Of a stretch of DNA of 64,000 nucleotides, positions 1 through 64,000 are shown one piece after another. Positions within the stretch are counted from its first letter, which is position 1, and each line of letters opens with the position of its first letter. The stretch comes from Candidatus Latescibacterota bacterium (GTDB taxonomy: Bacteria; Latescibacterota; UBA2968; SICM01): assembly GCA_965217865.1 (NCBI GenBank), contig CBDCJO010000002.1, positions 5,088,001 through 5,152,000 on the forward strand, in the 5' to 3' direction. The position numbers were made by a program, and so were the translations under genes. Under the pieces are notes generated by a model. That model was not told the origin of the DNA and did no database searches. It saw nothing but the letters and a program-made list of their open reading frames with translations.

Positions 1-140
1 AGACAAGACGATCCACGGGGACACCGAAAAGAAAAGCAGAATACAGAATGCAGAATTCAGAAGGAAAACCGATTTATTTTATCCTCTATTGAATTCTGAC
101 TCCTGGATTCTATATTCCGGTGGAGAGGGGTGGATGGGTA

Positions 141-1322
141 TTATTCTTTCGCTTCGTAGACTATTTCACCCTGGAAAATGGTTGCCTCGATCTTCATCCG
201 CTTCAGCTCATCATCCCACCTTAAAAGGACCATGTCTGCGGATTTTCCGGAATCCAAACTACCTGTCTTCCCTTCGATCCCGAGGGCTCTCGCAGGGTTG
301 TAAGAGGCCATACGCACCGCTTGGGACAGGGGAATGTCGCAAAATCCGACCGCGTTCTGGACGCCGGAGTCGATCAAGAGACCTGCTCCGGCCAGGTATG
401 GGGTCCCGGCCAGAGATATTTTTCCTTCCGGGCTCAGATCCACTTCGCGGGGATCTTCAACACCGGAGATCGCTTCGCCATCATATCTTCCTGGGGGCAT
501 CCCGGCGAGGGCGACCGCATCGCTCACGAGTATGGATCTGTTCAGGCCCTTCGCCCGGACAAGGCATTTGACAACGGAAGGGGGGAGATGGTGGCCGTCG
601 GCCATAAAACCCATCCAGAGTTCGTCTCGGGATAACTGTTCCCATATATAGTTTGAATGGCGTGGAAGCATACTGTGGGAACCATTTCCCAGGTGGGTTG
701 ACATTCTCGCCCCGGCTTTTATCGCTGCGTCGATATGGGTCGGTTCCGCCGCCGTATGGCCGAGTGAAACGATCACGCCGCTTTCAACCACCTTTTCGAT
801 GAATCGGATTGCTCCTGACCGTTCAGGGGCAAGGGTGAGAATCCGGATTTTCCCCCCGGATGTCTCCTGCCACCGGCGAAACTCATCCCAATCCGGATCA
901 CGCACATATTGCAACATGTGCGCCCCCCGGGGCCCATCTTCGGATGAAATGTAAGGACCTTCTACGTGGATCCCCGGGATTGCCCCATCGACCTTCGAAT
1001 CCCGACAGGCTTCTCGAATCGCGGTCAAGGAACGTATCATCTGCTCCTGGGGCCCTGTAATGATTGTGGGGCAAAATCTGGTCGTACCGCTGGGATACAA
1101 TTTCCCCGGGATTTTTGCTATGATCTCTGGGGTGACCTTATTGCCGTTTACGTTGAGCCCTCCAACCCCATTGACCTGCAGGTCGATGAAGCCCGGAGCG
1201 ATGACCAGGTCGTCATCGCCCAGGTCTTCGCCTTGTCCCTGACCCACCTGTCCGATCATTCCGTGGTGGACTCCGATCGTAACGCTCCGAGTCTCTCCCA
1301 GAGGTTTTCCCCTGATCTGCAT
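141..1322 (-). CDS. nagA: N-acetylglucosamine-6-phosphate deacetylase
   Basis: PGFIDLQVNG, HVEGPYIS..GPRGAH, TLAPE, LGHT, THLGN, DGHH and LAGA motifs typical of NagA amidohydrolases. Confidence 0.9.
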   Translation of the reverse strand: MQIRGKPLGETRSVTIGVHHGMIGQVGQGQGEDLGDDDLVIAPGFIDLQVNGVGGLNVNGNKVTPEIIAKIPGKLYPSGTTRFCPTIITGPQEQMIRSLTAIREACRDSKVDGAIPGIHVEGPYISSEDGPRGAHMLQYVRDPDWDEFRRWQETSGGKIRILTLAPERSGAIRFIEKVVESGVIVSLGHTAAEPTHIDAAIKAGARMSTHLGNGSHSMLPRHSNYIWEQLSRDELWMGFMADGHHLPPSVVKCLVRAKGLNRSILVSDAVALAGMPPGRYDGEAISGVEDPREVDLSPEGKISLAGTPYLAGAGLLIDSGVQNAVGFCDIPLSQAVRMASYNPARALGIEGKTGSLDSGKSADMVLLRWDDELKRMKIEATIFQGEIVYEAKE

Positions 1323-1478
1323 CTAATCCTCTCGTGAATTTCAGATTCTGGATCGGAATCCGGATTCAAGTTCCTTCGAGATTCAGCCCAATAAGATTCG
1401 CGTTCAGTGTTCGGGAAGTTATCCCCCCAACATCCTTCGACCAGACTCTGCAAAGGGGTTCACACCCTCTGTTTGATT

Positions 1479-1570
1479 AATCTAGGGTGGTCCCATTCCT
1501 TTGTCAATACATGAAAAGGTAAGCCGGAGGGTTGATTTCCGTTGACAGGTTTTTCCTCAATCGTTATTTT
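1479..1570. promoter_or_regulatory. Divergent sigma70-type promoter pair between nagA and the oxidoreductase
   Basis: Minus strand TTGACA(1507-1502)-N17-TAGATT(1484-1479); plus strand TTGACA(1542-1547)-N17-TATTTT(1565-1570). Confidence 0.55.
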
Positions 1571-1661
1571 TGGTTTCGCGTCCGTCGAAAAACCGAGCGG
1601 TTTTTTGCGTAAACTTTTTGGGTGAATTGAGGATCAAAGCTGGAAAATCTGAGAACAGGAG

Positions 1662-2951
1662 ATGGATCTGCCTATGGCCGAAGGAACGATTAAAATTGCG
1701 CTTATAGGGGCGGGGATGTTCGGGGGGGATGTTCATCTGCGAACCTACGCGGATATGCAAAGGTCTGGACTCGCGGGTTCCCTTGCCCGCATCGGGTTGG
1801 ACGATTTCATCCGTGAGACGGCCCCTATAAAGGTTGAACTCGTGGCGGTAGCAACCCGTACAGAGGCATCCGCGCTCCGGGCCCAGGGGGATTTCGAAGC
1901 ATGGACGGGTCACAAACCCCAGGTATACCACGGTGAAACCCCCTGGGTGGATGTCCTGAAGGACTTTCCCGATCTGGATATTTTAGCGGTGGCAACTCCG
2001 GATCACCTTCACACCCCTATCGTTTTGGCGGGCCTGGAAAAAAGGGTCCATGCGATCACTGAAAAACCTATGTGTTTGGACATCGAGGAAGCCGATGCAA
2101 TGATCGACGCGGCGCGAAGCCAAGGCCTTGTGGTCGCGGTAGACATGCACAAACGATACGATCCGGACCATATCCGTATCCGACACGATATCGCGGACCG
2201 GATCGGACCGCCGGTATACGGATTCGCTTACCTCGAAGAGCCGCTGGAGGTTTCCACAAAGACCTTTAAGTGGGTTGAGTCGAGCGATCCTTTCAGCTAT
2301 GTCGGGCCCCACTGGACAGATCTATTCTATCACTACTATGGGTCAAAACCCGTATCCCTGACCGCTGTGGGGCAGAAGAAGCGGTTGATCCGCGACGGGA
2401 TCAACGCTTACGACGCCGTTCAAGTTCGAGTGGATTTCGAGAACGGGATGAGCGTCAACTTTATGAACAACTGGATCAACCCCGAGGATTTTGAGGGAAA
2501 TGTCAACCAGGGCCATGAAATCGTCGGCGCTGACGGAAAGGTTGAGTCCGATCAGCAGTACCGGGGTTTCCGGTTCTGGAGGGCCAAAGGGGGAAGTCGC
2601 ACGGCCAACAACCACTTCACCCGAAACGTACCCAGACCCGACGGGACGAACGGCTATATCGGCTATGGAGCAGACGGTTTGTTTGCCGGCGTACTTGCCG
2701 TTGCCCGCGTCAAATTCCTGGGAGCGACATTGGATGAACTGGCAGGAACCTACCCGACTGCGGAGGAGGGGCGGATTACGGTAGCCATCGTGCACGCGGC
2801 ACGCGTGGTGCGAGACCGAAATTTCACCTATTTGAAAGAAGGAAAATTCCCGGCTGTTTCCGCGGGTTTCGGGGAAGAAGGCATCACGATCATCGACCCT
2901 TACCAGAAACCTGATCGGGTCTTCGAGCGGATTTATCAGAAACCGATTTAA
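1662..2951 (+). CDS. Gfo/Idh/MocA family NAD(P)-dependent oxidoreductase
   Basis: KIALIGAGMFG Rossmann motif, VATPDHLH, EKP, KRYDP. Confidence 0.88.
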   Translation: MDLPMAEGTIKIALIGAGMFGGDVHLRTYADMQRSGLAGSLARIGLDDFIRETAPIKVELVAVATRTEASALRAQGDFEAWTGHKPQVYHGETPWVDVLKDFPDLDILAVATPDHLHTPIVLAGLEKRVHAITEKPMCLDIEEADAMIDAARSQGLVVAVDMHKRYDPDHIRIRHDIADRIGPPVYGFAYLEEPLEVSTKTFKWVESSDPFSYVGPHWTDLFYHYYGSKPVSLTAVGQKKRLIRDGINAYDAVQVRVDFENGMSVNFMNNWINPEDFEGNVNQGHEIVGADGKVESDQQYRGFRFWRAKGGSRTANNHFTRNVPRPDGTNGYIGYGADGLFAGVLAVARVKFLGATLDELAGTYPTAEEGRITVAIVHAARVVRDRNFTYLKEGKFPAVSAGFGEEGITIIDPYQKPDRVFERIYQKPI

Positions 2952-3156
2952 CAAAGTCCGTGGATCGTCGTACGTGGATCGGGGAACGAAAGTCCGAGGC
3001 ATGGGGTTTATGAATCGCGGTTCGCACATCCCCAAAGGGTTCTTGATTTCCTTATCTGAACAGTAAATTTGAGCATCGTTTGCAGAATATTGAGCGTATC
3101 ACCAATGAACGAATCACTGACCACGAACCACGAACGACAGCATTAGAGAGGGCCAT

Positions 3157-4542
3157 ATGACTCAGACCATAGACACCGTTTCACCTGTCAAACAAAAGAT
3201 TGACATCGTGACTGAACTTCCAGGTCCGAAGAGTGCAGCCCTCCAGCTTCTGTCCGGGGGTTATGAGCCCGACACCTTCGCCCACGGACAGGTCCCGTTC
3301 GGGTTTAAGCGGGGCAGCGGCGTCTTCGTCGAAGATGTGGATGGAAACACGTTCCTGGATTTTACTTCGGGTGTCCTGGTTGCCAATATCGGACACAGTC
3401 GATCACGTGTAATGAAACGGATCGAAAAGATGGCCCAAAACGGGGAGATCACAAATATTTACAATTTTCTGAATCCCTATCGCCCAGCACTAGCGCGCCT
3501 CCTGATAGAAACCGTCCCGGATTATTGTACAGACCTTAAAGTGGGAAAGGCTTTTATTCTAACGACAGGCTCGGAGACCATAGAATGGGCAATGGGTATG
3601 GCCATCAAGCACCAGGGGGTGGCCGGGAATCCTGAAAAGAAGAAAATCGTCGCGTTTGACGGGGCGTTTCACGGCCGTACGGCCGGGGCTCGACATGCAG
3701 GAGGCATCGGGGAGGTGACGTCGGGTTACGGGCTCGATATACCCGATTTCGTGCATATTCCATTCCCGGATCTTTACCGGCCGGCAAAGCAACCGGATGA
3801 TCGTCCCTACACGCTTCAGGATTACATCGACGCGATCGAGCGGATCGACCCCGACCCCGTAGCGGCCGTTCTGTTCGAAACCTATCAGGGTACTGCGGGT
3901 TCCCGCATCTTTCCAGCAGAATACTTAAAGGCCCTGGCCGCATGGGTCAATCGCAACAACATCCTTCTCCTTGTGGATGAAGTACAGGCATCTTTCGGTC
4001 GAACGGGAAAGTTCTACGGGTTTGAGCACTACGGTCTCCAGCCGGACATTCTTTGCCTGGGTAAGGGAATCAGCGGCTCGGTACCCCTCGCAGCCATCAT
4101 CGCCCGGAGAGACATCGTGGCCTCGCAGGGTGGGATGTCCAGCACCTGGGGGGGAAACATTTTGAGTTCTGCGGTCGCACTGGAGACGATCAAGATCCTG
4201 ATCGAGGAGAATGTGGTGGAAAATGCCGCTAATGTGGGGAATTTCATGATTCGCCGGTTTCACGATATGGTCGAAAGGCATCCCACCATGGGAGATTCCC
4301 GTCAAATGGGTCTGGTTGGAGCCCTGGATATCGTGACAGACAAGGCATCCAAGGCCCCGAACCCCAGGGTGGCGGAGGAGGTTGTCAAGGGGTGCTACCA
4401 GAAAGGCCTCCTGCTGATTGAGCCGATTGGATTGGGACGTAACGTCATCCGAATCGCGCCGCCTCTGATCATTACCGAAGAACAGGCCGAGAATGGGATG
4501 GATATCATCGATGGGGTGTTATCGGAGGTTGAGGGGGGATGA
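3157..4542 (+). CDS. Class III PLP aminotransferase (4-aminobutyrate aminotransferase-like)
   Basis: DVDGNTFLDF, TGSET, AFHGRT, DEVQASFGRTG, PDILCLGKGI, STWGGN, IRIAPPL. Confidence 0.9.
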   Translation: MTQTIDTVSPVKQKIDIVTELPGPKSAALQLLSGGYEPDTFAHGQVPFGFKRGSGVFVEDVDGNTFLDFTSGVLVANIGHSRSRVMKRIEKMAQNGEITNIYNFLNPYRPALARLLIETVPDYCTDLKVGKAFILTTGSETIEWAMGMAIKHQGVAGNPEKKKIVAFDGAFHGRTAGARHAGGIGEVTSGYGLDIPDFVHIPFPDLYRPAKQPDDRPYTLQDYIDAIERIDPDPVAAVLFETYQGTAGSRIFPAEYLKALAAWVNRNNILLLVDEVQASFGRTGKFYGFEHYGLQPDILCLGKGISGSVPLAAIIARRDIVASQGGMSSTWGGNILSSAVALETIKILIEENVVENAANVGNFMIRRFHDMVERHPTMGDSRQMGLVGALDIVTDKASKAPNPRVAEEVVKGCYQKGLLLIEPIGLGRNVIRIAPPLIITEEQAENGMDIIDGVLSEVEGG

Positions 4543-4686
4543 GGCAGTAGGGAGGGTCGATGGTTGGATCGTTGGTCAGGATTACAGATCTAAATCGGTT
4601 GATTATTCGGTGACTGATTTTCGGCGATTTATGGAAGTGAGCCAGAGGAATCGAACGAGCCGTGGGCCATCCGTATGAGGTCCAAA

Positions 4687-4884
4687 TTAAGAACCTGAAT
4701 TCCCTTGAAAGGGTTTGACAGTCGCGATGGCGATCGCGAAAAGAGAGCAAGCCATCGACAGTTGAAAGAACCCCTCTGCGACAACGTTCATCAGGGGCTG
4801 ATTGAGTAGATTCAGACCCTGCAGTCCCCCCAGGAGTAGAGCAATTGCAGAAACTGCCATTAGAATCAGGCCAATTGTATTCAT
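4687..4884 (-). CDS. Small two-helix membrane protein
   Basis: 65 aa with two hydrophobic segments; GGAGGGAGGG ribosome-binding site upstream. Confidence 0.65.
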   Translation of the reverse strand: MNTIGLILMAVSAIALLLGGLQGLNLLNQPLMNVVAEGFFQLSMACSLFAIAIATVKPFQGNSGS

Positions 4885-4960
4885 GTGGATCCCTCCCTCC
4901 GGTAAGTTGGCATTTGGGCTGTCGTTCCTCTGGGCTCACGTTCCATAAAGCTTAATATAC

Positions 4961-6376
4961 TTAACTTAAGTTGAAACAGACAAGCTTTAACTCCGTCATC
5001 TCCTCAACGGCATAGCGCGGGCCTTCTTTGCCGAAACCACTCTCTTTAAGACCGCCGTATGGCATCAGATCCGCCCGCCACATCGGACCCCAGTTGATCA
5101 TCAGATTGCCGGAGTCGACCTCTCGAGCGAATTTCATCGCCCAATCGATATTCTCGGTGAAGATTCCAGCGCTGAGGCCATAATTGGAATCATTGGCCGA
5201 AGCAATGGCCTCGTCGATATCGTTAAAGGGGGTCACGGCCACCGCCGGTCCGAAGAGTTCGTCGCAGGAAATTCGCATCTTAGGGTCCACATCGGCGATG
5301 ATGGTGGGCTGGTGGAAGGCCCCATCCCTTTCCCCACCGGCCAGTACGCGCCCCCCCTCAGAAACCGCCTCCCCGACCCACTCATTCACCCGGATAGCGT
5401 CGCTCTCACGGATCATCGGTCCCATCTTGATCTTTTCATCGAGGGGATTTCCGCTCGTGATGGATTCCACACTGGGTACCAGGGCGTCCAGAAAGTCCCC
5501 ATAGATTTTTTCGTTCGTGAGGATCCGTTGTGCGGAGATACACACCTGCCCGGCGTTTGCATAACCTGTCGTGGTAACGGCTTCGACGACTTTCGATATA
5601 TCTGCGTCGGGCATGATGATAACCGGGGCGTTGGATCCCAGCTCCATCGTAACCTTTTTCAGGCCGGCGGCGTGGCAGATGTGCTCTCCCACATCCCGGC
5701 TGCCTGTAAAGGTGATTTTTCGTGCCCGCCGGTCTGAGCACAGGGCATCGCCGATTTCTCCGCCCGATCCAGTCACACACTGAAGGGCCTCAGGGGGGAT
5801 TCCCGCCTCCAGCAGCAACTCGGTTACCTTAATGCCGGAGAGTGGGGTGTCGGTGGCGGGTTTGAGGACCACCGAGTTTCCTCCCGCCAAGGCGGGGCCA
5901 ACCTTGTGGCAGACCAGATTCAGGGGGAAGTTGAAGGGAGTGATGGCAATGACCACCCCGCAGGGAACCCGCATCGTAAAACCGAACCGCGTGCTCCCCC
6001 CCGGTGCGCCGTCCATCGGTACGGTTTCGCCGTGGAGCCGCTTGGCCTCTTCCCCGGAGAGCATCAGGGTTTGGACACCACGAGCCACTTCGACGCGGGC
6101 TTCGGTGATGACCTTACCCTCCTCTAAAGAGATCGTGCGTGCGAAGTCCTCGGTGCGCTCCTCGAGCAGATCCGAGGCCTTCTTGAGGATCTGATATCGG
6201 TCATAACCCGGCATGGCCGCCATGACCTTGGCCCCACGCGTGGAGCTTTCCAGGGCAGCATCTATATCTTCAAGGTCTCCCTTGGGAACGGTATCGATGA
6301 CGCTTCCATCGAAGGGATTGATGACATCGATCCTTTGTGTTTTTTCGATCCATCGGCCCCCGATATACATCTTCAT
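4961..6376 (-). CDS. Aldehyde dehydrogenase family protein
   Basis: ITPFNFPLNL, KPA, FTGS, MELGSN, GQVCIS, ELFGP, PYGGLKESG; start moved to MKMYIGG at 6376 (AGGAG RBS). Confidence 0.93.
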   Translation of the reverse strand: MKMYIGGRWIEKTQRIDVINPFDGSVIDTVPKGDLEDIDAALESSTRGAKVMAAMPGYDRYQILKKASDLLEERTEDFARTISLEEGKVITEARVEVARGVQTLMLSGEEAKRLHGETVPMDGAPGGSTRFGFTMRVPCGVVIAITPFNFPLNLVCHKVGPALAGGNSVVLKPATDTPLSGIKVTELLLEAGIPPEALQCVTGSGGEIGDALCSDRRARKITFTGSRDVGEHICHAAGLKKVTMELGSNAPVIIMPDADISKVVEAVTTTGYANAGQVCISAQRILTNEKIYGDFLDALVPSVESITSGNPLDEKIKMGPMIRESDAIRVNEWVGEAVSEGGRVLAGGERDGAFHQPTIIADVDPKMRISCDELFGPAVAVTPFNDIDEAIASANDSNYGLSAGIFTENIDWAMKFAREVDSGNLMINWGPMWRADLMPYGGLKESGFGKEGPRYAVEEMTELKLVCFNLS

Positions 6377-6484
6377 ATCGGATCTCCTGATGTGTGAACA
6401 AGGGTAAGCACCGACCCAAAAATACCGTCTAGAGGGGCAGTTTACGAACAAATGGGGCCAGAGTCAAGGAAAAAGGCCGCTGAA

Positions 6485-7156
6485 TCAGGGACTGCGGTCC
6501 GAGGTTCCAAGGACCAGGGAGACAGCAAGCCAACCCCCGACCGGCAATATGTTGGACACCAGTTCGGGATGACGGGCAACTGTTAGATTGTAGTTCTGGA
6601 TTCCCTTCCTGCCATCACCGTCTTCGAGGGCCTCGTGGACGTGACCGTGGCCGTTTGCGTTGTCTGCGATGATCAGCCCCCCTGCACGGGTGTGCCCCAT
6701 CGCGAAGTCCAGATAAGACGGATAGTTCTGTTTGTCGGCATCGATAAAGACCAGATCGAACGGCGCATCATGAGCGACACTTGCCAAGTGGTCCGTCGCC
6801 GGTCCCACGAGTATCCGGGATTTGTGAGCTATGCCTGCGGTTTCATAATTTTTCGTGGCGATCGCGGCATATCCCGGGTCGATCTCCAGGGAGATAAATT
6901 TTCCGTCATCTGGCAGGGCTCGGGCAAGCCAGATTCCCGAGTAACCCGCAAGTGCTCCAAATTCGAGGATCTTCCGAGCATTGATGAGCTTTGCCAGGAG
7001 AAACAGGGTCTTTCCGGATTCCGGGCTCACCGAGATATCGGGCAAACCCCGAGCAACGGCGGCGGGCATTATCCCCTTAAGGAGGTCATCTTCGGGGGCA
7101 AAGACTTCACGCCGGTAGGTGTCCAGGTCGGGAAAATTGGGAGGCATTTGAATCAT
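6485..7156 (-). CDS. O-methyltransferase (caffeoyl-CoA/YrrM-like)
   Basis: ILEFGALAGYSGIWLA, FDLVFIDADKQNY, IIADN; ATGA overlap with the ndh stop gives start 7156. Confidence 0.88.
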   Translation of the reverse strand: MIQMPPNFPDLDTYRREVFAPEDDLLKGIMPAAVARGLPDISVSPESGKTLFLLAKLINARKILEFGALAGYSGIWLARALPDDGKFISLEIDPGYAAIATKNYETAGIAHKSRILVGPATDHLASVAHDAPFDLVFIDADKQNYPSYLDFAMGHTRAGGLIIADNANGHGHVHEALEDGDGRKGIQNYNLTVARHPELVSNILPVGGWLAVSLVLGTSDRSP

Positions 7157-8490
7157 TCCTCCTGCGCGCCCCTGTTTTTGCCCCGGGGTTGGACGAGGGG
7201 AAAGGGATCTCCTCCAGTGATCAGCCTGGCGCCGCGTTTTCGAGTGAAATAGTTCCATGCCCACTGGAAAAGGACGAGCAATTTGTTGTCGTATTCGATC
7301 AGGTACGCGATATGCACGAAAAGCCATATCAACCACGCGGGAAATCCACTAAATCTGAGAGATCCGAAGTCCGCGACTCCCGAGTGTCTGCCGATTACCG
7401 CAAGGCTCCCTCTGTTCCGGTAACGAAAAGGGGGCAGGTTCTTTTTTTCGAGCCGAAGCCCGATCAGGTCCGCCACATATCTTCCCTGCTGCATGGCCAC
7501 CGGAGCCACTCCGGGGAGTGGATTCCCGTTCTGGTGTGAAAAATTCGCAAGATCGCCGATCACGAAGATTCCCGGATGACCCGGTAATGTGAGATCGGGT
7601 CCAACCATCACCCGTCCGGATCGATCCAGCTCAACGCCCGTCTTTCGAGAGAGGATCTCTCCCAAACCCGAGGCCTTCGTCCCCGCGGCCCACAACAGGG
7701 TCCGGGCTTTTAACCTTTCGGTGCGAGACTTCCTGCTTATTGTTACGGCGTTTCCCCGAATGTCCGTTACCTGAGCCTCCGTCCACACCTTTACTCCCAG
7801 GCGGGAAAGGGAGACCTCCGCCTTTGCGGAAAGTTCTGGTGGATACTGGGGTAAGATCCGGGGCCCACCCTCCAGCAATACGACAACCGCGTCGGTCGAG
7901 TCGATGTTACGAAAATCGTTTTTGAGGGTGGTGTGGGCGAGTTCGCCGATTGCCCCGGCCAATTCTACTCCGGTGGGCCCTGCCCCAATCACCACAAAGG
8001 TCATCCATTCCCGGCGTTTTTGCGAATCGGACTCGCGTTCAGCAGCTTCAAAGCCAAGGAAAATTCGCCGACGTATTTCCAGGGCATCTTCAACGGTCTT
8101 AAGCCCCGGAGAAACGGACGCCCAATTATCGTGGCCGAAATAATGGTGGCTTCCCCCGGTGGCGACGACCAGAGTATCGTAGGTCAACTCCCCGTCACGA
8201 AGCACGATCCTTCTTTGAACCGGGTCGATGTCGGTGACTTCGGCTTTTAATACCCGGGTGTTTCGGGATCGGTTCAATACCCCCCGAAGGGGAGACGCGA
8301 TATCCCCGGGAGAGAGCCCCCCGGTGGCGACCTGGTAGAGAAGGGGTTGAAACAGGTGAAAATTGCGTTTGTCCAAGAGGGTGACGGTCACCGGCGTCCG
8401 CCGCAGCGATTTGGCGGCATACAAACCACCAAACCCCCCTCCGACGATCACGACGTGCTGGGTATTGGTCTGAGTTCCCATTTCGATCAA
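7153..8490 (-). CDS. ndh: Type II NADH dehydrogenase (FAD-dependent)
   Basis: VVIVGGGFGG, FQPLLYQVATG, IGAGPTGVELAG, IGD, PGVAPVAMQQG, WLFVHI. Confidence 0.92.
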   Translation of the reverse strand: MIEMGTQTNTQHVVIVGGGFGGLYAAKSLRRTPVTVTLLDKRNFHLFQPLLYQVATGGLSPGDIASPLRGVLNRSRNTRVLKAEVTDIDPVQRRIVLRDGELTYDTLVVATGGSHHYFGHDNWASVSPGLKTVEDALEIRRRIFLGFEAAERESDSQKRREWMTFVVIGAGPTGVELAGAIGELAHTTLKNDFRNIDSTDAVVVLLEGGPRILPQYPPELSAKAEVSLSRLGVKVWTEAQVTDIRGNAVTISRKSRTERLKARTLLWAAGTKASGLGEILSRKTGVELDRSGRVMVGPDLTLPGHPGIFVIGDLANFSHQNGNPLPGVAPVAMQQGRYVADLIGLRLEKKNLPPFRYRNRGSLAVIGRHSGVADFGSLRFSGFPAWLIWLFVHIAYLIEYDNKLLVLFQWAWNYFTRKRGARLITGGDPFPLVQPRGKNRGAQEE

Positions 8491-9230
8491 AGACCCGGAT
8501 TCCGTCCCCCGAAGATCGCCTGACCGGCTTTCATCCAGAATAGATCGATTTCCACAAAACCCGCCTGTTCCATCCAGCGGAGTTGCTCAAACAGGCCGGA
8601 CATCTTGTCGATCGGGTCTGAAAACCGATAGGCGTTCCATTTTCCCCTTTGAAAGATCTCAAAGGCCCTGGTGTTTCCGTCGATCTCGAGTGAACGCCTC
8701 CTCACGGCCTCGTCCCAGGCTTTCGCAGCGACCGCCACGCCTGGCCCGAAGACGGGTTGGATGACATCGGCGATTAGGAAGGCACCGTCGGGTACCAGGA
8801 GGTTCCGGATATCGCGGAAAAGGGACTGCTTCTGAGAACTGTCGAGGTGGTGAATCGCAAGAGAAGAGACGGCGTAATGGATCTGCGCATCCGGATGCCG
8901 CCATGCCCGTAAGGCGAGGTCGCTTTGTTCCGCAGAGAAGCGATCGCCGAATCGAACCAGGTTTGCCACCGCCCGTTTCAGCATCTCCGGGGACACATCC
9001 ACACCGTGTACCACGCAACCCGGAAACCGTTCCAGCAACGCTCCCGCAAGCACGCCTTCACCGCAACCGAGATCGAGGAGGTGAAAAGGGGGATCGACGG
9101 GCGTAATCAGATCGCACAGGATTTCGATCTGAACTTCCCGGTCAGGCACGAAATAAACCCCGCAATCGAGGAATATCCGGGTATCCTCCTCATCCCATCC
9201 GGCCTTCCTGTCGTCTGGTCGCGGGTCCAT
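8487..9230 (-). CDS. Class I SAM-dependent methyltransferase
   Basis: LLDLGCGEG, DVSPEML, SSLAIHHL; start uncertain (9230 or 9287). Confidence 0.85.
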   Translation of the reverse strand: MDPRPDDRKAGWDEEDTRIFLDCGVYFVPDREVQIEILCDLITPVDPPFHLLDLGCGEGVLAGALLERFPGCVVHGVDVSPEMLKRAVANLVRFGDRFSAEQSDLALRAWRHPDAQIHYAVSSLAIHHLDSSQKQSLFRDIRNLLVPDGAFLIADVIQPVFGPGVAVAAKAWDEAVRRRSLEIDGNTRAFEIFQRGKWNAYRFSDPIDKMSGLFEQLRWMEQAGFVEIDLFWMKAGQAIFGGRNPGL

Positions 9231-9237
9231 TGGATCC

Positions 9238-10977
9238 CTATCTTCCCATGGCGTATCCGATATTGCCTTTGGGCGAGACGGCTCCACAGATCAGGCCGAT
9301 TTTCGGTTCGAACGTAATGGCCATCACCTTTCCGTGGACCCAATCGTCGGCAACAGCAAGATCGTGTCCCCGCCGCCGCAGCTCATCGCGGACCCCTTCT
9401 GCGATCCGGCCCTCCACCCGGACACGCCCGGGCAGGGATCCGTGTGGATAAAAAGAACTGGGAAAGTGGTTGGTGTTGAAACTCGGGGCGTCCAGGGCTT
9501 CCTGCAGGTCCATCCCGAAGTCGATCACGTTCAGGAAGAATTGAAGCGTCCACTGGTCCTGCTGATCCCCTCCCGGGGTTCCGAAGACCATGTAGGGGTT
9601 CCCGTGTTTCGTCGCCAGGGATGGAGTGAGGGTCGTCCTCGGACGTTTCCTGGGCTGAAGGGCGTTGGGGTGTTTGGGATCCAGGTAGAACATCTGTCCC
9701 CGGGTACCAAGGGGGAAGCCCAGCCCCTCCACGACGGGAGAGGAGGGGATCCAGCCGCCGCTCGGGGTGGCCGCCATCATGTTACCCTCCGCGTCGATTG
9801 CATCACAATGTGTGGTGTCGCCTGTATAGACGGTCGGATCCCCCTCGACGACCTTGGGGATCGTGGACGGCGCATCGCCGGGACGAAGTTCCATCGAGGC
9901 CCTCTCCGGGTCGATCTGGGAACGACGCCGGTCCGCATATTCCTTCGAAAGGAGTTTTTCCAACGGCACGGTCACGAAGTCCGGGTCTCCGTAATAGTGC
10001 TCCCGGTCTGCGAATGCGAGCTTGGCTGCCTCGACACAGGTATGGATGTAATCCGCAGAGTTGTGTTCCATGGCCCCCAGATTGTAACCCTCGAGAATTC
10101 TCAACTGTTGGAGAAAGACGGCACCCTGAGTCCAGGTGTTGCATTTGTGAACGCGGATGCCTCTGTAATCGGACCCAATCGGGGCTTCGAGCTTTGTCGT
10201 ATAGGCTGCGAAGTCGTCCAGATCCAACAGCCCCCGGTTGGTTTTTCCCGAAGCATCGAGCACCTCCGTGTTCCTCGAGAAGGTCACGATCGTTTCCGCG
10301 ATCTCCCCTCTGTAGAAATAGGATATCGCCTCATCGATGGCATCTGCCCGCCCTTTTGATCGATTTCGAATCTCGACATCCACGACCTTTTTAAAGGTGT
10401 TTGCCCAATCCGGATTCCTGAAAATATCCCCTACTTCGGGGGCAGAACCGTTCGGGAGATAGACCCTGGCGGAGGAAGGCCATTTCGTTTCAAACTTTTT
10501 GGAAAGGTTCGCGATCGCTTTTTGAAGACCCTCATAGAGTGGAAACCCTTCCTCCATAAGTTCGATCGAGGGTTCCAGGACATCCTGCAGGGTCAGCTTC
10601 CCAAAATGCCTAAGACCGGTTGCCCAGGACCCGAACGCACCCGGCACGGTGGCAGGAAGGAAACCATCGCCGGGGATGACTTCGATTTCCTGCGATCTGA
10701 ACCAGTCGATTGTCGCCGCCCGGGGGGCGTATCCCTGCCCGTTCACAGCGAAGGTACGGTTTTGTTTGGCGTCGTAGATCAGGATCGGGACTTCGCCTCC
10801 GATGCCGTTTGATTGGGGTTCGAGTACGTTGCACGCAAAGCCTGCGGCCACACAGGCATCGATGGCGTTTCCCCCCTTTTCAAACATGCGAAATCCCGCG
10901 GCAGAGGCCAGATAGTGTCCTCCGGTAACCACCCCGTGGACGCCCATGATGACGGGTCGCGTCGTAAATCCGGCCAT
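9238..10977 (-). CDS. ggt: Gamma-glutamyltransferase family protein
   Basis: GGNAIDA, GIGG, ATVPG, DTTH autocleavage Thr, PRTTLTPS, GTPGGDQQ. Confidence 0.9.
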   Translation of the reverse strand: MAGFTTRPVIMGVHGVVTGGHYLASAAGFRMFEKGGNAIDACVAAGFACNVLEPQSNGIGGEVPILIYDAKQNRTFAVNGQGYAPRAATIDWFRSQEIEVIPGDGFLPATVPGAFGSWATGLRHFGKLTLQDVLEPSIELMEEGFPLYEGLQKAIANLSKKFETKWPSSARVYLPNGSAPEVGDIFRNPDWANTFKKVVDVEIRNRSKGRADAIDEAISYFYRGEIAETIVTFSRNTEVLDASGKTNRGLLDLDDFAAYTTKLEAPIGSDYRGIRVHKCNTWTQGAVFLQQLRILEGYNLGAMEHNSADYIHTCVEAAKLAFADREHYYGDPDFVTVPLEKLLSKEYADRRRSQIDPERASMELRPGDAPSTIPKVVEGDPTVYTGDTTHCDAIDAEGNMMAATPSGGWIPSSPVVEGLGFPLGTRGQMFYLDPKHPNALQPRKRPRTTLTPSLATKHGNPYMVFGTPGGDQQDQWTLQFFLNVIDFGMDLQEALDAPSFNTNHFPSSFYPHGSLPGRVRVEGRIAEGVRDELRRRGHDLAVADDWVHGKVMAITFEPKIGLICGAVSPKGNIGYAMGR

Positions 10978-10988
10978 TCGGACCCTCT

Positions 10989-11022
10989 AAAAAACTCAGG
11001 GGCGCCATCTTTGCGCCCCGAG
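10989..11022 (-). terminator. Rho-independent terminator after archease
   Basis: Minus strand CTCGGGGCGC-AAAGATG-GCGCCCCTGAG followed by TTTTTT. Confidence 0.7.
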
Positions 11023-11025
11023 TCG

Positions 11026-11448
11026 TTAAACGTCGAAGATTACGGACCCCCGCCAAATTCCCTGGACCTGCTCCACACGCAGTTCGTGGTAGGTTACGGC
11101 CTTCAGTTCCCTGTAGAGTTCGTGGCGTTTCGGATCATAGACCTCTCCTGAAGCCTGACCCGATAAGGTCCGATGTGAACGCATCCGGACCTGGAAATAT
11201 TTAAGAACAATCAGGTCGGTCTCAAACCGGAAGAGGAGCTCTCGCAGCCAGTCGGCGAACAGCTCCTCGAGGGTTTCAGCCTCTAGATCAACCCGGATTT
11301 CTTCCCGTGATTCGATCCCGTTCAGGTCCCCGATCAGGTCGAACATTCCAAACGCGGCATCCTCGAACAGGCCCTCGAGCGAGGCGTTCTCGACGGCAAT
11401 GCCGATGTCGGCCGTATGATCGAAAATCCGGTACCTGGTTCTGGACAT
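11026..11448 (-). CDS. Archease
   Basis: DHTAD N-terminal motif, KAVTYH and terminal IFDV. Confidence 0.95.
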   Translation of the reverse strand: MSRTRYRIFDHTADIGIAVENASLEGLFEDAAFGMFDLIGDLNGIESREEIRVDLEAETLEELFADWLRELLFRFETDLIVLKYFQVRMRSHRTLSGQASGEVYDPKRHELYRELKAVTYHELRVEQVQGIWRGSVIFDV

Positions 11449-11543
11449 CCCTCCAAGGCCGTCAAACGGGTATGGAACCCTGAGCGACTATTTCGGGTGA
11501 GGGCGACTTGAACTCCCCGGTATTGATATATTGGCCAGCGCGC

Positions 11544-12350
11544 TCATCGAATACCCAGGACATCCCGCATGTCGTAGAGCCCAGTGCCCGCTGTTACAAC
11601 GAACCGGACAGCTCGAAGGGCTCCGGATGCGAATGCGTCCCGGCTTTGCACCCGATGAGCGAACTCTATCCGCTCACCCCCGCCTATGAACATCACCGTG
11701 TGATCACCCACTATGTCCCCACCCCTGACGGCGTGGATGCCGATTTCCTCCGGTTTTCTCTTTCCTGTGGCGCCTTCCCGCCCGTAGACGGCCACCCCTT
11801 TAAGCTCCCGATCCAGCCCACGAGCCGCGGCATCGGCAAGGGCAAGGGCTGTCCCACTGGGTGCGTCCGTTTTGAGGTGATGGTGCATCTCGACGACCTC
11901 CACTTCGAAGCCGTCCCCTAGGACCTTCGCGGCTTCCTCGACAAGGCCGGTCAAGAGGGTGACGCCGGCAGTGAAGTTGGGCGCGAAGACGCATGGTATG
12001 TTCGCTACGTTCTGTTTAAAGGCTGTCACCTGATCCACATCCATTCCTGTCGTCCCCACCACCATCGATTTTCCCAAACGCCCGGCGACTTTCGAGGCCG
12101 CAAGGGTCCCGTCCGGGGGCGCGGTGAAGGCGATTATCACGTCCCCTCGGTCGATCACCTTTTCGAGGTCATCCACAACGGGTGCATCGATGTGCCCGGC
12201 CCCGACGAGATCACCCGCATCTTTGCCGATGGACGGATGTCCTGGGTTCTCCACACCGGCGACGACCCGAAGGTCGTCGCTCTGAAGCGACAGGTGGGCG
12301 AGTCGGCCTCCCATCTGACCCCCGATGCCGCAGATGACAACCCTGATCAT
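11544..12350 (-). CDS. dapB: 4-hydroxy-tetrahydrodipicolinate reductase
   Basis: GTTG, APNF, EMHHHLKTDAPSGTA, RGGDIVGDH. Confidence 0.95.
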   Translation of the reverse strand: MIRVVICGIGGQMGGRLAHLSLQSDDLRVVAGVENPGHPSIGKDAGDLVGAGHIDAPVVDDLEKVIDRGDVIIAFTAPPDGTLAASKVAGRLGKSMVVGTTGMDVDQVTAFKQNVANIPCVFAPNFTAGVTLLTGLVEEAAKVLGDGFEVEVVEMHHHLKTDAPSGTALALADAAARGLDRELKGVAVYGREGATGKRKPEEIGIHAVRGGDIVGDHTVMFIGGGERIEFAHRVQSRDAFASGALRAVRFVVTAGTGLYDMRDVLGIR

Positions 12351-12371
12351 AGCGTTCCCCTGTCTGTTTGA

Positions 12372-14183
12372 TTAACCGTGCAGGCGTTTTTCAAGGGCGT
12401 CGATTTCAACGTTCAACACATCGGGCAAACGATCTCCGAATTGGGCGTAATATTCACGGATCGGGTCTATCTCGGAAAGCCAGTCCTCAGGCCGGACGGT
12501 CAGGAGTTCTTCCATGTCGGATTCAGGGATGTCCAATCCGTTAAGGTCCAGGGAATCCCTCGTTGGCACCAGACCGATCGGCGTTTCCACGGCATTCGCC
12601 TTTCCCTCGATCCGTTCACAGATCCACTTGAGAACCCGGCTGTTTTCCCCGAATCCGGGCCACAGCCAGTTGCCTTCTTTATCCTTTCGGAACCAATTCA
12701 CATAAAAGATCCTCGGTGTATTTTTTCCGAGCTTTCTCCCCATGTCCAGCCAATGCTTGAAATAGTCGCCCATGTTATAACCGCAAAATGGGAGCATTGC
12801 GAATGGATCACGTCGTAGCTTACCGACCGCTCCGGCCGCGGCGGCGGTGGTTTCGGATGCCATGATGGAGCCCAGGAAGACCCCGTGCGTCCAATTAAAG
12901 GCCTCGTGAACCAGCGGTACCACACCAGAACGTCGTCCCCCGAAGATGAAGGCCGATACGGGGACGCCGTCCGGATTTTCCCAATCCGGATCTATGATCG
13001 GACACTGAGAAGCGGGCGTGGTATACCTTGCGTTGGGATTAGAGGCTTTGTCCGAGGAACCGGGCTCCCAAGGTCGGCCGTGCCAGTCCACAAGACGGGC
13101 GGGCGGATCCGGGGTCATCCCCTCCCACCAGACGTCCCCTTCCGGGGTAGAGGCGGTATTGGTAAAGAGGCTGTTTTTTGACAACGTGACCATCGCGTTG
13201 GCGTTCGACTCTTCGCTTGTCCCGGGCGCGACGCCGAAAAATCCGGATTCCGGGTTTATCGCATAGAGCCGGCCGTCTTGGCCCTGCCGCATCCAGGCGA
13301 TGTCATCCCCAACACACCCCGCGTGCCAATCCGATACGGTGGGCTGGAGCATGGCCATGTTGGTCTTCCCGCAGGCCGAGGGGAAGGCGCCTCCGATGTA
13401 GTATTTTTTCCCTTCGGGTGAGGTCAGCCCAAGAATCAGCATATGCTCCGCCATCCATCCTTCGGCCCGCGCCATGGTCGATGCGATTCGAAGTGCAAAA
13501 CACTTTTTCCCAAGCAGTGCATTCCCTCCGTAACCCGAGCCATAGGACCAGATGGAGGGTTCTTCCGGAAAATGGACGATGTATTTGCTATCGGGATTGC
13601 AGGGCCACGGGACGTCTTTCCGGCCGGGTTCCAGGGGTGCGCCCACAGAGTGTAAGCAGGGAAGAAATTCACCGTCACCCATGGCCTCCAAAGCCCTGTC
13701 CCCCATGCGTGTTATGATTCTCAAACTGCACACGACGTATGGTGAGTCCGTCACTTCCACACCGATCTTTGAACTGTGTGCTCCCACTGGGCCCATCGAA
13801 AAAGGAACCACATACATGGTCCTGCCTCTCATGGAACCTCCGAAAAGGCCGAGAAGGAGACTTTTCATTTCCTCTGGATCGTGCCAATTATTGGTCGGGC
13901 CCGCGTCCTGTTGATTTTGGGTGCAGATAAACGTGCGATCTTCAACCCTGGCCACGTCTCCGGGGTCGGAACGAATGATGAAACTGTTGGGCCTCCGTTG
14001 TTCGTTCAACCGTGTAAATGTACCGTTCCGGCACATCATCTCGGCGAGCCGGTCATACTCCTCCTGCGAGCCGTCACACCAGTGAATCCCATCGGGATTA
14101 CAAAGGGCGGCCATTTCCTCAACCCAGTCGAGCAATTTCGAATTGGTCGTTTTTTGCTTCTGCATATCCCCGTCTCGTGTCAA
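12372..14183 (-). CDS. pckG: Phosphoenolpyruvate carboxykinase (GTP)
   Basis: [59 protein letters not shown]; start TTG 14183 or ATG 14165. Confidence 0.96.
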
Positions 14184-15214
14184 TCGGAATAGGCCAGTCC
14201 TTCGAGTACGGATCGATCCTCGAGCCGTTTGGAAATATCGACTTTGAAGTGGTCCTCCACAGGTGCAAAGATCTCGGGATTTTGGGCCTGGACTGTTCGG
14301 GCAATGTTCAAAACCTTTTCAAGGCCGCTTCGGTTCATCTTTCCCAGGGGTCGCCTGCAGGGTCCGGCTCGCATACCCAGAATATTCATTAAGGACTTGA
14401 CCGGAAGGGGATTTCGGGCTTTTACCTCAGTGTTTCCAAAGGGTGTTTTCTCCTCAGACTTCACCCCGACCATGCCGAACACGGGTCGCAACCCTTCGAG
14501 AAGCCTTTCGCCGGTCGCACGGTCCCCGTTCCGGAGTGCGGATATGAATTCCTGAACGGCCTTCGGAACGACGTTTGAAATAACTGAAATCACACCGCCA
14601 GCAGAAATGTCTGGCCTGGTCATCATGTCGAATGTCTTGTCGTCGTCTCCCGACAGGATATTGTAATTCTTTCCGCAGAGCTTCCGGGTTCGGGCCATAT
14701 TATTCAGATCTCCCGTGGCCTCTTTCACAGTACCTACATTGGGATGCTTCTCATATAGAATAGCCAGATCTTCCGGCAACAGCTGGCACCCGGTCCTTCC
14801 GGGGATGACATACGGGATGATCTGAATCTCCGGAAAGGCCTTTGCGACGGGTTCGACGTATTCTCGTCTGATCTCAATCGAGCTGGGACCATTGTAGTAG
14901 GGGTCTACAAGGAGGACAGAGTCTGCCCCGGATTGGGCGGCGTGCTCAGTTCCTCTCAGGGTCTCCTCAGTAGAGTTGCTCCCGGTCCCTGCAATCGCCT
15001 GTCCGTGCCCTTTTACCAGACGACAGACCGTATCGGTTACCTGGTTGTGTTCTTCCCAGGTAAGGGTCGGACTTTCACCCGTTGTACCAACGGCCAGGAG
15101 GCCCTGCACACCCGATTCGATCTGATACCCGATCAGGCTTTCAAGGCTCGCTTCATCCACGGTCCTGTCAGATTTGAACGGTGTGATCAACGCTGTATAG
15201 CATCCACCGAACAT
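14180..15214 (-). CDS. dapA: 4-hydroxy-tetrahydrodipicolinate synthase
   Basis: [48 protein letters not shown]; start MFGG at 15214 with GGAGG RBS. Confidence 0.93.
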
Positions 15215-15375
15215 GGGGAACCTCCATAATAAAGCGTAAAGCGCCGGATTTAGCGATTGTCCGAATAGGTGTCTACAACGATTCGCGATACATGACTTAC
15301 GGAACCGTGGAAGCATTGTCAAGAGGAAAAGCATAAAGGAAATTCAACGTATCCACATCCCGCAGCTCTTTTTAT

Positions 15376-15403
15376 TAAAGAAGTTGGGGAGACTTGCCGA
15401 TAT
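15376..15403 (+). promoter_or_regulatory. Sigma28 (FliA/SigD)-type promoter
   Basis: TAAA(15376)-N16-GCCGATAT(15396-15403) matches the SigD consensus. Confidence 0.6.
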
Positions 15404-15541
15404 TACGAACAGGCGGATTGTTTTCGCCTGCAAGCCGGTCGGGAATGTGATGCTTCAGCCAAAAATTGGCCTCGTGGACCTCCCACCTCGAGCCTTTAGC
15501 TCAGGTCCTTCGGGGGACGTGTCAGATTGGAGGGAATCGAC

Positions 15542-16042
15542 ATGCCCAGCGGGATCGGAGCCCCCATCGCCTTTCCCCCCATCACGAATTCCACAGGGAC
15601 TTATACCTCCAGCGGTCAAGCAGGAATCAGCAGTCATATCGGCATCGGCATAACCGAGATCACACCCCCGGACATCGTCGAGATATCTGCCGGGGCGTCA
15701 GGCCAGACCGGGAGTTCCCCGGGCGGGACCGTTCGCACGTATTCACCCCAGTCTCTTTCGGATCGATTCGGTTACGAGATCAGTAACGGGTTTTTCAGGC
15801 AGGGAGGGAGACTCCTGACCAACACAGTCCGTAGCGGGTCTCAAGCTGCGGCTACCTACAGGTCCAGGGGCCAGGCAGGTCGGCTCTTCGTTGGGAAGGA
15901 ATTTGCGGGCCTACACGGAGCGATCTTTTCCCTCCGATACCAGGGCGCCTCGCCAGATGGGAACGGGATCCTGAACCGACAGGCAATCAATGAGTTCAGA
16001 CGAATCGCTTCACAGAACTTACCCCTTCTGTCCACCCTTTGA
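15542..16042 (+). CDS. Hypothetical protein downstream of the sigma28-type promoter
   Basis: GGAGGG RBS before ATG 15542; low-complexity N-terminus and a DIVEIS motif. Confidence 0.6.
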   Translation: MPSGIGAPIAFPPITNSTGTYTSSGQAGISSHIGIGITEITPPDIVEISAGASGQTGSSPGGTVRTYSPQSLSDRFGYEISNGFFRQGGRLLTNTVRSGSQAAATYRSRGQAGRLFVGKEFAGLHGAIFSLRYQGASPDGNGILNRQAINEFRRIASQNLPLLSTL

Positions 16043-16148
16043 CACCGTACGCATCTTACCGCGACGCCTACCTCTATCACCGGCTCCCTTCCAGTTCTCC
16101 TGGTCTCCAATCAGCATTCCCAGTATTCCCCTTCAATCCATCCCTTAG

Positions 16149-17674
16149 CAGCCCGTTGAAGAACTACCTTTCAACGCACATAAACGGAAAAGACGCCTGG
16201 AGTGCGGGTCAGATAAATCAAGGTAAGGAGATTGAGCAGGAGACGCTGATAAGAGGTTAAAAAGGTGACCGAGGGCAGCAAACGTGATTGTAGGACGAGC
16301 AGTAGACGCTGCAAGGCCTTGGCCAGGTCCTGGAGGGCCTTCGGAGTACCTACGCCCATCACTTTGCGCATGAGCAGAGCCAGGTTGCAGCCCCCGATGT
16401 GGATCAGCAAACGCTTGAGGATATTGCCGCGGTCTCTCAAGTGCAACCTGCGCATGCCACCGGTATCATATGTGTGAGCGATGGTTCTTTCCACCCGTTC
16501 TGCACGACTTCGGCGCAAGACCTTGCCGCGATCTCCCTTGATCCGGCGTCGATTCGCATATACCGCGGCCTGCTCATCTCGTCGGCCGTTCCACTTGCGG
16601 CGTCCCCGATCCGGTTCTGAAATGTAACTCCGGATGCCGCCTTGCTTCAGACTGGTCAATACATCGTTGCTATGATATCCTTTGTCCGCAACCACCTCCC
16701 GTATACGCTGTCTGTGCAAACGTTTGGCAGCTTTTTCGTCCTTCGCGACCTGCTTGAGATTGAGCTGCGCCTCGAGCAGCGTCCAGGGCAACGACTCGGT
16801 ATCTCCTTCATCTGCTCCCGACAACGCCACTGCCACAATGGCATTGGTGTCCAGATCCACCGCGTGCTCCACCTTGTGCGCCATGTGCGTGCGACCGTCC
16901 TTCATCTTAGCGATCTTGGCATCCGGGTCGTGCGGGTGCTCCCAGTCCTGGTTCGATCCCTTCTTCGGTCGCTTCTTATCGATCTTGGACAAGTCCTCGC
17001 GGGTAGGCGTTTCAATGCCCGAGGCCTTGGCCAGATTCTCAAGGAATGCCTGGTAGCCTTCACCCGTGTCACGGCGTACAATGCTGCGCATCGCGGCGTT
17101 GGCCTCCAGTGTCGTAGCATCCACGCCCAACGTCTTCCCCTTCACCAGACCCGCTTTGCACAAGACCCTCAGGATCCACTTGAAAACCGCTTCGTGAACT
17201 TCCAAGGGAAGCCGATGCCGGATGCGAGACAGGCTGGAATGATCCGGGGTCTGTTCGTCAAGGGCATACCCCAAAAACCGGCGCAACGTCAGCGAGTCAG
17301 ATACACGCCATTCGATCCCACGTTCCGAATCAAGTCCCTCGAAATACCCAATCAAAAGCATCCGAAAATAAACCCCGGGCGGAATGCCCTTGCGACCCAT
17401 ATGAGGAGCGTAATACCGCTGGCAAAGCCCCTCGACGAACTCGTCGAAGCCGTTCGCCCCCAATACCTGATTCAGCTTCTCGTAGAACGGATGACCCGGA
17501 AATTTCACCAAAGTGTTCGATGCGATGAACAGGTTTTCCTGTCTCTGTCGTCCTCGTTTTCCCATTGCCATTTGCTCGTCCTCCCTTCTCAGTTTGAACC
17601 TGATATATCATAGGACCAAACCACAAGGAAAGACAATAGTCATCTTGGCATAAACGCACTTTTTCAACAGGCTG
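16149..17674 (-). mobile_element. IS5/IS1182-like insertion sequence, copy 1
   Basis: Terminal IRs CAGCCCGTTGAAGAA / TTTTTCAACAGGCTG; flanking TTAG duplication; near-identical copy at 56409-57934. Confidence 0.95.
16171..17571 (-). CDS. DDE transposase (DUF772-type N-terminus)
   Basis: GRKGIPP, SERGIE, PDHSSLSR, VDATTLEANA, VADKGY, R..VER motifs. Confidence 0.93.
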   Translation of the reverse strand: MAMGKRGRQRQENLFIASNTLVKFPGHPFYEKLNQVLGANGFDEFVEGLCQRYYAPHMGRKGIPPGVYFRMLLIGYFEGLDSERGIEWRVSDSLTLRRFLGYALDEQTPDHSSLSRIRHRLPLEVHEAVFKWILRVLCKAGLVKGKTLGVDATTLEANAAMRSIVRRDTGEGYQAFLENLAKASGIETPTREDLSKIDKKRPKKGSNQDWEHPHDPDAKIAKMKDGRTHMAHKVEHAVDLDTNAIVAVALSGADEGDTESLPWTLLEAQLNLKQVAKDEKAAKRLHRQRIREVVADKGYHSNDVLTSLKQGGIRSYISEPDRGRRKWNGRRDEQAAVYANRRRIKGDRGKVLRRSRAERVERTIAHTYDTGGMRRLHLRDRGNILKRLLIHIGGCNLALLMRKVMGVGTPKALQDLAKALQRLLLVLQSRLLPSVTFLTSYQRLLLNLLTLIYLTRTPGVFSVYVR

Positions 17675-17735
17675 TTAGGGGTGGTCGTTGATGTTTAACT
17701 TGCATGCTTTTTCTCGAATCGATCGGGTTTGTGTC

Positions 17736-17764
17736 TTGACAGTCCTTAAACCCGTGGGTATATT
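17736..17764 (+). promoter_or_regulatory. Sigma70-type promoter
   Basis: TTGACA-N17-TATATT upstream of the small ORF at 17801. Confidence 0.65.
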
Positions 17765-18011
17765 TTTGATAACTTCACACATTCAAAAAAGGATCCACCT
17801 GTGGAAGACGATAAGATTCCAAACTTTCTCCTGCCTTTAAGCCCGGAGGAAAAGAAGAAAGCGAAAGAATACGCAATTAGAACTCAAGGGCTTGACTTTT
17901 GGTCCCTTGTTGGTTATATTTCCCCCACTTTGAGCGGCGAAACGCCTGACTGGCCAAGCCGGACTAGGGTTTCGTTAGTCTGATTGGCCACGCTAAAGGG
18001 AGGACTGCACA

Positions 18012-19151
18012 ATGGATTTTATCGACGAAGTTCGGACGCGCTCATCTCGTTTCGCACAGCGGACTGAGCATTTTAACGATCAGGAATCCACCGAGGAATC
18101 AACCAAAACCTCGCTCGTTTTACCGTTCATTCAGATGCTTGGCTACGACATATTCAATCCTGCTGAAGTTCTTCCCGAATTCACGGCGGATATTGGAACC
18201 AAGAAAGGCGAGAAAGTGGATTTTGCACTAATGCAGGACGGCCACCCCATAATACTTATCGAGTGCAAGAAACTGGGAACAACGCTCTCTAGCGATACTG
18301 TGTCCCAGCTGCTTCGGTATTTTGGCGTTACGGAATCGCATGTCGGCATATTGACGGACGGTATCTTTTACCGGTTCTTTTCCGATCTTGATCAGTCAAA
18401 TGTCATGGACCCTCGCCCGTTTTTTGAATTCAATATGCTCGACTTCACCGAGATCCAGGTGAAGGAATTAAAAAGATTTACCAAAGACGAGTTTGACAAA
18501 TCGTCGATCATCGGCGCGGCAAGAGAATTAAGATACACCGCCGAGATCAAAGGTCTGCTGGCACGGGAATTAATGAAACCTTCGGACGACTTTGTGAGAT
18601 ATGTCATCCGTCAGGTTTATGAAGGAAGGGTTTCGGTGGCATCCCGTAATATGTTTAAGGAGCTTACTTTTTCTGCCTTTAACCAATTCATAAGCGACAA
18701 AATACAGGACCGTCTGGCAAGTGCGCTAAAACAGGAAGGCGACGCAGCACAGGAGCAGCGGCCCGACAAAATTTCAGAAAAAGAAACTCCCGAGTTTGCA
18801 CCGGCCGAACTTGCCGCGCTAAACACCGTAAAAGCTATCTTGGGCGGCATTGTGAATGCTAGCCATCTCGGTTTAAGGCAAGCCAAGCGCTACTGTTCGG
18901 TTGTGCTGCATCGCAGTCCCGAAAAGAAAGATTACGGGACCGTCCTATTCCATTTGTATGCGAGGCGCCCTGAGTCTGTAAAGGTGAAGGGGCCGGGAGT
19001 CACACCTATCGCACTCGATACGATTGAAGACCTTTTTGCACACACAGACCACTTACGCAAGTTCGTCCAGGAAAACGAAGCGATCGCTGCGCCAGCCTCG
19101 GATCATGCAACACCGCCCGTTGAAATCATTACGCAAAGCACCCCATCATGA
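18012..19151 (+). CDS. HsdR N-terminal-like / PD-(D/E)xK restriction-endonuclease-family protein (COG4748-like)
   Basis: TEESTKTSLVLPFIQMLGYDIFNP, EFTADIG..KGEKVDFA, IECK, QLLRYF, ILTDG; GGGAGG RBS. Confidence 0.85.
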   Translation: MDFIDEVRTRSSRFAQRTEHFNDQESTEESTKTSLVLPFIQMLGYDIFNPAEVLPEFTADIGTKKGEKVDFALMQDGHPIILIECKKLGTTLSSDTVSQLLRYFGVTESHVGILTDGIFYRFFSDLDQSNVMDPRPFFEFNMLDFTEIQVKELKRFTKDEFDKSSIIGAARELRYTAEIKGLLARELMKPSDDFVRYVIRQVYEGRVSVASRNMFKELTFSAFNQFISDKIQDRLASALKQEGDAAQEQRPDKISEKETPEFAPAELAALNTVKAILGGIVNASHLGLRQAKRYCSVVLHRSPEKKDYGTVLFHLYARRPESVKVKGPGVTPIALDTIEDLFAHTDHLRKFVQENEAIAAPASDHATPPVEIITQSTPS

Positions 19152-20013
19152 ACGTATCAAATGTCCGCTTGTTCTTGCGGTTATTGTATTTGTAGCAGGC
19201 TTCAGCCACGTAGAACGGCGTGTATCGCTTCGTATAGTGATGATGGGAACCGTACCAGGCACGCTTGAGTAAAGACCACACGCCTTCAATCGTGTTGGTA
19301 TGTATATCACCGTCCGCGTAATGCCTGGCGTGGTGGATCACCGCGTGATCCATGATTTGCCTTACGGCGTTGTAGGCCCCGAATTCGTCCGTGACAAGCA
19401 TCGACTCCGAAGGGTCTATCGCCTGCTTGATGAAGGCCAGAACTCCCCTGCCCGACAGATCGTCCGCCACGCGGGCAACTACCTTCCCGCCGCGTTCCAC
19501 GGCTCCTATAACCGGAGTCTTGCTGGTTCCGCGTCCCCTGGGAGCGTTGCCGCCGCCATCCGACCGTCTGTTGCGTTTCCTGGGCTTGCCTCCGACGTAG
19601 GTCTCATCGGCTTCGACGATCCCTCGCAACAATACCTTCCCCTGCCTTGTTGCCATCTCGGCACGAATCCGCTGTTGCATGTACCATGCAGACCGTTGCG
19701 TAAGGTTCAGGTCCCGGGCAAGCTGGCAACTGGACAGGCTTTTCTTGGCGTTCACGATCAAGGCGATCGCCATAAACCACTTCTGAAGCGGAAGGTGCGT
19801 TTTCTGAAATATTGTCCCGGAAAGGACGTTGAAGCTGGACTTGCAGGCATGGCAGTTCCAACGCCCGACGCGGTTTCCCTCTTTCTTCTGGGCGCACTCC
19901 CCAACCGCCCCACACAGCGGACAAAACGGATCACTTCCGAACCGCACCCGCTCCAGATGCTCAATGCACGATTCCTGCGTCGGGAACTTTTCAATCGCCG
20001 TCAACAAGTTCAT
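19129..20013 (-). CDS. IS1595 family (ISXO2-like) transposase
   Basis: Zn ribbon CPLC..CHAC, VEADETYVGG, TDEFGAY, HTNTIEGVWSLLKR, Y..E..Y.YN.R. Confidence 0.95.
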   Translation of the reverse strand: MNLLTAIEKFPTQESCIEHLERVRFGSDPFCPLCGAVGECAQKKEGNRVGRWNCHACKSSFNVLSGTIFQKTHLPLQKWFMAIALIVNAKKSLSSCQLARDLNLTQRSAWYMQQRIRAEMATRQGKVLLRGIVEADETYVGGKPRKRNRRSDGGGNAPRGRGTSKTPVIGAVERGGKVVARVADDLSGRGVLAFIKQAIDPSESMLVTDEFGAYNAVRQIMDHAVIHHARHYADGDIHTNTIEGVWSLLKRAWYGSHHHYTKRYTPFYVAEACYKYNNRKNKRTFDTFMMGCFA

Positions 20014-20192
20014 TTTCCTTTCTCCCTTTTTTTGGTTAAGTTGGTTGTTTTCACTACACTTAATATAACCAAAAAAGGGTTGAAAGTCAAGCCCTTAAAT
20101 TCTAATTGCGTTCTTTTTTATCCTGCCGATACCCGCCGCCGGTCCGACCCTTTGGCGTTGCCATCCCCGATTCGTTTTTTATATTCGCATCC

Positions 20193-21131
20193 ATGATAAA
20201 CCGTTCTGTCAGGGTCACGATCTATTCAAAAACCGATTGTGATCTGTGCGAAATCGCCAAAGAACGGGTTGAAAACGTCAGGCGTTCGCTGCCTTTCTGC
20301 CTGGAAGAGGTCGATGTCGGGGCTGACCCACGACTTCACGATCGCTACGGGGAACGTGTCCCTGTAGTGACCGTGAATGGAGAAGAGGTTTGCGTCTACC
20401 GCGTCAACGAGAAGCTGTTAACTCGAAAGGTGAAAGAGGCCGCTCGGAAAGGGACTGTGCGGAGAGGGGGGAGCTCGACAGACCGGGCTCCCGCAAGGTT
20501 GGCTCATAGGCTCCTGGGGACTTTTTTACATCCCAGCAGAACGTTTTCTTCGATACGGGTCCATTCTTCACGGTCCGACTGGGTGGTGCCGTGGTCCATC
20601 GGATCGGTGGTATCAGTAGGAGCCGTGTACGGAGTCGGCCCCATCATTTTGCGTGAGGCCCTTATCGATCGAGCGCCATCAAGCATGACAGGGATGACGG
20701 GGTTATTGATCGGTGTGACTCCGTTGATTAGCCTCAGCGTTTTGTTCCTTCTTTCCGGAATCTATTTCGGGGTGGCGAACTTCATGTTAAATGGCTTCGC
20801 CACATTCCACAAGGTTCTGGTGGTGCAGGCTTATAGCGGGATGATCAGGACACTGGGCGACTTGATCCTTTCATTTTTGGTCGTGATGAAACAACCCACG
20901 CACGTGGAGGTTGGTCCCGCGCTTCTTATGCCCCCTGGCACGGAACTCGATTCGAAGTTCCTGCTGGCATATGAGATCGATATTTTCACAATCTGGTACC
21001 TCACTGTTGTCTCTATCGGGATTGGCATCGTATCGGGGATTCCCTGGAAGAAAGTCGGGATTGTCTTATTCACCCTCTGGGTGCTGTTCGTTGCCGCCAA
21101 ATCGGTGATGAGAATTATCTTCGTCGGGTAA
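20193..21131 (+). CDS. Glutaredoxin-like (CxxC) domain fused to a Yip1-family membrane domain
   Basis: TIYSKTDCDLCE..YGERVPV at the N-terminus, then PSRTFSSI and several TM helices with DIFTIW. Confidence 0.75.
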   Translation: MINRSVRVTIYSKTDCDLCEIAKERVENVRRSLPFCLEEVDVGADPRLHDRYGERVPVVTVNGEEVCVYRVNEKLLTRKVKEAARKGTVRRGGSSTDRAPARLAHRLLGTFLHPSRTFSSIRVHSSRSDWVVPWSIGSVVSVGAVYGVGPIILREALIDRAPSSMTGMTGLLIGVTPLISLSVLFLLSGIYFGVANFMLNGFATFHKVLVVQAYSGMIRTLGDLILSFLVVMKQPTHVEVGPALLMPPGTELDSKFLLAYEIDIFTIWYLTVVSIGIGIVSGIPWKKVGIVLFTLWVLFVAAKSVMRIIFVG

Positions 21132-21176
21132 ACAGGACATCCGACTTTTTGATGAACCGCCTTTGAGAAGGAATTC

Positions 21177-21602
21177 ATGGATAAGCCCCTCAAGGAACTC
21201 GAAAAGGTCGCCATCTTCTTCCTTGCGATCGGCCCCGAAAGAGCCGAGGTTCTTCTTAAACGGCTGGGGACCGATGCCATGATGCAGATCGCAGCGACGA
21301 TGAAGCGGCTTAGCCCTGTCTCCTCGAGTGAGAAACAGGCTGTTTTACGTGAGATGCTGGATATTATGGTGGGCGGACAGGGGGGGCACCCACCTGGAAA
21401 TCAAAGGGATTTCCCGGAGCCGGGGGAGACAAAATCAATCGATCCAGAAGACCAGCTCTTGGGAAGGGTGTCCGACCTCTTCCAAAAGGATGTCGATGTG
21501 AGGAATCTGAACTGGGAAGAAGCCGGGTATGATTTCAGCTCTTCTTCGCCTGAGTCCTCCGAGGACGATGATGAAGATCTTTCCTCGCAAGATCGCAGAT
21601 GA
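21177..21602 (+). CDS. Stand-alone FliG N-terminal-like domain protein
   Basis: LEKVAIFFLAIGPERAEVLLKRL...V...EKQAVLRE resembles the FliG N-domain; acidic tail. Confidence 0.6.
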   Translation: MDKPLKELEKVAIFFLAIGPERAEVLLKRLGTDAMMQIAATMKRLSPVSSSEKQAVLREMLDIMVGGQGGHPPGNQRDFPEPGETKSIDPEDQLLGRVSDLFQKDVDVRNLNWEEAGYDFSSSSPESSEDDDEDLSSQDRR

Positions 21603-22948
21603 ACACCCCGGACCTGTTCAATTTGCCATCACACCGGACCCGGACGAATTCTCCCCTCGCGGACCGGATGCGGCCGAGAACCCTCGATGAGATCATCGGT
21701 CAGGAGGACCTGCTCGGGCCCGAAAAACCACTCAGGGTCATGATCGAAACCGACCAGGTACCGTCCATGATCTTGTGGGGCCCTCCGGGGAGTGGAAAGA
21801 CGACGCTCGCACGGGTGATTGCACGAATGACGGATTCCCGATTTGTCGCCTTTAGCGCCGTGACATCGGGGATCAAGGAGGTCCGGGAAGTCATTGCGCG
21901 TGCCAGCCAAGATCTACGATCGGATGGTCAAACCACCCTGTTCGTGGATGAAATCCACCGTTTCAATAAAGCCCAGCAGGATGCCTTCCTCCCCCACGTG
22001 GAGGACGGGACCGTGGTTCTGATCGGTGCCACGACGGAGAATCCATCTTTCGAAGTAAACGCTGCGCTGCTTTCTCGGACCCGCGTGTTCGTTTTGAAGG
22101 CTTTGACCGAGGCGGGCATTGAAATCCTGGTACGGCGGGTGCTGGAGGACCCGGAAAGAGGGTTCGGGGGAAGGGTGAGTCTTGGGAAGGATGTTCTCCG
22201 CCATCTTTCCCAAACCGCGGAGGGGGATGCCCGGAGGGCTTTGAACCATCTGGAGATGGCGATTGGTGCCACGAAGCCCGGTAAGGGAGAGGGGGTGGAG
22301 ATCACTCTTGAGACCCTGCAGGATGTGATGGGGCGGAAGGCCCTTCTCTATGACAAATCGGGGGAGGAACATTATAATCTGATTTCGGCCCTTCATAAAA
22401 GCCTGCGGGGGAGTGACCCCGACGCAGCCCTTTACTGGATGGCGAGGATGATTCAATCGGGGGAGGACCCCCTTTACCTTGGCCGGCGCATGGTGCGGTT
22501 TGCGTCGGAGGATATCGGAAATGCCGATCCCCGGGCTTTGTCGATTGCGTTGGCGGCAGTGGAAGCATACCGGTTTCTGGGGAGTCCGGAAGGCGAGCTT
22601 TCCCTGGCGCAGGCTGCGTGCTACCTGGCCACCGCGCCCAAGAGCAACTCCGTCTATATAGCCTATGGGTCCGCCGAGAACGATGTGGCCGCGCAACCGA
22701 ATCTTCCCGTTCCGCTCCACGTGCGAAATGCGCCAACCCGCCTTATGAAAGATCTGGGTTATGGCGCCGGTTATCGGTATGCTCACGACGATCCCGAAGG
22801 TTTTATTCCGCAGGACTACCTCCCCGAAGTTTTGAAGGGGCGCCGTTACTACAAACCAACGGATCGAGGATACGAGGAACGCATTCGAGATATGATGGCC
22901 CATTGGGAGCGTTTGAAGAATTTTTCCGTCCAAAAGGATAAGACCTGA
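21599..22948 (+). CDS. rarA: Replication-associated recombination protein A
   Basis: PLADRMRP, WGPPGSGKTTLA, FVDEIHRFNKAQQD, GATTENPSF, SALHKSLRGSD, SEDIGNADP. Confidence 0.96.
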   Translation: MNTPDLFNLPSHRTRTNSPLADRMRPRTLDEIIGQEDLLGPEKPLRVMIETDQVPSMILWGPPGSGKTTLARVIARMTDSRFVAFSAVTSGIKEVREVIARASQDLRSDGQTTLFVDEIHRFNKAQQDAFLPHVEDGTVVLIGATTENPSFEVNAALLSRTRVFVLKALTEAGIEILVRRVLEDPERGFGGRVSLGKDVLRHLSQTAEGDARRALNHLEMAIGATKPGKGEGVEITLETLQDVMGRKALLYDKSGEEHYNLISALHKSLRGSDPDAALYWMARMIQSGEDPLYLGRRMVRFASEDIGNADPRALSIALAAVEAYRFLGSPEGELSLAQAACYLATAPKSNSVYIAYGSAENDVAAQPNLPVPLHVRNAPTRLMKDLGYGAGYRYAHDDPEGFIPQDYLPEVLKGRRYYKPTDRGYEERIRDMMAHWERLKNFSVQKDKT

Positions 22949-22951
22949 CCG

Positions 22952-23842
22952 GTGAGGGTATCCCCCTACTTTGTCCTTTCCCTAGGGGTCCTCGCCGCCT
23001 CGTCCGCCGCAACGATCATCCGTCTTTGCGATGCGCCGTGGCTGGTGATTGCCGCGTACCGGCTGCTGTTTGCGACCGGGATCCTTTTGCCGTTCACCCT
23101 GGTCCGGGCAAAGGCCGAGATTCGACACTGGCGCCTCCGTGACGGGCTTGCTATAACGGCTTCGGGTATTTGTCTCGCCCTCCATTTTGCCCTCTGGATC
23201 AGTTCCCTGAAGTACACGTCGGTGGCGAGTTCGGTCCTGCTCGTTTCTACAACACCCCTTTTCGTCGGGTTGGGCGCGTGGATCTTTTTGCGGGAACCGG
23301 TCACGCTCTGGACCGCCGGCGGGATCGCGGTAGCATTCTTCGGATCCGCGATCATTGCCGTTAGTGATCTTTACACCGGAAGCACCTCCCTCCACGGCGA
23401 TCTTCTCGCCTTAGGCGGGGCGTTGGCGATGGCCTGCCATCTTCTGATCGGTCGCAGGCTAAGACAGCGGATTTCAAATCTTCCGTACGTAACTTTCGTC
23501 AATGGGATTGCCGCTCTTGTTTTGATCGCGGGATCCCTTGTGGCTGATGCGGCCTTGGGGGGATATTCCCCCCGGACCTATATTCTCCTGCTATTGCTTG
23601 CCCTGTTTCCCCAAATCGTGGGGCACAGTTCATTTAATTGGGCCCTTCGAAGAATTTCGCCTTCCTTTATCTCCATCGTCCTGCTTGGAGAACCGATATT
23701 AGCTTCTCTGGCGGCCTATCTCGTCCTTGCCGAAGTCCCTCCCGCGTGGGCCTGGGTGGGCGGTCCTGTCGTGTTGGCGGGCATCGTGCTGGCGGCTCAC
23801 GGAGAGGACGGACGGCGGATGTCGGATGACGAAAACAATTAA
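22952..23842 (+). CDS. DMT/EamA family transporter
   Basis: About ten TM helices; WISSLKYTSVASS, GHSSFNWAL, LGEP. Confidence 0.9.
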   Translation: MRVSPYFVLSLGVLAASSAATIIRLCDAPWLVIAAYRLLFATGILLPFTLVRAKAEIRHWRLRDGLAITASGICLALHFALWISSLKYTSVASSVLLVSTTPLFVGLGAWIFLREPVTLWTAGGIAVAFFGSAIIAVSDLYTGSTSLHGDLLALGGALAMACHLLIGRRLRQRISNLPYVTFVNGIAALVLIAGSLVADAALGGYSPRTYILLLLLALFPQIVGHSSFNWALRRISPSFISIVLLGEPILASLAAYLVLAEVPPAWAWVGGPVVLAGIVLAAHGEDGRRMSDDENN

Positions 23843-23873
23843 TATTCACCTGAAAAATGAGTAGAATTATCAG

Positions 23874-23902
23874 TTGACAATCCAATTATTTTATGTTAAA
23901 AT
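23874..23902 (+). promoter_or_regulatory. Sigma70-type promoter with extended -10
   Basis: TTGACA-N17-TAAAAT preceded by TG. Confidence 0.65.
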
Positions 23903-23997
23903 GGTCCCCTTGTTTCCCGGGTTTCGTCAAGGATGGAGAAAAACGTTGTCCACTCCCAGGTACGGCCTCGTCGTGATCTCGTGCGAATGATAATCTT

Positions 23998-24900
23998 GTG
24001 AAAGTCGTCACCTTTGAATATGAGGGCGCCCAAAAATTCGGGGCGTTGGACCAAAAGGGGATCGTCGATATGACATCCCTTTTTGGTTCATCCCTCCGTT
24101 TTTTGGAGCTCGGTCCTCTGGGTGTTGAAGCGGCGAAAGGCCTCGTGAAATTCGCGACGGAAAGAGGCGAAGGGATTTTCCGCCCGGAAGACGTTCGTCT
24201 GAATGCCCCGATCCCCCAACCGCGAAAGGTCCTGTGCCTGGCCGGCAACTACGCGGAACACATCCGAGAGGGGGGTGAGGAGGCCCCGGAAAAATTGACC
24301 TCAACCCCCCGGGTTTTTATGAAACCACCCTCCACTACAGTGATCGGACCAGAGGATGCGATCGTCCTTCCACGGAATTCGAATAATATCGATTGGGAAT
24401 GTGAAATCGCCGCGGTGATCGGTCGAAAAGCCCGCTTTGTGTCCGCAGAAGAGGGCCTGGACTATGTGGCCGGCTATACCGTGATGAACGATGTCTCCGA
24501 GCGGAAACTCAAATTCGATACGAATCGGGTGCCCCGGGAAGGGGACAAGTGGTTCGACTGGTTGAACGGGAAATGGTTCGACACATTCGCTCCTCAAGGC
24601 CCGTGCATTGCGCTTAAGGATGAGATTCCCGACCCTCAAGGGCTCGGCATCCGGCTTCGTGTGAACGGCGAGACAAAACAGGATGCAAATACCGGTCAGA
24701 TGATCTTCTCGATCGCAGAACTCGTGGCGTGGGCGTCTACGCTGATCACCCTGGAACCTGGAGACCTAATTTCCACCGGCACGCCTTCCGGGGTCGGGTC
24801 TGCCTCGGGGACCTTTCTGAAGCCGGGTGATCTGCTCGAATCGGAAGTCGAGGGGATCGGAACGCTCCGGAACAGGGTGGAAGCCGAAAAGGTGAATTGA
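23998..24900 (+). CDS. Fumarylacetoacetate hydrolase family protein
   Basis: NYAEH, FMKP, DWECE, NDVSER, GKWFDTFAP, PGDLISTGTPSGVG. Confidence 0.92.
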   Translation: MKVVTFEYEGAQKFGALDQKGIVDMTSLFGSSLRFLELGPLGVEAAKGLVKFATERGEGIFRPEDVRLNAPIPQPRKVLCLAGNYAEHIREGGEEAPEKLTSTPRVFMKPPSTTVIGPEDAIVLPRNSNNIDWECEIAAVIGRKARFVSAEEGLDYVAGYTVMNDVSERKLKFDTNRVPREGDKWFDWLNGKWFDTFAPQGPCIALKDEIPDPQGLGIRLRVNGETKQDANTGQMIFSIAELVAWASTLITLEPGDLISTGTPSGVGSASGTFLKPGDLLESEVEGIGTLRNRVEAEKVN

Positions 24901-24953
24901 CCTTCAGCAATCGAAACTCAAGCAGAGTAAGCCCTTTATTGAAAGGTTGAGAT

Positions 24954-25784
24954 TTGAACTGGTTCGACAAGATGAAAAAGGGGATCCGTACCAGGTTTTC
25001 CCGAAGCCTGGAGCAAGATCTCTGGATTCAGTGCCCTTCGTGTCAGCAGCCTCTCTACCGGCCACTCGTTGAGCGGAACCTGGATGTATGCCCGGAATGC
25101 GATCACCATTTCACATTGGGGGCGCGCCAGCGGTTGAAGCTATTGATCGACGATGGTACGTTTGAGGAGATGGACGCGGGAATGACTTCGAAAAATGCAC
25201 TCGGATTCCCGGAATACAGGCAAAAGATCGCAAGAGACCAGAAGAAGACAGGCAATGCATCGGCGATCGTCGGCGGGAAGGGAAAGTTGGGGGGGAGGGA
25301 AGTCATCATCGGGGTCACGGACGCCCGGTTTCTTATGGGGAGCATGGGTTCGGTTGTCGGGGAGAAGGTCAAGCGGCTGATTGCGCGGTCATTGAAAACG
25401 GGTTATCCTCTCATTCTCGTATCCGGGTCGGGGGGAGGGGCCAGAATGCACGAGGGCATCCTGTCGCTCATGCAGATGGTCAAAGTCTCGGCGATGTTGC
25501 GCCGATTGCATCAGGCGGGAGTCCCGTATCTCTCCGTCCTGACGAATCCCACGGGTGGGGGAGTGACTGCAAGTTTCGGTATGCTAGGCGACGTGAATCT
25601 ATCGGAACCCGGAGCTCGCATCATGTTTTCAGGAAGGCCTGCGATAGAGGGAATGCCCGGTCAGGTATTGCCGGATGATTTCCAGACCGCTGAATTCTGT
25701 CTGAATCACGGTCTGCTCGATATGATCGTTCACCGAAAAACAATGAAAAAAGAACTAGATGATCTGATCGGGTTGTTGAACTGA
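24954..25784 (+). CDS. accD: Acetyl-CoA carboxylase carboxyltransferase beta subunit
   Basis: LWIQCPSC..CPEC zinc finger, MGSMGSVVGEK, GGARMHEG, PTGGGVTASF, FQTAEF. Confidence 0.93.
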   Translation: MNWFDKMKKGIRTRFSRSLEQDLWIQCPSCQQPLYRPLVERNLDVCPECDHHFTLGARQRLKLLIDDGTFEEMDAGMTSKNALGFPEYRQKIARDQKKTGNASAIVGGKGKLGGREVIIGVTDARFLMGSMGSVVGEKVKRLIARSLKTGYPLILVSGSGGGARMHEGILSLMQMVKVSAMLRRLHQAGVPYLSVLTNPTGGGVTASFGMLGDVNLSEPGARIMFSGRPAIEGMPGQVLPDDFQTAEFCLNHGLLDMIVHRKTMKKELDDLIGLLN

Positions 25785-25869
25785 TCGAATCCTTATGGTT
25801 AACGGCGTCCGTTATCCGGTTCGAAAAACACCGATTTTTTTCCGTGTGATCTGAAAAGGCAAGAAAGGA

Positions 25870-26229
25870 GTGCAGATGGCGGCCAGAAGGCGGATGGATG
25901 CGAAACGGGTTGCTCAAATGAAGCGATATGTGGGCCAAAATTGTACCCGGAATATCCGGCTCAAAGATATCAGTGCGCGATTTAGAATCAGCCCAGGGCA
26001 TGTCTGCCGAATCTTCAAAGAACAACTCGAGTTGTCGTTTACAAAGTGTCTGAATGCCTATCGGATTAAAGAGGCCAAAAGGCTGCTTAAGCAGACGAAA
26101 TGGCCGGCCTATGTGGTCGCCAAAAAGGTCGGTTTTCGAAATCGGGACTACTTCTTCAAGGTCTTCAAACGGGTGGAAGGGAGCACCCCGGAAAATTACC
26201 GCCAGGGGACGCGTGGAAAAAGCTCCTAA
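25870..26229 (+). CDS. AraC-family HTH protein (DNA-binding domain only)
   Basis: RIFKEQLELSF..LNAYRIKEAKRLL, VGFRNRDYFFKVFKRVEGSTPENYR. Confidence 0.85.
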   Translation: MQMAARRRMDAKRVAQMKRYVGQNCTRNIRLKDISARFRISPGHVCRIFKEQLELSFTKCLNAYRIKEAKRLLKQTKWPAYVVAKKVGFRNRDYFFKVFKRVEGSTPENYRQGTRGKSS

Positions 26230-26572
26230 GTGTTCTGCCGGGCAGAATTATTGGGTTTATATAGCCATATATACTTTTATTAAACAATATATTAAGGCTA
26301 TTTTTCGGTCCACTATAAGAAAGGCATTGACATCTTAGGAAGGGTGGCCTTAATTTAAAATATGAGGTCGGTCAGACGGATATTCCCAGTGGAAAGTCCG
26401 CTGAAGGACCGGATATAAAAACATCCTGGTTGATTGAACAGAGGGCGGGCCCCGAATCCGGGACGCGCCGGTTGTTTTGGTGGGCTAGCGGAGGAGTATT
26501 CAGGCACCGCTGGCATTTTTATTTAGAAAATTATCATTTTTAGCCCTTGCATCACATCACGGGGAGGTGATT

Positions 26573-28024
26573 ATGATGCACACGAGTGCAGCAAAACGGG
26601 TTGGGGGTATAGACGGGGAAGGACTTGACTACGGAGGGGATCTCGCACGGATAGAAGCGGTTTGGGGGCAGAATGTGCCCCCATCCTATGGCCTCCAAGT
26701 TCCAGAATATCAACCCATTACCCTTCGAAATTATAAGAATATCCCTCAAATTCAAGTTCTCACCGAGGAAGAGCGGTTTGCCATCGAAGTGGTGGGTCAG
26801 GTCCTTCCATTTCGGACAAATAACTATGTGGTGGAGGAGTTGATCGACTGGAAGGACGGACCGAACGATCCATTTTTTAGGCTTACTTTTCCCCACAAGG
26901 AGATGCTCAAGCCAAGACACTTTGAAGAGATGTCCAGGTCCATCCGGAGGGGGGCAAGTCGGCAAGAAATCCGAGAAAAGGCCGATGAAATTCGATGGGA
27001 GCTGAACCCTCATCCGGCCGGACAAATGGAACACAATACGCCTTCGCTCGGGGATCAAAAGTTGACCGGAATGCAACATAAATACAGGGAGACGGTCCTC
27101 TTCTTTCCCACCCAGGGACAGACTTGCCATGCTTACTGCTCATTCTGTTTCCGATGGCCGCAGTTTGTCGGTATGGATGGTCTCAAATTCGCAATGCGTG
27201 AGGTTGAACTGTTGATTCGGTATGTCCGCCGGCATCCGGAGATCACGGATATTCTGATTACGGGGGGTGACCCTCTTATTATGAAGAGCCGACTCCTCGC
27301 ATCCTACATCGAACCTCTCCTCGCGGCGGAGATTCCGAACCTTCGAACCATCCGATTCGGGACAAAGACCCTCGGTTTCTGGCCCTATCGATATTTGACC
27401 GATCCTGACGCGAATGAGCTCTTAGGGCTTTTCCGGAAAATTGTCCAGGCCGGGAAGAACCTGGCGTTTATGTCTCACTTCAGCCACCCCCGGGAGTTAA
27501 TGACTGATGCCTCCCGGGAAGCGATCTTCCGTATTCAGGATACGGGTGCCCAGATCCGGACGCAATCGCCGATTCTGGGCAATATCAATGACCGGGCCGA
27601 ACTCTGGACCGAAATGTGGAAGGAGCAGGTAAATCTCGGTTGCATTCCATATTATATGTTCGTGGTTCGGGATACGGGGGCCCAACATTATTTCGGAATC
27701 CCATTGGAAAGGGCCTGGCGAATTTTCAGGAAGGCCTATCAGGGGGTGAGTGGACTGGGGAGGACGGTCCGTGGGCCGAGTATGTCTACCGATCCCGGAA
27801 AAGTCGAGATCCTGGGGGTCGATGAGATCGCAGGAGAAAAAGTTTTCGTGCTGCGTTTTTTGCAGGCTCGGGACCCCGATTGGACCATGCGCCCGTTTTT
27901 TGCCAAATATAATCCGACCGCCCTCTGGCTGAGCGATCTGGAGCCGGCCGTCGGCGATGGGGAATTTTTCTTCGAAAAGAACGGCGATCTACCTGAGCAC
28001 TGTTATTCTCAACTGAAAAACTAG
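26573..28024 (+). CDS. KamA-family radical SAM/PLP amino-acid 2,3-aminomutase-like protein
   Basis: HKYRETVLFFP, CHAYCSFCFR (CxxxCxxC), ITGGDPL, RFGTK, HFSHPREL, PYYMF, RGPSMS..PGK. Confidence 0.88.
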   Translation: MMHTSAAKRVGGIDGEGLDYGGDLARIEAVWGQNVPPSYGLQVPEYQPITLRNYKNIPQIQVLTEEERFAIEVVGQVLPFRTNNYVVEELIDWKDGPNDPFFRLTFPHKEMLKPRHFEEMSRSIRRGASRQEIREKADEIRWELNPHPAGQMEHNTPSLGDQKLTGMQHKYRETVLFFPTQGQTCHAYCSFCFRWPQFVGMDGLKFAMREVELLIRYVRRHPEITDILITGGDPLIMKSRLLASYIEPLLAAEIPNLRTIRFGTKTLGFWPYRYLTDPDANELLGLFRKIVQAGKNLAFMSHFSHPRELMTDASREAIFRIQDTGAQIRTQSPILGNINDRAELWTEMWKEQVNLGCIPYYMFVVRDTGAQHYFGIPLERAWRIFRKAYQGVSGLGRTVRGPSMSTDPGKVEILGVDEIAGEKVFVLRFLQARDPDWTMRPFFAKYNPTALWLSDLEPAVGDGEFFFEKNGDLPEHCYSQLKN

Positions 28025-28303
28025 TAGGCCAATCGTGAGAACTGGTTTATAATGTGGGACACAGAGCGGTCTGTGTCCCTTTTTTTCAGCAATTTAGAGA
28101 CTTATAACAAAAATTCTTCGCGCACAAAGTCCAGATCGGACTTCTGTTTCCTTCGACCTTCGACTACACAGGCTGTCGCGCTGCTTCGCTCAGGATGTAA
28201 CTTCGAGAAGTCTGGTGGCTTCATTGAGCTTGGTTGGAACGATCAAAAGACCTAAGAATACAGTTAGACTTCCGCATAAATCCAGCAGATTGATGATTCC
28301 CCA

Positions 28304-29614
28304 TTGGTGGAGGAGATGAAATCCAATAACGAATTCGCGCCAGAGATCAATCTAAATTTGAATGTCCGAGGGCTTGCCCAGTCGGCAACGCTCGCGGTCA
28401 ACGAACGCAGCGCAATACTACAACATCAAGGCCGCCGAATCTTTAAACTGGGTTTGGGGCAGTCTCCCTTTCCCGTGCCGCAACCGGTCGTCGAAGCGCT
28501 AAGGCTGAATGCTTCTCAAAAAGATTATCTTCCTGTGAAAGGATTGCGGGAACTGAGGGGAGCGGTTGCGGATTATTTCAGGCGTTCCCAGGGACTTGAG
28601 TGCTCCCCCCAGGACGTGCTGATCGGTCCGGGATCCAAAGAGCTGATGTTTCTCTTGCAGCTGGTCTATTACGGAGACCTGGTCATCCCCACGCCCAGTT
28701 GGGTCACATACGCCCCTCAGGCCCACATCATCGGGCGCCACGTGAGTTGGCTGAAGACGTATATAGAGAACGAATGGCATATGACGCCGGATGAGTTGAA
28801 GCTGGTCTGCGAGAAGGATCCAAATCGCCCGCGGATCGTTGTCCTGAACTATCCTGCCAACCCGACCGGTAGGACGTACGATGTCGAGGAGCTGAAGGCC
28901 CTTGCGCAGGTCGCCCGGAAGTATCGGGTGGTACTGCTCTCGGACGAGATATACGGTGAGCTTCATCATGAAGGCCAGCACGTCTCCATCGCAAGGTTTT
29001 ATCCGGAAGGGACGATCGTGAGCAGCGGTTTGAGCAAGTGGTGCGGTGCGGGGGGGTGGCGACTCGGGACCTTTGTTTTTCCTCCTTCCCTCAGCTGGCT
29101 CCTCGATGCGATGGCGGCCGTCGCGAGTGAATCTTTTACGTCGACGTGTGCCCCCATCCAGTATGCCGCGGTCCGGGCTTTTCAGGGGGGCATCGAGATT
29201 GAAAATTATTTGTGGCAATCACGTCGCATCTTGAAGACCTTGGGGCATTATCTCACCTGGCGGCTGAGAGAGTGCGGAGCGCCCGTGCCGATAACCCAAG
29301 GCGCATTCTATCAGTTCCCCGACTTCAGCTGCTTCGCGGAAACGCTTCGTGCCAGGGGCATTACAACCAGCGAAGTTTTTTGCGAACGTCTCCTTGAAGA
29401 GACCGGCATAGCCGTCCTTCCGGGGAGTGTTTTCGGAAGGCCTTCAGAGGAGCTCACTGTTCGTATTTCGTACGTGGACTTCGACGGGTCCCGTGCCCTG
29501 GCCGCCGCGGAGCTGTGGCCATGGAACAGGGAACTGGACGATGAATTTCTGAAGGAATATTGCGGAAGTGTCCTCTCGGCGGTGGATCGGCTGCATGAGT
29601 GGCTCCACCAATAG
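28304..29614 (+). CDS. Class I/II PLP aminotransferase (aspartate aminotransferase-like)
   Basis: GLGQSPF, GPGSK, PSWVTY, NYPANPTG, SDEIY, SGLSKWCGAGGWRLG; start may be ATG 28316. Confidence 0.9.
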   Translation: MVEEMKSNNEFAPEINLNLNVRGLAQSATLAVNERSAILQHQGRRIFKLGLGQSPFPVPQPVVEALRLNASQKDYLPVKGLRELRGAVADYFRRSQGLECSPQDVLIGPGSKELMFLLQLVYYGDLVIPTPSWVTYAPQAHIIGRHVSWLKTYIENEWHMTPDELKLVCEKDPNRPRIVVLNYPANPTGRTYDVEELKALAQVARKYRVVLLSDEIYGELHHEGQHVSIARFYPEGTIVSSGLSKWCGAGGWRLGTFVFPPSLSWLLDAMAAVASESFTSTCAPIQYAAVRAFQGGIEIENYLWQSRRILKTLGHYLTWRLRECGAPVPITQGAFYQFPDFSCFAETLRARGITTSEVFCERLLEETGIAVLPGSVFGRPSEELTVRISYVDFDGSRALAAAELWPWNRELDDEFLKEYCGSVLSAVDRLHEWLHQ

Positions 29615-29623
29615 GTCGTCCGG

Positions 29624-31738
29624 ATGACACAGAGACCCACTGTTGAACGGTTTATCGATGCGGGGTTGGAACCTTCGACTGCGGCTGCCGTAATAGAACG
29701 GGCAAACCGACTTCTATCATCCCTACCCCCCGAATCCTCCTGGCTGAAGCTCACCCAAGAGGTCCTGAAACCAGAACATCCCTTTGAAATCCACAGGCTG
29801 CTCCATGAGATCGTTTTTTCAGATTGGGACCACAGCCAAGGGCCTCCTCCCGCGTGGATCCCGTCTGAGGATCAGTTCAATCATTCAAATATCGCCGAGA
29901 TCCTGGAATCGCGGGGTTTGAAAACCTACGAGGAACTCCGTGCCTGGTCGTCACGCGACAGGGGGGGGTTTTGGGAATTCATGACATCCAGGCTGGGTAT
30001 TCGGCTCAAGGCAAGATTCAATAAAATTCTGGATCTTTCCGATGGCATAGAATCCCCCAGGTGGCTCTTTGGGGCGAAGCTCAATATTGCTGATAGCTGT
30101 TTCAACGCGGGCGGGGATGCGCCTGCGATCGTGTTTCAGGAAGAGGGAGGGACGCCATCGATCCTGACCTATTCTGAGCTGGATACCCTGACCAACCGGG
30201 TGGCCAACTCGCTCAGGGATGAAGGATTCAATCCCGGAGATCGAATCGCGATAGACATGCCCATGACAATGGAATGTGTCGCGATCTACCTGGGGATTAT
30301 CAAGGCGGGTTGCGTAGCCGTTTCTATCGCGGACAGTTTCGCGCCGCACGAAATCGAGATGCGCCTGCGCCTTTCCAGGGCCAAGGGGATTTTCACACAG
30401 GATTTTATTCCCCGTTCGGGAAAAAGATTGCCGTTGTATGGGAAGGTCGTCTCCGCGAAGGCACCCCGTGCGATCGTCGTTTTCAGCCAAGAGGATTCTT
30501 CGGATCCACACACCGAAAGAATTCAGATACGCGAAGGAGACTTGACCTGGGAGCAGTTTCTGGGAAGCCGGGATCGGTTTGAATCGGAATCCCGCGTACC
30601 TACCGATCATATAAATATCCTGTTCTCTTCAGGAACGACGGGAGAACCCAAGGCGATTCCCTGGACACAGACCGCCCCGATCAAATGCGCCTCGGATGGA
30701 CACCTTCACCAGGACATCCACCCGGGCGATGTGGTGGCGTGGCCGACGAATCTGGGCTGGATGATGGGTCCATGGCTTATCTACGCGAGTTTGATAAACC
30801 GGGCGACGATCGCACTATACTATGGTGTGCCCACGGGAAGGGGTTTCGGCAGGTTCGTGCAGGATGCCCGGGTGAACATGCTGGGTGTTGTTCCCAGCCT
30901 GGTGAGGGTCTGGCGGGAATCGGAATGCATGGTGGGTCTGGATTGGAGTTCCATCAGGGCTTTCAGCTCCACGGGAGAGAGCTCCAATCCCGAGGATATG
31001 ATGTATTTGATGTCCCTGGCGGGTTATCGCCCAGTGATCGAGTATTGCGGGGGTACGGAGATCTCCGGAGGTTATGTCACCGGGACAGTGGTGGAAGCGA
31101 TGGCGCCGGCGACGTTTACAACCCCCACCCTCGGACTGGATTTTAGCATACGCGATGAAGAAGGCCATCCCGCCGACAGTGGGGAACTGTTCCTGATCCC
31201 CCCATCGATCGGGTTTTCCACGGAGCTGCTGAACCGGGATCATCACGAAGTCTATTATGAAGGCGTCCCCGAGTTCTCATATGAAGAGGGCGATTCTAAA
31301 AAAGGTGTGAGGAAAGATGCGAAATTGCGCCGCCACGGGGATCAGATGGAGCGGTTGGGGAAGGGCATCTACCGGGCGCTGGGTCGCGCCGATGACACCA
31401 TGAATCTGGGCGGCATCAAGGTGAGCTCGGCGGAGATCGAACAGATCCTCAATTCCGTCAAGGGCGTCGGCGAGACGGCCGCTATCGCGGTATCCCCCCC
31501 CGAAGGAGGGCCGGGCCTGCTGGTGATTTACGCTGTGGTATTACCCGGCGTGGAGACGGAGGGGTTGAAGAACCGTCTGCAAGCCACTATCAAGGAGGAA
31601 CTCAACCCCCTTTTCAAGATCCATGACCTGATCACCGTCGATTCTCTGCCGCGCACGGCCTCCAACAAAGTGATGCGGCGAGTGTTAAGGGATGAACATA
31701 CGAAACGGCAAACCGATGATGGAAACATTTTTTTTTAA
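29624..31738 (+). CDS. AMP-binding acyl-CoA synthetase (acetate/acetoacetate-CoA ligase-like)
   Basis: LFSSGTTGEPK, WPTNLGWMMGPW, YCGGTEI, RHGD, GRADD, LPRTASNKVMRR. Confidence 0.9.
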   Translation: MTQRPTVERFIDAGLEPSTAAAVIERANRLLSSLPPESSWLKLTQEVLKPEHPFEIHRLLHEIVFSDWDHSQGPPPAWIPSEDQFNHSNIAEILESRGLKTYEELRAWSSRDRGGFWEFMTSRLGIRLKARFNKILDLSDGIESPRWLFGAKLNIADSCFNAGGDAPAIVFQEEGGTPSILTYSELDTLTNRVANSLRDEGFNPGDRIAIDMPMTMECVAIYLGIIKAGCVAVSIADSFAPHEIEMRLRLSRAKGIFTQDFIPRSGKRLPLYGKVVSAKAPRAIVVFSQEDSSDPHTERIQIREGDLTWEQFLGSRDRFESESRVPTDHINILFSSGTTGEPKAIPWTQTAPIKCASDGHLHQDIHPGDVVAWPTNLGWMMGPWLIYASLINRATIALYYGVPTGRGFGRFVQDARVNMLGVVPSLVRVWRESECMVGLDWSSIRAFSSTGESSNPEDMMYLMSLAGYRPVIEYCGGTEISGGYVTGTVVEAMAPATFTTPTLGLDFSIRDEEGHPADSGELFLIPPSIGFSTELLNRDHHEVYYEGVPEFSYEEGDSKKGVRKDAKLRRHGDQMERLGKGIYRALGRADDTMNLGGIKVSSAEIEQILNSVKGVGETAAIAVSPPEGGPGLLVIYAVVLPGVETEGLKNRLQATIKEELNPLFKIHDLITVDSLPRTASNKVMRRVLRDEHTKRQTDDGNIFF

Positions 31739-31844
31739 ATATTCGAAAAATTTAATTCTTTTTGATTCCCAGGGTGTCTAACTAAAATGAGGCGCCTATG
31801 CTTTTGACAAACCCAAGATTTTAATTTTACAAAAGAGGAGATGA

Positions 31845-32334
31845 ATGAAGCCCTGGTTCATAAGCAGGGATTGTTGCCCTGATCGTTGGGTTCTGGACCA
31901 CCGCAGACGCCCAGCGGGATCACCGGCCCCGAATGGGCTGGAAGAATATGATGTTGGAAAAGCTGGACTTGACTGACGATCAGAGGGTTAAGATCCGGCA
32001 GGTTCGGATGGCTACAGAGAAATCGATGGTTCGGCTCAAGGCCGACGCAAAGATCGCGAGAATGGAGCTTGAGGAGATCATGGGGGAGGCGGACCCCAAC
32101 CGGGAGGATGTGAAAGCGAAGCTGGCCGTGATCAATGCAGCGAGGAGCAAGATGCTCGAAAAGAGCGTAAACCTTCGCCTGGAGATGAAAAAGATCCTCA
32201 CACCAGAGCAGCAGGAGAAGATGCGGCACATGATGATGTGGGGGAAGGGGAAGCACAAAAAGAAGGGGGATATGAGGATGCGGCGGGATTGGGGTGGACA
32301 TGGGTGTGGAAAAGGTAAAAAGAAAGGTAATTAG
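31845..32334 (+). pseudogene. Spy/CpxP-family periplasmic chaperone with a +1 frameshift in the signal peptide
   Basis: LDLTDDQ..KI and ILTPEQ motifs; the signal peptide MKPWFI-AGIVALIVGFWTTADA is restored by removing one A at about 31863. Confidence 0.7.
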
Positions 32335-33182
32335 GAAGATATTGGTACCAGATTCACCAGATATGAAGCAATAATTGGGAAGAGATCCTCGTCTTCCTGG
32401 TTGAATCTGAACTCTGTTTCCTTCAGGTATAAATGGAAATGATGTCGAGGGATTCCTCTGTATTGATATAGCCAATTTTTAGAAAAACTCCAGAAGCCTT
32501 CGATGCCATTGATGTGATGTCGGCCTTTGCCTTTGGGCACCCCTTCTTCTTTTCGAACAACCACGTGGTCACCTTTGACTGACAGCCAAGTGTAGGCGTG
32601 CCAGTCATCGGTGTAGTATAGACTGCCTGCTTTGGTGTGTGAGGTCACAAGCGGTGTAAGGGTGTTTCGACTTCGATCCGGAATGGGAAAGGTGAGGACT
32701 TTTCCGTTCCTCTGATAAAGCCCGAAAACCAAGTGTTTTCCGGCTGCTCCCCATCCACGCTTACCCTTATGATGACCTCCATACATCGCCTCGTCCAACT
32801 CGATCTCACCCCAAAGCACCTGGTCCGTAAAGCTATGATCGTAGATGGCCTGGCGAAACGTGGTATAAATCCGCTGAGCCGTTTTCAGCGATACGGACAG
32901 GTAGTGCCTGGATCGGTAAGAGGGCACTCCCAATACAAACAGATAAAGTAAATGGGCAAGCTCGTCAAATGAAATTCGAAGCCTTTCAAGATAAGTGCCC
33001 GTGAAATCTTTAAACCGATATCCACACCGTGAACACCTGAACCGATCGTCTTTTAATAAGGGCAACCTGCGCTGATAATCGCAGCTTGGACATCGCCTTT
33101 TTCCACCCCAACGGGCTGCACGAAAATAGGCCCTACTTATCTTGCAGTCATTTGCTAACTTAAGTGGATTAATTACCAGCAT
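32331..33182 (-). CDS. IS1595 family transposase
   Basis: CPSC..CSRC, GEIELDEAMYGG, YTDDWHAY, HINGIEGFWS, YLKETEFRFN. Confidence 0.93.
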   Translation of the reverse strand: MLVINPLKLANDCKISRAYFRAARWGGKRRCPSCDYQRRLPLLKDDRFRCSRCGYRFKDFTGTYLERLRISFDELAHLLYLFVLGVPSYRSRHYLSVSLKTAQRIYTTFRQAIYDHSFTDQVLWGEIELDEAMYGGHHKGKRGWGAAGKHLVFGLYQRNGKVLTFPIPDRSRNTLTPLVTSHTKAGSLYYTDDWHAYTWLSVKGDHVVVRKEEGVPKGKGRHHINGIEGFWSFSKNWLYQYRGIPRHHFHLYLKETEFRFNQEDEDLFPIIASYLVNLVPISS

Positions 33183-33211
33183 ATTATTAATATACGCTGG
33201 TGCCAATATCT
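32337..33211 (-). mobile_element. Simple IS1595-family element
   Basis: 15-bp IRs AGATATTGGTACCAG (32337) and CTGGTGCCAATATCT (33197-33211), one mismatch; no target duplication seen. Confidence 0.8.
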
Positions 33212-33353
33212 ACTCAATCACCAAAAGAAAAGTGTAAAATAGAAGTTGAAAATTTTCCCTCTCCAGGGATCTTATGGGGATATGGGGACGGGTTGGTGGT
33301 TGGTGGTTGGGGGCGGGTAAGGGATAAAACGGTTTCCAAGAACTCGATTCTAA

Positions 33354-33390
33354 AAGGACATGCCTGTTAAAAGGTATGTCCTTCTCTTTT
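33354..33390 (+). terminator. Terminator-like hairpin
   Basis: AAGGACATGCCT-GTTAAA-AGGTATGTCCTT followed by CTCTTTT. Confidence 0.45.
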
Positions 33391-33562
33391 CCTGGCACCG
33401 ACCGCACCTAACCTTTCTCCCTCAACATATTGGATAACAGACGCAAATTGGGCAGGATATCGTCAATAATTAAAAGATCGTCCAGCAGCTCTTGATTGGT
33501 CGGGCTCATCAAGCGCCCTTCTCCTTTTGCACCACATATGACAGCCTGCCCGCCGTCTGGTG

Positions 33563-35407
33563 TTATCCCCGATCGGTGAGTGCCATCATCTTATCAAACC
33601 GAAATTCGTCAAGCAACGTCCGAAATCCTTCCGCCACGGCATGGTGTTCTGCTTCGATCTCATCGATCAAATCGGAAACCCGTTCTAAATCTGCCTGGCT
33701 GGCCTCTTTGTGCAGCTTTGCTATCCATTCCGGAGGCAATGCCAGCAGAGCCTCCGGCGTCAACGCCTCCTGCAATGTAGCCGCATCCCGTTCCACGTCC
33801 TCCTCCTCATAAATAAAAGCGACACCCAGGTGTTCCGCCATCACATCGAACACCTCTGCCTCCCGAAACGGCTTCGGCACAAATCCGTCGCACCCCAACG
33901 CGAGGATCCGTTTTCGATCCTCCTCAAAGGCACTCGCCGTCAGCGCAATCACCGCCGTTTCCCGTCCCTTTTCCTGCGCCTTGATCCTCTGTGTGGCTTC
34001 ATACCCGTCCATCACCGGCATCCGCATGTCCATCCAGACCAGGTGTGGCTTCCATTCCTGCCAAACCTCGATCCCTTCCTGTCCGTTTACGGCCTCTCGA
34101 ACCTCAAACCCCAGCGGTCTCAGCAAATTTACCATCAACATCCGGTTCTCCAACTGGTCTTCCACCACCAGAATGCGATACGTGGGCTGATCGGGCGCCA
34201 GCCCCACCACCTTTCGGGTCGGTCCTTCCGTTTTCACCTCGGCTGCATCCACAGGTACAGCCGGAATATGGAACTTGAATATCGACCCCTTGTCCACAAA
34301 GCTGCTCACCGCAATTTCACCACCCATCAACTGCACGAACTGCTTGCTAATCGGCAGGCCCAGGCCGGTGCCCTCCTGGGTTCCCCGGCCGGAGGCCGTC
34401 TACGCAAACGCCTCGAAAAGCATCTCCACCTCATCCAGCGCAATGCCCATCCCCGTATCTTCTACTTCAAACACCAGCAAAACTTCCGGTCCTGCCTTCT
34501 TTCCAGAGTCAACCTCAGACACGCGTTCCCCACCTGCCCGGAGTGTCACCCCGCCCTCCCTGGTAAACTTAATCGCATTGCTCAACAAATTCATCAGCAC
34601 CTGCCGCAACTTTCCCCCGTCCGCCCGCACATATCGCGGCACTTCCGGCACACGTTCAAAAACCAGACCCAACCCCTTATCTATTGCACGCAACTTGAAC
34701 ATCTCCTCCAGCCCATCCAGAAGCCAGTATAGATCAAAACTCTCCTCGTTCAACACCGTCTGACCCGCCTCAATCTTGGACATCTCCAGCACATCGTTAA
34801 TCAGCCCCAGCAAATGCTCGCCGCTCCTGCCAATCACCCGTAAGTTTTCCCGCTGCTGATCGGCCAGTCCCTTATCCCGGTCCATCAACTGGCTGAATCC
34901 CAGAATCGCGTTCAGGGGCGTGCGCAGCTCGTGGCTCATGTTGGCGAGAAAAGCGCTCTTGGCTCGGTTCGCTTGCCCCGCGGCCTCCGCGGCTGCTTCG
35001 GCCTCCTGCCGCTCCGTCTGTGTCCGCTTCCGTTCCGTGATGTCCCGTATCGAAGCCGTGTAGAATCGTTCGCCTTCCACCACCAGAGATGTGAAGCGAA
35101 GCTCCAGTGGAAAGACCTCTCCGTCCTTTCGAAGACCTTCGAGTTCCAGGTATTTTCCGGATGTCCGAAGATCCTCTGTTGATACGGCCCTCGAAAACCC
35201 GGCGTGGTGACGAGCCCGGTATTTCTCAGGCATTAAGGCCTCAAGCGTCATCCCATAAAGATCATCTGGCTGATACCCGAAGATTCTCTCAGCTTCTTGA
35301 TTGACCAGCCGGATCACTTGCGAAGTATCCACTGTGATGATCGCATCTCCAACCGTGTTAAGAATCGCTTCGATGTGGGCAGAATTCCCAGAAAGACTCT
35401 TTGGCAT
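33563..35407 (-). pseudogene. PAS hybrid histidine kinase/response regulator with an in-frame TAG at 34402-34400
   Basis: PAS, SHELRTPLN H-box, NAIKFT, DTGMG, then FEAFA*TASGRGTQEGTGLGL continuing in frame into a receiver domain (MDMRMPVMDG). Confidence 0.88.
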
Positions 35408-36085
35408 TGAAGAACCAATCTAATGAAGTCCGTATGAAATTCATCGTTCATATATAACCGAATAATCGGCATTTTATGGAAATTTTATGCGATAGTCAAT
35501 ATAGAAAAAACAGGCCGGATTTCTGTGAAGAGAGTCGGCGGTTTTGGTTGAAGGTTTTGATGCGGCCCTCTACCAGCATAGAGGAGCCAATCGGCTCGGA
35601 TGCAAGGTGCAGTCGAAAACCGGCCTTTTGGACGCCCGATTGTACACAAATATGGACACTCGGCCAGGCTCTAGTTTTTTTACTGCGGTGAAAAAGTGTG
35701 ACAATGTTTGACATTTCGAAAATCTAAATGACGTAAATTATGATCAGGGGCGACATCGGGCCGACGCGGGGGCCAAAGGGATCGACGTGACCGGGTTCGC
35801 CGTGGAGGGCGGTCCGGAGATCAGCTTGTCGGTTTCCACCCTGTCGTTGGAGACCATCAAATCGGCGGGGCAGAAAGGCCGAAAATGCGGCGACGTGAGA
35901 ACGGTCGTTGATCCGATTCGTATTAATATAACGAACAAAATAATTTTCAGTTCCCCCCTTCCGCCACTCCCCCATTTCCGGATTCCGAGCATTAGACCGG
36001 TCGGCCGCTAAAAACCCAATTTGAGCTCCATCGACAGGCTTTCGCGCGGACGCTAAGATCGCACGAATCGAGCTGGAGGAGTCCA

Positions 36086-36484
36086 TGCACCGCGCACCAT
36101 CTGGACACAAACAAAGGAACGCTGGAGATCTTCCAGAATATCTCCTCGTTACCCCCGGACTTCGAAGGTGGCAACACCGCTCACATCGAGCTCCATCCCA
36201 ATGGCAAATGGATCTACGCCTCCAACCGCGGCCACGACAGCATTGTTGGCTTCAACATCACAGAGGATGGATCACTCAACCCGTTCGGTCACTTCTCCGT
36301 TCCGGCCAGTCCCAGATCATTCAATATCGATCCGACCGGGACTTACCTGTACTGCGCCGGAGAACAGGCGGATTCGATGAACGCCTATCGCGTCGATCCC
36401 TCCAACGGTCATCTGACGCAGTTCGACCGCTATGCGGTAGGGAAGTCACCCTTCTGGGTGATGGTGGTGAATCTGGGGAGTTAA
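36086..36484 (+). pseudogene. C-terminal fragment of a 6-phosphogluconolactonase (YbhE/Pgl beta-propeller family)
   Basis: Manual translation, absent from the ORF track: TAHIELHPNGKWIYASNRGHDSI...PRSFNIDPTG...GKSPFWV; no start codon in frame. Confidence 0.8.
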
Positions 36485-36937
36485 CGGGACAACGGAAGAA
36501 GTATGGGAAACGCGGGGTATTCCTCTCCCGTAAGACGGGAGAGGGTGGATTGCCCATGATGGGCAATCCGGGTGAGGGCCAGACAGCGCTTCGGCTTGCC
36601 ACCCTAACTGCGGTAATCGTTCCGCTCCGCCCGCATCGAATTGAGTTAACGGAGCATTCCTGATGAAAAACGTAAAAATCGTCGGTCGGGATCGGAAGCG
36701 CCAGTTTTGGCCGCAAGACCCTCGGAGACATACTATCCCGACCCGAACTTTCCGGCAGCACGCTGTGTCTCGTGGACATTCGGCCTGAAGCGCTGTTGGA
36801 TTCGTAGAAGCTGCGGCAACGTGGAAGGATTTGTGAGCGATCGCGAGTTGTCCTCATGTGCGCAAGCTGCCGTTCGAGACCGATGGGGACACATTCGTCC
36901 CGATCGCGCTCAAGGCGCCCTTCCTGGGTTTTGAACG

Positions 36938-37945
36938 ATGACTTTCCAGTTCAAACAGGCCCGCGATCATCCGGTCCTCAGCATCGTTCCCCTCGTCACA
37001 CGGATGGTGGCCGCGTATCGCGATCGAACGGACAAGGTGCATCTGTTCTGCGATGCGTATGATCCAAAGCGAGAGACCGTCTTCGACGATCCCCTTGACT
37101 CGTGGGAGGCCGAGGTTCGTTACCTGACGACCGCGGACTTCGAGCACTGGGAAGACCACGGATTCGCGATCACGAGGGGTACGTGGACGGGCGACGTCGC
37201 AACCTCCGATTATGACTGCGTCGGCGCGGGCAGCCCGGGCGTCACCGTGGCGGGTGACAACGTGCTCCACTTCTACGCAGGCAGAGGACCCACTGATCCA
37301 GGAGGCCCCTTCGTCAAATCGATGAACCGGGAAGACCTGCCGGGCCGCATCCAACTCGCCATCGCGCCGGCCGATGAAAATGGCGCACCGGCCGGTCCGT
37401 TCGTGAAGTGCGGCCCGATCACCGACTACGACGCCCCGTGGCGCTCCATCCGACACGACGACCCCTGCCCCATTGTCGTGGGAGACGAGATTCTCTTGTT
37501 CTACAAGGGTATCGGGCCAGGAACAACGCGCGACAACCGCGTCATCGCCCTCGCCAGGGCGCCGGTCGACCGGCCTGAAGGACAGTACGAAATCCATCCT
37601 GACCAGATCCTGGTCACCAAGCGTGGATCGGAATCGCCTCGCGTCTTTCGCACCGACGAGACGTGGCATATGTTTACGCTTCAGTACAGCTTCGAGCACG
37701 AAGATCTGGTCCGGCGCTACGTACACCTGAGCGGCACCGATCCCTTCCACTGGGACCTGGTCAACGACAAGCTGTTCCTGACCACGAGCAAGCGACCCCA
37801 CCACGGAACGGCGGACATGTGCCCGCTTTGGAATCCGTTCCGTGAAGGGCCGCCGGAGTTCGCCTTTAGCAACCGGCTCGACGACGGGACATTCGGAGAT
37901 GCCGGGCTCTACAAGCAGTGGTTGTTCGAGATTCTTCCCAAGTAG
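36938..37945 (+). CDS. Glycoside hydrolase-like five-bladed beta-propeller protein (GH43/GH32 clan-like)
   Basis: RDHP, GAGSPGV, HDDPCP, LFYKG, SESPRVF blade motifs. Confidence 0.6.
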   Translation: MTFQFKQARDHPVLSIVPLVTRMVAAYRDRTDKVHLFCDAYDPKRETVFDDPLDSWEAEVRYLTTADFEHWEDHGFAITRGTWTGDVATSDYDCVGAGSPGVTVAGDNVLHFYAGRGPTDPGGPFVKSMNREDLPGRIQLAIAPADENGAPAGPFVKCGPITDYDAPWRSIRHDDPCPIVVGDEILLFYKGIGPGTTRDNRVIALARAPVDRPEGQYEIHPDQILVTKRGSESPRVFRTDETWHMFTLQYSFEHEDLVRRYVHLSGTDPFHWDLVNDKLFLTTSKRPHHGTADMCPLWNPFREGPPEFAFSNRLDDGTFGDAGLYKQWLFEILPK

Positions 37946-37965
37946 CATCGTCAGACGCAGGACTT

Positions 37966-38817
37966 ATGGAGAAACGAATGGATCCAGCCAGAGTCAAAGC
38001 GCTACGTGAACAGCTCATCAAAGACGGATACTGCCACGTTCCCAGCGTGGCGCCTCTCGACCTCACCGAAGAGATTCGTCGAACAGCCGACGCGGTTGCC
38101 GACGAACTGCCCGATGAGCTAAAGGAGCGGCACCGCCATCAGGGCTCACTTATCAGCGTCTACGATCACGAAGAGATGCTGCCCATCATAATGCTCCCGG
38201 CCGCACTCGGCGTCCTCCGCGATCTGGGGTACCCCAGCCCGAGGTTCTACAGCGGGTTCATCATCAGCAAACCGCCCGAAGTCGCGCCGCCCCTGTTCTG
38301 GCACCAGGACGGCATCATCTGGGACCAGCCCATGAGCTACACCGACACGCCCCATCAGTTCTTCCTGATGTACTACCTGATCGACACGAACCGACAGAAC
38401 GGGTGCCTGCGCGTCATCCCCGGGTCGCATCTCAACCGGCACCGCCTGCACGGGCTCCCTCCCGCACACACGGACGAAATACAGAAAGCCGACGAACACC
38501 ATCCCGCCCTTCAGAAGGATCCCGACGAGATCGACTTGCCCGTCAAGGCAGGCGATCTTGTGATCGGAGACGCCCGCCTGCTGCATTCTGCGCATCCCAA
38601 CCGCTCGAAACAACGCCGTACGGTCATCACGCTCTGGTTCTGCCCCACCTTCGACGACATGCCTGAGAACATCCAGGCTTTCTACAGTCGTGAAAGGGAG
38701 AAACCCCCCCACTGGAGCGATGAAGGCTGGGAGACGCTCGCATCCCTCCGCACATCCTATTCCGGCAACGCCCAACCCTCCGAAAGCAATCGGATTCCCG
38801 ATGCGCGCCTCGCGTGA
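37966..38817 (+). CDS. Phytanoyl-CoA dioxygenase (PhyH) family 2OG-Fe(II) oxygenase
   Basis: KDGY, WHQD, NGCLRVIPGSH, AGD, LLHSAHPN..R. Confidence 0.9.
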   Translation: MEKRMDPARVKALREQLIKDGYCHVPSVAPLDLTEEIRRTADAVADELPDELKERHRHQGSLISVYDHEEMLPIIMLPAALGVLRDLGYPSPRFYSGFIISKPPEVAPPLFWHQDGIIWDQPMSYTDTPHQFFLMYYLIDTNRQNGCLRVIPGSHLNRHRLHGLPPAHTDEIQKADEHHPALQKDPDEIDLPVKAGDLVIGDARLLHSAHPNRSKQRRTVITLWFCPTFDDMPENIQAFYSREREKPPHWSDEGWETLASLRTSYSGNAQPSESNRIPDARLA

Positions 38818-38824
38818 TCCTTCT

Positions 38825-39000
38825 TTATCGTTGCCTCGTAGGCGACGAACTTTGAAAAGAGCCGAAATCGCCAAGCATCTCGCCGTGATCGATGGAGAAG
38901 ATGATATAGGTGTTGGAGCGAAGGTCGCGGTCACCCAGCACCTTCAGAATGTCGCCGATCTGATAGTCGATCTGCTCGATATGGGCACAGTACTGTCTCT
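38825..39000 (-). pseudogene. Internal sulfatase fragment
   Basis: RQYCAHIEQIDYQIGDIL..L...NTYIIFSIDHGEMLGDFG matches the sulfatase SDHG region. Confidence 0.7.
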
Positions 39001-39316
39001 GAGTCCGGAGGAGAAGGAACCGGAATTGAAGATGAAGCGGAGAATGCATCACAAAAAAGATGCGACCGGGTGGGATGAGGGGCGACGGGTGTCGGGGACG
39101 GGATTAAGAGCAGGAAAACGGCAGACGGCAAACGTGAGACGGGAGAAGCAGCAGCAGTGGCAGGACAGGCAGGGGCCAGTGGCCGGAGGTCAGGGGTCGG
39201 GAGAGTCAAAACCGGCTCCTGAGCCCCTTAATCGCCCTGGATTACAGAAGTCAGGGGCCAGAAGTCAGGATAAGATCAAACCATAAAGATTGTTAGACCT
39301 GGTGGTCATCAAGCGG

Positions 39317-39351
39317 AAGGGCATGCCCGAGAAGGCATGCCCTTTTGTTTT
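39317..39351 (+). terminator. Rho-independent terminator-like hairpin
   Basis: AAGGGCATGCC-CGAGAA-GGCATGCCCTT followed by TTGTTTT. Confidence 0.65.
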
Positions 39352-39422
39352 GCAATTATCGAAAGGGTTGTTACCAAGCCCAATGATAAGGGTTGCAGGC
39401 CGTGCTCGCTGCGAAAGGACCC

Positions 39423-40577
39423 TCAGCCTGCCCGGACTCGCCAGTCCGGCGAATCGCAGCCTAGAATCATCTCCTCCGTTATCTGCCCGTAGGCCAGCCT
39501 GGCAACGGCTTTCTCCCCTTCAAGACCGGTGCTGCTGTCCTGAATCGTGTTCCCCACCCACGTATACGCCGGGCCGGTCTTCATCGTATACACGATGTGG
39601 ATGACCCCTTCCGGGTCTTGAGTGGCTGAGGGATAGCAGATGAACCGGTCCCTGTCGAGCACGAGTTCCGCGCAGAAGGTGAGCCCGTCGTCTTCGGAAA
39701 GGGCGGCCGTGAGGTAGCTCCGCCCGACGTACTGGTCGGCCGGAGGTCTGTTCTTGTGTCCGGCCCGCGAGGCGAAAGTGGCATTGTTCAGAAGAAGGAC
39801 CCTTCCCGAGGCGAGCTTGAGCAGGAAAGGCTTGGTACCGGGGTTGGGGATTCCGGTCTCCCGAATGTCGTACCAGGACCCTCCCTCATCGTCTGATAAC
39901 CCCTCGAAGAGCCTCCCTCCGGTCGTGCGGTAAAGCGCCCAGAGCTTGCCGTCATCACGTTGAATGATGGTAGCCTCATCCAGGCCGCCGGGCACCTCGT
40001 CCGTTGTCCCGGGGTTCCGGTTCACCCAGGTCCTTCCATGGTCGACCGACGTGCGGGCATATTGCACAGGTCCGTCTTGAACGGGAGCCACCCACCTTCC
40101 GCTGGAGAGCACGATAGGCGGATTCGCCCCCCAGTGGGACCACGGTCTCACATCGCGGATCTTTATTTCATCTCCGTCCGCAGACACAATACCCTCGAAT
40201 ATCCGATCACCGCGAATTCGCTGCCGAAAGCCGGGGCAGTCATACTCTGCCCACTGCAGCCACACTTTTCCGTCGGGACGGGTCCACAGCACCGGACCAC
40301 CAGCCGCCCACCCGTCCTCAGGATCGATGACACACTCCAAGGCCGACCAGGAATGGCCGTTGTCGAAGGAGCGAGCCATTGCGACAACATTGTCGGGCTC
40401 GGGCTCGGCCCTGGGCCCACCCAGACAAGCAACGAGGAGCGTCCCTTTCGGGCTTCGCGCAATGGTCCCGACGTGAACGAACAGGCCCCACTTCTCCTCC
40501 AGGACCAGTCCCTTGGCCTCTCGGAATGGCGTATTTCGAAACAACTGCGTGTCGATCACGAAAAAGTCCTTCCACAA
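39423..40577 (-). CDS. BNR/Asp-box repeat sialidase-family protein
   Basis: Asp boxes SFDNGHSW, SVDHGRTW, SDDEGGSW, SEDDGLTF and YPS; start may be GTG 40559. Confidence 0.85.
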   Translation of the reverse strand: MWKDFFVIDTQLFRNTPFREAKGLVLEEKWGLFVHVGTIARSPKGTLLVACLGGPRAEPEPDNVVAMARSFDNGHSWSALECVIDPEDGWAAGGPVLWTRPDGKVWLQWAEYDCPGFRQRIRGDRIFEGIVSADGDEIKIRDVRPWSHWGANPPIVLSSGRWVAPVQDGPVQYARTSVDHGRTWVNRNPGTTDEVPGGLDEATIIQRDDGKLWALYRTTGGRLFEGLSDDEGGSWYDIRETGIPNPGTKPFLLKLASGRVLLLNNATFASRAGHKNRPPADQYVGRSYLTAALSEDDGLTFCAELVLDRDRFICYPSATQDPEGVIHIVYTMKTGPAYTWVGNTIQDSSTGLEGEKAVARLAYGQITEEMILGCDSPDWRVRAG

Positions 40578-40808
40578 TTCATTGAATCTGAATATCGGAA
40601 AATTGAAGGTTTGAATAACTCAGGACTTTCTTGTGGACTTATTGATCTCTTTGATTTTCAATCTTCAATTTCCCCTGACCTCTGCCACTGCTACTGCTTC
40701 TCCCGTCTCACGTCTCACGGCTGAGTTGAATTTAGGTCTTCTTCTGACTCCTGTCTTCTGTATTCTCTATTCCGGTGGGTGTGGGCGGAAGGGTCTTCGT
40801 TTCACGTT

Positions 40809-41873
40809 TCACATCTCACGTTTGCCGACTTTCCCGACGAACACGCCTGCTCGTGCGGCGAGATCAATCGCCTTGCGTGCGTCTATCACCCTGGGGCCGT
40901 TGACATTAAGCCGCAATCGGACAGTGGCGCCTGGCCGGAGTTCGATTTCGCGCTCGCCATCGAGGGCAAGCACACAAGGCTTTTGGTGGCTGACTACGAC
41001 CTCCTCGCACGGCGCCAGCAGTCGGTACTCAGATACGCTTACCTGTCGGATGAGGCCAGGGGCAATGGGTGCCAGCACTTGCTGGCCGCCCGGCTCCAGG
41101 CTAAGATACAGCCCCTGTCCTCGACTGAGCGAAGTCGAAGGATCGGACGAGTGATTCCCGTCAAGAAAGTGGGCACCAATGGATGACAGTCCGATGTTGC
41201 CAGCTTCGGCGTGGGTCAAGATGACTTCCTTGATTTTTGACACATCCCAGATTGCCCGAGAGGCGATAAATCGCTCGTCATACACGGCTGCATCTACCAG
41301 AGCGATGTCGTCAGGCGCATCGGCTGCCCGGATGGCTGCATCGCTGCCGCCCTCAGCGGACTTGCCATAAAGGACGTCCAAGCGCGGCACGACCCCCACG
41401 GCCTCGTCGGCCAGCCCGCGCGCGACCAGCCCTGCGGCCATCCCGGCAATGGTGCCTTCGATCATCGTGGGAAAAACGTTGTTGGTGCCGGTGGAGATCG
41501 GCATGAGGGGGACGTCACCGCTGGACTTGGCCACAGCGCGGTTGGTGCCGTCACCACCCAGCGTGGCGATACAGCCGACGCGGTCCGCAGCCATGTGTCC
41601 CGCAGCACGCGTGGAGTCCTGCTGGGTGAATGTTGTAGGCAAGGACAGGACCGGGGCATCGAGCCCGAGCTGCAGCCCGTCAAGCGCCTTACGGCCGATG
41701 CCAAACGATTCGGGCATGATCAAAACGCGGTCCACGCCCACGGCATCCAGCCCCAGCAACACCCGACGGACGATGTTGACTTTTTCGTCGTTGTCGAACA
41801 CCGTGCCGTGGGCCACCAGTCGGCGGATATCTTTGCCCGATGCCGGGTTCGCGATGATGCCAACGGTGATCAT
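40809..41873 (-). CDS. acoX: Acetoin catabolism protein X / ATP-NAD kinase family
   Basis: VGIIANPASGKDIRRLVA, LGGDGTNR, STGTNNVFP, ALDGERE. Confidence 0.9.
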   Translation of the reverse strand: MITVGIIANPASGKDIRRLVAHGTVFDNDEKVNIVRRVLLGLDAVGVDRVLIMPESFGIGRKALDGLQLGLDAPVLSLPTTFTQQDSTRAAGHMAADRVGCIATLGGDGTNRAVAKSSGDVPLMPISTGTNNVFPTMIEGTIAGMAAGLVARGLADEAVGVVPRLDVLYGKSAEGGSDAAIRAADAPDDIALVDAAVYDERFIASRAIWDVSKIKEVILTHAEAGNIGLSSIGAHFLDGNHSSDPSTSLSRGQGLYLSLEPGGQQVLAPIAPGLIRQVSVSEYRLLAPCEEVVVSHQKPCVLALDGEREIELRPGATVRLRLNVNGPRVIDARKAIDLAARAGVFVGKVGKREM

Positions 41874-43243
41874 TGGGCTGGAAGAACCTCACGCAGGAAG
41901 TCGAGCGTCAGGTCGGTCACCCGCCGGAAGCCGGGGCTGCCCGCTCTGACCCAGTCGAAGTGGCCCATGTCGGGCACGATCGACAACTGCCGCGGCTCGC
42001 CAGCGCGCGCGAACAAGCTACGCGATTCGTCAGCCGGAACCTGGCGATCGGCATTGCCGTGGATAAACAGCACAGGCCGTGGAGCAATGCGCTCAACCTG
42101 GTCTTCGGGCCGAAACTCGATCAACGCCTCTGCTGTCTCCAGCGACAAATCGCACTTCATCTGAGGGTACTCCTGATAGACACCCTCCAGGAAGCCCCTG
42201 GAGTCGGGATCGGGCACGACGATGTCCAGGGGATCCACACGAGCCGACTCTCCCGTCATCACTCGCTGCGAGCGATCCTGCACGAGCCGCTCCCGGAACT
42301 CCAGCCATTCGGGGTGGGGACGCAGGCTACGTAACCAGCGCTCCCCATCGCCCACGGCCTGGATAGCGACCACTGCGCCGACCCGCCGATCGACTGCCCC
42401 GGTTACGATTGCGTGCGATCCGCCCAGACTCACGCCGAGTACGGCCAAGCGTTCTGGATCGACCTGCGGCTGATTGGCCGCACACGTCAATGCTGCGCGA
42501 ACGTCATTTACTTGCTCCTGCGGGATGAGCCGCCAACGGGGCCCCTCGCTGTCACCGAACCCACGGTAATCAAATATCAAGGCGATGTACCCGGCTGCAT
42601 TCAGCGCCTTAGCGATGTCGGGCAAGGCAAGACCCTTGACGTAGGTGTAGCCCACGCACAGGACCACGGCAGGGCGTTTCTCATCGGGGTTAAGATCCCC
42701 GGGCGTGTATAACAGACCGTCCAGGCGGTGGCCTTCGCTGAAGAAGGTGATCTTTCGAATCGGCCGGATGACCGTCCCCAGGGCTCGCTCTACGTCTTTC
42801 CCGGTGATCGCCATACCCGGACCCGTTCCCTGTATCCCGGCCAGATCCAGGCCGTGCTCTTTGGCTATTCGCCGAGCGGCGGGCATGGCGCGGATGATGC
42901 CAGCCGGCGATGGCGCCGGCTGGGGAAGAGGACCCGACACCGGCGCACCCGCGCTCTCGTCAACAGGCGGTTCAGGCGGTGTGGTTACGTCGGGAAGGGG
43001 TTCGCCCGGCTCAGTGATCAGGGCTATGACCTGGCTGATCGGCACGTGGCTGCCAGCCGGCTGAAGGATCCGGGCCAGAATGCCGGAGGCCGGCGCTTCA
43101 ACCATAGAGACCATTTTCTCCGTCTCAACCTCCGCCAATGGTTCATCTTTTTCGACACGGTCGCCCTCCTGCTTGAGCCACTGGGCGATAAGGCCCTCCT
43201 GCATGCTCAGCCCCCACTTAGGCATAACGACCTCGAATGCCAT
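41870..43243 (-). CDS. acoC: AcoC-like E2: lipoyl domain, E3-binding domain and alpha/beta-hydrolase
   Basis: MPKWGLSMQEG..ETEK lipoyl motif, AMPAARRIAKEHGLDL..GTGP subunit-binding motif, GVSLGG nucleophile elbow, GNADRQV, GHF. Confidence 0.8.
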   Translation of the reverse strand: MAFEVVMPKWGLSMQEGLIAQWLKQEGDRVEKDEPLAEVETEKMVSMVEAPASGILARILQPAGSHVPISQVIALITEPGEPLPDVTTPPEPPVDESAGAPVSGPLPQPAPSPAGIIRAMPAARRIAKEHGLDLAGIQGTGPGMAITGKDVERALGTVIRPIRKITFFSEGHRLDGLLYTPGDLNPDEKRPAVVLCVGYTYVKGLALPDIAKALNAAGYIALIFDYRGFGDSEGPRWRLIPQEQVNDVRAALTCAANQPQVDPERLAVLGVSLGGSHAIVTGAVDRRVGAVVAIQAVGDGERWLRSLRPHPEWLEFRERLVQDRSQRVMTGESARVDPLDIVVPDPDSRGFLEGVYQEYPQMKCDLSLETAEALIEFRPEDQVERIAPRPVLFIHGNADRQVPADESRSLFARAGEPRQLSIVPDMGHFDWVRAGSPGFRRVTDLTLDFLREVLPAQ

Positions 43244-43258
43244 ACCATCTCCCTCAGC

Positions 43259-44275
43259 CTATATCATCGCTTCACGGACAGCTGTGACGATGCGCGCGGG
43301 CGAGGGGACGTAGGTGTCCTCCAGTCCCGGGCTGAACGGCACAGGCGTGTGTGGTGCGGTTACCAGTTTGACAGGCGCGTTCAGATATTCTATAGCTTGC
43401 GTGGCCGCAAGGGCGGCGATATCCGTTGCCACACTGCAGCGCGGGTTGTCCTCGTCCACGACGACCAGCCGGCCCGTCTTGCGGATCGAACTCAAAATGG
43501 TGTCGGCATCCAGCGGCACGAGGGTCCGAGGATCGACCACTTCAGCGCTAATGCCATCCTTTGCAAGCTCGTCGGCAGCTTGAAGCGAGAAGTCCACCAT
43601 GCGCGATACGGCGACGATGGTCACGTCCGAACCCTCACGCTTGATGTCCGCCTCGCCCAGAGGAATTACGAATTCCCCCTGGGGCACGGGCCCCTTGGTA
43701 TCGTACAGGAGCTTATGTTCGCAAAAAATGACCGGATCGTCGTCGCGAATTGACGCCAGCAGCAGGCCCTTGGCGTCGGCGGGCGTGGATGGGACGACGA
43801 CCTTCAACCCGGGGATGTGTACAAACATCGAGTAAACCGAGTCCGAGTGCTGCGCAGCGGCCCGGAGTCCGGCACCGATCATGGTTCGGATGACCAGTGG
43901 GATCTTGGCCTTGCCTCCGAACATATAGCGCATCTTGGCGGCCTGGTTGCTGATCTGGTCCAGGCATACCCCCATGAACCCGATGAACATCAGCTCGACC
44001 ACCGGCCGCAGGCCGCTCGCGGCCGCGCCCACGCCGGTTCCTATAAACGCCGACTCCGTGATGGGCGTGTCGCGCACGCGTTCGCGCCCGAACTTGTGGA
44101 TCAAGCCTTTAGTCACGCCGAGTGCGCCCCCCCACGTGTCGAGATGTGCCGGGTCATCGCTCTGAGGGGCACCTGAGATATCCTCGCCCATGACCACCAC
44201 CGTCGAATCGCGACCCATCTCCAGGTGCAAGGCCTCATTAAGGGCCTCACGATAGCTCAACGACCTTTCAGCCAT
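43259..44275 (-). CDS. acoB: TPP-dependent acetoin/2-oxoacid dehydrogenase E1 beta subunit
   Basis: GEDI, DTPITE, GLRPVVELMF, NQAAKMRYMFGG, AAQHS, DPRTLVPLD. Confidence 0.92.
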   Translation of the reverse strand: MAERSLSYREALNEALHLEMGRDSTVVVMGEDISGAPQSDDPAHLDTWGGALGVTKGLIHKFGRERVRDTPITESAFIGTGVGAAASGLRPVVELMFIGFMGVCLDQISNQAAKMRYMFGGKAKIPLVIRTMIGAGLRAAAQHSDSVYSMFVHIPGLKVVVPSTPADAKGLLLASIRDDDPVIFCEHKLLYDTKGPVPQGEFVIPLGEADIKREGSDVTIVAVSRMVDFSLQAADELAKDGISAEVVDPRTLVPLDADTILSSIRKTGRLVVVDEDNPRCSVATDIAALAATQAIEYLNAPVKLVTAPHTPVPFSPGLEDTYVPSPARIVTAVREAMI

Positions 44276-44279
44276 CGGG

Positions 44280-45296
44280 TTACCTCCTTATCTGGACCGC
44301 TGGCGTCTGGAACGGCCACAGCTCGGATTCAGGGAAGCCGACATAAACATCGGTCAGGGTTTCCGCCGGGTCGGGCTGGGGGCTCTCTTGGGCAAAACGG
44401 CAAGCCTCTTCTATGGCGTCCTTCGTCTCGAGGTCGATGGCATCCAGCTCGCTCTGGCTCAGTAGGCCCTGCTGCAGCACGGTTTTGCGGAAGAGATGGA
44501 TACAGTCCCTGGAGAGAAGGAATTCCTCTTCTTTTTCGGGCCGGTAGAGATCGGTATCGCCTTCGAAGTGACCATATTTGCGGTACGTCTGGGCCTCGAT
44601 GAAAGCCGGGCCTTCGCCACCCCGCGCGCGATCCACAGCCGCCCGCGTAGCTTCGTACACGGCGAACACATCCTGACCATCAAGGGCCATACCGGGCATG
44701 CCAAAACCACCCGCCCGCGCAGCGATATCGTTGCCTGATACAGAGTAAGCGGCGGCGGTCGTCTGGGCATACCGGTTGTTCTCGCAAACGAAGATGACGG
44801 GTAACTTCCAGACGCCGGCCAGGTTCATCGCCTCCAGGGTAGTACCCTGGTTGGAGGCACCGTCGCCGAAGAAGCAAACTGTCACCTGGTCTGTGCTTTT
44901 CACCTTGGCCGTAAGACCGGAACCACAGGCCAGAGGCGGCCCGCCACCGACGATACCGTTGGCGCCGAGCATCCCTTTCGACATATCGGCGATGTGCATT
45001 GAGCCGCCCTTACCTTTGCAGGCGCCGGTGGCCTTACCACAGATCTCAGCCACCATCAACTTGACATCTACGCCTTTGGCAATGCAATGGCCGTGGCCCC
45101 GGTGGGTGCTGGTGATGAAGTCATCATCCGTGAGATTAGCGCACACCCCCACTGCGACAGCTTCTTCACCGGCGTACAGGTGGACGAATCCGGGAATCTT
45201 TCCTGCAGCGAAATCCACATGAATGCGTTCCTCGAACTCCCGGATTAAACGCATGCGCTCGTACATCCAGAGTAGCTTGTCTTTCCCGATTTCCAT
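44280..45296 (-). CDS. acoA: TPP-dependent acetoin dehydrogenase E1 alpha subunit (own RBS and ATG inside the long ORF)
   Basis: PGFVHLYAGEEA, STHRGHGH, GKGGSMH, GDGASNQG TPP motif, ENN, GHFEGD; AGGGAGG RBS before ATG 45296. Confidence 0.92.
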   Translation of the reverse strand: MEIGKDKLLWMYERMRLIREFEERIHVDFAAGKIPGFVHLYAGEEAVAVGVCANLTDDDFITSTHRGHGHCIAKGVDVKLMVAEICGKATGACKGKGGSMHIADMSKGMLGANGIVGGGPPLACGSGLTAKVKSTDQVTVCFFGDGASNQGTTLEAMNLAGVWKLPVIFVCENNRYAQTTAAAYSVSGNDIAARAGGFGMPGMALDGQDVFAVYEATRAAVDRARGGEGPAFIEAQTYRKYGHFEGDTDLYRPEKEEEFLLSRDCIHLFRKTVLQQGLLSQSELDAIDLETKDAIEEACRFAQESPQPDPAETLTDVYVGFPESELWPFQTPAVQIRR

Positions 45297-48200
45297 TCGC
45301 AATCCCTCCCTGTGTCTATTTAACTTGACAAAAGTCGAGAAATCATTTAGGATTGTTTCGTTGAGTGCCTTTCTCCTTGCCCGTATTTCTTGACCCCTTT
45401 TCCACCTGGTGAGATCCCGGATGGCGGTGACCCTGACGGTCCGTCCCCGGTAGGGGACAGCCCTTCCTGTAACCTCGATGGGAAAAGTAGATCCGTCCTT
45501 TCTCAGGCCGACGACCTCATAGGGCCTTTTAGATCCGGATTGAATATTCTTGTAGATTGTTTCGTGGAATTCCGCGGGCGTAAGGTCCGCGGCCGTCTTC
45601 CCGATCATCTCCGAAGGCTCGTAACCAAACATCGATGCCAGCGATTGATTTGCATCCAGGATTTTACCCTCTTCGTGGAGGACGATACCCTCGAAGGCGG
45701 CCTCGGAGAGCCCTCGAAACCGCGCCTCGCTCTCTCGCATTGCCCGGCCCCTCCGGACGGCACGGGAACCCTGCCACACGATCAGCATCCCGGCGAGACA
45801 AAGCGCCAGGACCCCGAAGATCCGGTCATACGGCAGACGCACCTGGAGCGTTACAGTCGCGGGCTGTTCCGAGGGGACCAGGTCCCGGTCCACGGCCATG
45901 ACCTCGAACGTGTAGCTCCCTCTCGGAAGGTCCTGGTACTCCACCCTCCGGGTGTTTGTCGAGATCCAGCCCTCATCGTAGCCTTTCAGACGATATCGGA
46001 AGACCATCGCTTCCGCCCGTGTCTTGAAGCTCATTCCCGAAAATTCAAATGCGACAAGGTCCACAGTCGACGGGATCTCGATACCGGACACGGCCTCATA
46101 TCGTTTATCTGCAACCACGGCTTCGATGGAAACCCCCGGAGGAAACTTCGGGGGTTCACGATAGCGCGTGACACCCCTGACGGTTCCGATCCAGAGATCG
46201 CCCTCCCGGTCCTGGGTGATCGACGTGACCTGATTGCCGGCCAAACCATCCCGGTGGTCAATCGTCTGAAAGTTGACCCCATCGTATCGCGTTACGCCGC
46301 CGCCATAAGTGCCGAACAATAGATGGCCCCGTCGGTCCTGATAGATTGCCCGCACCACATTTTCGCCCAGGCCATCATCTTTTGTGATGGTCGTAAATCC
46401 TTTGCCGTCGAATCGACTCACGCCCCCACCCTCCGTGCCGAACCAGAGGATCCCCGCGCGATCTTCGAACATCGAAAAGACCACGTTGTGCGCCAATCCG
46501 TCTTCTGTGGTAAATGTCGTGAATCCCGGAGATTCCGGGCTTGGAGAGGGATCGAACCGGCTCACCCCGTCTCCCTGGGTGGCAAACCAGAGATATCCCT
46601 TCCGGTCCTGAAGAATGGACCACACTTTATAAGCAAGCCCATCCTGAATGTCGTATGTGGTCCACACCGGTCCGGATTTTCCTGAAGGATCGTATCGGCT
46701 CACCCCACCGCCAAAGGTCCCGAACCAGTATACGCCATCCCGATCCTGAAAAATGGACCATACCTCATCGTGGGCCAGGCCGTCTCCGGTTGAAAATGTC
46801 GTCCATGTCCGGCCATCATAGCGGGACACCCCTCCGCCCTTGGTCCCAAACCAGATGTGGCCCTCTCTATCCTGAAATACGGTGCGTACCTGAAGATTTC
46901 CGAGGCCGTCTTCCGGCGTGTAAGTCGCAAAGGTTCCATCACGATGATACCGGGTCGCCCCACCGTATGTGCCGAACCAGAGATCCCCGTGCCCATCTTC
47001 CAGGACCGAGAGCACCACATCGTGTCCGATCCCTTCCTCTGAGGTGAAAGAAATGAGGCTCTGGTCATAGCGGCTCACACCTCCGCCGGTACCGAACCAG
47101 AGATCCCCTTCTCGATCCTGAAATATCGACCCCACCCAGTTGCCCGCCAACCCGTCATCAGTGGTGATGGTTGTAAATCGTTTGAGACGGGGGTCAGCAG
47201 GCTTCTGTCCAGAGCTTATGGAGGGATCATACTTGCTCACACCTCCGCCCTGGCTTCCAAACCAGATATAGCCATCCCTATCCTGAAATATCGTGGATAC
47301 GCTATTGCTTCCAAGACCTTCTCGAGTTGTGAAGGTGATAAAGCGGTAGAAATTGTCGCTGCCGGTGGTTGAAGCCCCAACCTTCATCCTGTTCATGGGC
47401 TTTGATCCCAGGCCATACCGGGTTATCCCGCCATCTACGGTCCCAATCCAGAAATATCCTTCCCGATCCTGAAATACCGCCTGAACCAGATTGGCACCAA
47501 GGCCATCCTGGGTGGTGAATGTTGTCCAGGCTCTTTCAGCTCTTGCCAATGGATCATAAAGGCTCATCCCTGTCCCGGTAGCGAACCAGAAATGGCCCGC
47601 TCGATCCTGAACCATCGAAGTAACCTCCTCCCCGGCAAGACCATCCTGTGTACTAAACGTGATCCAGGCCTGTCCATCGAAACGGCTCACACCAGAGGTT
47701 GTCCCCACCCATAAAAGTCCGGATTGATCCAGGAACCAGGTCAAGGCGAGAATACCCTCCGGTTCGTCTTTAAAGTTGAAGACACTGGTGCGAAAAGTAT
47801 TTCCGCCTATTTTGAAGTCCATTGCGGGATGGGGTTCTGAAACTCCAACCCTTTTGTCCGATGGGGAGGGATCGAACCGGTTGAAACCGATTTCACTGCC
47901 CAACCATAGATTTCCCCCCGCATCTTGAAGAATCGTGCGGACTCTATTGGACAGCAGGCCGTTTTTCGTGGTGTAATTTGTCCAACGGAGCCCATCATAC
48001 CTGCTCAGACCATTTGACGTGCCAAACCAGATGTGTCCCTCTCGATCCTGTACAATCCCGTTCACGTTCACATTTACAAGCCCATCTGTCACATCGTAGG
48101 TGCGCCATTGACCTCTTCCGTGTTCAGCTGATATGGATTTTCCCGGACCAGAAGACACGATTTTCCCAGGCCCCGCAGGAGCGGTATATATACGGAATTC

Positions 48201-48608
48201 GTGTTGTATAAGGCCGGTTGGGAACGCAATTCCAAAGGCCGCACCCAGGCCGCGAAGGGCGGTGACCCATTCCGAATCGTTCTGTAAGGCTCTGTTTTTC
48301 TCCGCGATCTCGGATGGCGCGCTCACCTCAAACAGGCGGCTGAAGATGCCGTCGGGCCCGGGTCTCGGACGTTGAGTGGATTCCTTCAAGCCGTGTTTCG
48401 ACAAGATAGGCACGAGCTTCTCCGCATAGGAGGTCTCGAACTCTGCAATTCGATCGGGAGGGACCCAGAAAGAGAGGCGTGAAAGGGTGGGGGAGGGAGG
48501 GGAGGTGCGCGAAGCGGAGATACGATCGGAGGACCAGCCGTCGGAGAAGAAGAGGGAAATGCAAAATAAAAAGTGAAAAGTGAAAATTGTAAATTTGAGA
48601 AAAGTCAA
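44280..48608 (-). CDS. Membrane sensor (two-component regulator propeller repeats, YYY domain, TM helix, PAS) in frame with AcoA
   Basis: Many DREGxxWFGT..GGVSRYD repeats, YRLKGYD..W...EY.DLP.G.Y.FEV.A (YYY), TM helix, PAS (SEARFR...RKDGSTFPIEV); no stop before acoA. Confidence 0.75.
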   Translation of the reverse strand: MTFLKFTIFTFHFLFCISLFFSDGWSSDRISASRTSPPSPTLSRLSFWVPPDRIAEFETSYAEKLVPILSKHGLKESTQRPRPGPDGIFSRLFEVSAPSEIAEKNRALQNDSEWVTALRGLGAAFGIAFPTGLIQHEFRIYTAPAGPGKIVSSGPGKSISAEHGRGQWRTYDVTDGLVNVNVNGIVQDREGHIWFGTSNGLSRYDGLRWTNYTTKNGLLSNRVRTILQDAGGNLWLGSEIGFNRFDPSPSDKRVGVSEPHPAMDFKIGGNTFRTSVFNFKDEPEGILALTWFLDQSGLLWVGTTSGVSRFDGQAWITFSTQDGLAGEEVTSMVQDRAGHFWFATGTGMSLYDPLARAERAWTTFTTQDGLGANLVQAVFQDREGYFWIGTVDGGITRYGLGSKPMNRMKVGASTTGSDNFYRFITFTTREGLGSNSVSTIFQDRDGYIWFGSQGGGVSKYDPSISSGQKPADPRLKRFTTITTDDGLAGNWVGSIFQDREGDLWFGTGGGVSRYDQSLISFTSEEGIGHDVVLSVLEDGHGDLWFGTYGGATRYHRDGTFATYTPEDGLGNLQVRTVFQDREGHIWFGTKGGGVSRYDGRTWTTFSTGDGLAHDEVWSIFQDRDGVYWFGTFGGGVSRYDPSGKSGPVWTTYDIQDGLAYKVWSILQDRKGYLWFATQGDGVSRFDPSPSPESPGFTTFTTEDGLAHNVVFSMFEDRAGILWFGTEGGGVSRFDGKGFTTITKDDGLGENVVRAIYQDRRGHLLFGTYGGGVTRYDGVNFQTIDHRDGLAGNQVTSITQDREGDLWIGTVRGVTRYREPPKFPPGVSIEAVVADKRYEAVSGIEIPSTVDLVAFEFSGMSFKTRAEAMVFRYRLKGYDEGWISTNTRRVEYQDLPRGSYTFEVMAVDRDLVPSEQPATVTLQVRLPYDRIFGVLALCLAGMLIVWQGSRAVRRGRAMRESEARFRGLSEAAFEGIVLHEEGKILDANQSLASMFGYEPSEMIGKTAADLTPAEFHETIYKNIQSGSKRPYEVVGLRKDGSTFPIEVTGRAVPYRGRTVRVTAIRDLTRWKRGQEIRARRKALNETILNDFSTFVKLNRHREGLRMEIGKDKLLWMYERMRLIREFEERIHVDFAAGKIPGFVHLYAGEEAVAVGVCANLTDDDFITSTHRGHGHCIAKGVDVKLMVAEICGKATGACKGKGGSMHIADMSKGMLGANGIVGGGPPLACGSGLTAKVKSTDQVTVCFFGDGASNQGTTLEAMNLAGVWKLPVIFVCENNRYAQTTAAAYSVSGNDIAARAGGFGMPGMALDGQDVFAVYEATRAAVDRARGGEGPAFIEAQTYRKYGHFEGDTDLYRPEKEEEFLLSRDCIHLFRKTVLQQGLLSQSELDAIDLETKDAIEEACRFAQESPQPDPAETLTDVYVGFPESELWPFQTPAVQIRR

Positions 48609-48657
48609 AATTGAGAACCCTCTGGTTTATTAATACTGATCAGTTTCCATCTGGGTT

Positions 48658-49915
48658 TCACATCTCCCGTTTCCTGACCATTTCGTGGCCTTCAAATAGG
48701 TCGTAGGCGATCGCTCCCTGGCTCTGCGCAGGAGGGGATGTGCCCAGAATGTGACAGAAGGTGGGTACGACGTCGGCTGCGTGGATGTATCCGAGTATAT
48801 TCACCGGCCGCTCGTAGATTCAAATAGTCGTAAAGATGCCAGTGACATATGAAGAAAGCGCATCCCTTCTCGTTGAGCATATAGTTCGCGACGTCAGCGA
48901 ACCAGAGGCCCTGGTACTCGCACTCCTCCAGGGCCGTGTTGAAGTCGGCCATGCGGGATGTGTAAGGGATCATGGAGGCGTGCTCCTGGTAAGGGCCGAA
49001 CCGTTCGATCAGCTCTTCGGCAAGGTCTTCCGGAACTGTAAATCCGTCCGCATAGGTGACCTGTGTGCGATAGAGTTTCATCTTTTCGCCGTCGGGAGAC
49101 AATTCAAGGAGCTTAAACCGAACCGAGGCGCGCTGGTCCTGTCCGTCGATCCGGAAGGACTCGATGGCCCAGTCGCTCCACTGACCCAATCCCGCATCCG
49201 CGATCCGGGTGGCACCATCCCTGCTGCGGCAGATGACGATCCTGTCGTAGCCCCCTCCATCACTGTCGAGCGCGAGGAGGTGAAGGCGGTTGACATCGCC
49301 TCCGAGGCGGGCGTGGATTTCGATATGCGTATCGAGAGGGGGGGCGTGACTCGAAGGCAGATTGGACCACCCTTCGGCGAGTCGTAGGGGGGGGATCTGA
49401 TCGATGCTGCGCCGCTCCGTGCGGACGGCCGTGCCGTCGTGCTCCATTTCGACGGCCACCTCCTCGCCCGAGGTGGTGTAGGCCTGACACATGGCCACCT
49501 CATAGTCGGTTTTGGAATGGCTTGGGTGACCGAAGCCGTCCACGACATAGCCCGATTGGACCCCTGAGGGATGGGCGGCCGGATAGTGGACCGCAACGCC
49601 TTTGAGCCCGGCCCGCTCCACGGCGTTCCAGATGCGCTCTGCATTCGGGGCGTGACCGTCGAAACTGTCGATCCGGTTTCCCGGGGAGGTCTCCACGTGC
49701 CACCGGGTGACGCCGTGGGTGCCGGTGTGGGCTCCGGTCGAGAGGGTCGCCCAGTTCGTGGGGGTCCAGACGGGAAAGGAGGGGAGGGTTTGATTCACGG
49801 TTCCCTCCTTCAACATCCGTTCGAAATTGGGCAGACAGCCTTCGGCAGCGAACTTTTTCACCATCGGGGTGATGAGGCCGTCCATTCCAAAGGCGTAGAT
49901 GTTTTTTTGAGACAT
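48658..49915 (-). pseudogene. Alkaline phosphatase/phosphodiesterase superfamily gene with an internal deletion
   Basis: FGMDG, WTPTNWATLSTGA..GTHG; after HLYDYLN (about 48817) another frame gives the family C-terminus DVVPTFCHILG..PAQSQG..YDLFEG, stop at 48660-48658. Confidence 0.78.
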
Positions 49916-49977
49916 TAGAGCTCCTTGAAAGCAGAGGATCGTCGTGAAATAAATTGAAGATTGAAGATTGAATATTT

Positions 49978-51067
49978 AGGATCTTCCTGGTTCTTGATGG
50001 AAAACGAGGTTTTGTGAGGCGACATATCAGCGGGCCAACGGTCCGCGATCCGGATTAACCCACACATATTGTTCATCGTAGGACTAGATGAATCAGGATG
50101 CGGTCAGGGATTGGGGGATGTGAAATTATCGCGGCCCTTCAGGCCGCACAACGATATGGCTTTCCAAGGACCCAGGGCGCTGCCCTGGGTTGAGGGATAA
50201 CGCGCCGTTGGCGCTGAAAGAAGATCCTGACTTTAATCTCGGCTTTTCGATATGGAGATCTTCCTTGTTTTTTGTGCAACCGAAGTTCTGTAAGGCGACG
50301 CATCAGCGGGCCAACGGCCCGTGATTCCTTGGCCCAGCCCAACGGGCTGGGTTTGAATGTGAGCGAATCCAGCGGGCCAACGGTCCGCGATCCGGATTAA
50401 CCCACACATATTGTTCATCGTAGGGCTAGATGAATCAGGTTGGGGGATGTGAAATTATCGCGGCCCTTCAGGCCGCACGACGATATTGCTTTCCAAGGGA
50501 CCCAGGGCGGCTCGCCTGGGTTGAGGGATAACGCGCCGTTGGCGCTGAAAGAAGATCCTGACTTTAATCTCGGCTTTTCGATATGGAGATCTTCCTGGTT
50601 TTTTGTGCAACCGAAGTTCTGTAAGGCGACGCATCAGCGGGCCAACGGCCCGTGATTCCTTTGCCCAGTCCAACGGGCTGAGATTGAATGTGAGCGAATC
50701 CAGCGGGCCAACGGTCCGCGATCCGGATTAACCCACACATATTGTTCATCGTAGGGCTAGATGAATCAGGTTGGGGGATGTGAAATTATCGCGGCCCTTC
50801 AGGCCGCACGACGATATGGCTTTCCAAGGACCCAGGGCGCTGCCCTGGGTTGAGGGATAACGCGCCGTTGGCGCTGAAAGAAGATCCTGACTTTAATCTC
50901 GGCTTTTCGATATGGAGATCTTCCTTGTTTTTGTGCAACCGAAGTTCTGTAAGGCGACGCATCAGCGGGCCAACGGCCCGTGATTCCTTGGCCCAGCCCA
51001 ACGGGCTGGGTTTGAATGTGAGCGAATCCAGCGGGCCAACGGTCCGCGATCCGGATTAACCCACACA
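49978..51067. repeat. Tandem array of about 330-bp REP-rich units (3 full plus partial ends) with a TnpA(Y1)/RAYT remnant
   Basis: Anchor CAGCGGGCCAACGGTCCGCGATCCGGATTAACCCACACA at 50028, 50370, 50701, 51029; five short palindromes per unit. Confidence 0.92.
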
Positions 51068-51225
51068 CAGAAGCCCCTGAATTTTGTCTCGCCTTCTCGA
51101 TTTAGCTCGAAGGCCCGGTGTCAATCGCGAAGACAGGGTCCACTATATTCCACGGAAAGCCATATTTAAGATTGGAAGCGCATGAGAGGCAGGTAAACGC
51201 AAATCGGAAAGCGAAAACCGGAATA

Positions 51226-52466
51226 TCAAGATGAACTGTCTCGCTTGGTTGCTTGACGCTCGTAAACCAGTCTGCCTGACTTAAAGACCGATACTGGCTC
51301 CCTTAAGGCGTTTAGATCTTCAAGGGGATTTTCCTTCAATAAGGTGAGATCCGCACGATACCCCGGTTTGACCTCTCCCAGCTCAGACAGGCTCATGTAC
51401 TCTGCTCCAAGGCTGGTCAAGGTTCTCAAGGCCTCCTCGTTGGAAAGGCCGGCCCTGGTGTAAGCAAGGATCTCGTCCACGAGGGAGTCGAAGGGTGTGT
51501 CGGTCGCCCCGCAATCTGTTCCTCCTATGATCTTCATCCCGAGCCTATAGAAGTGTCCGGTGTTCGTAAGACGCCCCTCCAGCCGATCGACTGCCGCCAA
51601 ATCATTCGGATTGTGAGACGCGCCTGATTTGCGATACCGCGCAGCGGTTTGAAGCCCGCTGTAAGCGGTGGGGCTGACGACGATTCCGCGATCCCGAATG
51701 CGCAGGCTGATATCTTCGTCATAACGATACCGGCCGGGAGGCTCCACAAAATTGACGTGCTCGATCATGTCCAGGCCGGCTTCGATCGCTCGCTCGATGC
51801 TCTCCGTTGCGTGACAGTGGGCGGTGATCTGCACGCTGTTCGCGTGGGCGACCTCTGTGGCCGTTTTCATCAGTTCCAGGGGGAGGTCCGCTTCGTAGGG
51901 GATTGTTCCGGGTGTCAGCCCACCCCCCGAAGCCATCAGCTTCACGAACCCGGCGCCCTGTTCCAGGTGCCCTTCGCTCAGACGGCGGACCTCTTCTACT
52001 GTGCTGACCTCACCGCCCATAAAGTGAAGGTGACCCTTGGGACGCATGAGGGCGTGGCCGCAGCTGATGATGTGGGGGGCGGCCCCAGGACTTCCCCCCG
52101 TTCCACCTGGCGTTGAAAGGGAAACATCAGGCGAGCGGGTGCGGCGCAGTCCCGCATCGTGGTGATCCCGGCCTGGATCGCGATGCGGGCGTTATTCTTC
52201 GCGCATTCCATTTTCGCCCCGTCGTCGCTCTCGATGTAGCTGGTCCTGGGCGCGCCGCTTGCGTCCAGAAAGAAATGCGCGTGGCAGTCGATCAGGCCCG
52301 GGCAGATGTAGAGTCCCGCGGCGTCGATCGTTTGGCCGGAGCGTCCCGGTTGGGATTCTGTTACCGAGTCGATTCGGTCGCCCTTTAAAACCACGTCGCG
52401 GTTCTGGTGGATAAGGCCACGGGCAACGTCTACCACGTTGGCGTTGTGGATATGGAGAGGGTTCAT
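51226..52466 (-). pseudogene. Amidohydrolase family gene with a frameshift near 52075
   Basis: PGLIDCHAH, AGITTMRD in one frame; KLMASGG, AHCH, IEH, GTDCG, ADL in another; junction in a C6 run. Confidence 0.82.
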
Positions 52467-52526
52467 AAGGGAAAATGAAAAGTGCAAAGTACAAAGTGAA
52501 AAGTGTAAAATGAAATCAAGGTAGTA

Positions 52527-55500
52527 TCATCCATCGAGTCGGAACAGATCTTCGACGTCCTCTTTGATAAGTACCTTGCCCAGGGCTTTGTCCACACCCA
52601 GGACGCCGTCCACAAGGTCGCGCTTCTTGCCCTGGAGCTCCAGGATCTTTTCCTCCACGGTCCCGCGGGTGATCAAGCGGTAGACAAACACGTTCCGGGT
52701 CTGTCCGATGCGATACGCCCTGTCCGTAGCCTGGTCTTCGACTGCCGGATTCCACCATGGATCATAGTGGATGACATAGTCCGCCCCCGTGAGGTTGATT
52801 CCCGTTCCCCCGGCCTTCAGGCTGATCAGGAAAAGGGGAATTTGATCTTCCCGATTGAATCGCTCGATACGGGCCTGCCGGTCGCGTGTGCGGCCGTCCA
52901 GGTATTCATATGGAATTTCCTCCGCATCCAGCCATTCCCGGATGAGCTTGAGCATGCTGACGAACTGGCTGAACAGCAACAGGCGATGACCTTCGCTGAC
53001 AATCTCGAGGACCTGTTCCTTGAGGGCGTCAAACTTTGCGGAGACGAGCAGCTTTTCAGGGACGGGGAGGCCGAGGAGTTTAGGATGGCAACAGACCTGG
53101 CGAAGCCGCAAGAGGGCGGAGAGGATCGAGATGTGACTTCTGCCGACACCCTTTCGGTCGATCTTTTCGAGCACCTCCTGGCGGACCGTTTCCAACACAT
53201 CGAGGTAAAGAGACCGTTGGTCGGGGAGAAGCGTGCAGTAGGTTGTTGTCTCTGTCTTATCCGGGAGGTCCTTTTCAACGTGCTGCTTCAAGCGCCTTAA
53301 GATGAAGGGGTGGATCCGTCTCCGCAGCCTGGCTTCGCAAGTTCGATCGCGTTCAACCTGGATGGGTTTTTCGAAGGTTTTCTGAAATTGAGGATAGCTG
53401 AGGAGAAATCCGGGCATTAAAAAGTGGAAGATCGACCATAGTTCGGAAAGACGGTTCTCAATCGGTGTGCCGGTCAGGACGAGCCGATTCTGCGCCTGGA
53501 GCTGCCGGCTCGCCCGGGCTGTTATCGAATCAGGGTTCTTGATGTTCTGGGCTTCATCCAGGATGGCGTAGCGAAAATCGAATGTTTTCAAAACCTTGAT
53601 ATCCCTGCGGAGCAAGGCATAGTTGGAGACGACCAGATCGCTTTCAGGGATCTGGTGAAATCGATCGTGTCGATCACCCCCGACCAGGGGGAGAACGGAT
53701 AGAGATGGCGTAAACCGGGCGGCTTCGGCCTGCCAGTTAAAGACCACGGACGCCGGTACGACGATAAGGGAGGGGAGGGGGCCGTCGGTCTCTTTCGCTT
53801 TCTGAATCAGGGTAAGGGCCTGGAGTGTTTTCCCGAGACCCATGTCGTCCGCGAGGATTCCCCCCAGGCCGAATTTTTGGAGGAAGTGGAGCCAGCGAAA
53901 TCCGGTAACCTGGTAGGGACGGAGGTTGGCCAAAATTCCCGCAGGGAGATCGATCTGTTCTATACCTGAAAACGATCTGAAACCTTCCATGAATTTTTGG
54001 AAAGGTTCATCCAGTTGGAGAGACCCCTCACCCTCAAGCGCGTCCAGCAGGGAGAGGGCATTGAACAGGGGAACCTTGAAGGAATTATCCTCGGAAGTCT
54101 TTGCGTCCAGATCCCTCACCGCTTCCCATACCCGCTGCACCCGTTCCTTCGGGATTTCGGCAAATGTCCCATCGTTGAGGCGGACATATTTCTTTCCCGA
54201 ACCAAGAAGCTGTGCCAGTGATTTTATGCCAAACGACTGTACCCCAGCCGCTCCCTCGGCTTCCATCGAAAACCAGTCGATCCCTTTCCCAAATCCGACG
54301 GAGACGTGAAATTCGAGCCGACTCGGCTCTAGTTTTTTCAGTCTCTCTACCCCGAAGAGGTCCCAGTCCCGGGACAGGACGGGGAGTTGGCCGCCGACAA
54401 AGTCGAGTGCGGCGTCTCCCTCGACGGACCAGGTTCCTTCCGGAGTAAGAAGAAATCCGCAGTCCTTCAGTCGATCGACAGCAGACCTTTCGGTTTCATC
54501 ATCCCGTTCTATCCAGACCGGTACGTTTCCCTCGCGAGTCGGGGGGCCGATATATGGGTTTGCGGTTTGGAAGTCGATTCGATTTCCCCCATAGTCGAAT
54601 TCAAGCCGCGCCGTAACATTGAGCCGCCGCACGTCCAGGGTGAGCACGCGCCTGGGGGTCAGGCGCCGGGATTCAACTCTTACATCTTCAGACAAGATGA
54701 CGTGCACGCCTAAAGGGGGATTTTTTATGAGATGAATTGCCAGGAGTGGAATTTCATCACCAGTCACTTCGATTTCCGATCGTCCTCCAATGCGAGCCGC
54801 CAGGCGAGCGGCATCGCGGCCGATCCTATAGAACGTGTCTTTTGTCCACGCCCAGGAAGTTCCGGACGGATAACTGGGAAAGACAGGCGTCGTCTCGAGC
54901 GGGAAATCGCCCCGGGTGCACCGCCAGGTAGGGTGCACGGCCAGTGTTCCAGGATCTTTCGGGTCCGTTTTAAGAACCAGGTGGAGGATTTCCTCGGAAA
55001 ATCCGATCGGGACCCCTGAACTCCCCATGATCACGGATTCCGACCAGCTTAACAGTTGGAGTAGAGGGCCGACTTTTTCGTGTCTTACAAAATGCCATTC
55101 CTTTTTCCCTTTCTGCCCCTCGTAATTCCGGTCGGCGTTGTTCAGGAGATAGCGCACAATGACCTCGTCATGACCTCCGATCTCCTGAACCGGGGGGTCC
55201 CCCAGGGAGTTGTAAGAGTGTTCCCAACCGATCAGGGACTGGAGGTTTTTTATGGGATTTTCCGAGGGAAGGGAAAGGACCGACACCCGCAGCCCATCCT
55301 GATCGGATTCCAGAGCATAGGAATAGCTATGCGTGTCTTGGTCTACAGGTTCCGTCTGATCCGGTTTGTTCACAAAGGAGGAAAGATCGAGGGAAAGGGG
55401 AGGGCTTGCCGGGGCGGGATAAGCGATGGGGTGCGAACTCGCATCACGCGAAAAAAGGGGATCTTGTGGAAAAGGTCCCAGAAATTCTATGGCCAGGGCA

Positions 55501-55742
55501 ACTGCGTGCTTGCACCAGACGGTATCGTGGGGACAATTGCATTCTATCTGGATTTTGCCGTCATCTTCCGGTTTGATCCGGACTTTATAAGGCTTTCCAC
55601 GGCTTCCTTGCACACGCCCTTCGACCCTTCCGTCCATTTCCTCGCAAGAGAGAACCGCACCTCCCTGATGAAAGGTGGTCCCTCGTTTAAGTACCAGATC
55701 CGGAACGTGACGATGAAGATAGGCGAATGTGATCTGTGGCAT
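52527..55742 (-). CDS. SWIM zinc-finger SNF2 family helicase
   Basis: CNC..WCKH SWIM, LRPYQ, LADDMGLGKT, DEAQ, LTGTPIEN, LRRLK, FSQF, AGGTGINL, QATDRAYRIGQ; start placed at MPQI 55742. Confidence 0.92.
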   Translation of the reverse strand: MPQITFAYLHRHVPDLVLKRGTTFHQGGAVLSCEEMDGRVEGRVQGSRGKPYKVRIKPEDDGKIQIECNCPHDTVWCKHAVALAIEFLGPFPQDPLFSRDASSHPIAYPAPASPPLSLDLSSFVNKPDQTEPVDQDTHSYSYALESDQDGLRVSVLSLPSENPIKNLQSLIGWEHSYNSLGDPPVQEIGGHDEVIVRYLLNNADRNYEGQKGKKEWHFVRHEKVGPLLQLLSWSESVIMGSSGVPIGFSEEILHLVLKTDPKDPGTLAVHPTWRCTRGDFPLETTPVFPSYPSGTSWAWTKDTFYRIGRDAARLAARIGGRSEIEVTGDEIPLLAIHLIKNPPLGVHVILSEDVRVESRRLTPRRVLTLDVRRLNVTARLEFDYGGNRIDFQTANPYIGPPTREGNVPVWIERDDETERSAVDRLKDCGFLLTPEGTWSVEGDAALDFVGGQLPVLSRDWDLFGVERLKKLEPSRLEFHVSVGFGKGIDWFSMEAEGAAGVQSFGIKSLAQLLGSGKKYVRLNDGTFAEIPKERVQRVWEAVRDLDAKTSEDNSFKVPLFNALSLLDALEGEGSLQLDEPFQKFMEGFRSFSGIEQIDLPAGILANLRPYQVTGFRWLHFLQKFGLGGILADDMGLGKTLQALTLIQKAKETDGPLPSLIVVPASVVFNWQAEAARFTPSLSVLPLVGGDRHDRFHQIPESDLVVSNYALLRRDIKVLKTFDFRYAILDEAQNIKNPDSITARASRQLQAQNRLVLTGTPIENRLSELWSIFHFLMPGFLLSYPQFQKTFEKPIQVERDRTCEARLRRRIHPFILRRLKQHVEKDLPDKTETTTYCTLLPDQRSLYLDVLETVRQEVLEKIDRKGVGRSHISILSALLRLRQVCCHPKLLGLPVPEKLLVSAKFDALKEQVLEIVSEGHRLLLFSQFVSMLKLIREWLDAEEIPYEYLDGRTRDRQARIERFNREDQIPLFLISLKAGGTGINLTGADYVIHYDPWWNPAVEDQATDRAYRIGQTRNVFVYRLITRGTVEEKILELQGKKRDLVDGVLGVDKALGKVLIKEDVEDLFRLDG

Positions 55743-56408
55743 GCCTTCCAGGTTCGGAAAATTTAGGTTTTCAGTTAAGTCGCGAAAGATAGCAGAAAGG
55801 GACGATAGTGTCAAGTAGGGTCGGGGATGGATACACCCTGTTTATCCGCAAGATCGCAGAACTCCTCCCAGGTGGACAATTCCAGTGGAATTCCCTTCTT
55901 GAGCCGGATTTCCCGAATTCTCCTCGACCGTTCTCCCGGGACCAACACCTCTGAAAATCCGTCAGCCGGTCTGCTTTGTTTAACGTGTCTGATAAAATCG
56001 TCCAATTGATCCTGAAATGCTTCCAAGGGAAGGAAGAAATCTACGTTGATCGAAATCAAAATGTGACCCACACCCCCGGAACCCGGATGATCCCCGCGTT
56101 CTGCAAGGCCGCACAGGATTCCGAGCATCAGGGCCAATCCGGATCCTTTATGTCCTGAGAGGCTCCCTCCCAGGGGTTGGATCGCCCCTTTGTTGGCCGA
56201 GAGGTCCGTGAAAGGATCCGTCGTGGGGCGACCCTGTTCATCCAGCAGCCATCCTTCAGGGCACGCCTCTTGTTTGGACCGCTGAACCATGATTTTTCCC
56301 CAACCCGTCGAACTGACCGACATATCAAGTTCCGCGAGTTCCTCCCCGGGGGTGGGAACCGAGATGGCCAGGGCGTTCACGCAGATCCGACCATCGGAGC
56401 CCCCATAG

Positions 56409-57934
56409 CAGCCCGTTGAAGAACTACCTTTCAACGCACATAAACGGAAAAGACGCCTGGAGTGCGGGTCAGATAAATCAAGGTAAGGAGATTGAGCAGG
56501 AGACGCTGATAAGAGGTTAAAAAGGTAACCGAGGGCAGCAAACGTGATTGTAGGACGAGCAGTAGACGCTGCAAGGCCTTGGCCAGGTCCTGGAGGGCCT
56601 TCGGAGTACCTACGCCCATCACTTTGCGCATGAGCAGAGCCAGGTTGCAGCCCCCGATGTGGATCAGCAAACGCTTGAGGATATTGCCGCGGTCTCTCAA
56701 GTGCAACCTGCGCATGCCACCGGTATCATATGTGTGAGCGATGGTTCTTTCCACCCGTTCTGCACGACTTCGGCGCAAGGCCTTGCCGCGATCTCCCTTG
56801 ATCCGGCGTCGATTCGCATATACCGCGGCCTGCTCATCTCGTCGGCCGTTCCACTTGCGGCGTCCCCGATCCGGTTCTGAAATGTAACTCCGGATGCCGC
56901 CTTGCTTCAGACTGGTCAATACATCGTTGCTATGATATCCTTTGTCCGCAACCACCTCCCGTATACGCTGTCTGTGCAAACGTTTGGCAGCTTTTTCGTC
57001 CTTCGCGACCTGCTTGAGATTGAGCGGCGCCTCGAGCAGCGTCCAGGGCAACGACTCGGTATCTCCTTCATCTGCTCCCGACAACGCCACTGCCACAATG
57101 GCATTGGTGTCCAGATCCACCGCGTGCTCCACCTTGTGCGCCATGTGCGTGCGACCGTCCTTCATCTTAGCGATCTTGGCATCCGGGTCGTGCGGGTGCT
57201 CCCAGTCCTGGTTCGATCCCTTCTTCGGTCGCTTCTTATCGATCTTGGACAAGTCCTCGCGGGTAGGCGTTTCAATGCCCGAGGCCTTGGCCAGATTCTC
57301 AAGGAATGCCTGGTAGCCTTCACCCGTGTCACGGCGTACAATGCTGCGCATCGCGGCGTTGGCCTCCAGTGTCGTAGCATCCACGCCCAACGTCTTCCCC
57401 TTCACCAGACCCGCTTTGCACAAGACCCTCAGGATCCACTTGAAAACCGCTTCGTGAACTTCCAAGGGAAGCCGATGCCGGATGCGAGACAGGCTGGAAT
57501 GATCCGGGGTCTGTTCGTCAAGGGCATACCCCAAAAACCGGCGCAACGTCAGCGAGTCAGATACACGCCATTCGATCCCACGTTCCGAATCAAGTCCCTC
57601 GAAATACCCAATCAAAAGCATCCGAAAATAAACCCCGGGCGGAATGCCCTTGCGACCCATATGAGGAGCGTAATACCGCTGGCAAAGCCCCTCGACGAAC
57701 TCGTCGAAGCCGTTCGCCCCCAATACCTGATTCAGCTTCTCGTAGAACGGATGACCCGGAGATTTCACCAAAGTGTTCGATGCGATGAACAGGTTTTCCT
57801 GTCTCTGTCGGCCTCGTTTTCCCATTGCCATTTGCTCGTCCTCCCTTCTCAGTTTGAACCTGATATATCATAGGACCAAACCACAAGGAAAGACAACAGT
57901 CATCTTGGCATAAACGCACTTTTTCAACAGGCTG
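56409..57934 (-). mobile_element. IS5/IS1182-like insertion sequence, copy 2
   Basis: Same IRs as copy 1; about 6 substitutions seen; flanks ATAG / CTAG. Confidence 0.95.
56431..57831 (-). CDS. DDE transposase (copy 2)
   Basis: 466 aa; differs from copy 1 at three residues (F/S, Q/P, V/A). Confidence 0.93.
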   Translation of the reverse strand: MAMGKRGRQRQENLFIASNTLVKSPGHPFYEKLNQVLGANGFDEFVEGLCQRYYAPHMGRKGIPPGVYFRMLLIGYFEGLDSERGIEWRVSDSLTLRRFLGYALDEQTPDHSSLSRIRHRLPLEVHEAVFKWILRVLCKAGLVKGKTLGVDATTLEANAAMRSIVRRDTGEGYQAFLENLAKASGIETPTREDLSKIDKKRPKKGSNQDWEHPHDPDAKIAKMKDGRTHMAHKVEHAVDLDTNAIVAVALSGADEGDTESLPWTLLEAPLNLKQVAKDEKAAKRLHRQRIREVVADKGYHSNDVLTSLKQGGIRSYISEPDRGRRKWNGRRDEQAAVYANRRRIKGDRGKALRRSRAERVERTIAHTYDTGGMRRLHLRDRGNILKRLLIHIGGCNLALLMRKVMGVGTPKALQDLAKALQRLLLVLQSRLLPSVTFLTSYQRLLLNLLTLIYLTRTPGVFSVYVR

Positions 57935-58439
57935 CTAGGGGGCTACCTTTCCGCGTCGACCTCCCAGGAGGACGATCCCGATTCTACCCCGATTTGCGGC
58001 CATCGCTGAGTAATAGGCAAGTCGTCCTGTATGTCCACAATTTGTGATTGTGACAATTCCGATCGGGTTCTGAATCGATTTTTCAATTGCACGATTCATC
58101 CCTTCAGACATCACCACCTGCCCGAAGCCCCGGTTTCCATCCATTTTCGCAGAAGAATCGGTTTCGTTATAGACCTTGATCCCGGCACCCGGGACAAGGT
58201 TGCCACGACGGATTTCTTTCACGTAGGGGGGGACCCGGAGGACCCCGTGGGAGTCGTGGCCGGCCAGGTTGGCCTCAACCAGGCAATCCGCCACGGTTTC
58301 CGCCTCGGAGCGGGGTGCACCCGCGGCGACGAAGACGTCGCTTGTGAATTTTTTGAGGTTTCCTGCTTTGATCCTTGGCATTGTGGAAATGAGAAGACTC
58401 TTTTAATGTCCCTTCAACATCCACCTTTGTCCTTCGCAG

Positions 58440-59618
58440 CTATTTCTTCCAGGCCATATGTATTTCACGTCTGACCTCTTCGACTTCGTCTTCCTCACGA
58501 CTTACAAATACAGCCGCGAATATCCTGTCGTTTTTAAAATATCTGGCGACAAAGGTATCCTCTGAGAGCTTTCCAGTAAAATCGACCCGATCGGGTTGAT
58601 GGTCGAAATCCCCAAGAAATTCAAACTCCAGATCGAAAAGGTCGCTGAAAAAGTAGGGTATCTCCCGGTATTCGACGCGTTTTTCGGCCATATTGGCCCC
58701 AGCGGCTTCGCCGTGTCCCTTTGCCGTTTCAAAATGTTCCACCCTGCGGCGTTTATCGAAGATCGTATCCTGATACCAGGCAATGTCCCCCGCAGCATAT
58801 ATCCCAGGGATCTCGGTTTCCAGATACTCGTTCACGGGGATCCCGTTATCCCCTTCAAGCCGCGTGCCTTCGACCAGGGTAAGATCCGGGCGAACGCCTA
58901 TTCCAAGGGCAACCATATCGGAATTCAATTCCTCTCCGGATTTGAGGACGCTCTTCTCCACTTTTCCACCCCCGCGAAATTCCGCCACCTGAGCACGGTT
59001 CTTCAGGGAAATCCCTTTTTTACGATAATAGTTTTCCAGCCAGCTCGAAATTTCCGGACTCAACATCCGATCCCACACGGCATTCTCCATGTAGACAAGT
59101 GTCACCTCCAGACCCCGTTGCTGAAATGCGGAGGCGAGTTCGAGTCCGATAAATCCCCCTCCCACAACTGTGACGCGCTTAGCTGTCCGGCTGGCTTCAA
59201 TCAGATTTTCGGAATCGGGTATCGTCCGAAGATAGTAGATCCCCTCCAAATCCGAACCGGGAACCTCGAGCCGGATTATATTGGCGCCGGTAGCCAAAAG
59301 AAGCTTTTCGCATTCGACGGTTTCCCCGGAGGTTAGGGTTACTTTTCGGCCGAGATCCAGGGTGGTGGCTCCGATCCCCTTGAGAATTGAGACATCGTTT
59401 TCATCGTACCAGTCCGCCTCGTGATGAACGATGTCCGAAGCCTCCCAATCTCCCTCGATCAGATATTTTTTTGAAAGGGGCGGCCTGTGGTATGGATAAT
59501 ATGGCTCACTGCTGACGATTTGGATAGAACCCTGCTGATCGTGTTCACGGATGCTCTGGGCGGCACTGGCCGCTGCCAACCCACCTCCTATGATAAGATA
59601 CTGGACCTTCTGATCCAT
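58440..59618 (-). CDS. FAD-dependent ferredoxin-reductase-type NAD(P)H oxidoreductase
   Basis: IIGGGLAA, PYHRPPLSK, LATGA, VGGGFIGLE, YAAGD, RVEH, PYFFSD. Confidence 0.9.
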   Translation of the reverse strand: MDQKVQYLIIGGGLAAASAAQSIREHDQQGSIQIVSSEPYYPYHRPPLSKKYLIEGDWEASDIVHHEADWYDENDVSILKGIGATTLDLGRKVTLTSGETVECEKLLLATGANIIRLEVPGSDLEGIYYLRTIPDSENLIEASRTAKRVTVVGGGFIGLELASAFQQRGLEVTLVYMENAVWDRMLSPEISSWLENYYRKKGISLKNRAQVAEFRGGGKVEKSVLKSGEELNSDMVALGIGVRPDLTLVEGTRLEGDNGIPVNEYLETEIPGIYAAGDIAWYQDTIFDKRRRVEHFETAKGHGEAAGANMAEKRVEYREIPYFFSDLFDLEFEFLGDFDHQPDRVDFTGKLSEDTFVARYFKNDRIFAAVFVSREEDEVEEVRREIHMAWKK

Positions 59619-59645
59619 ATCACCTCCGGTCTGTGGATTGATCCT

Positions 59646-60401
59646 TTACTTTGCCAAATAACCGCCGTCCACGACCATTGTCTCGCCTGTCATAAATGAA
59701 GACGCATCTGAGCACAACCATACGGCGGCGTTTGCGATCTCCTCGGGATTTCCTATCCGCCCGATCGGCTGCCGGTTCAGGACCCGTTCCCTGTTCTCCG
59801 GATCCTCCAGGGCTTTCTGATTCATCGGCGTGAGGACATAACCAGGACACAAGGCGTTAATCCGGATCCCCATTGGGCCGTATTCGATAGCTGCGGCCCT
59901 GGTCAAACCGACCACACCGTGTTTGCTCGCGGTATAGGCCGAAAAATTCTGAAGACCGGCGATTCCCCCCACGGATGCGTTGTTGACGATAACGCCTCCA
60001 CCGGCTTTCAAAACCTGGGGGATCTCATACTTCATACACCGCCAGACGCCTTTAAGATTGATCTCGATTGTGTTGTCCCAATCCTCTTCAGTACACTCCG
60101 CCGTGGGCATACCACGGCTTATGACCCCCGCGTTGTTGAAGGCGCAATCCAGACGTCCGTATGTTTCCACGGCACGATCGACCAATCCTTTCACATCGGC
60201 TTCCACCGTGACATCCCCCCTCACGAAGACCGCGTCGCCACCTTCGGTTTTGATCAGAGCCGAGGTCTCCCGACCCTCTTGATCCCTCCGGGCAGAAACC
60301 ACGACTTTGGCGCCTTCCCTTCCAAAAGCAAGTGCGGAAGCCCTTCCAATACCTGAGCTTCCACCCGTCACCAGGATGACTTTCCCCTCTAAACATCCCA
60401 T
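59646..60401 (-). CDS. SDR family oxidoreductase
   Basis: TGGSSGIG, NNAG, YTASK, PG, GR.G.PEE, VDGG. Confidence 0.93.
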   Translation of the reverse strand: MGCLEGKVILVTGGSSGIGRASALAFGREGAKVVVSARRDQEGRETSALIKTEGGDAVFVRGDVTVEADVKGLVDRAVETYGRLDCAFNNAGVISRGMPTAECTEEDWDNTIEINLKGVWRCMKYEIPQVLKAGGGVIVNNASVGGIAGLQNFSAYTASKHGVVGLTRAAAIEYGPMGIRINALCPGYVLTPMNQKALEDPENRERVLNRQPIGRIGNPEEIANAAVWLCSDASSFMTGETMVVDGGYLAK

Positions 60402-60503
60402 CGCATTTCCACCCTATGCCGATATCAAGCTTGTGAGCACGGCCCACTGCACCCATACCCAAGGGGCAGTCTTTTCTACCAGACGATCGAGGCAATGCCC
60501 TCG

Positions 60504-61466
60504 CTATTCGTAACGCCCGGGATTTTGCTTTAGTTCGTTCAGGAAATCGTCAACGATTCGCGCTTGATCGTACTCTGGCTCCCAGCCCCATTCCCCCCTC
60601 GCGTTGCTGTCGTCTATGGGTAGAATCAGTTTATCCAGAATATCCTGTATCTCCGGATCCGGTTTGAAATCGATCCGCGCATCGGGCAGCCTGGCCCTCA
60701 CCATCTCTGACAATTCCGCCGCACTCGCCACGGGCGGTGCACCCGAAACCAGATAGTTGACGGTACGGATCTTTTCGACGGGCGCTTTCCCCAGCGTTAC
60801 GATCGCCCGTGCCGCATCTTTCACGTATATCACAGGGATTCTTGTGTCCGGCCTCACCCACACGGTGAATGGATTCCCTTTCGAGCTCTCCTCGATGACC
60901 CAGCTGTTGTACTGGGCAACTCCCCGCGTCTTCACCCCGGGTCCGACGATGGATGGATATCGAATGCCCCTGAAATCGAGGCCGAATTTCTTCTTGAAAA
61001 AAAGTCCCATATGCTCTCCAAATAATTTCGTGGCCCCGTAAATCAATTGGGGACGCTGGAGGGTGTAATCGTTGACAGATTCCTCCCGAATATCGAGTCC
61101 GTAGGTGGCGTGGGTGCTCGAGAAGAGGACTTTCTGAACCCCGAATTGTCTGGCGGCTTCCAAAACGTGAAAAGTTCCCAGGGCGTTCGTTCGGATTGCG
61201 GCAACGTGATCGGCATCCGAGGGCACGGAGAGCATACCGCCCAGATGATAGATCACCCTGGGCCGGATATGTTTCACAAGATCCAATACCCCATCGAAGT
61301 TCCCTAAATCCCCCTGAACGATTTCTAAGTGATTCGAGGAATCAACGAGCCTTTTTGTCGAGGGGTTGAGGTCAAACAGAACCAGCTTTTCCTCTCCCTG
61401 TTCCATCAAGAGGTGAACCACTTCGGCCCCGGTAAACCCTGTGCCTCCAGTGATCAGCGTGGCCAT
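60504..61466 (-). CDS. NAD-dependent epimerase/dehydratase (L-threonine 3-dehydrogenase-like extended SDR)
   Basis: ITGGTGFTG, YHLGGMLS, YGATK, DFRGIRYP; start placed at MATL 61466 after GGAG. Confidence 0.85.
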   Translation of the reverse strand: MATLITGGTGFTGAEVVHLLMEQGEEKLVLFDLNPSTKRLVDSSNHLEIVQGDLGNFDGVLDLVKHIRPRVIYHLGGMLSVPSDADHVAAIRTNALGTFHVLEAARQFGVQKVLFSSTHATYGLDIREESVNDYTLQRPQLIYGATKLFGEHMGLFFKKKFGLDFRGIRYPSIVGPGVKTRGVAQYNSWVIEESSKGNPFTVWVRPDTRIPVIYVKDAARAIVTLGKAPVEKIRTVNYLVSGAPPVASAAELSEMVRARLPDARIDFKPDPEIQDILDKLILPIDDSNARGEWGWEPEYDQARIVDDFLNELKQNPGRYE

Positions 61467-61885
61467 CGTCATCTCCGGGTCAGTAAAAGACCAAAGTGGG
61501 CTCGGTTTTGAAGTTCCGAACTCGGCGACATAGAAACAAAAGCAAGAAGCATCCAACGATTTCCAATTCGACCAAACGTATGAAAAATACTTTCATCCAC
61601 AGAAAGGCACCGGGAAATGTACCGCCTCTTTTTTGGGGAATTCATGGCGGGCACCGAATTTGCGGGGATATGAGTGAAGTCTCATTAATGTATTGAAAGA
61701 CGAGAGGGGAGCTTTTAAGAATTCGCGAAGTTCAGGGAAGAAGGAACCCGGTCAAGAAGGAAGAAAGTCGATCTGCACTCAAAAGGGAGACGATGAAAAG
61801 CTACAATGTATTCTCAGAGCCTGAAATTAATTCTTTTCCTGACATTTTCTTTTGCTTTGCACACTTTTTGGAATGTCGTCTTGCT

Positions 61886-62081
61886 CCCTCACCCCGCCTC
61901 GCAAGCTCGGCACCCCTCTCCCGTGTGCCGGGAGAGGGGAAGATCGAATGATCTAATCTAATTGTTTTGAAGGAAAAGAAGAGATCCTCAATATATTGAA
62001 AATGAATGCCGTCCCCTTCTTCTGCGGAGCCTGTCCTGAGCTCGTCGAAGGACGGGAGAAGGGGATACAGGGGATGAGGGC
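61886..62081. repeat. Pair of REP-like palindromic elements
   Basis: CCCTCACCCC..CCCCTCTCCCG-TGTGC-CGGGAGAGGGG and CCCCTTCT..CCTGTCCTGAGCTCGTCGAAGGA..AGAAGGGG..GGGGATGAGGG; related hairpin at 36522-36544. Confidence 0.65.
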
Positions 62082-62177
62082 GTTAAAACTGACATCCTTC
62101 GCTTGAAAGCAGTACCAAATTCAAGGTTAATTCTGTAACACCCACTTAAAAGGGAGACGATGAAAAGTGTTGTTCCG

Positions 62178-63314
62178 TCACTTCTTCGGGATCTCTTTTT
62201 TTCTTTTCTTGAAGGCCTTAAAAGTATCATTCATATTGTCCAAGAGCTCACCGCGCCGGTCGTAGAGCCGTTTAAGGGGCCGATTTCCCCGACGGGTAAG
62301 GGCATAAGCGGTGAGGATCGGGAGAGCGATGGTGGAGTCACAGTAACATACGATGCTGTCGGGGAGGGAGGAGGGTTCGACCTTTCCCCAGCTGACGGCC
62401 TCATCGGGCGTGGCCCCTGAGAGGCCCCCCGTATCGGGTCGGGCATCCGTGATCTGTGCAAAGTAATCGAATCCCTCATCCGAAAAGCCCAGGACTTCCT
62501 GAATATAAGGCTCGGTTTGGAGCAGGAAATTCTTTGGGGAACCGCCACCCAGGATGAAGGCTGCGCTTTTACCTCCGGAGTCCTTCGCATCCAGGACGAT
62601 GGCGGATGTTTCATTGACATCGACGGAGGGATCGAACTGAAGCTTGTTACCTTCGAGGGCTTTTTCAGAGACGTTCATGCCTATGGAGGAATCCCCGGGG
62701 CTGGAGGTATAGACAGGTACGCCGCACCGATAGGTGGCTGAGAGAAAACTCTTTTGCTCCAGTCCGAGCGCGCGTTCCCGTTCGGCCACATAACGGCCGA
62801 AAAGATGGTGGAATTCCGCGGTGCCCATCGTCTTCTGGAACTCCGGAGCGGTAATGACCTCCTGATAGAAGATATCCGTCGAGACCAGGACCTGGTTGTC
62901 GAACAGAATATCGTATATGCGGATTATCTTTTCTTTCCTCAACTCAACGTCGTCCTGGAAGGGACTTCCCTGGTGCATGGACATCCCGAGGCCGAAGTGG
63001 GTGTCGTGGTAGAGGTTGGCTCCGGTGCTGACGATCCAGTCGATCATCCCGGATTCGATCAGCGGGATTAGACAGCTCATGCCTAGGCCCGCGGGAGAGA
63101 GGGCTCCCGAAAGGCTCAGGCCAACGGTGACGTCCTCCGCAAGCATTTTATCCGTGAAAAGCCGGCATATCTCACGGAGACGTCCCGCGTTATAGGCCAG
63201 GAAGGTCTGATCAACCAGATCGGGAACCGTCGTCCCCAGGCCGATGGGTTGCGGTTGAATGGGATCTCCGTTTAAAAAAGGCCTGGATTCCGTTTTGCGA
63301 TCGTGGTTTTTCAT
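62178..63314 (-). CDS. Deoxyhypusine synthase-like protein (bacterial homospermidine-synthase type)
   Basis: [57 protein letters not shown]; start MKNH at 63314. Confidence 0.9.
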
Positions 63315-64000
63315 CAGGACTCCTTTGAGACCGCCTTGAATTCTTTGAAAGAGAGATGGGCTTTCCAGAAATAGACCAGTCCGATGGCCGTAATCGGGAT
63401 GTAGCCGGCGACGTGCAGGACGATCGAAAAGCTCAGCGCCGTGCTCTGAGGGATCCCGAAAAGGGACAGGGCGAGGATGCACGCCGCCTGAAAGACCCCC
63501 ACAAAGCCTGGGGAGGAGGGGAGAGTAACCCCCAGGGCGATGATCGCTATGATGGTAAAGGGCGCGTAGGCCGGCAGACTGAGATGGAAGGCTTCGACAA
63601 TGCACTGAACAGAGGCGACATTGAAGAGCCAGAGGATGAGGGTATAGGCGGAGGTGGATAACATTCTACGACCCTGAGAAAGCACGTGCAACCCGGAGGC
63701 AAAGCTTTCAAACAGATTGATGATTTTGTCCGATATCCGAACCGGCAAAGGCCTGAGGATAAATTTGATCCAGGCGAGGGATGAATCCGTTCGGATGTGG
63801 AGCAGATAGAGGAAGAGGATAAGGACGAGGTAAAGCCCCATCGCAGCCGTGCCGCCATGCCTGATCCAATCCGGAAAGGTGGGGAGGGCGAGAGTGCTTG
63901 CTAGAAAAAGGACAAGAATCATCCCGTCGAACAGCCTCTCAATGACAATGGTGGCGAAAGCCGAACTTCGGTTGACCGAGGAAAGCCTCCCGATTGCGTC
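63314..64000 (-). CDS. Lysylphosphatidylglycerol synthase TM-domain (flippase-like) protein, 5' end outside the window
   Basis: [22 protein letters not shown] motifs and multiple TM helices. Confidence 0.85.

Follow-up and report, generated by a model that had tools for sequence, protein, structure and literature searches.

A stand-alone HsdR_N-type nuclease carried by an IS1595-family element in Candidatus Latescibacterota: a candidate methylase-free restriction enzyme

The window analysed here, a 64,000-nucleotide stretch of the genome of a Candidatus Latescibacterota bacterium, contains at 17872-20110 an IS1595-family element of 2239 bp, which holds a transposase gene and, convergent with it, a gene for a nuclease. 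The features of the locus are listed below in window coordinates.

17801..17871, + strand: start of an interrupted native gene, outside the element; its first 23-24 codons remain, directly left of the element
17872..20110, no strand assigned: IS1595-family passenger-carrying element, 2239 bp; this copy is without a target duplication
17872..17920, + strand: terminal inverted repeat, cargo side; inward sigma70-like match TTGACT-17-TATATT at 17892-17920, facing the nuclease
17921..18011, + strand: leader, 91 nt; tentatively predicted branched hairpin partly pairing the ribosome-binding site
18012..19151, + strand: stand-alone nuclease, 379 aa, of the phrog_4225 / COG4748-type family
18012..18506, + strand: HsdR_N-type PD-(D/E)xK nuclease domain, residues 1-165; E29, D70, E84-x-K86, QxxxY (Q99, Y103)
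18522..18725, + strand: helical middle domain, residues 171-238; predicted homodimer interface
18783..19085, + strand: C-terminal alpha/beta domain, residues 258-358; putative DNA-recognition module
19129..20013, - strand: IS1595-family (ISXO2-like) DDE transposase with zinc ribbon, 294 aa, intact; PF12762, PF12760, NF033547
20062..20110, - strand: terminal inverted repeat, transposase side; inward sigma70-like match at 20090-20062

The ends were placed by aligning the element with 27 inverted-repeat-pattern matches from a genome-wide end-motif search. The terminal repeats are 49 bp long and identical at 41 of 49 positions (26 of 28 at the outer end); when the 5-kb region was shuffled 10 times, inverted matches of 49 nt reached 29-33 at best, against 41 in the real sequence. 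An earlier, sequence-only reading had placed the element at 17874..20108 with 47-bp repeats; element and repeats are real, but each end lies two bases further out. That reading had correctly recognised the convergent pair with overlapping 3' ends (open reading frames 18012-19151 on the + strand and 19129-20013 on the - strand, sharing 23 bp), the ISXO2-like transposase, which matched PF12762, PF12760 and NF033547 (184.5 bits for the last, cut-off 75), and the absence of any methyltransferase or specificity subunit inside the element. With the ends, the transposase and the lone cargo gene all confirmed, its description of a passenger-carrying IS1595 element with a stand-alone nuclease holds. 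Each repeat's inward TTGACT-17-TATATT match would, we infer, serve as a promoter, one facing the transposase and the other the nuclease.

The flanks of the element, AAAGAATA and TTCTTTTT, differ, so that this copy has no 8-bp target duplication. Among nine other two-ended copies in the genome, the duplication is perfect in seven, carries one mismatch in one and is missing from one. We file the element at 17872-20110 as a rearranged copy, not a clean insertion. In two genomes of the same family the matching stretch contains a gene for a 246-aa protein and one for a thiamine transporter; the former, interrupted here, is intact at L193:4093-4830 and L195:3778-4515 and encodes a conserved protein outside any Pfam family, and in both genomes it is followed by the transporter gene, which is of the ThiT type. 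A tblastn search of the present genome found no further part of the 246-aa gene beyond its first codons, nor of the thiamine transporter. The simplest account is probably a deletion adjacent to the element, after insertion, which would have taken most of the interrupted gene and, with it, the target duplication.

About 200 bp to the left, at 16145-17674, lies an IS1182/IS5-like element with a 466-aa transposase (DUF772 + DDE_Tnp_1); over 80 nearly identical copies occur across the genome, and contigs in runs X5 and X6 pass over the element. Elsewhere in the window, at 21177-21602, a stand-alone FliG N-terminal-domain protein is encoded between a glutaredoxin-Yip1 fusion and rarA/mgsA, a placement kept in two same-family genomes. 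Contigs in runs X2 and X6 begin exactly at 17872, which could reflect several flanks or merely a common inverted-repeat word, and no joint skipping the IS1595 element was found among the contig rows listed. Contigs from a sponge metatranscriptome (run X14) cover 18471-18640 and 18975-19256; as this signal may be DNA carry-over, we make no claim of expression.

The genome holds 12 close copies of the IS1595 transposase, with 91-100% amino-acid identity. Nucleotide identity among the element types is 85-91% and stops at the transposase stop codon, and identical elements are present at different genomic sites. The sequence-only reading had asked whether the same repeats enclose cargo elsewhere, and in sister copies of this genome they do: in six of the nine two-ended sisters the far repeat is followed by a PF01555 (N4/N6) methyltransferase encoded on the opposite strand, and the other three have a deleted remnant. 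Because the sisters hold different cargo behind the same ends, the cargo slot is exchangeable, and it is mostly filled with restriction-modification genes.

Several sisters have features of their own. Those at C2:651746-654387, 1809778-1812419, 4039344-4042258 and 5530183-5533097 carry leaderless N4/N6 methyltransferase genes, whose products have a C-terminal HNH-like motif (by eye) and whose start codon follows almost directly after the repeat's -10-like box. One element occurs as two halves, left and right, separated by about 225 kb (C2:3359123, 3584753 and 3670489-3674882); both are identical to parts of the complete copy E5 and are broken at a nested IS1182-like element, and their flanks suggest either recombination between copies or mis-assembly. 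A 10-kb IS1595 element at C2:4583550-4593523 has a target duplication, two methyltransferases and several nested insertion sequences; the C-terminus of its 541-aa methyltransferase we take to be nuclease-like. Two remnants are MITE-like, one a palindromic, repeat-only stretch of about 47 bp (C1:432502-432548) and the other an internally deleted element of 397 bp with a target duplication (C2:4210820-4211216). A more distant IS1595 copy from C2:3473579 onward is followed by a 155-aa ORF, presumably resembling a Panacea/SocA-type antitoxin.

The N-terminal 130 residues of the nuclease matched PF04313 (E 9e-13) and PF13588 (E 2.5e-8). The KVD..IECK motif, on which the sequence-only reading had based an HsdR_N/PD-(D/E)xK assignment, is present, and E29, D70, E84, K86, Q99 and Y103 are all intact; in an alignment of 149 sequences, D60, D70, E84, K86, Q99 and Y103 are kept in 147 and the other two have gaps. 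Residues 8-353 matched positions 5-352 of 357 of the phrog_4225 profile (E 2.7e-93), and at least 6001 homologues were found at E 1e-10 or better among 8000 scored candidates. These are named in databases as "type I restriction endonuclease" or "predicted type IV restriction endonuclease". The earlier idea of a rare, undescribed module therefore falls: the family is very large, annotated in databases and usually found outside IS elements, and passengers on IS1595 elements are themselves known. A full-length homologue is present in nine of 168 genomes of the host phylum. The E. coli homologue WP_000061477.1 (RefSeq "type I restriction endonuclease"), 36.8% identical to the focal nuclease, occurs in 190 of 5426 complete genomes, where it lies beside a divergent hicAB pair, next to aldB (L182:3909-6075, NZ_CP062824.1); a Porphyromonas phage homologue likewise comes after hicAB.

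We take the phrog_4225-type family to correspond to COG4748, in part through a published grouping. That grouping (PMC3424549) sets COG4748 beside HSDR_N and mentions that a Type IV role has been predicted, and PMC8649781 lists COG4748 among the restriction endonucleases in Tn7 cargo. Within the available portions of the DefensePredictor study (PMC13092281), the supplement includes a truncated family member as a predicted novel defence gene; the family is not among the names of the tested set, and only two tested units in Table S6 are named "restriction endonuclease". One of these, RED1, was not protective (PMC13092281); judged by name alone, it may be related. In Campylobacter, an HsdR-N gene of 347 codons that is unique to one phage-resistant strain (PMC8713573) fits the family in size and may be a member. 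A literature search, with subscription journals mostly outside its coverage, returned no experimental study of the nuclease family, nor of the family as IS1595 cargo. PADLOC-DB 2.0 has no full-length system model for it, giving partial, weak matches among 112 members (best E 8.7e-7). None of the 19 phage records matched at E 1e-5 is Panchino, the mycobacteriophage whose gp28 we take to be a single-gene restriction system.

The genomic context of the homologues was examined in 80 sampled genome loci, of which 78 were analysable and 56 had at least 3 kb on either side. A methyltransferase motif scan of these 56 found none within two genes of the nuclease and one five genes away; it overlooked a methyltransferase with a frameshift, which lies in a second IS about 3.8 kb away from the L015 nuclease. 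The 135 nearest neighbour genes included no DNA methyltransferase and no conserved partner. The family is also encoded in 478 viral stretches, which were dereplicated to 56 loci, with neighbours obtained for 54. The upstream neighbour is a repressor or ImmA-type protease in 31 of 52 cases, and the downstream one an integrase or recombinase in 21 of 47; annotated phages show the same repressor-integrase placement, and a methyltransferase-like gene is near only two of the 56. Genes at this prophage position are expressed in lysogens, and defence genes are often found there. Homologues in cellular genomes, in turn, have housekeeping neighbourhoods.

The nuclease domain is closest to those of Type I HsdR and Type IIG/IIL enzymes, and with PF01555 the host gives 19 matches above the cut-off and 21 in total, several of which are on sister elements, so the gene might encode an orphan sequence-specific restriction enzyme shielded by host methyltransferases elsewhere, for instance on those sisters. 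We consider this very improbable: the gene moves without a methylase among phages and unrelated phyla, where an unprotected host would not survive, and the protein has neither the helicase nor the HsdS-binding parts of HsdR. In contrast to Type I HsdR (e.g., Vibrio HsdR, 3h1t) and the Type IIG/IIL enzymes DrdV and BpuSI, it has no helicase motor, methyltransferase or specificity subunit. It is thus neither of Type I (379 aa without a motor, and no hsdM or hsdS in the element or its neighbours) nor of Type IIG/IIC (no methyltransferase fused to or beside the nuclease).

The C-terminal domain follows a predicted flexible linker. The sequence-only reading had called this region unrecognised, and its approximately 100 aa indeed have no Pfam match, but the phrog_4225 profile extends through most of it. 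PDB sequence searches with the nuclease and with a C-terminal profile gave nothing useful, Foldseek found no PDB match at E 0.001 with either model, and McrB-N was absent from the top 50 VIA rows for the C-terminal domain, which tells neither for nor against kinship; Foldseek against BFVD returned one uncharacterised HsdR_N phage protein, and ESM Atlas matches were hypothetical clusters only. The models give a weak indication of a fold like YdhG/YjbR/DUF419/MotA-CTD. Relatives swap the domain for DUF4357 or extend it with SeqA-like domains, and the present clade has lost conserved C-terminal residues seen in the wider family. The members L018 and L038 break off at nearly the same point of the C-terminal domain and continue into unrelated, insertion-like sequence.

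Upstream of the gene, hairpins are predicted in the leaders of the focal, L015 and L196 copies (z -2.3 to -2.6; focal -2.6). Pairing of the Shine-Dalgarno sequence is 0.83, 0.5 and 1.0 in these three, with about 15% of 220 control genes above 0.8, and is 0.55 in the wider family versus 0.56 in controls; an Rfam scan of the leader found nothing real. The models offer a weak hint that the hairpin damps translation of the nuclease. Such damping, possible in all three promoter-proximal IS-borne copies, would suit an abortive-infection protein, inactive at first and switched on when its C-terminal domain binds a phage product or DNA structure, whereupon it would degrade host and phage nucleic acid and kill the cell. 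A single gene without a methylase in a prophage lysogeny module, with a flexible linker ahead of its last domain, is consistent with this account; however, the leader signal is weak, and the DUF4357 and SeqA-like domains that replace or join the C-terminal one are both tied to DNA recognition. We regard abortive infection as unlikely, if still a serious contender. The earlier proposal of a C-terminal sensor is plausible, though the domain swaps make a reader of DNA likelier than a sensor of phage proteins.

An IS1595 transposase was found nearby in three of 80 genome loci, none of 80 metagenome loci (many of them short) and none of 80 viral loci. All three relatives above 67% identity with readable context (L015, L196 and L200) adjoin one. 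L015 is an independent, complete 2.4-kb element with a perfect 8-bp target duplication, inside a subtilase gene; the nuclease is its sole cargo, and its transposase is 32% identical to the focal one. In L196, 24-bp perfect repeats surround the same convergent pair, with the nuclease frameshifted and no target duplication. In L200 the nuclease lies in tandem behind the transposase, with one recognisable end. These three and the focal nuclease fall in one 20-row clade (SH-aLRT 94 in a quick tree); a label test on the clade is uninformative, since its remaining 16 rows come without context. Three transposase subtypes are thus associated with one nuclease clade; therefore the cargo has moved between subtypes and between at least two phyla. 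Two further candidates for IS1595 cargo, L038 and L019, were dropped, as they have transposases nearby but no inverted-repeat pair was found; the L038 nuclease appears cut by an insertion.

The frameshift in L196, the single copy of the nuclease in this genome and its patchy presence in the phylum (the nine of 168 genomes above) would all be expected of a neutral or selfish passenger, that is, a gene that was captured and now brings no advantage, or one that helps the element through addiction or recombination. Against this stand the near-invariance of the catalytic residues, the recurrence of the IS association with three different transposase subtypes and the want of a conserved antitoxin partner, and we judge it improbable. 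Of the three roles suggested by the sequence-only reading, anti-phage activity is the likeliest; addiction is unlikely, since neither an antitoxin nor a methylase is conserved as a partner.

Our first-placed reading, to which we give about an even chance, is that the IS1595-carried gene encodes a methylase-free, modification-dependent (Type IV-like) restriction enzyme acting against phage DNA. The data establish the element's anatomy, the other cargo that sisters carry in the same slot, that the catalytic motifs are intact and no partner gene is conserved, and the family's position in prophage lysogeny modules. To pass from host to host on its own, a nuclease without a methylase must spare host DNA, and hence would need a foreign mark or trigger; the Type IV-like reading is placed first because the C-terminal domain swaps favour a DNA reader. 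We propose that (i) the promoter in the far-side repeat would drive the nuclease, and that in the other repeat the transposase; (ii) the nuclease would dimerise through residues 171-238, as predicted, pairing two nuclease domains for a double-strand cut; (iii) the C-terminal domain, on its flexible linker, would recognise a mark or a sequence in DNA that the host genome lacks; and (iv) the element would carry the gene among sites and unrelated bacteria, being retained for host protection. The weak fold evidence, the conserved C-terminal residues lost in this clade and the housekeeping neighbourhoods of cellular homologues argue against it.

Like Type IV enzymes (McrBC, GmrSD and reader-nuclease fusions), the protein has no cognate methylase, joins a nuclease to an exchangeable C-terminal module and has fold neighbours in common with McrB-N; unlike them, its nuclease is of the HsdR_N type with QxxxY and has no GTPase/ATPase partner, and its modification dependence is a prediction. 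With phrog_4225 ("endonuclease") / COG4748 it shares a full-length match, the three-part architecture and the catalytic motifs, differing in its divergent C-terminal domain and in that its clade is on IS1595 elements rather than in prophages or chromosomal islets. The transposon side resembles the IS1595 transporter ISs (tIS; MTnSag1, tISCpe8; Siguier, Gagnevin and Chandler 2009, cited in PMC5704250); PMC5704250 describes IS1595 elements with passengers, 25-bp repeats and 8-bp duplications. Shared features are an ISXO2-like DDE transposase, core inverted repeats of about 25 bp, a passenger between the ends and, here in the sister copies, 8-bp target duplications. Our element differs in that its passenger is a lone nuclease instead of a resistance gene, that transposase and cargo converge, the cargo apparently being expressed from the far repeat, and that the focal copy has lost its duplication.

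Transposon and nuclease are thus both of known kinds, and the transposon side alone is ordinary; the value of the finding rests more in the uncharacterised nuclease family, whose members number in the thousands across bacteria, archaea and prophages, and for which the RefSeq name "type I restriction endonuclease" is a mislabel. A broader conjecture, which we find possible but short of probable, is that the phrog_4225/COG4748-type family constitutes a large single-gene defence system missing from the catalogues, in which a dimeric HsdR_N nuclease would be joined to an exchangeable, double-wing domain reading a modification for which no reader is known. One clade would have been captured by several IS1595 subtypes and shuttled between phyla in the slot otherwise used for methylases; minimal transposons would in this way exchange the marks as well as an enzyme directed against marked DNA. 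As a one-gene enzyme with an exchangeable recognition domain, the nuclease is easily tested, and it has the homologue in E. coli. If modification-dependent, it would add a family to the Type IV enzymes, possibly with a new modified-base reader. The IS1595-borne clade shows how an element of 2.2 kb can take such a gene across phyla.

Follow-up and report, generated by a model that had tools for sequence, protein, structure and literature searches.

A sensor and a dehydrogenase subunit in one reading frame: very probably a recent deletion scar joined through a piece of an IS1595 element

Periplasmic sensors composed of Reg_prop repeats and a Y_Y_Y domain are the sensor type of the hybrid two-component systems of Bacteroides, where they are extracytoplasmic and their outputs cytoplasmic (excerpts of PMC3243724). 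In acoXABC acetoin dehydrogenase operons, the genes for E1-alpha, E1-beta, a lipoyl-bearing third protein and an NAD-kinase-fold protein stand together, and such operons, where known, are driven by an upstream promoter of their own (excerpts of PMC10107126). The scars that non-homologous end joining (NHEJ) leaves have been described in Streptomyces, where deletions of 191-23,591 bp are accompanied by microhomologies of 1-6 nt and by inserted endogenous DNA (30, 42 and 83 bp long, in one case from a transposase gene; PMC5869714), and DNA capture at NHEJ joins is reported for Sinorhizobium too (excerpts of PMC6379672). Here, we describe a locus in the genome of an uncultured bacterium (G000) in which a sensor of the first kind and an AcoA-like E1-alpha share one reading frame; the whole stretch of DNA that was analysed, 64,000 nucleotides long, is referred to as the window. 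In our assessment, the frame is very probably a recent, unselected deletion scar, consisting of a histidine kinase gene cut at codon 1078, a 58-bp piece of an IS1595 element and an intact acoA, which came to lie in frame by chance.

The frame occupies positions 44280-48608 on the minus strand, from a TTG start at 48608 to the stop at 44280, and encodes 1442 aa with 0 internal stops. Its parts, numbered by residues of the fusion where applicable, are the following.

48537..48608, minus strand: TTG start and signal-peptide-like N-terminus, residues 1-24 (hydropathy, alignment to P0127)
46149..48491, minus strand: predicted extracytoplasmic part, with a family-specific N-terminal domain (about 40-160) and a Reg_prop beta-propeller (about 166-820; Pfam PF07494)
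45840..46013, minus strand: Y_Y_Y domain, residues 866-923 (Pfam PF07495, 38.7 bits, above cut-off)
45765..45821, minus strand: single predicted transmembrane helix, residues 930-948 (hydropathy peak 1.95)
45375..45689, minus strand: PAS domain, residues 974-1067, followed by the first part of the kinase signalling helix, up to residue 1078 (Pfam PAS_9, alignments, loose end of run X7)
45317..45374, minus strand: 58-bp piece, positions -68 to -11 of the IS1595 right end (identity to genomic copies)
45325..45353, plus strand: sigma-70-like site TTGACA-17-TAGGAT inside the IS piece, directed toward the sensor (antisense), a consensus match only
45297..45319, minus strand: native acoA leader with ribosome-binding site, its first 3 bp common with the IS piece (loose ends of runs X2, X4 and X7 at 45319)
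44280..45296, minus strand: complete E1-alpha (AcoA-like, 338 aa), with the TPP motif GDG-x25-NN at residues 1248-1278

This layout agrees with the original prediction, which had listed a signal-like N-terminus, propeller repeats, Y_Y_Y, a transmembrane segment, PAS and a complete E1-alpha within a 1442-aa frame, all of which were recovered by Pfam and hydropathy analysis. The TTG start is preceded by AGAGGG at a distance of 9 nt, and from there the N-terminus aligns residue for residue with the Met start of the homologue P0127. The Reg_prop match is strong (E 7.6e-73, above the Pfam cut-off, with 15 repeat motifs counted) and is followed by Y_Y_Y, likewise above its cut-off, as in the sensor class; the other class features, an export signal and, behind Y_Y_Y, a single membrane helix, are predicted from a hydropathy scan that gave two hydrophobic peaks only, at residues 3-21 and 930-948. 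The N-terminal domain is common to four further genes of the source genome. At the other end, E1_dh (PF00676) was found at residues 1117-1414, covering profile positions 1-299 of 300, and the intact GDG...NN motif and an adjoining E1-beta gene complete the features of the E1-alpha class. The distance between PAS and the acoA Met, put at about 35 aa in the original prediction, is 37 aa, made up of 11 native residues of the kinase helix (1068-1078) and 26 linker codons, to which the IS contributes 58 bp and the acoA leader 20 bp. Over the coding parts, the contig pieces listed for two public sequencing runs from two studies (X1 and X2) contain no differing letters and no gaps, so the 1442-codon frame is not a sequencing error, and the 1442-aa product is already present in public protein collections (NCBI, ENA).

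The left parent can be identified from the public protein P0122, the best match among 1006 to residues 825-1110, which is identical to fusion residues 606-1078 at 467 of 473 positions with a 3-aa gap, and is itself 5'-incomplete with a first stretch of 49 aa that has no match. Beyond the point that corresponds to residue 1078, P0122 continues for 398 aa with HisKA-like and HATPase_c domains, the former below and the latter above cut-off. The same continuation is visible in run X7, which departs from the window exactly at 45375, where codon 1078 ends, with a loose end that translates as the first residues of a P0122-type kinase continuation. In G000, the continuation has no match at up to 3 mismatches, and the best tblastn match to the lost 398 aa is a 66% identical paralogue. 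In the same genome, a paralogue with Y_Y_Y, transmembrane and PAS parts 68-75% identical to those of the fusion runs on into a kinase. The fusion thus has the signal-like N-terminus, propeller, Y_Y_Y domain, single membrane helix and PAS domain in common with the Reg_prop/Y_Y_Y sensor histidine kinases, the closest of which are P0122, P0127, P0128, P0131 and P0133 (the last four 71-74% identical over Y_Y_Y-PAS), and differs from them in lacking the HisKA/HATPase output, of which Pfam finds neither domain in the fusion and in place of which stand IS DNA and acoA. The loss amounts to at least 398 kinase codons, that is, at least 1.2 kb. Four further sensors of the same family are present in G000, on contig C2 at 2.81 Mb, 3.99 Mb and 4.16 Mb and on C1 at 0.40 Mb, three of them in pieces and one whole.

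Most of the linker is mobile-element DNA. Positions 45317-45374 match three other places in G000, each of them the right end of a 2226-bp element, and the three copies are 100% identical to each other and carry imperfect 26-bp inverted repeats and 8-bp target duplications (direct repeats). Their transposase scores above the NCBIfam cut-off for NF033547 and matches PF12762, and a SocA/Panacea-domain gene travels as a passenger; with a transposase, terminal inverted repeats and target duplication, the donor copies are IS1595 elements. The 58-bp piece is still 100% identical to these copies. It lacks the outermost 10 bp of the right end, so that it is not a clean transposition end, and it has no left end. 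In contrast to IS1595 elements with passenger genes, the junction therefore holds 58 bp only, neither a clean transposase-made end nor a mobile miniature element. Its join to the kinase is blunt (0 bp overlap), and that to the acoA leader has a 3-bp microhomology. One sigma-70-like site was found inside it, against 0.4 expected in shuffled sequences, which is weak alone. An outward IS promoter driving acoA was looked for in this piece and rejected; the sole site points the opposite way. The donor element at G000:C2:4296392-4298617 (L013), which has two identical copies, also bears, beside its SocA/Panacea gene, an ORF of 141 codons that has two hydrophobic stretches and matches nothing in Pfam, and the two genes could be an IS-borne toxin-antitoxin pair.

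The right parent is an acoA-like gene, which, as had been noted in the original prediction, retains its own strong ribosome-binding site (GGGAGG, 8-9 nt before the ATG at 45296). In three of the six runs compared (X2, X4 and X7), different, native DNA lies ahead of acoA from 45320 on, and this upstream DNA has no match in G000 at up to 3 mismatches. Two public stand-alone E1-alpha proteins of 344 aa, P0243 and P0245, are identical to the fusion E1-alpha at 321-322 of 338 positions (95%). They belong to the 90% protein cluster of the fusion (n=5), which holds the fusion, the two stand-alone proteins and two frameshifted ones; the fusion is represented there by two contigs, the longer being that of G000 and the second possibly from the same assembly. 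Orthologous operons in G007, G027, G080 and G081 are 73-78% identical and have no sensor nearby, and the DNA similarity of the acoA region to G007 starts at the ATG. Downstream of acoA, the operon continues with three genes.

43259..44275, minus strand: E1-beta (AcoB-like; Pfam, NF006667 above cut-off)
41870..43243, minus strand: protein with lipoyl, E3-binding and alpha/beta-hydrolase domains (AcoC-like layout; Pfam, NF011457 below cut-off)
40809..41873, minus strand: NAD-kinase-fold protein (AcoX-like operon position; Pfam)

The same four genes stand together in G007 and G027, where the AcoC-like protein is 71% identical in both genomes and the NAD-kinase-fold protein 64-70%. The gene content corresponds to that of the acoXABC operons (excerpts of PMC10107126), from which the locus differs in its order, A-B-C-X, and in the deletion of its native upstream region. 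The gene set fits an acetoin dehydrogenase, but none of the NCBIfam acetoin dehydrogenase models passes (for NF011457, the score is 105 and the cut-off 307, and no equivalog for E1-alpha reaches its own), and acetoin is thus a putative substrate. The protein at 41870-43243 has an alpha/beta hydrolase where the catalytic domain of a classical E2 would be expected, an arrangement conserved in G007 and G027; the best NCBIfam match of this hydrolase is the UilS-family lactonase, below cut-off.

With the two parents at hand, the reading put forward in the original prediction if the architecture were genuine, that of a signal-gated, membrane-anchored dehydrogenase, is not supported: a near-identical sensor, P0122, carries a normal kinase, and a near-identical AcoA stands alone in P0243 and P0245, the very pair of a normal-output sensor and a separate acoA for which relatives were to be checked. 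The competing suggestion that the linker looks intergenic and that a deletion had fused the genes is supported; the linker is mostly IS1595 DNA, and undeleted alleles of both ends occur in public runs. These comparisons establish the three parts of the frame and their sources, show undeleted alleles for both its ends, and put the loss from the kinase at no fewer than 398 codons. The adjacency of the kinase and acoA in the parent, and with it the size of the deletion and the number of steps, is presumed, no single contig holding both, and this counts against the deletion scar. Among the runs and contigs examined, no contig has the intact kinase together with the native acoA upstream region, exact patterns for the parental locus gave 0 matches in JGI metagenome contigs and 0 in GTDB genome contigs, and the genomes searched included none of the same genus as G000. 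A rearrangement rather than a deletion was considered and rejected, neither lost flank being present in G000 (96% complete).

The joins themselves were followed in six of 10 public runs (X1, X2, X4, X5, X6 and X7; X3 and the small-share runs X8-X10 were left out), of which X1 may be the window's own sample. At the left, or sensor-to-IS, join, contigs reach 30 letters into the IS piece in five of the six (X1, X2, X4, X5 and X6), and these runs come from two studies; at the right, or acoA-to-IS, join, they reach 30 letters in for X1, X5 and X6 (three of six). No Logan contig crosses the whole linker. A reach of 30 letters falls one short of the 31-letter bridging rule; it is as much as graph contigs that end at a repeat would be expected to overlap. 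In X2 and X4, the left join is seen, the right join is not, and acoA is native. This pattern is compatible with an intermediate allele as well as with two strains; the former, a sensor on a full IS end beside a native acoA, was dropped as unproven, the depths in X2 (about 23 for acoAB and 14 for the sensor) fitting two strains plus graph cleaning.

The same contigs bear on whether the frame is an assembly chimera, in which the sensor and acoA flanks were joined through the 58-bp repeat from different places or strains. The contig pieces that enter the repeat by 30 letters where 31 are needed, the 9.3% contamination of G000 and the left join without the right in X2 and X4 would all fit such an error. 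We nevertheless regard it as very unlikely. Both joins are unique sequences that are present separately in independently assembled runs, and the assembly, which comprises two contigs, one of them 5.77 Mb long, resolves three identical 2.2-kb IS copies, so that a mis-join at 58 bp is improbable; the missing right join in X2 fits a mixture of two strains in which a short edge was dropped by graph cleaning. Even a mis-join of the flanks would leave the sensor as a kinase cut short by IS DNA.

For the deletion scar, two routes to the same end product can be proposed. There is about an even chance that the ends were joined by end-joining repair through Ku and LigD, with a short stretch of IS DNA captured in the process; G000 encodes Ku and LigD in adjoining genes, both above cut-offs. 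With the 0- and 3-bp joins and the 58-bp endogenous insert, the locus has the features of an NHEJ scar and resembles those of Streptomyces and Sinorhizobium in its kilobase deletion, short or absent microhomology, short mobile-element insert and possession of Ku and LigD. It differs from them in that the mechanism is deduced from a natural scar, and that an IS insertion and two deletions would equally yield the product. This second route, in which an IS1595 element would have inserted between the genes and then been trimmed by two deletions, is possible at somewhat below even odds. As a natural example, the locus is a clear one: an uncultured bacterium that carries Ku and LigD has a short piece of IS DNA at the join of a deletion, and both parental ends can still be seen in public data.

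How much weight the open frame deserves depends on how often a junction of this kind would be open by chance. The 78-nt linker has one open frame out of three, the 58-bp piece being open solely in the acoA frame, and with two random joins, the real frames give a chance of 1/9; shuffling the 58 bp gives 0.157 x 1/3 = 0.05. At 5-11%, retention of the frame is little beyond chance for a deletion junction. This is also the first point against a newborn functional fusion, kept for membrane tethering, for input through PAS and propeller, or for the sensor promoter driving the operon. Such a fusion would be in keeping with the intactness of both halves, which equally speaks against the scar, with the use of the only open linker frame of three, and with the recurrence of the joins across runs: found in five of six runs from two studies, the left join marks an allele that is no one-cell rarity. 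In a structure model of PAS, linker and E1-alpha, the E1-alpha is predicted with confidence to be folded, and the post-PAS helix is modelled as running on through the linker, which would suit a functional fusion better than a scar, yet pLDDT is below 50 for 18 residues (model residues 132-149), and the alignment depth behind the model comes from E1-alpha only, so that the low confidence over PAS and linker says little. Against it also stand the ribosome-binding site and ATG that acoA has kept, the full identity of the IS piece to active copies, which leaves no adaptation visible, the absence of a second instance among the best-ranked homologues and loci searched, and the breakage of neighbouring genes, and we consider a newborn functional fusion highly improbable. 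More specific still, and a little less probable, is a gene caught at birth, in which one repair event would have supplied IS DNA as a helical spacer, attached an intact E1-alpha to the signalling helix of a dimeric membrane sensor and given rise to an allele that spread in a natural lineage through the benefit of tying the dehydrogenase to the membrane or of making it answer to an external ligand. If that reading were true, one could directly watch a regulated enzyme arise, parent and fused alleles coexisting in public samples.

A search for Reg_prop, Y_Y_Y, PAS and E1_dh in one protein, proposed as a check in the original prediction, brought up no second case in four protein searches (best 120-150 of each) and 14 loci. 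No sensor domain is listed for any of the best 120 of 846 long E1-alpha proteins (best identity among those listed, 56%), and E1_dh is absent from the best 120 of 1006 and the best 120 of 4363 sensor homologues, most of the outputs listed there being domains of the kinase, SpoIIE or sigma-54 ATPase kind. Of 179,802 representatives, the best 150 include no protein whose best stretch spans both halves, and the 16 longer E1-alpha proteins of that search have no sensor domain. Within the class, an E1-alpha match occurs in 127 of 132 genomes (271 matches, 121 of them outside those listed), and a sensor match was found neither in the 13 listed frames above 500 aa nor in G027, the 14 related loci in all. 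A literature search found no paper on a beta-propeller sensor/PAS/E1-alpha fusion. An old, conserved propeller-PAS-E1-alpha class of which this is the first member noticed is barely conceivable on this evidence: the sensor family is modular, with kinase, SpoIIE and sigma-54 ATPase ends, and E1-alpha does occur fused to other domains, but the allele with 99% identity encodes a kinase, the linker comes from IS DNA, and no homologue with both parts appeared among the best 120-150 proteins listed in each search or at the 14 loci. The marks of an evolved fusion, the same architecture in independent lineages and a conserved, protein-derived linker, were not found.

Other proteins with a domain ahead of E1-alpha came up in these searches. 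In L022 (G041:C1, near 4193000-4195300, minus strand), an apparent class-V aminotransferase ORF, so called by eye from its translation, and E1-alpha lie in one stop-free frame of more than 700 codons; in P0428, E1-alpha follows a ketoacyl-synthase domain, and in P0398, P0448 and P0456, it follows about 200 residues that have no Pfam match.

Under the deletion scar, the consequences for both genes can be sketched. The sensor would be left unable to phosphorylate anything, and the aco-like operon, deprived of its own upstream region, would depend on read-through from the sensor, against which the IS piece may contribute its promoter-like site. If the operon is still transcribed, most E1-alpha would probably be made free, from the ATG at 45296; judging from the retained start signals, both fused and free E1-alpha could be produced, as had been anticipated. 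Any full-length product would presumably be a membrane-tethered E1-alpha without an evolved link between ligand and catalysis, and since sensors of this type are extracytoplasmic with cytoplasmic outputs (excerpts of PMC3243724), it would hold the E1-alpha on the cytoplasmic side. Nothing suggests that sensor and enzyme are coupled. Should the fused protein be made and respond to a ligand, the locus would matter more, as a newly born regulated enzyme; as it stands, it is a warning and a worked example: even where the genome is near-complete, a striking one-off architecture can turn out to be a deletion scar at the level of a strain.

The region around the fusion is decaying. The gene directly upstream of the sensor has itself lost an internal segment.

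48692..49915, minus strand: phosphodiesterase-family gene that has lost about 231 internal codons and is frameshifted near 48817 (compared with its 71%-identical G007 orthologue)

Breaks in the run contigs coincide with the deletion site in this gene. Further upstream, an amidohydrolase gene (51226-52487, minus strand) lies in two overlapping frames of 163 aa and 273 aa and is apparently frameshifted, and an Ldh_2-family gene (55811-58381, minus strand) is split by another IS, whose DUF772/DDE transposase occupies 56431-57831. A similar transposase is found at 16171-17571, and between the phosphodiesterase-family and amidohydrolase genes, positions 50028-51067 hold an intergenic tandem array with a 331-bp unit in 3.1 copies (94% matches).

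Follow-up and report, generated by a model that had tools for sequence, protein, structure and literature searches.

How did a bacterial genome come to hold a head-to-tail array of hairpin-rich units that keep both ends of a transposase gene, and which enzyme carried such units around the genome? The array lies in a 64,000-nucleotide stretch from a Latescibacterota bacterium (the window; G000:C2:5088001-5152000), the genome of which is 96% complete with 9.3% contamination. [quoted passage not shown] The analysis described here points to a different origin: the array probably consists of four copies of a non-autonomous composite element, which an ISL3-type transposase would have spread to about 50 sites and later recombination would have built into an array.

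Tandem Repeats Finder reports a sole array in the window, at positions 50028 to 51067, with a period of 331, 3.1 copies, and 94% matches. In-register units start at 50028, 50370, 50701, and 51029, which reproduces exactly the periods of 342, 331, and 328 bp reported before. However, the element as a whole spans positions 49979 to 51161, beyond its previously reported end. It takes in a complete left end and a fourth copy that has lost more than the others, so that a single pair of ends, one left and one right, encloses four copies (Table 1). Each copy has two inverted three-hairpin arms around remnants (stumps) of tnpA, and a 7-nt direct repeat, ATATTTA, is found on both sides of the whole array. 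The units differ from each other by 3 to 7%, with specific indels, and the further short deletion common to units 2 and 3, also noticed previously, is 13 nt long. Unit 1 contains 8 perfect stems of at least 5 bp, whereas base shuffles contain 1.0 on average and 1 of 2,000 reaches 8; one unit folded as DNA gives a z score of -3.2. All hairpins named in the earlier note are present, although two of them are imperfect in unit 2 and the right-hand hairpins of unit 1 are down to one. The boundaries of the array are crossed by contigs from sequencing runs of three studies, the one at the outer right end by short-read contigs in runs X1, X2, and X7. The deletion join in copy A is crossed by a contig with 30 letters on one side, one below the bridging threshold.

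Table 1. Features of the array locus (positions in the window; the shell comprises the sequences outside the arms)
Feature	Position	Strand	Remarks
Target duplication, right copy	49972-49978	.	ATATTTA, 7 of the expected 8 bp; family-wide duplication is 8 bp
Shell, outer right end	49979-50029	-	ISL3-type inverted repeat of 22 bp (49979-50000), plus an inner part of 30 nt
Copy D, right arm	50030-50046	-	Down to one hairpin
Copy D, tnpA stumps	50055-50119	-	Codons 1-13 fused to codons 142-150 with a frameshift; decay of both start and stop
Copy D, left arm	50131-50214	-	Three hairpins
RF01687 (Acido-Lenti-1) match in copy D left arm	50171-50215	+	30.3 bits, below the 37-bit cut-off
Junction 1, head-to-tail	50244-50277	-	Copy C right inverted repeat and, after 4-5 nt, a left end without its first 62 nt
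Copy C, right arm	50307-50388	-	Three hairpins, inverted relative to the left arm
Copy C, tnpA stumps	50397-50448	-	Further 13-nt deletion
Copy C, left arm	50460-50545	-
Junction 2, head-to-tail	50575-50608	-	Within a 180-nt stretch (50481-50660) identical to G000:C2:4865414-4866260
Copy B, right arm	50638-50719	-
Copy B, tnpA stumps	50728-50779	-	13-nt deletion
Copy B, left arm	50791-50874	-	RF01687 match at 50831-50875, 30.3 bits
Junction 3, head-to-tail	50904-50937	-
Copy A, right arm and last tnpA codons	50966-51067	-	Arm 50966-51047, codons 51056-51067; left arm and 5' stump deleted
Shell, outer left end	51069-51161	-	About 93 nt; 22-bp ISL3-type inverted repeat at 51140-51161
Target duplication, left copy	51162-51168	.	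ATATTTA

Both ends of a tnpA gene are indeed present between the arms, as claimed before. However, the segments IPQSLT, RILIHLV, and YDEQYVW, encoded on the minus strand of positions 50030 to 50140, occupy frames 1, 3, and 1 and not a single frame, no start ATG is left, and the TAA, now out of frame, is what remains of the stop. The longest stump in the family (P0001, 50 aa) matches 115 proteins, mostly of 150 aa and up to 90% identical, the C-termini of which read YDERYVWD or close to it. The best 80 of 124 matches yielded 79 genomic loci of relatives, 66 of them with full-length genes; the HUH and WQ motifs are found in all 66, Y---Q--HH in 61, and Y---NP in none. The DH[IV]H, WQ, and Y---Q--HH motifs and the length of about 150 aa, with a C-terminal tail of 30 aa, are those of TnpA-Y1 subclass 1.2 (Quentin et al. 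2018, PMC6006769). P0004 and P0009 match only the IS200 model NF033573 and not the RAYT model NF047646, and the GT[AG]G sequence at the hairpin foot is absent, by reading, from every arm hairpin of the family consensus. By motif, then, the parent of the stumps is assigned to the IS200-like TnpA-Y1 subclass 1.2 and not to the RAYTs, and the RAYT parentage has to be given up. The other half of that proposal, a non-autonomous element that kept the hairpins along with both ends of a Y1 tnpA, holds, with full-length relatives sharing these termini and arms. An identity with TIRYT/TIRtron elements (PMC3733652) was considered and rejected; Quentin et al. place 26 such examples in subclasses 2.1, 2.2, and 2.5. 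Bertels' IS200 Group 3, which has abundant flanking 16-mers and no duplication, is possibly the same protein group as the relatives of the stumps.

A full-length TnpA(Y1) gene with the same hairpins, for which the earlier note had advised a search, exists in other genomes but was not found in the host genome either by tblastn or with a six-frame profile of the 66 relatives. The 19 matches to Pfam PF01797 in this genome come from an unrelated IS200 family and fragments: there are 13 near-identical copies of the unrelated IS200 tnpA (L001 to L013), another gene (L014), and fragments. Near-intact relatives are present in close databases (P0002, P0117, and P0118). P0118 is matched at 1e-20 by 9 of 167 other genomes of the phylum, with 54% at best, and thus the direct parent is not among these 167. 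In a genome from another family of the same class (G041), one copy is collapsed and has a right end like those seen here; a search of that genome with the present query turned up no intact gene. One region of the same genome (L199, G041:C1:2460000-2472000) holds five arm-bearing copies within 7 kb, one of which keeps MPQSLSRTLIHLVF and the right end, and a locus in a further genome (L200, G066:C46) carries a subclass 1.2 gene with an internal stop and decayed arms on both sides.

The closest intact relatives elsewhere carry the same three hairpins per side, inverted. This is a REPIN-type layout, with two inverted palindromic modules that are separated by a short spacer and able to pair. Two of the three hairpins in each arm match Rfam family RF01687 (Acido-Lenti-1), reading outward from tnpA; the best score in the host genome, among 150 of 1,018 candidates, is 31.9 bits, with a cut-off of 37 bits. 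The arms of the relatives (79 loci, from the best 80 of 124 matches) give 44 hits above the cut-off, in 26 of the 79 loci. Within 100 nt of the gene lie 31 of these 44 hits, and 30 of the 31 face outward, in genomes that are related and not independent, so that p values for this association come out too strong. Acido-Lenti-1 is listed as a small RNA (Weinberg 2010, PMC2864571) and has been described as being "of unknown function" (10.64898/2026.10.21.760802), whereas here it appears to behave as a DNA end module, with the copies in the window scoring below the curated cut-off. The comparison of sequences supports the view that the Acido-Lenti-1 "RNA" may be a DNA end module of the subclass 1.2 Y1 transposases; in the open-access literature, we found no paper that links it with transposases and nothing on subclass 1.2 beyond the Quentin paper. 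That paper lists no REP for the subclass. In contrast to this description, the subclass has REP-like flanks here, in the form of three-hairpin inverted arms, and about 50 gene-less derivatives.

With one unit as the blastn query, 53 clusters were found in the host genome, and a profile made from 47 clusters picked out 50 loci with 79 hits in all; the reversed genome gave no hit. Over 57 pieces, the median identity of the copies to the consensus is about 90%. Dispersed monomers show at most 95% identity to their nearest neighbors, which indicates that dispersal is old, and the family looks old and inactive. Taken over all copies, the stumps cover codons 1 to 52, about 109 to 129 (with the catalytic YIRNQEKHH, kept by one genomic copy), and 131 to 150, and none of the genomic copies retains an HUH motif. 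The spacer between the inner hairpins is 2 to 192 nt long, with a median of 64, in the 44 copies that have both inner hairpins, and 230 nt long in one further copy that holds an unrelated insert. A single genome thus contains a graded series from 52-codon stumps down to arms fused 2 nt apart. The 26 computed joins include a few secondary deletions, one unrelated insert, and one internal fragment, and the commonest join is found in 13 of the 44 copies. Four joins are mutually non-nested and one more copy keeps an internal fragment, so the deletion occurred several times. All joins could still stem from a single ancestor that already lacked codons 53 to 108, and therefore the founder need not have been full length. 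Changes in 20 copies affect 13 of 679 stem sites, compared with 87 of 1,385 sites in the left end and 56 of 695 in the stump, and the excess conservation of stems also holds for G/C sites alone. Host selection, selection formerly exerted by TnpA, or repair of palindromes through template switching could each account for it; the composite-element model does not explain it. Two copies in this genome (C2:3050599-3051050 and C2:4838930-4839485) carry insertions of 160 to 220 nt of unrelated palindromic DNA.

Outside the arms, the copies have about 95 nt in common at the left and 52 nt at the right, and this similarity stops abruptly at AT-rich flanks; the left end is kept at 27 and the right end at 29 of the 50 loci. 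The two ends form an imperfect 22-bp inverted repeat, with 14 of 22 positions pairing. An 8-bp duplication with at least 7 of 8 positions matching flanks 8 of the 17 loci with both ends, versus 2 of 272 mismatched control pairs (permutation p about 1e-5; flanks 81% AT), and the signal peaks at 8 among lengths from 4 to 11. The count of 17 leaves out, because of the end filter, the locus at C2:4865k, which is itself 8/8 duplicated. The 9 loci below 7/8 include the array, which has 4/8 in strict register and 7/7 after a one-base shift. The sense strand of tnpA is the G-rich strand at only 13 to 16 of the 50 loci (p 0.001 to 0.015), which places 34 to 37 against the fork. This bias is weaker after the merging of clustered loci (10 versus 4), in an assembly with patchy skew and a resident IS200 control that is not significant. 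By crude ORF calls, the flanking genes are both in the same orientation at 19 loci, both opposite at 13, and mixed at 18, so that gene orientation, with no clear rule, fails to explain the fork bias. Insertion by Y1 transposases is not known to make a target duplication. An IS200/IS605-type element would be without inverted repeats and duplication and would lie with the fork; the present element differs on each count. ISL3 elements, in contrast, are reported to lie against the fork and IS200 with it (PMC3971601), ISL3 elements generate AT-rich repeats of 8 bp and form circles in which the spacer measures 5 bp (PMC3469429, PMC5559704), and target duplications and inverted repeats are marks of classical DDE elements (PMC5027513). 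The 8-bp duplications, the 22-bp inverted ends, and the against-fork orientation make dispersal by a DDE transposase more probable than by an HUH one, and an ISL3-type enzyme, not HUH rolling-circle action, is the likely agent.

The host genome has a resident ISL3 element of 1,328 bp, in four copies that are 99.8 to 100% identical, with a match to NF033550 at 294.6 bits and exact 8-bp repeats at three of the four copies. The shell ends show the same pattern as its ends, with only 11 to 13 of the 22 positions in common, and the right ends agree fully over their last 8 nt; other ISL3 elements of the phylum also have ends of this pattern. No autonomous ISL3 with the exact shell ends was found in the resident ISL3, plasmids, or viral contigs, and when 5 candidates per genome were scored in the phylum's 167 other genomes, the search for a parent ISL3 returned two chance-level hits only. 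No empty shell was found either, and no empty insertion sites were seen in two read and contig comparisons, one of which was swamped by other repeats. Shell ends are present within 600 nt of none of the 66 full-length subclass 1.2 loci (from the best 80 of 124 matches), which indicates that the shell is foreign to the Y1 element. Two ISL3 copies (L207 and L208, G000:C2:4033933-4039246) lie inverted, 2.7 kb apart, and a 407-aa DNA-methyltransferase/HNH-like ORF is located just beyond one of them. Ends that resemble the right repeat and have no arms are seen at C2:5183193-5183753, C2:2298731, and C2:3283158 of the same genome, two of them facing each other at a distance of about 560 bp; they possibly represent a second ISL3-type miniature family.

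The head-to-tail junction of the array recurs elsewhere in the genome, with seven occurrences at three loci. It sits at the tip of the DDE-type right end, not at a hairpin, and lacks the left inverted repeat. The three junctions of the array are 97.8 to 100% identical to the one at C2:4865924 and 86 to 95% identical to those on C1, whereas the outer ends of the array and of the C2:4865k locus are only 84% and 79% alike and their target repeats differ. Two older insertions thus appear to have recently gained the same inner unit. The junction alleles are 73 to 77% like the array's own outer right end. Unit 2 is 97.0% identical to a copy on the other strand 272 kb away, versus 96.7% to its neighbor, and has 180 identical nt in common with that distant locus (69 with the next best locus). 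The head-to-tail arrangement stands, but simple local amplification does not, and the proposed order of events is incomplete, given that unit 2 is as close to a distant copy as to its neighbor. The simplest reading is that a circle bearing the junction recombined into resident copies and that local duplication followed.

These observations suggest a scheme in four steps. First, a subclass 1.2 tnpA with two inverted three-hairpin arms would have come to lie between ISL3-family ends of the lengths given above. Second, an ISL3-type DDE transposase would have moved the whole unit in trans, duplicating 8 bp of AT-rich target; the marks of this step are seen in the copies, and the enzyme is presumed. 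Third, tnpA was repeatedly deleted between the arms, often at microhomologies of 1 to 4 nt; the products are at hand, and slippage of replication at the paired arms is their probable source. Forms already shortened would have gone on transposing, as the recurrence of one join in 13 of 44 copies indicates. Fourth, the tip of the right inverted repeat would have been the site where a single right-end/left-end junction formed; the unit bearing this junction, probably a circle, would have recombined into residents at three loci and been duplicated here. The more specific proposal that a whole hairpin-flanked Y1 element was captured by ISL3 ends and spread by a foreign DDE enzyme, leaving the graded series, has in our estimate an even chance of being correct.

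It is unlikely that ISL3 dispersed only the monomers while Y1 cleavage and strand transfer, by an intact tnpA of the element's own or by the resident IS200 in trans, produced the junction and the collapse. Many joins are without clear microhomology, and the copies show a BIME-like shuffling of module alleles; both would suit such a mixture, as would the near-intact relatives in close databases and the 13 resident IS200 copies. However, several joins fall at 2- to 4-nt repeats typical of slippage, inspection of the joins reveals no dinucleotide common to them, and the resident IS200 TnpA is only about 26 to 28% identical to the cognate family. Quite unlikely, in turn, is a REPIN- or BIME-like element with a Y1 (HUH) transposase of its own that dispersed and amplified it, whether by way of single-strand circles or by rolling-circle copying. 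BIMEs can be cleaved and joined by TnpA-REP, and tandem amplification models exist (PMC3333891); the fixed distance and orientation of the arms beside intact subclass 1.2 genes and the conserved stems would fit as well. Yet the mobile unit extends beyond the hairpin element and has the inverted ends and 8-bp duplications of DDE transposition (PMC5027513), its orientation is opposite to that of IS200, and the junction is at the tip of a DDE-type end. Moreover, the youngest events (97 to 100% identity) are those of the array, in a genome with no cognate tnpA found. It is highly improbable that misassembly created the array or that a single copy expanded purely locally by unequal crossover: although no read or sequencing-run contig spans the whole array and the flanking genes contain frameshifts, its units have diverged with indels of their own, junction 2 is spanned with zero differences by a contig of run X7, from another study, and its junction alleles are common to two other loci and unlike its own outer right end.

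The composite reading brings together features of several known systems. ISL3-family insertion sequences and passenger-carrying ISL3-like transposons (IS1411, the fosB element; PMC3469429, PMC5559704) share with the array element the pattern of inverted ends, the 8-bp AT-rich duplication, the against-fork bias, and a right/left-end junction with a spacer of 4 to 5 nt. In contrast to them, the array element has no ISL3 transposase, its passenger is a decaying Y1 element, its junction is without the left inverted repeat, and its parent was not found. With REPINs and BIMEs and their RAYTs (PMC3337134, PMC3333891, 10.1101/2021.07.10.451892), it has in common two inverted palindromic arms with a short spacer, dispersed copies, mosaic alleles, and tandem arrays. 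Unlike in REPINs, the transposase is of class 1 and was not found in the genome, there is no GTAG foot, the spacer is still readable as tnpA, and the marks of dispersal are DDE-type. Judged by sequence, the element seems to behave as an ISL3-type MITE, the passenger of which resembles a REPIN in the making. MITEs with passengers, REPINs, and tandem arrays are each already known; the presence of Y1 arms and stumps inside an ISL3 shell is new, and we found no paper in the open-access literature on ISL3 shells around REP-like elements.

Bertels and Rainey have proposed that REPINs arose by fusion of the palindromes that flank an IS200-like element. The copies described here may be a fossil series of the origin of a bacterial hairpin repeat, with sequence-level intermediates for this proposed but undocumented step, in which transposon-end palindromes fuse into REPIN-like doublets. 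If the capture reading is correct, that step has been caught with the gene remnant still readable, populations of REP-like hairpins can be seeded without a transposase of their own, and the hairpins remain under constraint after its loss. On the reading favored here, an unrelated DDE transposase can disperse such repeats, and so their presence need not mean Y1 activity. The arms would also provide natural substrates for an enzyme class that has been described as being without such repeats.

Several neighboring genes in the window are of interest in themselves. Upstream of the element, an amidohydrolase gene (51226-52487, minus strand) is split into two ORFs; the contig from run X7 lacks 5 nt at position 52076, in this region, so that the break may be strain-specific. 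Downstream of the array, a phosphonoacetate-hydrolase-like ORF (48692-49915, minus strand) gives a weak hit to TIGR02335 and has an odd tail, probably because of a frameshift near 48850-48910. An ORF of 1,442 aa (44280-48608, minus strand) apparently combines, by reading, a beta-propeller/PAS sensor with a pyruvate-dehydrogenase E1-alpha-like domain in a putative fusion, and a 466-aa ORF at 56431-57831 on the minus strand reads as a DDE-type transposase.
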